A DNA stretch of 28,144 nt from an uncultured archaeon (GTDB lineage Archaea > Thermoproteota > EX4484-205 > JAAOZP01), in the NCBI GenBank assembly GCA_938045545.1, contig CALIBN010000040.1, positions 1-28,144 of the forward strand, given 5' to 3'. Each line of letters opens with the position of its first letter. Positions within the stretch are counted from its first letter, which is position 1. Below the pieces are notes generated by a model. It was not told the DNA's origin. It did not search any database and saw only the letters and a list, made by a program, of their open reading frames with translations. The translations under genes and the position numbers were made by a program. Below, piece by piece: positions 1 through 28,144 of this stretch.

Positions 1-204
1 TGCAACGAAGCCTACCGCGCTTGCTACTCCAAGTTTCCTAATCCACCAGACAGCTAGAATCAGAGAGGCGAAGCCAACCATGTCGCAGAAAACAGGAATG
101 CCGAACATGGCGAATATTATCGGCGCAACAGTAGCGTTTAATACTCCCCAGAGCGCTGCGAAAAGCGCTATTGCAGCAATATCGCGGACAGTGAAGTACA
201 CCAT
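1..204 (-). CDS. Partial membrane protein, probably ECF transporter S-component (runs off window start)
   Basis: Not in ORF track. Manual translation from ATG at 204 gives MVYFTVRDIAAIALFAALWGVLNATVAPIIFAMFGIPVFCDMVGFASLILAVWWIRKLGVASAVGFVA, hydrophobic with the T.RDI...ALFAAL (AxxxA) start typical of S-components. Confidence 0.65.
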   Translation of the reverse strand, partial: MVYFTVRDIAAIALFAALWGVLNATVAPIIFAMFGIPVFCDMVGFASLILAVWWIRKLGVASAVGFVA

Positions 205-452
205 CCTGATTCACCTGGTGTTACTTTCACATGTTTTAGTAATACCTATATAAAGCTTTGCCGACAGCAATTTTTCCAGCTACAGTGAGTCAATCGCTAT
301 TACAAGGTTTGTTCATAGGGCATCCTCGACATTTTAGCATTATCATTTAGCCCCAATGACAAAGATTCTGCAATTATTCTGCTTTCAATACTTTGCTAGC
401 CTTTTGACGGATAGCCGACGTTCTTCTAGGGCTTCCGATTCCTAAGGGGAAA

Positions 453-487
453 GGTTTAAAAATTACGACTACTCGTAATTTTAAACC
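453..487. promoter_or_regulatory. Inverted repeat overlapping the BRE/TATA of the dtxR-feoAB operon; putative metalloregulator operator
   Basis: Perfect core AAAATTACGA-ctac-TCGTAATTTT (459-482), extending to GGTTT/AAACC with one bulge. Overlaps TTTAAAAA (455-462), which follows purine-rich GGAAAGG. Confidence 0.7.
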
Positions 488-490
488 GCG

Positions 491-1168
491 TTGCCAGTGA
501 AGTCAAGCGAAGCAGTAACTCCGGTCGTTGAAGAATACTTGGAATGCATATACAGGCTTCAGGAGAAGGAGGGAGTGGCTAGAACCAGCAGTATCGTTAA
601 AAGCCTCGGAGTAACCCCGGGCACGGTTACGAACACGGTTGAAAAGCTGGAGGAAGAAGGCCTTGTAACACATGTCTCCTACAGGGGAGTTAAGCTTACT
701 GAGAGGGGCCGCAGAATAGCGCTGCAAGTCGTCAGGAGACACAGGTTGTCGGAGAGGCTTCTGGTAGACATTCTGAAAATGGACTGGGAGAGGGTTCACG
801 AGACGGCGTGCAGGCTGGAGCACAGCCTAACCGACGAGGTTGTAAAGCACTTGGAGAAAGCCCTCAACTATCCTAGGACCTGCCCTCATGGGAATCCTGT
901 TCCCAACGAGCAGGGTAAGGTTTTCGAGGAGGAAACGCAGCCCCTGTCGGAGCTAGCTGAGGGCGAGCTGGGAGTAATCGTTAAGGTGGTTGAGGAGAAA
1001 CCTGAGCTCCTGCTTCGCCTGAAGGAGCATGGGCTGGTTCCGGGAGCCATGGTGAGGGTTCTTACGCCGGTGTCGGACGAGCAGGTCGGGTTTGAGGTCG
1101 ACGGGGAGAAAGGGGTGTTAAGCCTCAGCCTAGCTTCGCTGATACGCGTTAAAGGGGTGAAGCAATGA
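491..1168 (+). CDS. DtxR/IdeR/MntR-family metal-dependent transcriptional regulator with C-terminal FeoA/SH3-like domain
   Basis: EEYLECIY, HTH, RRHRLSERLL, ACRLEH and CPHGNPVP motifs; FeoA-like tail; first gene of the feoAB operon. Confidence 0.93.
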   Translation: MPVKSSEAVTPVVEEYLECIYRLQEKEGVARTSSIVKSLGVTPGTVTNTVEKLEEEGLVTHVSYRGVKLTERGRRIALQVVRRHRLSERLLVDILKMDWERVHETACRLEHSLTDEVVKHLEKALNYPRTCPHGNPVPNEQGKVFEEETQPLSELAEGELGVIVKVVEEKPELLLRLKEHGLVPGAMVRVLTPVSDEQVGFEVDGEKGVLSLSLASLIRVKGVKQ

Positions 1169-1461
1169 GCAGCACCGCCGACACGGGGGTAAGCGAAGTA
1201 CCCTTGGCGATGCTTAGGGATGGGGAGACAGGGATCGTTGTCTCAGTCAAATCAGGATACGGGAAGGCGTGGGGGCTTAAGAAGAGGCTTATGGACATGG
1301 GTATAACGCCGGGTACGAGGATCACCGTTGTGAAGTCAGCCCCCTTCCACGGTCCTATGGAGATTCTCGTCAGAGGATACAGGCTGGCCATCGGCAGGGG
1401 GATGGCCGAGAGAATCTTCGTGCGAATGGAGGAGACGCGGGCTGGCTGCGCGGAGAAATAG
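1165..1461 (+). CDS. feoA: Ferrous iron transport protein A
   Basis: RLMDMGITPGT...APFHGPMEILVRGYRLAIGRGMA signature; overlaps regulator stop; precedes feoB. Confidence 0.95.
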   Translation: MSSTADTGVSEVPLAMLRDGETGIVVSVKSGYGKAWGLKKRLMDMGITPGTRITVVKSAPFHGPMEILVRGYRLAIGRGMAERIFVRMEETRAGCAEK

Positions 1462-1476
1462 CTGGGGGAAACAGGT

Positions 1477-3420
1477 TTGAACGGGAAGAAACTGGTTATT
1501 GCTCTCGCGGGGAATGCGAACGTCGGAAAATCAGTAATATTCAACTATTTAACCAAGCTCCACCAGCATATTGGCAACTGGCCTGGGAAGACTGTTGAAA
1601 AGGCTGAGGGGACGCTTCACTTTAAAGGATACACTGTAGACGTCGTCGACCTCCCCGGCATATACTCGCTCTCAACCTACTCCACAGAGGAGTCTATCTC
1701 GAGGAGGTTCATCGCTGTCGAGAAGCCTGACGTAGTGATAAACGTTATCGACGCGTCTGTTCTTGAAAGAAACCTGTTCTTCACCCTGCAGCTCATGGAG
1801 CTGGAAACACCCATAGTCATTGCCCTGAATCAGGTGGATGTTGCGAGCAAGAAAGGCATTCAGATAGATTTTGAGAAGCTTGAGAAAATCCTTGGTGTAC
1901 CGGTGGTTCCAACGATCGCGGTAAAGGGAGTAGGTATCTTCAAACTCTTGGAGAAGGCTGTCGAAATATTCGAGGGTAAGCTTGAGGCGAAACCAAGGCA
2001 GGTGAAATACGGGGAGGAGGTTGAGGAGAGAATAGAGAAGCTTGCTGAAGCCGTTAGGGACAGCGGCCTTCCTTATCCGGCGAGATACGTTGCGATAAAG
2101 CTCCTAGAGGGCGATAGGGAGATTCAGGAAGAGGTTGAAAAATCGAAGCCCCAGGCGGTGGCTCTTGCAAGAAGCCTCGGAGAAGAGCTTGAAAGGCTCC
2201 ACGGCCACTCCTGCCCAACCCTGATAACCTCTGAACGCTACCAGGCTGCTAACTACATAGCAAGGGAGGTGCAGAAGCTTGTTCCACCAGTAAAACCAAC
2301 CCTAGGGGAGAAGCTCCACAATGTTACAACACACAGGGTTGCAGGATACCTCATAATGGCCGCTTCATTGCTTTCTCTATTCTTCTTCGTCTTCGCCGTG
2401 GGGAACGTTTTCTCAGATATTTTAACCAGCCTGCTATATGGGTTTAAGCCTTTTTTCGAAAGGGTTCTTGGAGCAGGGTTTTTTGAGGAGCTTGTTTGGG
2501 AAGGGGTTGTTGAAGGACTGATAGCCGGAGCCTCTGTAGCACTTCCCTACATCATCCCATTCTACTTAGCCCTATACTTCCTGGAGGACTCCGGCTACCT
2601 CAGCCGGATTGCTTTCCTCATGGACAGCATAATGCATAAAATGGGGCTTCACGGCAAGGCCTTCATACCCTTGATACTCGGCTACGGCTGCAATGTTCCA
2701 GCCTGCTTAGGCTGCAGAATAATGGAAACTCAGAGGGAGAGGCTTATCGCAGCCTTCGTCACAACCCTGGTGCCTTGTGCTGCCAGAACAGTCATCATTC
2801 TCGGCCTAGTTGGAAGGTTCGTGGGAATCCAGTGGGCCCTAATGCTCTATGCCTTTGACCTGCTTGTCGTCTTCCTCCTGGGAAGGATCGCATTCAGAAT
2901 CCTGCCGGGCGAGCCAACGGGACTGATAATGGAGATGCCCGACTACAGGCTGCCACACCTTAAAACTGTTTTAAGCCAAACATGGTTCAGGCTTCTCGAG
3001 TTTATGAAAATAGCCTTCCCGCTGATAATTGTCTCAACATTCACGGTTAAGCTCCTTGAGGCCACCGGCATCCTGAGAGTCTTCACAAGCCTGCTGACCC
3101 CCGTCACTGTAGCGTGGCTCGGCCTCCCTGCGGAAACAGGCATAACGCTGTTGTTCGGTGTTTTAAGGAAGGAGCTTGCGCTCATAATGCTCGCCACTCT
3201 ACTTGGAGCGGCAGACCTGTCTAAAGCATTAACACCTGTTCAAATGACGGTTTTCACAATAGTCTCAATGTTCTACATACCGTGCGTAGCGACGATCGCA
3301 ACCTTAGTGATGGAGTTCGGCTGGAGGAAAGCCCTGGTCATAACTCTCTCAGAGATTGTTCTCGCCCTCATCCTTGGCGGGCTTTCATTCAGAATCCTAA
3401 TACTCGCAGGATTAACTTAG
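1477..3420 (+). CDS. feoB: Ferrous iron transport protein B
   Basis: G1 GNANVGKS, NWPGKTVE, DLPGIYSL, membrane domain with EDSGYLSRIAF, GYGCNVPA and YIPCVAT. Confidence 0.97.
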   Translation: MNGKKLVIALAGNANVGKSVIFNYLTKLHQHIGNWPGKTVEKAEGTLHFKGYTVDVVDLPGIYSLSTYSTEESISRRFIAVEKPDVVINVIDASVLERNLFFTLQLMELETPIVIALNQVDVASKKGIQIDFEKLEKILGVPVVPTIAVKGVGIFKLLEKAVEIFEGKLEAKPRQVKYGEEVEERIEKLAEAVRDSGLPYPARYVAIKLLEGDREIQEEVEKSKPQAVALARSLGEELERLHGHSCPTLITSERYQAANYIAREVQKLVPPVKPTLGEKLHNVTTHRVAGYLIMAASLLSLFFFVFAVGNVFSDILTSLLYGFKPFFERVLGAGFFEELVWEGVVEGLIAGASVALPYIIPFYLALYFLEDSGYLSRIAFLMDSIMHKMGLHGKAFIPLILGYGCNVPACLGCRIMETQRERLIAAFVTTLVPCAARTVIILGLVGRFVGIQWALMLYAFDLLVVFLLGRIAFRILPGEPTGLIMEMPDYRLPHLKTVLSQTWFRLLEFMKIAFPLIIVSTFTVKLLEATGILRVFTSLLTPVTVAWLGLPAETGITLLFGVLRKELALIMLATLLGAADLSKALTPVQMTVFTIVSMFYIPCVATIATLVMEFGWRKALVITLSEIVLALILGGLSFRILILAGLT

Positions 3421-3497
3421 GAGGAAAGCGTGTAACAAGCTTAGCCCCGAATTACTCGGGGAAAGCTTTATTCCCTGCCTATTCCTGTTTACTAGGC

Positions 3498-3935
3498 GTG
3501 AAGCCCCAGCCCGGAAAGTATGATTACCCTGAACACACGTCTGACGTATACGTTCAGGCCTACGGGAGAAGCCTGGAGGAGGCTTTCGAGAACGCTGCAC
3601 TCGGCCTGACAGGAGTAGTGACAGACGTTTCAAGAATAAATCCTGAGCAGGCTGTTGAGGAAACAGTTGAGGCTGAGGATCTTCAAATGCTTCTCTACAA
3701 GTGGCTGGAAGCAATACTGGTCAGGCTTGACGCTGAGCAGATGGTTTTCTCAGTCTTCAACGTGAAAATAGAGAAGGGTGACGACAAGTATTTTCTCAAA
3801 GCCGTTATGAAGGGTGAGAGATTCAAGCCTGGGTGGCACACCAGCGGCACGCATGTTAAGGCAGTAACCCTGCACGACATGGAGATATATGAATCACCCT
3901 GCGGCGCAAGGGTTAAGGTTCTTCTAGACATATAG
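3498..3935 (+). CDS. Archease (RtcB activator)
   Basis: YDYPEHTSDV...AYGRSLEEAFENAA...VKAVTLHDM...VLLDI. Start moved to GTG 3498 because the tracked upstream extension overlaps feoB. Confidence 0.92.
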   Translation: MKPQPGKYDYPEHTSDVYVQAYGRSLEEAFENAALGLTGVVTDVSRINPEQAVEETVEAEDLQMLLYKWLEAILVRLDAEQMVFSVFNVKIEKGDDKYFLKAVMKGERFKPGWHTSGTHVKAVTLHDMEIYESPCGARVKVLLDI

Positions 3936-4016
3936 CTTGATTCCATTGTTTAGGAGTTTAAAGGGAAAGGAATCATCCCAGTAATTCTTAAGTATTCTCG
4001 CCTTCTAAAATGCACT

Positions 4017-4412
4017 ATGGTTGAGAGAAGCGCGGACTGGATTGACCAAGCTGAGGGTGATTTGGTGCATGCGAAGCACGATTTGAAATCCGGTTTTTAC
4101 GACTGGGCCTGTTTCTCTGCGCAGCAGTCAGCAGAGAAGGCTGTTAAAGCAGCCCTTCAAAAGCTGGGTGCTGAAGCATTGGGGCACTCAGTCTACGATC
4201 TTCTAATACATCTTAAGGAGAAAGAGCCTGTCAGCACCATGCTGTTAGAGTATTCTCTAGAACTCGATAAAGCCTATATTCCTACGAGGTATCCTAATGC
4301 ACACCCTTCCTCCTCACCGAGGAGACGGTATACTAGAGGAGAGGCGGAGAGGCTGATTAAGTATGCAGAAGAAATACTCGAGTTCTGTAAAAGTATTCTT
4401 TCCAAAGTTTAG
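4017..4412 (+). CDS. HEPN domain protein (HEPN-MNT toxin-antitoxin-like pair)
   Basis: YDWACFSAQQSAEKAVKA, GHSV and YIPTRYP motifs; adjacent to MNT. Confidence 0.9.
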   Translation: MVERSADWIDQAEGDLVHAKHDLKSGFYDWACFSAQQSAEKAVKAALQKLGAEALGHSVYDLLIHLKEKEPVSTMLLEYSLELDKAYIPTRYPNAHPSSSPRRRYTRGEAERLIKYAEEILEFCKSILSKV

Positions 4413-4716
4413 CCTTGAGGAGGTTATAATGGAGGTAGGCAGAGTAGTCTCACTTTTATCTGAAAGCCTGGCTTTGAAAAAGGTTATAATCTTCGGCTCA
4501 TACGCTAAAAGGCGTTACACCGCAGGAAGCGATATAGACCTTTTTGTGGTTTTCGACGACACGCGATGTGCGAAGGACAACGTGTATAAGACTCTGATGA
4601 AGAACATTAAGCTGCCGAGACTAGAGCTGCACATCCTCTCATTAAAAGAGTATCAGGAAATAAATGGTTCAAAATGGATTAAAACAATAGATGAAGAAGG
4701 TATCAGAATCCTGTGA
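4363..4716 (+). CDS. Minimal nucleotidyltransferase (MNT) of HEPN-MNT pair
   Basis: IFGSYAK...SDIDLFVV (GS-x-DxD) motif; overlaps the HEPN gene. Confidence 0.9.
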   Translation: MQKKYSSSVKVFFPKFSLEEVIMEVGRVVSLLSESLALKKVIIFGSYAKRRYTAGSDIDLFVVFDDTRCAKDNVYKTLMKNIKLPRLELHILSLKEYQEINGSKWIKTIDEEGIRIL

Positions 4717-4836
4717 CAAGGTGGACAAGCAGGGTGCTGCTTTAAACCATATCCCCATTACTCTTTTCGTAAGATACATGAATGCTCGCCAACCGAGCCC
4801 AGATTTAAATGTCAAGAACCAGCGCTCGTTGCACGC

Positions 4837-5167
4837 TTACAGAATCTTTTCAAACATGACTGCATCCGTTTGCCTAGAAATAGAATATCCAAGTCTCTTA
4901 AAGAAGACCTGGGCATCATGGTTTTCATTGCTTACGATAAGTCACCCTGCGAGCTCCCATCGCAGCAAGACCGGCTTCGGCGGCCTTCACAAGCCTGCTG
5001 CCTATCCCTCTCTTTTAAAAGCCGGGGTGAAAGATTATGTCAGAGATATACCCTATCTCAGTGCTTCTATGGAACTCCCTCTTAAAGACTTCCAAGGGCC
5101 ATACGTATCCCGAGCAGTAGAAGATGAAACCGACGAGCCCTATGATCAGCTTATCGCGGGGCTCCGC
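4837..5167 (-). pseudogene. GNAT-family N-acetyltransferase pseudogene
   Basis: Manual minus-strand translation ...GLVGFIF...GYISDIIFHPGF*KRGIGSRLVKAAEAGLAAMGARRV / LIVSNENHDAQVFFKRLGY...MFEKIL*. GNAT motifs A and B are present, with a TAA at 5015-5017 and a frameshift near 4942. The 5' boundary is uncertain. Confidence 0.8.
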
Positions 5168-5454
5168 TTAAAACCCGGTGATCTGAAAAGTATTCGCCCT
5201 CCCTCAATATCAGCCAAGGCTAAGCGGGGGCGAAAGTTGCTGGCATAAAAAACTTATGTGTTCTTGCTCATGCGGGCATGACCCGCGATCCTTAGCTGTT
5301 TTATTCAAACCTCAAAGGATCCGGCAACCTATGTTGTATACAACTTAGACGCTTCATAATGCGTTAAGGATGATGCTATTTGTTTTGCCCCTAGGAAATA
5401 GGATAACTGTTGAGCCTCCTGACAGGGATCAGCGCGCCATCGTCTACGCTTAGC

Positions 5455-5685
5455 TCAAGCACTGGGAATCTGGGACATGTATCTTTTAGCGGCCATCCTA
5501 ACGTCTTCGGCTCTGACCGTTTTGCGCTTGGCGAAAACTGCAAGCTGCGCCGCGTCTCTTGCTATCCTTGTCCCTATTTCCTCAAGTATTCTCGAAAGCT
5601 CCTCAGCTGCTTCCTCGCTCACTCTTTCTCCGCCCGATTTCCTAAGAATACGGTACATGGCCGCTAGGGACAGTTCCTCCGACAT
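5455..5685 (-). CDS. Archaeal histone (HMf-like)
   Basis: RILRKSGGERVSEEA...AKRKTVRAEDV histone-fold signatures, 76 aa. Confidence 0.93.
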   Translation of the reverse strand: MSEELSLAAMYRILRKSGGERVSEEAAEELSRILEEIGTRIARDAAQLAVFAKRKTVRAEDVRMAAKRYMSQIPSA

Positions 5686-6220
5686 TTAAATTACCGTTCT
5701 TTGAGGTAAATGAACAGATTAATAAGTCTTTTTGGGTGGGAAAGGTTAATTTTTTTGACTAAAATCGATAAAGTCTTAGGAATCAACCTAATCCCTGCTG
5801 AAAAACGGGTTTGAGGTGGTTTAAACGTGCTTCCGACGCTTTAAGAAACATAGAGGATTAAGAAGGCTCAGCGCTTACTCAATAGTTTCAGCCCCGCTTA
5901 AGCGGCTTAAACCGTTTTTTCCAGCGTAAGAAAGCACTGGACCCTGCTTATCAACCTCCACCAGAAGGGTTGCATTGTTTCCCGTAGGCGAGCCAAACAC
6001 GCTCCTGCGGCAACGTTGCCTGTGTTTAAAAACAAGCGGAATGCTTCGCTTAAATGAACACAAGTAGAGAATTTTTTATGTTATGCCGCCGTAACCATGG
6101 CTGAAGATGGCAGCTTGTTAAAGGCTCCTGAAAGAGTAGCGCTCGCAGCTACTTTTTCCGCGAAAGAATACTTTTTAAGTAAGAAATGAATGAACTCCGT
6201 TTACGAAGGGTAGTTGAAAA

Positions 6221-9200
6221 ATGCTCTTGGACGAGTTTGCAAAACTGTTCGACGGCGAGTATGAGATGCAGTTACTTGAGAACAAAGTGTTAGAATTCTG
6301 GGAGGAGAACAAGATACCTGTGAAACTTAGAAAGCTAAGATTGGAGAGAAATATAGGAAAACTTGGATACGTTGAAGGACCGCCGACATTGAACGGTCGT
6401 TGTCACGTAGGTCATACATGGGGTCGGGCGATGAAGGACCTGTGGTACAGGTGGAGGTCGATGCAGAATTACTACGTTCTTTTCAGGGCGGGCTGGGATA
6501 CGCAGGGCTTGCCTGTTGAGATCGAGGCTGAGAAGGAGCTCGGATTTTCAAACAAGAAGGAGGCTCTTGAAAGGCTTGGAGAGGAAAGGTTCGTTGCAGA
6601 GATAAAGAAGATCCTGAACAAGTATCACGAGGACTGGAGGAGGGTTGACAGGAGGTTCGGCATGTTCATGGACTATGAGAAGGAGTACTTGACGTATAGG
6701 GATGAGTATATTGAGAGGGAGTGGAAGTATCTTGAGAAGGCTTATGAACAGGGGCTTCTCGGAAAGGGCTACAGGGTTGTAGCATACTGTCCGAGCTGCC
6801 AAACTTCTCTGAGCAACGCTGAAGTCGGCCAGGAGTACAGCATGGTTGAAGATCCATCCGTGTACTTCAAGGTTAGGCTTGAAACCGGGGACTATGTTCT
6901 AGTATGGACCACGATGCCCTTCACGATTGTTACTGACGAACTTCTCGCAGTGAACCCTGAGGCGGAGTACGTGAGGGTCAGGGTAGGCGGGGAAAGATGG
7001 ATAATGGTCGGAAGCCTTGTTGAAACCCTAATGGATAAGCTGGGAATATCCGACTATGAGGTTGAGAAAACCTTCTCAGGGGCTGAGCTGGAGGGCAAGA
7101 AATACGTCTACCCCATGCTGGAGGAGGTTCCGCACCAGAAGAGGCTTGAGCAGGAAGACGATAGGATACACAGGATAGTTACAGCAGACTTCGTCGACGT
7201 CACCACAGGAACGGGTGTGGTCCACTTGGCGCCTGCAAACGGCGAGGAGGACTTTGAAGTGGCGCAGAGGATGAAAATACCAGTATTCTCGCCGTTTGAC
7301 GATGAGGCAAGGTTCACTGAGGAAGCAGGCTTCTTTAAAGGGCTTTTCGCAAGGGACGCGGATCAGGTTGTTCTAGATATTCTGAAAAAGAAAGGGCTCT
7401 TGGTTAAGTCGGAGAGAATCCTCCACGAGTACCCCTTGTGCTGGAGGTCTAAGCACAGGCTCATATGGCTGGCTAGAACGGAATACTTCTACTGGCTTGA
7501 CAGGATCGTGGACAGGCTTCTGGAGGCAGCGTCCAAAGTGGAATACTTCTATAGTCCTCCGAGAAACAGGTTCCTGGCCTTCATAAAAGAGGGAAAGCCG
7601 TGGTGCATATCTAGGGAGAGAGTGTGGGGGACGCCGCTGCCAATATTCGTCTGCGAGAAGTGTGGCAGGGAGGAGCTTCTAGCCTCAAGGAGGAAAATTG
7701 TTGAACGTGCCATAAGCCTGCCTGACGGAGAGAGCTTTGAGCTCCACAAGCCTTGGATAGACAAGGTTAAGGTGAGATGCCAGTGTGGAGGAGTTATGCA
7801 CAGGGTTCCATTCGTGCTAGACACGTGGCACAACAGTGGGGCTGCACCTTATGCAAGCATGACCGACGAGGAGTTTGAACAGTATGTGCCGGTTGAGTTC
7901 CTGGTTGAATCCATAGATCAGACTCGAGGATGGGCCTTCACACTGCTCGTTGAAAACGTTATATTGAAGAACAGGGCTGAGGCGCCGTATAAGGCGTTCC
8001 TATTCTATGGGCAGGTTCTGGACGAGAAGGGGAATAAGATGAGCAAGAGCCTGGGAAACGTTATAAACACTGAGGACGTTATAACAAGGTACTCTGCAGA
8101 CCTGTGCAGATTCTATCTTCTTTGGAAGACGAACCCGCTGGAGAACATTAACTTCAGCTTTAAGGAGATGATGGAAAGGCCGTTCCAGGTTTTAAACACA
8201 TTCTTCAACCTGGGGAAGTTGCTTAAGCAGAATGCGGAGTACGACGGGTTCAGCTATGACGCATACAGCCTTGAATGGGCCTTGAAGAAAGGCTTTGTAA
8301 AGGACTCGGAGAAATGGCTTCTCTCATGCCTCCAAAGGGTTATAGAAATAGTGACGGATGGCTTTGAAAAAATGAGGATTCATGAGTCTGCAAGGGCGCT
8401 GGAGAAGTTCATCGTTGAAACGCTTAGTAGACGGTACGTGCCCATGGTTAGGAAGGATCTCTGGAGCGACGCGCCCGAGGACCTTGAGAGGAGAATGACC
8501 ATATACGCTACACTCTTCAATGTTCTAAACACTGTTAACAGGCTTATGAATCCTTTAACTCCCTTCCTCGCTGAAGCCATGCACCAAGGGGTTGTTAAAA
8601 GGTTCAGCGGGAACACGGCCGAGTCGGTGAACCTTGAACAGTGGCCAACTCCTGACAGGAGCCTCGTGGACGAGAAGCTTGAGAAAGACTTCGAAAGGAT
8701 TGACGAGGTCGTGAGCACTGTGAACTGGGCGAGGATGAAAGCGGGTATTAAGAGAAGATGGCCGCTCAGGAAAGCAGTACTCGTACTCAGCGAAGAGTAC
8801 TCGGAGAGCGTTAAGAGAAACATGAACCTGCTTCGCGAAATGATTAACGTTAAGGAGGTTTCTTTGAAGGGCAGCCTGGAGGAGGCTGGTGTTAAGACAA
8901 GGGTAAGAATAAACTATTCTGCAGCAGGCCCAAGGTTCAGGGAGAAAGCTGGGAAAATAGCTAGCCTCGTTTCAGCAAGGCCCGAGGAAGCAAGGAGAAG
9001 CATTGAGAAAGATGGAAGATACGTGGTTGAAGCAGACGGCGAATCGTTCGAACTTACTGCTGAAGACCTTGTTTTCGACCACGAGCCGCCCGCGAACCAC
9101 GTGTTGGCCACAGGCAAACCGGGCTGCGTCATACTGGACACTGAGAGAACCCCTGAGCTCGTCGCTGAAGGATACATGAGAGATGTTGCGAGAAGAATAC

Positions 9201-9430
9201 AAGCGTACAGGAAGGAGCTCGGCCTAAACCCGACAGATGTTTTGAGCAGCGTCACCGTCTATGGAGTTGGCGAAGAAGGTTATGAGAGGCTAACGCCGCT
9301 GCTGGCAGAGCTTTCAAGCCTGGTTAGATGCAGGAAAGTAGAAGTTGAAAAAGAACCGCCCGCCGACAGGAGCATAGTGAAAGAATACGATATTGAGGGA
9401 GAGAAAATCTACGTGAAAATAGTCAAATAG
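6221..9430 (+). CDS. ileS: Isoleucyl-tRNA synthetase (archaeal type)
   Basis: GPPTLNG..HVGH, GWDTQGLPVE, WTTMPFT, GTGVVHLAP, WCISRER, DQTRGW and KMSKS motifs. Confidence 0.95.
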   Translation: MLLDEFAKLFDGEYEMQLLENKVLEFWEENKIPVKLRKLRLERNIGKLGYVEGPPTLNGRCHVGHTWGRAMKDLWYRWRSMQNYYVLFRAGWDTQGLPVEIEAEKELGFSNKKEALERLGEERFVAEIKKILNKYHEDWRRVDRRFGMFMDYEKEYLTYRDEYIEREWKYLEKAYEQGLLGKGYRVVAYCPSCQTSLSNAEVGQEYSMVEDPSVYFKVRLETGDYVLVWTTMPFTIVTDELLAVNPEAEYVRVRVGGERWIMVGSLVETLMDKLGISDYEVEKTFSGAELEGKKYVYPMLEEVPHQKRLEQEDDRIHRIVTADFVDVTTGTGVVHLAPANGEEDFEVAQRMKIPVFSPFDDEARFTEEAGFFKGLFARDADQVVLDILKKKGLLVKSERILHEYPLCWRSKHRLIWLARTEYFYWLDRIVDRLLEAASKVEYFYSPPRNRFLAFIKEGKPWCISRERVWGTPLPIFVCEKCGREELLASRRKIVERAISLPDGESFELHKPWIDKVKVRCQCGGVMHRVPFVLDTWHNSGAAPYASMTDEEFEQYVPVEFLVESIDQTRGWAFTLLVENVILKNRAEAPYKAFLFYGQVLDEKGNKMSKSLGNVINTEDVITRYSADLCRFYLLWKTNPLENINFSFKEMMERPFQVLNTFFNLGKLLKQNAEYDGFSYDAYSLEWALKKGFVKDSEKWLLSCLQRVIEIVTDGFEKMRIHESARALEKFIVETLSRRYVPMVRKDLWSDAPEDLERRMTIYATLFNVLNTVNRLMNPLTPFLAEAMHQGVVKRFSGNTAESVNLEQWPTPDRSLVDEKLEKDFERIDEVVSTVNWARMKAGIKRRWPLRKAVLVLSEEYSESVKRNMNLLREMINVKEVSLKGSLEEAGVKTRVRINYSAAGPRFREKAGKIASLVSARPEEARRSIEKDGRYVVEADGESFELTAEDLVFDHEPPANHVLATGKPGCVILDTERTPELVAEGYMRDVARRIQAYRKELGLNPTDVLSSVTVYGVGEEGYERLTPLLAELSSLVRCRKVEVEKEPPADRSIVKEYDIEGEKIYVKIVK

Positions 9431-9496
9431 GAGAAAAGACTTAAAAACGGTTTTTCCGAAAAGATTTATTTCCCCCTTTTCACGAACCCTCCACAG

Positions 9497-9589
9497 GCTC
9501 CGGTGGTGTAGCCCGGCAAGCATACCGGCCTTTCGAACATCTGGGTTGAAGACAGCCGGGGGTCCCGGGTTCAAATCCCGGCCGGAGCA
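9497..9589 (+). tRNA. tRNA-Glu(TTC) with 18-nt intron at 37/38
   Basis: Acceptor GCTCCGG/CCGGAGC, anticodon stem CCGGC/GCCGG, TTC at 9532-9534, T-arm CCGGG-TTCAAAT-CCCGG. No encoded CCA. Confidence 0.93.
9536..9553 (+). other. tRNA-Glu intron (relaxed BHB)
   Basis: CTTT(32-35) pairs with GAAG (9548-9551) with 3-nt bulges; the outer intron helix is weak. Confidence 0.85.
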
Positions 9590-9593
9590 TAAA
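9567..9593 (+). repeat. attL-like direct repeat (3' end of tRNA-Glu)
   Basis: GGGTTCAAATCCCGGCCGGAGCATAAA, identical to 12468-12494. Confidence 0.93.
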
Positions 9594-9740
9594 ACTTAAA
9601 TATTTTGATACTTTTTTAATTTGCTTTATTATAAGCAGGAGGCGTGGAAAAAACAGCTTATTTTTTGATAAGCTGGATTAGAATTTACTCCATGCTCAAC
9701 ATATTTACTTAAATCCTGGAAATGAGAACTTTTATTGAAA

Positions 9741-10825
9741 ATGGGTAAATGCGGGTTTAATTGCAGAGAGTGTTCCTATTTCAAGAAGCCCTGTATCGGC
9801 TGCGTGATCGAAACTTGTTTAGTGGATAAGTGCATTAAGGGTACCTCTTATACGGGGATAACGCATCCGAGGAGTTTCTGCAAGCTCAGACAGTATTGTC
9901 CCATCGGAGGTAATAGTAGGCCTCTTCCAGTGTTAATTCAACCTATAGGGAATAGGCAGATGATAAAGGTGAAGTTCTCCAAGTTTATACCTGAGATAGA
10001 TATCACTGATCAAGGTCCTGGGTTTGGAAGGATGGTTTCGAAGTATCAGCGGTTTTCATGCCTCTCTGGCAACTGCTTGCAAACGAAAGCATGCTGTCCC
10101 AAGCTTCTAGTAAGGGTCTCCATGATTACCTTGGCTTCAACGGCAAAATACTACTCTCCACAGTTATGCCTGACGAGCTTATCGATAGGCTTGAGACCAA
10201 GGACTACTTCAAGCTGATCAAAGAGCTGAGGCCAGACGCCACAATGATTCCAGACAACTATACTTACACCGATGTCCCGCTTTACCAATCTTGGTCTCAG
10301 ACAATAAGGCTTGTAAACTTCGCCAACGACTTCCTTAAGCTTGACATTCCTCTCATAGGTCTAATTAAAGGAGCTAACCTTCGCCAGATGGATTGGGCCG
10401 TCAGGAAGCAAGTTGAAATGGGCTACGTTTCCTTCGCTATGCCCGCGAGGGAGCTTTTCGAAGAGGAGATGCTGGATTACTTTCTACCACAGATCTTACT
10501 GACCCTAAAAAGAAGTTATAAAAAGAGGAGCGATTTCGAGTTTCTCCTCTACGGTGTCGGCCAGAAGCTTTCGAGATATAAGGATATCAGTTTAAGCAAC
10601 CTCTCTTGGTTTCTGAGGGCGAAGCATGGGGAATACTATTGGGATGGGTTATTCTACGACCTTAGGGATCCCGTGATCAGGTTCAATGAGTGTTATTGCG
10701 AAGCATGCAGAGGAATGATGCCGCAAGATATTATCGACCTTTGGTTCGAGAATAAGGAGCGTGCTCTGAGAACCCTAGCGGTACACAACATTCTGGATCT
10801 GAGTCAATGGAGGCGGAGAAGGTAA
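9741..10825 (+). pseudogene. Frameshifted Cys-rich N-domain + tRNA-guanine-transglycosylase-fold (DUF4417/DpdA-like) protein, ~360 aa when joined
   Basis: Track ORFs 9735-10217 and 10058-10825 join with a -1 shift near 10013 (PEIDITDQ/RSWVWKDGFEVSAVFMPLWQ). C-terminal CxCx2C-x25-H TGT-type zinc site; strand motifs MIPD, GLIKG, FAMP and LLYGVG. May be an intact gene with a sequencing error. Confidence 0.65.
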
Positions 10826-10828
10826 AGA

Positions 10829-11749
10829 ATGGGTGGAGGCTCAGCCATAAGGCAGCATAAGAGAAGGTTCCTCCAGGGAGAATCTGAAGAAACCGGTAGG
10901 AAGGAGGAATGTGAAGAAGCCTACTGGATGGTTAAATCATTTGGGGAATGCAAGGTACGTGAAACGGAAAGCGGCGAATATGAATTAGTCAAAGGGACAA
11001 CCACCGTCGGCATATTTTCAGAGGCATGCGTCGGGGAGAGAAGAATCCTATTTCCTCTGAGCCATGGAATGCTGCTTGAAGTCTCAAATGAAGGTATTAG
11101 GGAAATAGCTACACCTGATAAAGCAGTACTCTTCGGGCTAATATCCTCTGATGGAAGCAATGCTTATTATTGGAGGATTGATTCAAAAGGAAGGTATCAC
11201 TCTGAGTATTCAACTAGGTTCTACTCTGAAAATAATGAACTCATAGAGTTGTTCGACGAATTATTCGAGAAAATATATGGTTTAAATCCACACCACTATG
11301 TTAGAAAAAGGAACGGTTTAATTACTGCGGCAATATATTCTAAAGGGGTCTACTATGATTTAAGCGATTATGATGTCAAGACAGGAGCTTACGAGTTTAG
11401 AGTCCCCCGAGAACATCTCGATTATGAGGGGAAGAGGGCATACTTGAAAGGCTTCTTCTCCGGAGATGGGAAGGCCTCTCTGACTCGCGAGGGAAGTCTT
11501 ACAATACGGTTCTACTCGAAATGTAAAGAAGGTCTAGAAGGCTTACGTCAACTCCTTATAGATTTGGGCTTCCATCCTCACGAAATTAGAGAAGAGAGAG
11601 AAGAACCAGAGGGTGTAGTCTACTGGTTTTCAATTCCGAGTAGGGAGCATATGAAGTTTATAGAAGATATAGGAAGCTTTAAGCCTAGGCACAGAGAAGT
11701 ATTTGAAGAGTATGGAAGATTACGAGGTGAGGAGGGTGAAAGGAGCTAG
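10829..11749 (+). CDS. Free-standing double-motif LAGLIDADG endonuclease-like protein with ~95-aa N-terminal extension
   Basis: LFGLISSDGS and YLKGFFSGDGK motifs, then IRFYSK...LRQLLIDLGF and KFIEDIG as in intein-type LAGLIDADG domains. No intein splicing termini. Confidence 0.85.
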   Translation: MGGGSAIRQHKRRFLQGESEETGRKEECEEAYWMVKSFGECKVRETESGEYELVKGTTTVGIFSEACVGERRILFPLSHGMLLEVSNEGIREIATPDKAVLFGLISSDGSNAYYWRIDSKGRYHSEYSTRFYSENNELIELFDELFEKIYGLNPHHYVRKRNGLITAAIYSKGVYYDLSDYDVKTGAYEFRVPREHLDYEGKRAYLKGFFSGDGKASLTREGSLTIRFYSKCKEGLEGLRQLLIDLGFHPHEIREEREEPEGVVYWFSIPSREHMKFIEDIGSFKPRHREVFEEYGRLRGEEGERS

Positions 11750-12404
11750 AGTTTGGGGGTGGGGCGACGATCTAGAATTAGCCGGAAAGAATGCTCAAAC
11801 ATACGTAAACAAGCGGTGGGGAAACAAGACAGAAGAATGCTCTATTGCGGTGGATGGTAGAAGTGAAGACATACTGTTTAAAATCACCGTGTACATGAGT
11901 AAGCCTGAAGTCGTGGAAGATCTTGTTAACAACCTCTTTGATATTGCCTTAACAAGAGGGAGCAAGATATACTCAGTTACTGTTAGTCTGTATGATCATA
12001 TGGCTTCAAGCGGAATAACATGTACAAACAGTCTACCATTTGTAAGAGAAGCTTATGAGAGACGAAAGCAGATTCTCATGGAGAAATTTAAGGAACATCC
12101 GGAGGTTAAGTACCTGTTGGAAGAAGGAAGAACCCTGATAGTAATTCCGGCGACCGCAATACTGTGTGAATTAGAGTCGAAGTGCTTTAACAAGGTGATA
12201 GTGTGGACAAGCAACTATGATTTTGGCCCTCTCATGGATTATGTCCACCTCATTGCTAACAGGCTGATCGAACGCAAAATTGCTACTCGTATTGTAGGAT
12301 ATGACCTGAGGAACAATGTAGAAGAATTGACGATACTTGATATAGATTTGGATATGAGGGGGAAAAAGGTTTACTTATGGTTAGACCATCCTCCTGTCAA
12401 GTAA
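11712..12404 (+). CDS. Hypothetical protein, third gene of the island operon
   Basis: ~230-codon ORF overlapping the nuclease stop; no recognisable motif. Start is 11703 (TTG) or 11712 (ATG). Confidence 0.75.
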   Translation: MEDYEVRRVKGARVWGWGDDLELAGKNAQTYVNKRWGNKTEECSIAVDGRSEDILFKITVYMSKPEVVEDLVNNLFDIALTRGSKIYSVTVSLYDHMASSGITCTNSLPFVREAYERRKQILMEKFKEHPEVKYLLEEGRTLIVIPATAILCELESKCFNKVIVWTSNYDFGPLMDYVHLIANRLIERKIATRIVGYDLRNNVEELTILDIDLDMRGKKVYLWLDHPPVK

Positions 12405-12467
12405 AAAATCTTGGACTAATAATAGATGTTTTATACTGAAGAGAATAGTTTAGACTTGTATGTTCGT

Positions 12468-12494
12468 GGGTTCAAATCCCGGCCGGAGCATAAA
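12468..12494 (+). repeat. attR-like direct repeat (tRNA-Glu 3' fragment)
   Basis: Identical to 9567-9593; no 5' tRNA half upstream. Confidence 0.93.
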
Positions 12495-12671
12495 CTTAAA
12501 ATAAAACTTAAATATTTTTATATTTTACACTTGCGCGCGCCTCCAAGCTCGCCAACCCGTTCTAAAATGGGAACGCTAGGCTAAGATAAGGTTTTCCGGC
12601 GCGTGTGGAAGGATTATGAGCTGGAGCCGGTTAGATGAAGTTAAACAGGCTTTACGGAAAGCATTAGGGAC

Positions 12672-13250
12672 TTAACGGGATGCTTCAGCATGCCTCTCTA
12701 GTTCAATCTTCCTGGAGACTGCGAAGCTCGCTTCACTGTTGCTCGCAGCGTTTACGATTTCCTCGGCGAGGCTTTCCGGCATGCTTTTCCTGGTTTTGAA
12801 GCTTTTCCTTTTCGCCCCGTCCACTATGTTTCTTATCGCCAAGTCTACTCTCCTACCCGGGGAAATGTCCACGGACTGGTAGTAGACTATTCCACCGTAG
12901 CTGACTCTCGTCGTGTCCTCCCTGGGTGCGGAGTTTACGATTGCTTCCACGAGGATTTCAACAGGGTTCCTTCCGGTTTGAATATTTATTATTTCAAAGG
13001 CGTGTCTAACTATACTTATGGCTTTGGCTTTTCTCCCGCCTGCTCTGGCTGTTTGAGCAACCCTGTTGACCAAGCGTTCAACAACGTTTACACTGTACTT
13101 CCAGAATTTCCTCTTCTCATGCCTTCCCCCGGAGTACGGGATGACTACTGGCCTGAGGCTGACTACGTTCACCAGCCCGGGGTCTCTAACCTCTATCCCG
13201 CTAATATCCCACTTGTCGAACAGCTTGCATTCTACGCTTGTCTTAGCCAA
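12672..13250 (-). CDS. rps7: 30S ribosomal protein S7 (uS7)
   Basis: KLFDKWD, VERLVN, NSAPREDTTR..YGG, VDISP.RRVDLA, ELERHAEASR. Confidence 0.96.
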   Translation of the reverse strand: MAKTSVECKLFDKWDISGIEVRDPGLVNVVSLRPVVIPYSGGRHEKRKFWKYSVNVVERLVNRVAQTARAGGRKAKAISIVRHAFEIINIQTGRNPVEILVEAIVNSAPREDTTRVSYGGIVYYQSVDISPGRRVDLAIRNIVDGAKRKSFKTRKSMPESLAEEIVNAASNSEASFAVSRKIELERHAEASR

Positions 13251-13290
13251 GAGTCGTGTTTAAAACGGGCCGTGACACTTTATTTAAAGC

Positions 13291-13719
13291 TTACCTTGTC
13301 GGCTTCTGCTTCTTACCCTTTAAAAGAGCATCCAGGGAAACCCCGTTTACGCTTATAACCTTGTATCTCACTCCCGGAATGTCTCCCATGGATCTGCCCA
13401 GCGTACCCCCGATTCCCGCAACTATTACCTCGTCCCTCTCGTTTATGAAGTTTAAGCCACCGTCCTTCGGCACGAATGCCGTTATCTCCTTCCCGTTCTT
13501 TATAAGCTGGACTCTGACGCATTTCCTGACAGCGCTGTTAGGCTGCTTGCTAGCTATCCCGACTTTCTCTAGGACGACGCCCCTCGCCATCGGGGCTCCC
13601 TCAAGCGGGTCGTAAAGCTCCTTGAGCCTGAGAACTCTCTTGGTGTAATACTTATAGCTCCACCTGAACTTTCTCCGAACCTTTATCAGGCTTCTGGCTG
13701 CGAATTCTCCTTTACCCAA
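13291..13719 (-). CDS. rps12: 30S ribosomal protein S12 (uS12)
   Basis: [20 protein letters not shown] and [10 protein letters not shown]. Confidence 0.97.
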
Positions 13720-13763
13720 ACCCTAGAATGCTGTGAAACAGGGTCTTATTAAGTTTCCGACGC

Positions 13764-14213
13764 TTATCTTATTTTAACGTCGCTGAGGCCGAAGTGCCTC
13801 CTAGCTATCTCCCTTATCCCCCTTATTCTAAACCCGTTTCTACCTATGGCCCTGCCCTTATCCACGTCGTCAACCGTTAAGTATGCTAATCTTCCCCCTT
13901 TAACACCGTTTTCAAGCCGTATTTCAAGCACTTTAACCGGGTGGAGAGCCCTTTTCAAGAATGTTTCAACATCCTCATGGTACTCTAATATCTGCACTTC
14001 CCTCCCTATTCTTTTTGAGAAATGCTGGAGCAGAATCCTGTAGCCGCGCCTGATTCTTTCAGCATCCTCAGGCTTGAGGAGGAAAAACACTGTCTTATCA
14101 TCGTTAGCCATAACGCAGTCTATCGCCCGGGTGCCGGTTGCGCTCTCGAAGAAGCCTATGATGCTCAGCTCCTGGTTCGACCAGCTTATTCTTGCTTCAT
14201 CCCTGCTTGTCAT
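13764..14213 (-). CDS. nusA: Archaeal NusA-like KH-domain factor
   Basis: FESATG...DC and DKGRAIGRNG; conserved position between rpl30e and rps12. Confidence 0.9.
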   Translation of the reverse strand: MTSRDEARISWSNQELSIIGFFESATGTRAIDCVMANDDKTVFFLLKPEDAERIRRGYRILLQHFSKRIGREVQILEYHEDVETFLKRALHPVKVLEIRLENGVKGGRLAYLTVDDVDKGRAIGRNGFRIRGIREIARRHFGLSDVKIR

Positions 14214-14523
14214 TCTGCTTGGTTTCCTCCAGTATTCCTGACTCCCCCTGGCTCAATATTCCTATAACGGAGGCGGGGTGTTTTAAGTTTAACGCTTTAC
14301 CCAGGACTATTCGGGAACCATCGTAGACTATTGCTGGCGTTTTAGAAAGCTCTATAGCGTTCCGAAGCTTGCTCAGCAATGGCTGCGGGAGGCTTGAAAC
14401 ATAGATTACGCCCTCCAGCTTACCCTGAAGCAGGAGCCTGTAGACCTCGTTGAACCCTGCTACGAAAGAGCCTGTTTTAGCAAGCAGTTCAAGCCTGCTG
14501 CTGAGCGACACTTTCTCCGCCAT
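14197..14523 (-). CDS. rpl30e: 50S ribosomal protein L30e
   Basis: KTG...G, YDGSRIVLGKA, ILSQGES; synteny after rpo1. Start set at ATG 14523. Confidence 0.85.
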   Translation of the reverse strand: MAEKVSLSSRLELLAKTGSFVAGFNEVYRLLLQGKLEGVIYVSSLPQPLLSKLRNAIELSKTPAIVYDGSRIVLGKALNLKHPASVIGILSQGESGILEETKQNDKQG

Positions 14524-17500
14524 CGTTGTTCTCACTCCTGCTTAAGAAGCCCCCTATATCAACATATACTTTAACCATTCCAGTGCCTGCGAAAATCTCT
14601 GAGCCTGCAAGAACCCTCTCGGTCATCCCGAGCAGCCTGTCCTCAGCGCCTGAGACAGCTCCTTCAACAAGAACCTGAACAGCCCTTTCGAAAGCAGCCT
14701 TGGCGAGCACGCTCTGCTTTCTCCCGCTTACACCATGCCTGCCTATCTGCTTTATCTCCCCGTCCTGCGTCATGGCGCTTGCGACAAGAGAGAGATGCCT
14801 CCAGTCGACGTCCAGCCCCTGCTCGTTAAGCGTCTTCCACATCTCGTTTATCAGGGCTGCCCTAGCAGCCTCAATGCCGAGCACGCTGGCGATCTCGTGA
14901 ATATCGTTGCTTATTGTCCTTGTATGGTCCACCTCGGGAATGTTGAAAACCTCAACAAGGTTGCTTCCCTCGGTCACTATGCAGTACTCACCACCCTCCT
15001 CCTTCAGGAGGACTCCTTTAACCTTCGTTATTCCGCTGACCGGCGTCTTCCTTATCTTGGACTCGAACTTCTGCGGGTCGGTTTTAATAAGTATTTCAAA
15101 ACTCCCGTCGCTCTTAACGTTGAACTTCAAGCCGAGTGTTTCAAGAACTTTTTCAACATCCTTCTCCGTGAGTCCTCTCTCACTGAGCCATTCTTTAACA
15201 GGGTGTATGACAAGATAGTCGTAAGCCATTGTGGATTTCAAGCTTATCCTAGAAACGTCTTCAATAGTCGTGTAGACGAGTTTTCTCGCAACCCTCAGAG
15301 CCCTAGCGTAATCCTTGTTATACGGGGTTTTAAGATAAACAGTCATCATGGGCGTCTTAGGCGTTTTCCTAGCGTCTAGCAGCTCGATCAGCCTAGGCAG
15401 GCCGAGGGTGACGTTGGCCTCTCTAACCCCGGCGTAGTGGAATGTTCTAAGCGTCATCTGTGTTCCCGGCTCGCCTATGGATTGGGCTGCAACAACCCCG
15501 ACGCTTTCACCAGCCTCAACGAGCGCGCGGCGATACTCTCTCAATATCTGTTCAACCACGTTTCTAGCAGCCTGCTTAGACAATCCTTTTGAAACTATCG
15601 CGTGGAAAGCCTCCCTCTGAATGTTCACCGGCAGAAGCCTCCCATGCTCCTCGATTATTCTCTTAACGGTCTGCCTGTCCGCCGGCTTACCCTTCTTAAC
15701 CGCTGAAAGCGCATATTCCTCAACTATCCTCTTCGCGTCGACAGACTTACCGTGGTCGCTCTTAGACGGGTCGACCCCGTCCTCGCCATATATCACGTCG
15801 ACAATGTTCCCGTAGGAGTCTCTAACGGTTCCATCGTACTCAACCCTGAGTGACTCCAGCGCGTGAATGAGCCTACGCTGAAGATACCCGCTCTGCTGCG
15901 TTCTGACGGCGGTGTCGACGAGAGACTCACGGCCCCCCATCGAGTGGTAGAAGAGCTCAACCGGGGATAGGCCGGTGTAATAGTTAGACTTTATGAATCC
16001 TCTGGCAACTGGGCTGAGGTCTCCTTTGCGGAAGTGTGGCAACGGCCTTCCAATGTAACCCTTGAAGATTCTCTTGCCGCGGAGCGCTTGCTGGCCTAGG
16101 CATCCGGATATCTGGCCCACGTTTAGGTCTGAGCCCCTTGCACCTGTTTTAGTCATTATGACCATGTTGTTATCCAGCCCGAGGGAGGAGGATACTAGGC
16201 TGCCAACCTTACTCCTGACTTTTGAGAGAGCATCCATTATGTATGCTTCCAGGCTTTCCTCCTCGCTCATCCCAGGTATCCTCTTAATCCTCCCCTTGCT
16301 CCAGTCCTCCAGAAGACTGTTTACTTCAACGTCAGCCTGGTTAGCTTCCTTCTCAACCTGCCCCTGAACCTCCTTGGGGAGGCTCACATCCCTGTAGCTG
16401 AAGCTGAACCCCCTTAAGAGCAGGAACTCTCTAACCATTTTCTGGAAGGAGGATATGAACCTGTGTCCCTCTTCAGCCCCATACTTTTTAATAATCCTGT
16501 GGAGAATCGTGTCTGCCTTCTCAGCCCCTATCGACGCCTTATCTATTACTCCGGAAACCAGCTTGCCGTTTTTCACGATTATCTCAGCCTCGTCTCTAGA
16601 CGGGCCGCCTACGCTGGTCTTGTTAACATAGTTGAAATCCTCTTTGAAGAGGAGGCTGACTGCCTGTCTGCCTGACCATAGTGGCACCGGCTTCTTAACC
16701 TCCGGCTCGGGAAGCTTGCCCTCGTACCCGGCGGCGTAGATGATTCTCGCAAACTCTTCCTTCGTTAGGTACGTGTCTTTTCTGGTCAGCAGGTAGGCCC
16801 CTGTTATGAAGTCCCTGATGGCGCCCATAATGGGCGCGCCGTATCTCGGCGTCAAATAATGCTTCTTAACTCCTAGAAGCATGCTTGTCTCAACATGGGC
16901 CTCGATGCTCTGGGGGACGTGCAGGTTCATCTCGTCGCCGTCGAAGTCAGCGTTGTAAGGCGGGCAGACACTCGGATGCAGCCTGAAGGTTTTACCAGGG
17001 AGAACTTTCACCCTGTGTCCAAGCATTGAGAGACGGTGGAGCGAGGGCTGCCTGTTGAAGATTACGAAGTCCCCGTCTAAAAGGTGTCTTTCGACGATGA
17101 ACCCTATGTCAAGAGCCTCTGCGAGAGAATCCCTGTTCTCGACGAATTGAAGCTTATGCCTAGCGCCGTTCGGCCTCACAACGTATTCTGAACCGGGATG
17201 TATGAAAGGCCCGTTTCTAACGAGCTGAACCAGCCAGTCCCTATTCCAATATGTAACCCTCTCCGGAACAGTAAGGATCTTAGCGATCTCCTCCGGGACC
17301 CCGACCTCGTCTATACCCAGATATGGGTCTGGAGATATGACTGTTCTAGCTGAGAAGTCAACCCTCTTGCCGGAGAGGTTCTTCCTGAAGCGTCCCTCCT
17401 TGCCTTTCAGCCTCTGGGCGAGAGTCTTCAGGGTTTTACGGGTCCTGTGTTGAGCCGGAAGAATGCCAACAGCCTCGTTGTCGAAATAAGTTGTAACATG

Positions 17501-18328
17501 GTATTGTAGAAGATCCTCGTGGTCCTGTATTATGAGTGGGGACGCGCCTGACTCAATATACTCCCTTATCCTGCGAGCCGTCCTAACTATGTCTACAAGC
17601 TTATGCGTCAAATCGTCCTCAGATCTCTCTCCTGTTTCAAGTATTATCGAAGGCCTCACTTGAATAGGTGGCACTGGCAGAACCTCTATCACGTACCATG
17701 CCGGATGGGCAACCTCAGGATCAATGTTTAGAAGCCTAAGGTCATCTTCAGGAATCCTGATTAAACGCTCCCTTATGATCCGTGTGTTTAAAAGCCTTAG
17801 GACACCATCAGGATCCCTCTCGTAAAACCTTGTGGGCCTTTCCAGCTTAACCTGGTACTTGTCAGCCCCGCAGTGGGGACACCTGTTAGACCTTCTCACC
17901 TCATCCTTTATCTGGTCGAAAATCTGGTCTGGAACAATGCCATAGTTCTCCTCAAACTCCCTTATCTTCTCCCTGTAGTCGCTTATCCTATCGCTGGGAA
18001 GTAGGATTCTGCCGCACTGTCTACACGTAGACTGGAGAACCCTCTCTATCTCCCTTGCGAAAGAGACGTGTATAACTGGAACCGGCAGCTCAATGTGTCC
18101 GAAGTGCCCGGGACACTTATCCGGAAGGTTTCCGCAAGTCTTACACCTCTGCCTAGGCTCTATTGTGCCGAGCCTAGTGTCCATCACCCCTCCGGGAACG
18201 GATAGGCCGTCCTGATCGTAAGTCTCATCCGTAGTGACCTCCATTACTGAGAGCCTTCTGATCTCCACTGGGGAAAGAACTCCGAACTTTATAGAATCTA
18301 CCTGTTTTATCTCAACCTCTTGGCTCAT
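14489..18328 (-). CDS. rpoA: RNA polymerase largest subunit, unsplit Rpo1 (A'+A'')
   Basis: CPGHFGHIEL, NLSGKRVDFSARTVI and NADFDGD, with A''-type AAQSIGEPGTQMTLRTFH in one 1279-aa ORF. Confidence 0.97.
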   Translation of the reverse strand: MSQEVEIKQVDSIKFGVLSPVEIRRLSVMEVTTDETYDQDGLSVPGGVMDTRLGTIEPRQRCKTCGNLPDKCPGHFGHIELPVPVIHVSFAREIERVLQSTCRQCGRILLPSDRISDYREKIREFEENYGIVPDQIFDQIKDEVRRSNRCPHCGADKYQVKLERPTRFYERDPDGVLRLLNTRIIRERLIRIPEDDLRLLNIDPEVAHPAWYVIEVLPVPPIQVRPSIILETGERSEDDLTHKLVDIVRTARRIREYIESGASPLIIQDHEDLLQYHVTTYFDNEAVGILPAQHRTRKTLKTLAQRLKGKEGRFRKNLSGKRVDFSARTVISPDPYLGIDEVGVPEEIAKILTVPERVTYWNRDWLVQLVRNGPFIHPGSEYVVRPNGARHKLQFVENRDSLAEALDIGFIVERHLLDGDFVIFNRQPSLHRLSMLGHRVKVLPGKTFRLHPSVCPPYNADFDGDEMNLHVPQSIEAHVETSMLLGVKKHYLTPRYGAPIMGAIRDFITGAYLLTRKDTYLTKEEFARIIYAAGYEGKLPEPEVKKPVPLWSGRQAVSLLFKEDFNYVNKTSVGGPSRDEAEIIVKNGKLVSGVIDKASIGAEKADTILHRIIKKYGAEEGHRFISSFQKMVREFLLLRGFSFSYRDVSLPKEVQGQVEKEANQADVEVNSLLEDWSKGRIKRIPGMSEEESLEAYIMDALSKVRSKVGSLVSSSLGLDNNMVIMTKTGARGSDLNVGQISGCLGQQALRGKRIFKGYIGRPLPHFRKGDLSPVARGFIKSNYYTGLSPVELFYHSMGGRESLVDTAVRTQQSGYLQRRLIHALESLRVEYDGTVRDSYGNIVDVIYGEDGVDPSKSDHGKSVDAKRIVEEYALSAVKKGKPADRQTVKRIIEEHGRLLPVNIQREAFHAIVSKGLSKQAARNVVEQILREYRRALVEAGESVGVVAAQSIGEPGTQMTLRTFHYAGVREANVTLGLPRLIELLDARKTPKTPMMTVYLKTPYNKDYARALRVARKLVYTTIEDVSRISLKSTMAYDYLVIHPVKEWLSERGLTEKDVEKVLETLGLKFNVKSDGSFEILIKTDPQKFESKIRKTPVSGITKVKGVLLKEEGGEYCIVTEGSNLVEVFNIPEVDHTRTISNDIHEIASVLGIEAARAALINEMWKTLNEQGLDVDWRHLSLVASAMTQDGEIKQIGRHGVSGRKQSVLAKAAFERAVQVLVEGAVSGAEDRLLGMTERVLAGSEIFAGTGMVKVYVDIGGFLSRSENNDGGESVAQQQA

Positions 18329-18330
18329 CT

Positions 18331-21300
18331 CTAAATCCTCTCCTTAACCTTGAGCCTCGGGAAAATTCCTAGGCTCATCAACTCTTGAAGCAGAAGCTTG
18401 AACGCGTACGATATTTCGACCCTGCACACGTCTTTCCCCTTCTCGCAGATAGGACACACGTATTTCTTCTGCCTAGCATCGTAGTAGGCAAATGTTCCGC
18501 ATTTTTCGCAGACATGCACGATCGTCCTGTCGGATTCTTCGAGCAGCCTGTCTTGAAGCAGCCTGGCGGCACCGTGCCCAACGAGACAGTCTCTCTCCAT
18601 CTCTCCAAACCTTAAGCCTCCTCCTCTCGATCTCCCTTCAGTAGGCTGGTGAGTAAGCATCTGAACCTGCCCCCTGGCCCTAGCGTGCATCTTATCCTTA
18701 ACCATGTGGTGAAGCCTCTGGTAGTAAACTATCCCCATGAAAACCTTCGCCTTAAACTGTTTACCCGTGACACCGTCTATGAAGTTGAACTCGCCGTATG
18801 GGGAGAAGCCATGCTCCTCCAGAATCCTCTGAACCTCCTGCTCGGGAGCATGTATGAACGTCGTCCCATCCATCTGTCCCCCCTCTAGGGCTGCAGCTGT
18901 GCCGAAGAGGGATTCGAGAAAGTGGCTTATCGTCATTCTGGAGGGTATTGCATGCGGGTTTATCAAAGCGTCAGGAACCAGGCCGTCTTCCGTGAAAGGC
19001 ATGTCGGACTGCGGAACCAGCATTCCTACAACGCCCTTCTGCCCAGACCTGGATGCAAACTTGTCCCCTATTTCGGGAATCCTATGGTCTCTTACCCTTA
19101 CTTTTATCAGCTTATTGTTCTCAAGATCCTCGGTTATGAGAACACTGTCGACAAAGCCGCTTTCAGAAGGCTTGAGCGCCACTGAGGAGTCTCTTCTAGC
19201 CGGAGCCTGGAAAACAAGCTCCTTATATTCTTCAAAGAACCTTGGCGGGCTTGACCTTCCAACTATAACGTCCCCGCCTTTAACCTCGGCTTCAACAGAC
19301 ACTATCCCATCTTCCTCGAGCTTCGCATACGCCTCGTCACCCCTGTAGCCCCTAACCTGGGAGTCAGGCTTCTCTATCCTGTCAACCTCCCCCATCGGAT
19401 ACCTTCTTGCCTCAACCTCGTAAGACCTGTACGTGGTTGACCTTGCAAGACCACGCTGGACTGACGCGGCGTTCAAAACTATCGCGTCCTCCATGTTGTA
19501 CGGGTGTGACATCACTGCCACCAGAAAGTTTTGACCTATGGGCCTCCTATCCAGCCCTATGATCCTGTCGACCTTTGAAGCCACTAGCGGGAGCTGCGGG
19601 TAAGTAGTAACGTGGAAAGTAGTGTAGAACGAGTTGCTGATGTTGGTAAATGGGAGTCCGAGGGCCTGCTTAGCCATAGCAGCCTCGTAAGTGTTTCTGG
19701 GTGAATGGTTATGCTCCGCAAACGGGACTGAGGCTGAGACAACGCCAAAAACAAGGAGCGGGGATATTTCTAGATGAGTCGTATCCTCTCTAATATCCTT
19801 AACGGATGTTGCTATAACGGCGTTCTCCTCCTCGTCAGCATCCAGAAAATCCACTATGCCGTTGTTCACAAGGTCGTCGAAAGTTATCTTGCCGAGTGTA
19901 AGCTTAGAAACATGATCCTTCGTAAGCTTCACCAAACCGTCTTCCACAACTATTAAAGGCCTCCTGACTCTCCCAGCGTCAGCATTAATATAGATCTCCC
20001 TGACAACCCTGCCTCCATAGTTGAACTCGTAGTGTGCAACGTTTATCTCAGAAGGCAGCAGCCCCCTCCTCCTAAGATTCCTAATCTCCCTGACGAGGGC
20101 CTCGCCGGAGTAAGAGTAGCCGACTAGGATGCCGTCTAAAAATACTTTAGCAGCAGATGAACGTTCATCTGGACCAGCCTTATCAACAGTTACTAGGCCG
20201 AATTTCAAGAGTATTTTCTCGACAGCAGACTTGTCCGCTGAAACAGATATTTGTGCACCTATACTCATGTTCTTAACGAGCCCGCAGTTAACTCCCTCAG
20301 GCGTCTCATTCGGGTCAAGCTTGCCCCATTGCGTCGGATGCAGATCTCTAGCGTCGAAGTTCGACTGGCTCCTGCTCAGGGGCGACTGGACCCTGCGCAA
20401 ATGGCTTAGGACAGACAGGTAGTTCGTCCTGTCCAAGAGCTGAGTAACCCCGACCAGCCTCTTACCCCAGTTACCGGTAGCCATAGCCTGGTTTATTGAG
20501 TCGGTTATCAGGCTCGTCGTGATCAGGTTTGAAAAAGAGTGAATGATTCTATGCCTCAAGCTGGATTTTTCAAGCTGGTATCTGAAGTCCCTTATCATTC
20601 TTCTGAACGCTGTTCTGAAGAGCTCAGCTAAAAGGCCTCCCGCGAGCCTAATCCTCTTATTTCTGTAGTGATCCTTGTCGTCGGGCGGCCGCCAGCCTAG
20701 TTTCATCGCTAGAACCCTCTCGGCCATCTCGCACAGGAAGAGAGCCTTAGCATACCTGGAGCCCTCATCCAGCCCTACGTGGGGGAGGAGAATCTTATCC
20801 AAAACGTTCTGAGTCTTGTTTAAACGAACCTTGTCCGACTGGCCGTAGGCAACCCTGTTGCCAATATACATTATAGCGTCATCCTTGCTTAAGATGTTCT
20901 GTGCAGCGTCGAAAGATGGTGCTAAAAGCTCCTGCACCTCTGGGAAAGGTGAAACACGCTCGGCAATATCCTTGTCCGACTCCATCCCTAGGGCTTTCAG
21001 CATTATGATGAAGGGAACCTCCTGTCCTACGCCTGGAAGATACACTTTCAACTCATTGCTTTGGCCTTTCAGCCTGACTTCAACCCTAGTCCTGTAGCCG
21101 ACGGTTGTTGAGAAAACGCGCGCAATATAGAAGGAGTATGGGCCTATCTTCTTCTCTTCGAGGATTATCCTGTTTGGAGCAAGATCCTCAACACCAACTA
21201 TAACTCTTTCTGAACCGTTAATTATAAAGTAGCCTCCCGGATCGCAAGGATCCTCTCCGAGCTTGACCCTGACCGCCGGGTCTAGGCCGGCGAGCGCGCA

Positions 21301-21684
21301 ATACCTAGAGTTAACCATTATCGGCATCTCTCCTATTAAAACCTCCTGTCTAAGCTCCCGGCCGTCCTTCAGCTCCTTAACCTCCAGGTAGATTGGGGCG
21401 GCGTAGGTGAAGTTCCTAACCCTGGCTTCCATCGGATAAATGTTTCTAACCGCGCCGCTTGGCTCAACAATCCTAGGTGCGCCAACCCACACTTTACCCA
21501 GCTCTATTCTGATAACCCTATCCTCAACAGTAACCTCAATATTCTTAACCTCGTCCACGATCTTCTGCATATCCTTATCGATGAACTCGTTGAAAGAATC
21601 AATGTGGTGTCTAGCTAGCCCGATGCTCCTCACATAGTTCTCCGCAACTATCCAGAGGTCCTCGTTGCCAAGTTCCTCAGTCAT
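18331..21684 (-). CDS. rpoB: RNA polymerase subunit B (Rpo2), unsplit
   Basis: GGYFIINGSE, ETPEG, GDKFASR.GQKG, GGLRFGEMERD and C-terminal Zn ribbon. Start set at ATG 21684. Confidence 0.97.
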   Translation of the reverse strand: MTEELGNEDLWIVAENYVRSIGLARHHIDSFNEFIDKDMQKIVDEVKNIEVTVEDRVIRIELGKVWVGAPRIVEPSGAVRNIYPMEARVRNFTYAAPIYLEVKELKDGRELRQEVLIGEMPIMVNSRYCALAGLDPAVRVKLGEDPCDPGGYFIINGSERVIVGVEDLAPNRIILEEKKIGPYSFYIARVFSTTVGYRTRVEVRLKGQSNELKVYLPGVGQEVPFIIMLKALGMESDKDIAERVSPFPEVQELLAPSFDAAQNILSKDDAIMYIGNRVAYGQSDKVRLNKTQNVLDKILLPHVGLDEGSRYAKALFLCEMAERVLAMKLGWRPPDDKDHYRNKRIRLAGGLLAELFRTAFRRMIRDFRYQLEKSSLRHRIIHSFSNLITTSLITDSINQAMATGNWGKRLVGVTQLLDRTNYLSVLSHLRRVQSPLSRSQSNFDARDLHPTQWGKLDPNETPEGVNCGLVKNMSIGAQISVSADKSAVEKILLKFGLVTVDKAGPDERSSAAKVFLDGILVGYSYSGEALVREIRNLRRRGLLPSEINVAHYEFNYGGRVVREIYINADAGRVRRPLIVVEDGLVKLTKDHVSKLTLGKITFDDLVNNGIVDFLDADEEENAVIATSVKDIREDTTHLEISPLLVFGVVSASVPFAEHNHSPRNTYEAAMAKQALGLPFTNISNSFYTTFHVTTYPQLPLVASKVDRIIGLDRRPIGQNFLVAVMSHPYNMEDAIVLNAASVQRGLARSTTYRSYEVEARRYPMGEVDRIEKPDSQVRGYRGDEAYAKLEEDGIVSVEAEVKGGDVIVGRSSPPRFFEEYKELVFQAPARRDSSVALKPSESGFVDSVLITEDLENNKLIKVRVRDHRIPEIGDKFASRSGQKGVVGMLVPQSDMPFTEDGLVPDALINPHAIPSRMTISHFLESLFGTAAALEGGQMDGTTFIHAPEQEVQRILEEHGFSPYGEFNFIDGVTGKQFKAKVFMGIVYYQRLHHMVKDKMHARARGQVQMLTHQPTEGRSRGGGLRFGEMERDCLVGHGAARLLQDRLLEESDRTIVHVCEKCGTFAYYDARQKKYVCPICEKGKDVCRVEISYAFKLLLQELMSLGIFPRLKVKERI

Positions 21685-21697
21685 GCTGTTCAAAAGC

Positions 21698-21955
21698 TTA
21701 ACCCTCCACCACGATGCGGTAGGCCAAGGTTACACCGGCAACCGGACTCTTCCTGGTTATTTCAAGAATGTCCCCGGGTTTAGCGCCTATTGCGACGGCC
21801 ACAGGGTCGCTGGCGAGGATCTTGGGAAGCTGGGAAGGCTTTATATTGTACTTTCTAAGGAGCATCTCCCTTTCCTCGCTCGACAAAACCTTGTGAGAAG
21901 GCACTAAAACATGTTCGAGTATGTTCACTTTACTAATGTTTTTCTTACTAACCAA
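21698..21955 (-). CDS. rpoH: RNA polymerase subunit H (Rpo5)
   Basis: [17 protein letters not shown] and RKSPVAG...YR. Confidence 0.96.
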
Positions 21956-22088
21956 GCGATTTCGTCAGGATAGCGAAAAAGGGGGTAATAAACGTTTCCC
22001 CCGTTTTCCGAGCATCAGGGATAACAGGCTGAGAAAAGCCTAAAAACCTATTTTAGAGGCCCGGTGCGCATGCCTGAAGCGGAAAGTG

Positions 22089-22103
22089 GAAAAAGTTAAA
22101 AAA
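22089..22103 (+). promoter_or_regulatory. BRE/TATA-like promoter of tRNA-Tyr
   Basis: GAAAAAG-TTAAAAAA, about 25-30 nt upstream of tRNA position 1. Confidence 0.55.
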
Positions 22104-22115
22104 CACCCTTATGAA

Positions 22116-22133
22116 TGAGAATCCAGCCCGCGG
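22116..22133 (+). repeat. 18-bp direct repeat of the tRNA-Tyr 3' splice junction/T-arm (other copy 22259-22276)
   Basis: TGAGAATCCAGCCCGCGG occurs at both positions. Confidence 0.9.
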
Positions 22134-22164
22134 TAGCTCAGCCTGGTAGAGCTTCCGGCTGTAG

Positions 22165-22210
22165 TCCTCCACCTCGAGTGGAGGCGTCTCAGCCTACCGG
22201 GCGAACAGAA
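22165..22210 (+). other. tRNA-Tyr intron 1 (46 nt, position 37/38)
   Basis: CTGT(32-35) pairs with ACAG (22205-22208); 3' bulge AA|A; internal hairpin CCTCCAC/GTGGAGG. Confidence 0.85.
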
Positions 22211-22232
22211 ACCGGAGTGTCGCTGGTTCAAA

Positions 22233-22264
22233 GGGATGGCGGGAAGAAACTGCCATCCTGAGAA
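22233..22264 (+). other. tRNA-Tyr intron 2 (32 nt, T-loop position 59/60)
   Basis: Strict BHB: TTCA/TGAG helix, bulges AA|G and AA|T, outer helix GGATGGCGG/CTGCCATCC. Removal restores TTCAAAT. Confidence 0.9.
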
Positions 22265-22401
22265 TCCAGCCCGCGGGACTTTTTGGAAGAAAGATCCTTT
22301 AAGCCCCAGCGTGGCTTAGCCTTGGAGGTTGAAGGCTGTTTAATGGCTGAATAAGATGGAACATTAATGCTTAAATACTGTTATGAAGGGCGCTTCCAGA
22401 G

Positions 22402-22725
22402 ATGACGCGGACTGGAAAGGCTCAAGAAGTGTTTAAGGCAAGGGTTTTCGAAGCGTTTAGTGACCCAGCTAGGCTGAAGATAGTTGACTTTCTGAGAGAC
22501 GGTGGGAAATGCGTCAGCGAGATAGCTGAGAAAACAGGGATCCTTCAGCCATCGGTTTCCCGGCATTTGAAGATTCTTAAGGAGTGTGGAATAGTTAAGG
22601 AGAGTAAGCTTGGGAGCAAGAGGGTCTACAGGATTACTGATCCCAGAATATTCAGAATTGTCGACTCGCTAGATCCCCGTCTAGAGGAGAGTTTGAAAAA
22701 GCAGATTTATGAGAGCATTCTTTAA
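22402..22725 (+). CDS. ArsR/SmtB-family transcriptional regulator
   Basis: FEAFSDPARLKI..L...KCVSEIA...QPSVSRHLKILKECGIV. Confidence 0.92.
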   Translation: MTRTGKAQEVFKARVFEAFSDPARLKIVDFLRDGGKCVSEIAEKTGILQPSVSRHLKILKECGIVKESKLGSKRVYRITDPRIFRIVDSLDPRLEESLKKQIYESIL

Positions 22726-22957
22726 TTCCTGCACATCGGGTAGCCCTGTACGTAAAACCTGAGGTCCTGTTTTCCATTTCAACCTTCAATTCCCCAGATT
22801 ACTAACTGGGGCGGCGCGATCAATCCGCCGTCATCCGAGAATGTTGAGCCGACTTCTCTCTTCTCGCACGGGCGGAAAACATGGATGACTTGGCAATATG
22901 GGACACCGGATGAGAGTGAGGAAAGCGTGTGCTTCGCCATAAATGAAAATATCTCTA

Positions 22958-23521
22958 TTATGCTTTCCACCATTTTGAAACCAAGTATTTAACACTGTTC
23001 TCATCCGGGTCAGAGATCGCGAAGACGAACAGTTTTTTAACAGAGGTAGCGAGCCTTCCTGCTCTGACGAAGTCCGGAGCATCTATCTTATCCCTCTTCC
23101 TCTTAACCTCCAGTATTGCTGGCGCATGGTCTATTCCTGGGCCGTGCTCGTAGATCGCGAAGTCGCATCCGAATTTAATGCCTGGCGTAACTATAAATCC
23201 CCTGTTCCTCAGATCCCTGTAGACTATAAACTTGCTTTTAAAATCCTCATGAATCCTTGATGCTATCCTGAGCAGCTGGTCGGAAGAAACCTCCCGGTCA
23301 TCCTTGTCTACAACCCTTATAATCCCTTTCTCCAAAAGATACATTCCCTCGAAAAGGTCGAGCGTAAGTGGGGCGTTGAAGTTCGAGTCTTTCGGCTTAG
23401 GTATCCCCACAGGTTTCCCGAAGAACCCCATGCGGTAGACTTCTTGAGAATGCTCAATGTTCCATATTAGTAGACGGTCGCCGACGAGTTCAGCAGTTAT
23501 CTTCGCCTGCCCTCCTTCCAA
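22958..23521 (-). CDS. endA: tRNA-splicing endonuclease, catalytic subunit
   Basis: VYRDLRNRG, GIKFGCDFAIY, GPGIDHA and RLATSVKK (Tyr/His/Lys triad). Confidence 0.95.
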   Translation of the reverse strand: MEGGQAKITAELVGDRLLIWNIEHSQEVYRMGFFGKPVGIPKPKDSNFNAPLTLDLFEGMYLLEKGIIRVVDKDDREVSSDQLLRIASRIHEDFKSKFIVYRDLRNRGFIVTPGIKFGCDFAIYEHGPGIDHAPAILEVKRKRDKIDAPDFVRAGRLATSVKKLFVFAISDPDENSVKYLVSKWWKA

Positions 23522-23536
23522 TTTTCAAACCCCCTA

Positions 23537-24196
23537 CTAGAATACGCTTAAGGAAAGTACTCTAGCCGCATCAGCAGCGTCCGCAGCCCTGTCCACAACC
23601 TCCTCGATGAGGTTTGCAACATCCTTAAGGAGAAGGATTGTCGAAACATCCGCCTTTGAAAAAATTATTTTTATCTCCAGGCTTCTGAACAGGCTGTCAA
23701 TCTCCTTCTCATACGCCTCAACGCTCCTGGCGAACTCCTGTATTTTCGAGGTTTCGAACCCTAGCGTGAAAATAACTTCCCTAAGCTTCATAACGGTTTC
23801 AAGAGTTTTTGCAACAAGCTCTTTAAACCCTTCCCTCAGACTCTTCTCAATAAGCTTCTTCCTGAGGAAGAATTCTCTAAGCCTGAACACGATTCCTTCG
23901 CACAAATCAGGTATTCCTGTTAACGGTGATGCTAGCCTCAGGAAATCCTCCCTGCTAGCCATTATTGCTCCCGCTTCAACGAGCTCGTTGGCCAGTGTTC
24001 TCTCGGTCTCTATCGACTTATTCTTGAGAATGCTTATGTTTGTCAAGGCTTCGTCGAGCTTCGAAGTGTCGCCTTCCAGGCAAGCCGTAACAAGGTTATT
24101 GACTTCTCTAACAGAATCAACAGCGTATCTGGCTAGCTCCTGGCATGTTTGAAGGAGCTGCCTCTTAAGCCTAAGGGTTGTCTCGGTGGGGTACAT
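23537..24196 (-). CDS. DUF47/PhoU-like phosphate transport regulator
   Basis: All-helical; REDFLRL, EKEIDSL and IEEVVDRAADAAD repeat motifs. Confidence 0.75.
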   Translation of the reverse strand: MYPTETTLRLKRQLLQTCQELARYAVDSVREVNNLVTACLEGDTSKLDEALTNISILKNKSIETERTLANELVEAGAIMASREDFLRLASPLTGIPDLCEGIVFRLREFFLRKKLIEKSLREGFKELVAKTLETVMKLREVIFTLGFETSKIQEFARSVEAYEKEIDSLFRSLEIKIIFSKADVSTILLLKDVANLIEEVVDRAADAADAARVLSLSVF

Positions 24197-24306
24197 CTTT
24201 CAGACTGTCCTGCCTTGCTGTAGTAGTATTGTCATCCGAAGTTTTAAGCTTTTCAGGCCTTCTTCAACCCGTGGATATATACGTCTGTTAGCCATTTTTA
24301 ATCGGG

Positions 24307-25815
24307 TTAAACATCCGGCTTAGGGGATGAGAGCAGTTTGGAAAGCTCCGCGTGAAGGCTCCCTATTTCTATTCTCCTCTGCTCTCTAGTGTCCCTAAAC
24401 CTAAGGGTTACACTGTTGTCTGAGAAAGTCTGGTGGTCAATGGTGACTGCAAACGGTATGCCTATCTCATCCGACCTCGCATACCTACGGCCAATACTTC
24501 CAGAATCGTCAAAATTAACCTTGAAATCTCCAAGCATCCTTGCAACTTCTGCGGCCTTCTTCACGAAATCCGGCTTAGAAAGCAGTGGGAAAACTGAAAC
24601 GTCGAAAGGCGAGAGGTATGGGGGGGTTGAGAGGCGTATGCGCCCATCCTCCTCAATCCTCAAACTGTATTCTAGGAGAGCGTAGAGAAGCCTTTCAGCC
24701 CCAAAGCTGGGCTCAACCACGTGTGGCACCATCCTCCTGCCTGAGGAGGATATGAAAACATTCATGTCCTCGCCGCTCACCCTCATGTGGCCCGAGAGAT
24801 CGAAGTCGGTACGGTATGCGAACCCAGCGACCTCAGTCCATCCCCATGATTCCAGCAGCACTTCACAGTCGAAGAGCTGTTTAGCGTAGTGCGCCCTCTC
24901 GCTGGGAAGCTTCTCCCTAAACCTGAAGGCTTCTTCAGGGATCTTAAGCGCCTCCAGAAACCTCTTTGTTAAAACAAGGAAGAATGGAAGCCAGTTGCTG
25001 CTGAATAAACCGGTTTCAACCCCGTCTCTAACCCTTATTTTTCTAAAGCCTGTAACACCCTTCTCCTGATCCTCCGCGGTGAGAACAGGGATTTCGTGCT
25101 CCAAATAGTTTTCCTCAGAGGGCCCGGGGTTAGAGTCGGGGTCGAAGAAGAACTCCACCTCCATTATCGTGAACTCCCTCAGCCTTATTGGTCCCTGTCT
25201 GGGTGAAACCTCGTTTCTGAAAACCCGGCCTACCTGGGCAACCCCCATGGGTAGGCTTGACCTTCCGTGAACGTAAAGCCTCTTGAACTCTGTGAATATT
25301 CCCTGCGCGGTCTCAGGTCGAAGATAACCGATCTCTCCAGTTCCCGCGCCTATTTCAGTCTTAAACATCAGCAGCCACTGGAATGCTTTAGAGAAATCAC
25401 CTTTGCAGTTCGGGCATTTAACACCCTTGGTGGAAACAATCTCGTCGATCTGCTGTAGCGAGGCTCCTTCAGGAATGGGGATTCCAGCCTCGCTTAGAAG
25501 ATGGTCTGCTCTGAAAACCGCGGCGCACTTCTCGCACTTCAAAGCCTTATCCGTGAACTGGGACTCGTGCCCTGATGCAACGTAGACAGGCCTGGGACCT
25601 ATTACCGGGGACTCTATTATCTGAAAGTTTCTAGAGTAGACAAAGTATTTTATCCAAAGGTTTTCCAGGCGCCTCTTAATCTCGAAGCCAATATTGCCCA
25701 AGGTAAGTAGCCCTCTAACCCCGCCGTATATCTCGTACGAGGGCCAGAATATGCCCCGCCGCTTCGCCAATTCCACCAGAACATCCGTCTTTCTCTGCTG
25801 CTTCGATGCTGGCAA
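24307..25815 (-). CDS. glyS: Glycyl-tRNA synthetase (alpha2, archaeal/eukaryotic type)
   Basis: YEIYGG, YLRPETAQG, FRNEVSPRQG.IRLREF, PHVVEPSFG and SIGRRYARSDEIG. Confidence 0.96.
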   Translation of the reverse strand: MPASKQQRKTDVLVELAKRRGIFWPSYEIYGGVRGLLTLGNIGFEIKRRLENLWIKYFVYSRNFQIIESPVIGPRPVYVASGHESQFTDKALKCEKCAAVFRADHLLSEAGIPIPEGASLQQIDEIVSTKGVKCPNCKGDFSKAFQWLLMFKTEIGAGTGEIGYLRPETAQGIFTEFKRLYVHGRSSLPMGVAQVGRVFRNEVSPRQGPIRLREFTIMEVEFFFDPDSNPGPSEENYLEHEIPVLTAEDQEKGVTGFRKIRVRDGVETGLFSSNWLPFFLVLTKRFLEALKIPEEAFRFREKLPSERAHYAKQLFDCEVLLESWGWTEVAGFAYRTDFDLSGHMRVSGEDMNVFISSSGRRMVPHVVEPSFGAERLLYALLEYSLRIEEDGRIRLSTPPYLSPFDVSVFPLLSKPDFVKKAAEVARMLGDFKVNFDDSGSIGRRYARSDEIGIPFAVTIDHQTFSDNSVTLRFRDTREQRRIEIGSLHAELSKLLSSPKPDV

Positions 25816-25866
25816 AGTCTTTCCCCGAAAAGGCTTAACGTCTAATAAACCTTATGTTCAAGAACC

Positions 25867-26229
25867 TTAGAAAAGGGGCAGATTTCCAGTAACCCTGTTC
25901 ATCAACTCCTCGGGGGCAGGCCCCAGTCCCAGACAGGTTACCGTGCCCGGCTCAAGCTCTGTGAGACCCATGTCTGAAACCAGGTAGGCGGGTATGCCCT
26001 CGTTCGAAGCCGCCTCCTTGAGCCTTATCAACTCTTCGAGAGAACCTGTTTTCAAGACGACCTTCTTCTGGCCTTCTTCAAGCCACTCTCTAAGCCACTC
26101 TGGCTTAAGGCGTCGAGCCTCCTCAGCGGCTGAAACCGCTGCATGAGCCACTTGAACACATGTTTTTCCGCATGACATTCTAAGATCCGTCCTGACCACT
26201 ATGCACTGTTTAAACCTGAAGCTTTTCAT
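25867..26229 (-). CDS. pth2: Peptidyl-tRNA hydrolase Pth2
   Basis: [28 protein letters not shown] and [13 protein letters not shown]. Start set at ATG 26229. Confidence 0.95.
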
Positions 26230-26317
26230 GCTTACCAAGAACCTGGAAGACGGATAAAAAGGTTGCATACACTGGGAACCGGTAAGCTTATTAACCGGTT
26301 TCCGTCGCAGCCCTCAC

Positions 26318-26479
26318 ATGGTTACGTGCACATCCTGCGGCAGGCCAATAGACCCCTATGAGAGATACGTGAAGTTTACATGCTTCAACTGTGGAGAAGT
26401 GACTTTATGGCGGTGTGAGAAATGCAGGACTTTCGCGAGAGAGCTTAAATGCCCTAAATGCGGCTACGTTATGCCTTAA
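26318..26479 (+). CDS. Small Zn-ribbon protein (DUF1610/HVO_2753-like), 53 aa
   Basis: Below track cutoff. MVTCTSCGRPIDPYERYVKFTCFNCGEVTLWRCEKCRTFARELKCPKCGYVMP has four CxxC motifs and sits in the usual position upstream of EF-1beta. Confidence 0.9.
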   Translation: MVTCTSCGRPIDPYERYVKFTCFNCGEVTLWRCEKCRTFARELKCPKCGYVMP

Positions 26480-26623
26480 GCAGATTGTTTTATATTTTTG
26501 ATTAGAATCACGGGTTGAGAAAAACTTTATATATGAAGCCGGGAACACTGAGCTGAAACCTATGCTGCATGAGAGAACAATTAGGCTTATAATCCGGTTA
26601 CTCTGGAAAAAGGGTGGCTGAAA

Positions 26624-26911
26624 ATGAAGCAGATAGTGTACACTTTAAGGGTCTTCCCCAGAGAGGAGATGGCTGACCTAGAACAGCTTCTGAAGAGGAT
26701 AGGCGAGAACCTTAAGAGTGGAAGGATCGTCGCATCCCAGACTGCAGATTTCTTCTTCGGAATGAAGGTTCTTCTCGTGAACATAGAGGCCCCTGAGGTT
26801 GACGGAATATCCGACAAGATTGAGAGCGAGATTAAAAGCACCCCCGGGGTTTCAGACATGGAGATACTGATGGTGAGCAGGAAGATAGAGGTTTGGAGGG
26901 AAGATGGTTAG
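26624..26911 (+). CDS. ef1b: Elongation factor 1-beta
   Basis: LRVFP....DL, FFGMKVL, GVSDMEILMVSR; size and synteny fit. Confidence 0.85.
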   Translation: MKQIVYTLRVFPREEMADLEQLLKRIGENLKSGRIVASQTADFFFGMKVLLVNIEAPEVDGISDKIESEIKSTPGVSDMEILMVSRKIEVWREDG

Positions 26912-27152
26912 GCCGTCAAGCAGCGAGGACAGAAGGATAATACCTCTGAGAAACTATATTTTCGACATTCTTGAGAAGAAGCGGAGCATGACTCTTTCAG
27001 AATTGCTCAGAGGCTTGGAGAAGGATGTTGGCAGAGTGAGCTTGCCGGAGGTTGAGAAAGAGCTCATGGCGATGGAAATAAGGGGGGTTATAAGGGTTTT
27101 CGCCTCAGGAAGGAAGGACCAGAGGCTGGAGTTTATAGGTTCAAAGGCGTAA
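26904..27152 (+). CDS. Small winged-helix-like hypothetical protein
   Basis: IFDILEKK.SMTLSELL...VEKELMAMEIRGVIRV pattern; overlaps the EF-1beta stop. Confidence 0.65.
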   Translation: MVRPSSSEDRRIIPLRNYIFDILEKKRSMTLSELLRGLEKDVGRVSLPEVEKELMAMEIRGVIRVFASGRKDQRLEFIGSKA

Positions 27153-27241
27153 TCCCCTGGGAAAAAGACGTTAGCCAGATACCCTGGGCCACTAGGATTA
27201 AACATCAAGGTTTAAGAATGTTGTCTGGTTAATGATTACAG

Positions 27242-28144
27242 ATGGGTGTTCAGCTGGGCGACATAATTCCGGCTAGGGAAATCAGGCTGGAGAACCTCGC
27301 CAACAAAAGAATAGCGATAGACATGTATAACACGCTATACCAATTTCTAACCATAATAAGGGGGGCTGACGGGAGACCGTTAATGGATTCTAAGAACAGG
27401 GTTACCAGCCATCTCTCAGGACTATTCTACAGGACTTGCAACTTTCTCTCCGCAGGTTTGAAGCCGATATATGTTTTTGACGGTGAGCCGCCCAGGATTA
27501 AGAGGGAGGAGGCTGAGAGAAGGAGGACAATACGCGCGGAGGCCTCTAGGAAATACGAGGAAGCATTGTCAATGGGCAGGCTCGAGGAAGCCCGTAAGTA
27601 TGCTCAGATGTCGGCAACGCTCGACGAGTATCTCTTAAAGTCTGCAGAGGAGCTTGTGAGGCTCATGGGCGTGCCCGTTGTGCACGCGCCTTCCGAGGGG
27701 GAGGCTCAGGCTGCGCACATGGTGATCACCGGTGTCGCAGACTATGTTGGCAGCCAGGATTTCGACTCGCTTCTCTTCGGCGGCGAGATGCTTGTGAGAA
27801 ACCTCGCGATAACCGGGAGAAGGAAGCTACCCGGTAAGAAGGCTTACGTGGAGGTAAGCCTCGAGGAGATTTCTCTTAAGGAAACCCTTCGGAACCTTTC
27901 GATAACAAGGGAGCAGCTGATAGACATAGCGCTGCTCGTGGGCACCGATTACACCGAAGGAATAAAGGGGATAGGGCCTAAAAGGGCGTTGGAGCTTGTT
28001 AGAAAAGGGATGAGCCTTGAAGAAATCCTTAGGAGGCACGGCGAAGACCCTGCGAGGCTTCAAACATACTATGAGGCTAAGGATTTCTTCCTCAACCCCA
28101 GGGTTAAGGACGTTGGAGAGCTCGAGTGGAGAGACATCGACCAG
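27242..28144 (+). CDS. fen: Flap endonuclease 1 (partial, runs off window end)
   Basis: Not in track because it has no stop. MGVQLGDII...IAIDMYNTLYQFL.IIRG.DG.PLMDS...VTSHLSGLFYRT, APSEGEAQAA, SQDFDSLLFG and GTDY..GIKGIGPK. Confidence 0.96.
   Translation, partial: MGVQLGDIIPAREIRLENLANKRIAIDMYNTLYQFLTIIRGADGRPLMDSKNRVTSHLSGLFYRTCNFLSAGLKPIYVFDGEPPRIKREEAERRRTIRAEASRKYEEALSMGRLEEARKYAQMSATLDEYLLKSAEELVRLMGVPVVHAPSEGEAQAAHMVITGVADYVGSQDFDSLLFGGEMLVRNLAITGRRKLPGKKAYVEVSLEEISLKETLRNLSITREQLIDIALLVGTDYTEGIKGIGPKRALELVRKGMSLEEILRRHGEDPARLQTYYEAKDFFLNPRVKDVGELEWRDIDQ

Follow-up and report, generated by a model that had tools for sequence, protein, structure and literature searches.

A family of three-gene, repeat-bounded elements at archaeal tRNA 3' ends, with a TGT-fold protein, a putative LAGLIDADG nuclease and no recognisable integrase

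Results

Organization of the locus

The window (the whole stretch of 28,144 nucleotides analysed here) contains, between positions 9497 and 12526, a tRNA-Glu gene, a direct repeat of 27+18 nt and three tightly packed genes transcribed in the same direction. The following features were assigned:

9497..9589, + strand: tRNA-Glu(UUC) gene, intron-containing, the putative integration target, reconstituted (ARAGORN; Rfam RF00005, 51.8 bits)
9567..9614, + strand: direct repeat, left copy, made of the last 23 nt of the tRNA and about 25 nt of downstream flank (repeat search, blastn)
9701..9717, + strand: promoter-like box ATATTTACTTAAATCCT of putative function, about 25 nt ahead of the start of gene 1 (MAFFT alignment)
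9741..10825, + strand: gene 1, a Cys-rich N-domain (approximately residues 1-115) followed by a TGT-fold barrel (ORF, AF2, Foldseek, hhalign)
10829..11749, + strand: gene 2, a conserved N-domain (approximately residues 1-95) followed by a monomeric, two-motif LAGLIDADG endonuclease (Pfam, profile match to I-DmoI)
11736..12404, + strand: gene 3, an alpha/beta protein of 222 aa with two domains, not assigned to any known family (ORF, homologue lengths, AF2)
12468..12526, + strand: direct repeat, right copy, made of part of the tRNA 3' end and of flank, and containing an internal duplication of 11 nt (repeat search, blastn)

The two repeat copies correspond in two parts separated by an 11-nt indel: 9567-9602 pairs with 12468-12503 (27 nt exact), and 9589-9614 with 12501-12526 (18 nt exact). 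The right copy shows an A-length variant at 12491 in contigs of run X1. Genes 1 and 2 are separated by a 3-nt gap, and genes 2 and 3 overlap. The longest ORF of gene 3 begins at 11703; the GTG at 11736 was favoured as its start because of the lengths of the homologues and of a GGAGG just upstream. An ORF scan revealed no further frame of at least 100 aa between the two repeats. Alignment of 14 upstream regions with MAFFT showed that the promoter-like box is kept ahead of gene 1 in most copies, and no other conserved non-coding signal was found in them. The tRNA gene, the repeats and the three co-oriented, tightly coupled genes had been described in an initial sequence-only reading of this DNA, and all of them are present.

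Gene 1 codes for a predicted TGT-fold protein with altered catalytic positions

In the window, gene 1 is split across two frames near position 10012, where a run of A (10012-10013) falls 1 nt short. In a Logan contig of run X1 the break is closed by an additional A (depth 25.8 of 25.8), which gives an open frame of 361 codons that is 81.6% identical to an intact paralogue and keeps all key residues. Since the X1 contig has the extra A and an intact frame, the break probably reflects either a mistake in assembly or variation between strains. A programmed frameshift was ruled out, the copy C10 being broken elsewhere and the X1 frame being intact.

The AF2 model of gene 1 (pLDDT 83.6) had arcTGT (1iq8; E 2.6e-14, TM 0.64) as its top Foldseek match, with 299 PDB matches at E <= 0.001, and hhalign also aligned gene 1 with arcTGT (prob 98%, E 3e-13). 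Residues C318, C320, C323 and H349, which are invariant in 30 sequences, form a CxCxxC...H zinc site aligned with that of arcTGT, and the base-binding Asp is kept, as the invariant Asp174 aligned with Asp130. In the part of PMC10164549 used here, the general acid/base and nucleophile aspartates are described as invariant in TGT and DpdA, with Asp95 as acid/base in both the Pyrococcus horikoshii arcTGT and DpdA. At the acid/base position gene 1 has an invariant Ser142, and the SGG(F/Y) loop after it is deleted (hmmsearch and hhalign agreed on this point). The nucleophile position (Asp249 in arcTGT, Asp256 in DpdA) is occupied by Ser286 according to hhalign and by Phe291 according to hmmsearch, and there is no conserved acid residue within residues 280-296 of the 30-sequence alignment. 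An invariant Asp147-Glu148 pair, located 5-6 residues past Ser142, might take over the role of the missing acid residue. Scores against PF01702 (15.2 and 20.3 bits) were under the Pfam gathering cut-off of 26.3. Since both catalytic aspartates align with serines, the alignments indicate that gene 1 does not code for a canonical TGT or DpdA.

No Pfam match was obtained for the N-domain of gene 1 or for that of gene 2, even at E <= 10. A distant "long form" of gene 1 was found, of 600-650 aa and fused to a metallophosphoesterase, which is followed by a LAGLIDADG-like gene. Judged from this form and its neighbour, the pairing of genes 1 and 2 predates the element.

The sequence-only reading had considered a conflict module, either restriction-modification-like or of a modifier/toxin/immunity type with gene 3 protecting against gene 2. 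In the form weighed here, gene 1 would modify or mask nucleic acid, gene 2 would be the nuclease and gene 3 would confer immunity or specificity, forming an addictive selfish unit that rides on, or is, the tRNA-site element. The presence in a tight operon of a nuclease-like gene beside a protein with the TGT (and DpdA) fold is in keeping with such a module, and so is the long form, which couples the same fold with two nuclease-type domains. Against it, both catalytic aspartates of TGT and DpdA (as given in the same part of PMC10164549) are missing from gene 1. In addition, no protein of the window's genome, which is 92% complete, passed the Pfam cut-off as a canonical TGT, and the matches to the QueC model were not convincing: they reach 29 bits at best, in frames of 322-415 aa, and are probably other PP-loop enzymes. 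A search of PADLOC-DB 2.0 gave no match to a known defence system other than weak domain matches (TGT, E 0.0014; HEase, E 2.8e-4; none for gene 3), and PHROGs and NCBIfam gave weak domain matches at most. With serines at both catalytic positions and such weak defence matches, the modification-plus-nuclease reading was not supported, and we consider a conflict module unlikely.

Gene 2 codes for a putative LAGLIDADG endonuclease

Gene 2 scored 40.9 bits against Pfam LAGLIDADG_3 (cut-off 22.5), and its profile covered the whole of I-DmoI (residues 11-181; E 1.2e-7). Its homologues are labelled "LAGLIDADG family homing endonuclease" in databases. In the first motif, KAxLxGLIASDGS, Asp108 is D in 14 of 15 sequences and E in the other one, and in the second, LKGFFSGDG, Asp213 is invariant in all 15. 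With these motifs, the gene 2 product looks like an active nuclease of the I-DmoI kind. It has an extra N-domain of about 95 residues seen only in this family. Gene 2 is a free-standing ORF of a three-gene operon, outside any intron or intein; free-standing homing endonuclease genes exist elsewhere.

When pairs of copies with 76-90% gene 1 identity were compared, gene 2 identity was 68-79% in the five pairs sharing the same tRNA and 58-67% in the 11 pairs with different tRNAs. This comparison, of 16 non-independent pairs in which the "tRNA" of L027 is only a partial Rfam match, suggests that gene 2 tracks the tRNA target.

Gene 3 codes for a protein of no known fold or family

The AF2 model of gene 3 (pLDDT 92) had no Foldseek match at E <= 0.001, and a wide structure search (VIA) gave generic ferredoxin-like domains at best (Z 6.0). 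A profile search of 1.84 billion representatives retrieved 76 proteins, all of them of 232 aa or less except for one 1437-aa repeat protein. Tyr189, Lys77, Glu34 and Glu145 are invariant, and Arg185 is nearly so. In most copies gene 3 borders the att site, 4-16 nt from the tRNA end.

These features bear on a different explanation, namely site-specific recombination by gene 3 or gene 1 as a new recombinase, or by a tyrosine recombinase acting in trans, with gene 2 as a selfish maintenance or homing nuclease only. The invariant Tyr189, Lys77, Glu34 and Glu145 and the near-invariant Arg185 would suit a recombinase, and an att site abutting gene 3 lies at the usual place of int genes. Nevertheless, no resemblance of gene 3 to a recombinase fold or family could be detected, and it does not track the tRNA target: it lacks the same-tRNA pattern seen for gene 2, and in three of four cases same-target pairs are only 42-52% identical.

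The trio is a unit of a multicopy element family

The window's 2.03 Mb genome contains about 11 diverged or decayed copies. Six loci have the full trio, one has a decayed trio and four have partial copies; in two more cases the beginning of gene 1 was found at the edge of a contig. Proteins of the different copies are 31-85% identical; as the copies are at most 85% identical, and thus old, no recent jump within the genome is documented. The family, which belongs to archaea of hot springs, is confined to MAGs of the Brockarchaeota lineage. In metagenomes, gene 2 directly follows gene 1 in 64 of 80 loci (room for it is lacking in 10 of the 16 remaining ones), gene 3 is present in 44 of these 64 (room is lacking in 16 of the 20 remaining ones), and the full gene order is kept in 44 of the 48 loci with room for three genes. 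The recurrence of this trio at many loci places the arrangement far outside what chance would produce. The trio is one conserved, co-inherited module with wide co-occurrence of its homologues. Gene 2 might have been a recent, independent insertion; it is instead an integral partner, and the long form of gene 1 also precedes a LAGLIDADG-like gene. As the sequence-only reading had suggested examining in gene neighbourhoods, conservation falls from gene 1 through gene 2 to gene 3. The trio had been taken for the cargo of an island, a view that has to be replaced: it is one copy of a mobile element family of about 2.8-2.9 kb, of which it represents the entire repeat-bounded unit.

All three genes are under purifying selection (dN/dS 0.07-0.22). 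This selection, and the fastest evolution being that of gene 3, as is often the case for immunity or specificity factors, would also fit a conflict module. By contrast, the presence of up to 10 matches per 2 Mb genome, of stacked or tandem copies (L049, L071) and of internal-deletion derivatives that retain the N-terminal part of gene 1 together with gene 3 (C12b, C16, P0128 and an ORF of L121) is transposon-like and argues against it.

Copies occupy different tRNA genes, which they rebuild

At eight of 11 loci of the window's own genome, in which 42 tRNA matches were detected over 2.03 Mb, the 3' end of a tRNA gene faces the element at a distance of 152 nt or less; the tRNA of one of these eight, C42, scores 28.2 bits, just under the Rfam gathering score of 29. 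Among the 33 metagenome loci with flanks, a tRNA at the Rfam gathering score abuts the trio in 13. At least eight different tRNA targets are used within one genome, and elements lie in either orientation relative to the tRNA, even among close relatives. The tRNA-derived repeats flank only the trio, and their length varies: 27+18 nt in C40, 42-52 in C11a, 28 in L136, 31 in L030, 35 in L049, 53 in L055, 55 in L051 and 123 in L031.

Comparison of equivalent sites revealed occupied and vacant states. At the tRNA-Ala(CGC) site, the distance between flank and tRNA is 47-276 nt in eight of nine sister-genome loci, versus 2,965 nt in the window's genome. The tRNA-Glu site bears an element in sister genomes G006, G007 and G009, and in G008, G010 and G002 gene 1 is absent within 1-1.5 kb of it. 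In L026, an element of 2,766 nt stands in place of 445 nt of the C18 site of the window's own genome. The element carries its own tRNA 3' segment next to gene 3, and a partial copy of the tRNA remains at the far end; the tRNA gene is rebuilt because the element brings this copy of the 3' segment. Taken together, the comparative data identify these copies as a family of elements located at tRNA 3' ends, with the tRNA rebuilt and no recognisable integrase.

No inverted repeat was found at the element ends. A target-site duplication derived from a transposase-like staggered cut was ruled out, as the repeats, which consist of att homology, vary in length between 27 and 123 nt and the repeat of C11a stems partly from the tail of an earlier element. 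The left copy of this repeat encodes PAVKH-stop, identical to the C-terminal tail of P0132, a homologue of gene 3, and the footprint is present in sister genomes G007 and G012. Strict homing, in which the insertion splits the recognition site, was set aside because one side of the insertion has a restored tRNA together with as much as 29 nt of restored flank.

Repeats together with a rebuilt tRNA constitute the classic footprint of integrase-type elements, as described in the portions of PMC3293823 and PMC4158269 drawn on, and stacked arrays would fit serial integration into a rebuilt site; both points favour the action of a recombinase. On the other hand, at least eight tRNA targets per genome would demand several specificities, and the occurrence of both orientations among close relatives is also at odds with it.

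Search for mobility enzymes and free forms

No integrase or transposase domain was detected in the three proteins using Pfam, PADLOC, PHROGs and NCBIfam. The genome encodes four tyrosine recombinases (PF00589) elsewhere, which might act in trans; none of these genes lies beside a copy of the element, the nearest being about 10 kb away. Weighing this with the evidence from gene 3 and from the tRNA sites, we regard recombination by such an enzyme, or by gene 3 or gene 1, as doubtful.

None of 40 whole small contigs showed terminal overlap, and neither an excised circle nor an empty-site joint was found in the contigs of four runs, contigs being unable to show rare forms. With no circle, joint or circular contig seen, movement is deduced from the comparisons. 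Among 2.9 million viral contigs, 35 pattern matches were obtained and none was confirmed as a relative, which also speaks against a conflict module.

The same searches bear on a further proposal, that the trio is what remains of a very small plasmid or virus-like replicon after its integration. In this view gene 1 or gene 3 would be a new replication protein and integration a side effect of host homologous recombination via a captured tRNA fragment. The size and three-gene content are close to those of the smallest archaeal plasmids, and variable repeats (23-123 nt of tRNA) fit homology-driven, Campbell-type integration. However, no free circular contig appeared among the 40 small contigs and no joint was seen, no Rep, primase or helicase domain was found in the three proteins, no viral contig was related, and the conserved LAGLIDADG catalytic residues would be left unexplained. 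Such an origin is very improbable.

Discussion

Proposed mechanism

The reading that best accommodates these results, which we hold tentatively and a little short of an even chance, is a nuclease-driven recombination of the element-borne tRNA 3' fragment with a chromosomal tRNA gene. The gene 2 endonuclease would cut the tRNA gene; the probable site is the pseudo-palindromic T-arm or the 3' region found in every repeat. Recombination or ligation would then join the chromosomal tRNA gene to the tRNA fragment borne by the element, resolving the break, the outcome being that the element is inserted or copied. Gene 1 would act as a nucleic-acid-binding partner of the nuclease rather than as a base-exchange enzyme, and gene 3 as an essential accessory. 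Since the rebuilt tRNA and the repeat could be cut again by a nuclease that recognises them, some control would be needed, a requirement that a conflict module would also satisfy.

A more elaborate proposal, which we find doubtful, is that the trio constitutes an integrase-independent integration machine that reads tRNA genes. Gene 1, re-tooled by Ser at the two catalytic Asp positions and by an added domain of putative Fe-S or Zn type, would recognise the tRNA gene or its transcript by base flipping, position the nuclease and, with gene 3, direct a cut-and-join insertion.

Significance

To our knowledge, the tRNA-gene-integrating elements described so far owe their movement to tyrosine recombinases, serine recombinases or casposases. 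The present family, which is widespread, multicopy and under selection, appears to achieve the same without any of these enzymes. Should insertion be driven by the LAGLIDADG protein, a homing endonuclease would have turned, by a new route, into the motor of a free-living mobile element. The family would then also offer a natural collection of nucleases for different tRNA genes, which could be useful as targeting scaffolds, and a new use of the TGT fold, either non-catalytic or re-tooled. If the trio is indeed an integration machine, it would represent a new class of self-mobile elements in which a homing endonuclease has been recruited as "integrase". The elements also account for some of the contig breaks, tRNA-gene fragments and "hypothetical" genes of Brockarchaeota genomes, and the long form, in which TGT-like and metallophosphoesterase domains are fused and a LAGLIDADG-like gene comes next, hints at a wider protein partnership.

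Comparison with known systems

The sequence-only reading knew of no described system with this architecture, and no description of this gene set turned up in the literature searched, including a look-up of terms in PMC4158269. Archaeal tRNA-integrating elements of the SSV and pNOB8 types, as presented in the portions consulted of PMC3293823 and PMC4158269, likewise have their att site by an element gene and show serial stacking. Direct repeats of the tRNA 3' end and a rebuilt tRNA gene, as in integrase-type elements, also occur in the trio elements. Unlike SSV- and pNOB8-type elements, the 2.8-2.9 kb unit has no integrase gene, whole or split, contains three genes only and lies in both orientations with respect to the tRNA. 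It also differs from transposons and casposons, having neither terminal inverted repeats nor a target-site duplication of fixed length. In IS605-family elements, the TnpB nuclease encoded by the element acts as a "homing" enzyme that cuts vacant sites, and break-stimulated recombination keeps or spreads the element (bioRxiv 10.1101/2023.11.20.567912, in the part available to us). Going by that part, TnpB is RNA-guided and found beside the TnpA transposase, whereas gene 2 would be protein-guided and the trio has no transposase.

Gene 2 resembles I-DmoI and other monomeric LAGLIDADG enzymes in its two motifs with conserved acid residues and in a core that aligns over the full length, and departs from them in lying outside an intron or intein, in its extra N-domain and in being locked in an operon with two conserved partners. 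Whereas simple homing splits the recognition site, insertion of the trio rebuilds the target and leaves a repeat. Gene 1 shares the TIM-barrel fold, the zinc site and the base-binding Asp (D174) with TGT and DpdA; unlike them, it has an extra Cys-rich N-domain and both its catalytic Asp are replaced, and the partners dpdB and dpdC are absent. QTRT2 is the non-catalytic TGT-fold subunit of the eukaryotic TGT, which has lost its catalytic residues and serves as partner to the active TGT. Gene 1 is, in the same way, a TGT fold devoid of the catalytic residues, and its putative partner, judged from gene order, would here be a LAGLIDADG nuclease.

Copies of the Trio in the Source Genome

The sequence-only reading had treated the three genes as the cargo of a genomic island. 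Instead, they proved to form a multicopy element: in the 2.03-Mb source assembly all three proteins matched the same loci repeatedly, with identities to the window proteins of 64-85% (gene 1), 44-63% (gene 2), and 31-51% (gene 3). These copies, named by contig, and the layout of the window copy were as follows.

Copies in the source genome
Complete trios: C40 (the window), C11a, C11b, C18, C42, C10
Decayed trio: C12a
Partial copies: C12b, C16, C47, C10b
Gene 1 starts at contig ends: two contigs

The window copy
9497-9589, intron-containing tRNA-Glu(UUC)
9741-10825, gene 1
10829-11749, gene 2, following gene 1 after a 3-nt gap
11736, likely GTG start of gene 3, which overlaps gene 2
12468-12526, right copy of a direct repeat, repeating the final 23 nt of tRNA-Glu and about 25 nt of its downstream flank

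The start of gene 3 was placed on the basis of homologue lengths and a GGAGG just upstream. Only the three genes, all co-oriented, lie between the repeats, which match over 27 nt exactly, then show an 11-nt indel, and then match over 18 nt exactly. Core housekeeping genes flank the element, with IleRS upstream and S7, S12, NusA, L30e, RpoA, and RpoB downstream; RNA polymerase subunit A (14489-18328, minus strand) is a single 1279-aa ORF with Rpb1 domains 1-5, not split into A' and A''. Elsewhere in the window (4017-4716, plus strand), a HEPN-domain gene overlaps a minimal nucleotidyltransferase gene, resembling a HEPN/MNT-type toxin-antitoxin pair.

In the window, gene 1 is broken into two frames by an A run (10012-10013) that is one base short. 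A Logan contig of sequencing run X1, containing 92% of the sampled words of the stretch, carries the additional A (depth 25.8 of 25.8), which restores an open frame of 361 codons; the break thus probably reflects a strain variant or an error in assembly. Run X1 may come from the sample that yielded the window assembly. In this run, contigs making up 37.6 of a summed depth of 69.7, or about half, also carry an extra A at 12491 in the right repeat copy, a variant that raises the likeness of that copy to the left one.

Association With tRNA Genes and Conservation of Gene Order

In the source genome a tRNA 3' end faces the element at no more than 152 nt in eight of 11 loci, counting the tRNA of C42, which scored 28.2 bits, slightly below the Rfam gathering score of 29. 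Since this genome yielded 42 tRNA hits per 2.03 Mb, chance adjacency would be on the order of 1%. In the commonest arrangement, tRNA and element converge, with 4-44 nt between the tRNA and the stop codon of gene 3; in the window and at the left of C16, the tRNA precedes gene 1 and points the same way. A tRNA at the Rfam gathering score, in one or the other position, was found in 13 of 33 flanked metagenome loci, an undercount because the tRNA-like repeats of two loci (L031 and L051) were not called by Rfam. Direct repeats derived from the tRNA bound the trio in the window, in C11a (42 nt exact, 52 nt at 98%), and in metagenome loci L136 (28 nt), L030 (31 nt), L049 (35 nt), L055 (53 nt), L051 (55 nt), and L031, where the 123-nt repeat comprises an entire tRNA.

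Gene order was followed in 80 metagenome loci collected with the gene 1 profile. Gene 2 comes directly after gene 1 in 64 of them, and 10 of the remaining 16 leave less than 300 nt of room; gene 3 is next in 44 of those 64, room being missing in 16 of the other 20. Among the six loci with room yet without gene 2, one is a counting artefact from a split gene 1 (L079), one is a deletion derivative (L102), and the others are the most diverged (43-49% gene 1 identity). Values of dN/dS of 0.07-0.22 for genes 1, 2, and 3, including an unsaturated pair (dS 0.14-0.38), indicate that all three are under purifying selection.

Variant layouts were also observed. In C18 (36150-39280) and metagenome locus L046, gene 3 is inverted and precedes gene 1, with a duplicated tail of gene 2 on its left, and the 5' end of a tRNA-Gly faces gene 2. 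In C10 (27102-27134 and 29755-29787) and locus L050, 28-33 nt of the sequence coding for the gene 1 N-terminus recur just after gene 3, probably the mark of a truncated tandem copy.

Empty Sites and Traces of Mobility

Empty sites were found in sister genomes. At the locus of tRNA-Ala(CGC), the distance from the left flank to the tRNA is 47-276 nt in eight of nine congeneric loci versus 2,965 nt in the source genome; the ninth carries an unrelated 1.35-kb insert. At the tRNA-Glu locus of the window, the tRNA is followed by gene 1 in three genomes (G006, G007, and G009), and no gene 1 was found within the 1.5 kb examined in three others (G008, G010, and G002). Metagenome locus L026 has a related element at a second tRNA-Glu gene, its right edge 5 nt from the tRNA end; the corresponding site of the source genome (C18) has 445 unrelated nt.

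At a single tRNA, newer copies can have older ones stacked behind them: the complete element of L049 is preceded by a fragment of gene 2, the tail of a gene 3, and a piece of a tRNA, and locus L071 is a further example. In the C11a repeat, the 29-nt "flank" portion codes for PAVKH-stop, identical to the C-terminal tail of a gene 3 homologue (P0132), and this footprint is retained in genomes G007 and G012. This argues that the attachment site carried by the free element is the end of gene 3 together with a 3' fragment of a tRNA. The same gene 3 tail argues against a target-site duplication as the origin of the repeat.

Internal-deletion derivatives retaining the 5' part of gene 1 and gene 3 are recurrent (C12b, C16, protein P0128, and a 399-aa ORF in L121). 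These fusions or deletion derivatives, which join the Cys-rich gene 1 N-part to gene 3, again lie by tRNA genes (L121, 6607-7806, in genome G177, of another family; P0128; and C12:77571-78548 and C16:38106-38846 in the source genome); they may be non-autonomous mini-elements. None of 40 small contigs was circular, and no excision or circle joints were found in the contigs of four runs, contigs being a form of data that hides rare forms.

Taxonomic Distribution

Outside the source genome, the gene 1 profile matched 19 of the 25 genomes searched in the window's order (1-10 matches per genome). Among 175 other searched genomes of the phylum only weak matches were obtained, in five: three ordinary arcTGT genes, one fusion of a gene 1 N-part to gene 3 adjoining a tRNA, and one long form (TGT-like plus phosphoesterase; see below). 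The 45 loci from the species-genome collection belong to MAGs titled Brockarchaeota, Thermoproteota, or Nitrososphaerota/Thaumarchaeota, with the exception of a 2,950-nt contig in a Fervidobacterium bin, probably a binning error. The viral contigs searched yielded no confirmed relative. In the source annotations, homologues of genes 1 and 3 carry the name "hypothetical protein", and those of gene 2 are named "LAGLIDADG family homing endonuclease". Full-text literature searches did not find the gene set described, and a look-up of LAGLIDADG, TGT, and transglycosylase in the paper on archaeal "dark matter" (PMC4158269) gave no occurrence.

The Element Proteins and a Candidate Mechanism

What the comparisons show is a unit of three genes, mobile and under selection, that sits at tRNA 3' ends, carries its own tRNA fragment, and encodes no known recombinase. 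Gene 2 has a conserved N-domain of about 95 residues, confined to the element family in a word-based search; the remainder aligns with all of I-DmoI (E 1.2e-7), and the acid residues of both motifs are conserved. Element pairs with known adjacent tRNA and 76-90% gene 1 identity were compared: gene 2 identity is 68, 74, 72, 79, and 68% in five pairs sharing a tRNA 3' end (at least 22 of 23 nt) and 58-67% in 11 pairs at different tRNAs, a hint that gene 2 may track the tRNA target, the pairs being non-independent and the L027 tRNA a partial match. Gene 3 is not split by target (42, 52, 73, and 44% at the same tRNA versus 38-59% at different ones). We propose that the LAGLIDADG nuclease would make the break driving recombination or ligation of element-borne and chromosomal tRNA segments, that gene 1 would serve as its nucleic-acid-binding partner, and that gene 3 would be accessory; as a whole this is a tentative reading, to which we give a little less than an even chance.

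The main rival, an unlikely one by our estimate, is a recombinase: gene 3 or gene 1 might encode one of a new kind, or a tyrosine recombinase might act in trans. Gene 3 adjoins the att site, and the source genome has four tyrosine recombinase genes, all outside the element; against this, gene 3 lacks both target tracking and likeness to any recombinase. Its model (pLDDT 92) shows two ferredoxin-like alpha/beta domains linked by helices, with no Foldseek match at E <= 0.001 (best VIA Z 6.0). Its relatives among 1.84 billion representatives are element-sized, apart from one long protein (P0185, 1437 aa; E 5.5e-10 over 15 matched stretches), probably a repeat or low-complexity match. That the trio is a relic replicon was ranked last and seems very improbable.

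A long form occurs in the same genomes, in which a distant gene 1 relative (E 3e-31, whole length) is fused to a calcineurin-like phosphoesterase. The 600-650-aa protein comprises a Cys-rich N-domain, a TGT-like barrel, and the phosphoesterase. The gene after it encodes a 438-850-aa product starting MGQxS, with weak LAGLIDADG_3 and HTH matches and a BLASTP E value of 0.001 against gene 2. A LAGLIDADG-like protein was thus paired with this fold before the element arose.

Long-form gene pairs (fusion gene, then partner)
L117, 5447-7249 and 4127-5443
L118, 6180-8087 and 3702-6176
L119, 6815-8635 and 5331-6734
Decayed long-form copies in the source genome
C16, 33435-34573
C10, 56547-57932

Gene 1 was modelled from the intact paralogue C11a (361 aa; pLDDT 83.6). 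The best structural matches were arcTGT (1iq8, E 2.6e-14, TM 0.64) and bacterial TGTs, and the profile matched arcTGT by hmmsearch against PDB sequences (E 1.7e-7) and by hhalign (probability 98%). The first ~115 residues, modelled with low confidence and without a Pfam match, contain nine conserved Cys, including CX3CX2C and CX2CX4-5CX4C. Both alignments retain the zinc site (C318, C320, C323, and H349) and the base-binding Asp (D174); in both, the general acid/base Asp is replaced by an invariant Ser142 and the SGG(F/Y) loop is deleted. At the nucleophile position no acid residue stands in either alignment (Ser286 by hhalign, Phe291 by hmmsearch). In the 92%-complete source genome, PF01702 scored above cut-off only in element copies, and neither a canonical tRNA-guanine transglycosylase nor a convincing QueC was found; archaeosine may be absent from this lineage. 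The sequence-only reading had suggested that gene 1 might be the modifying enzyme of a conflict module (restriction-modification-like or toxin/immunity). With the catalytic Asp residues absent, that role loses its enzymatic basis, and we regard a conflict function, as an added "addiction" role, as rather improbable. According to the DpdA structure paper (PMC10164549), none of the three aspartates of the active site varies in TGT or DpdA; by that comparison gene 1 is a TGT-fold protein that lacks two defining catalytic features.
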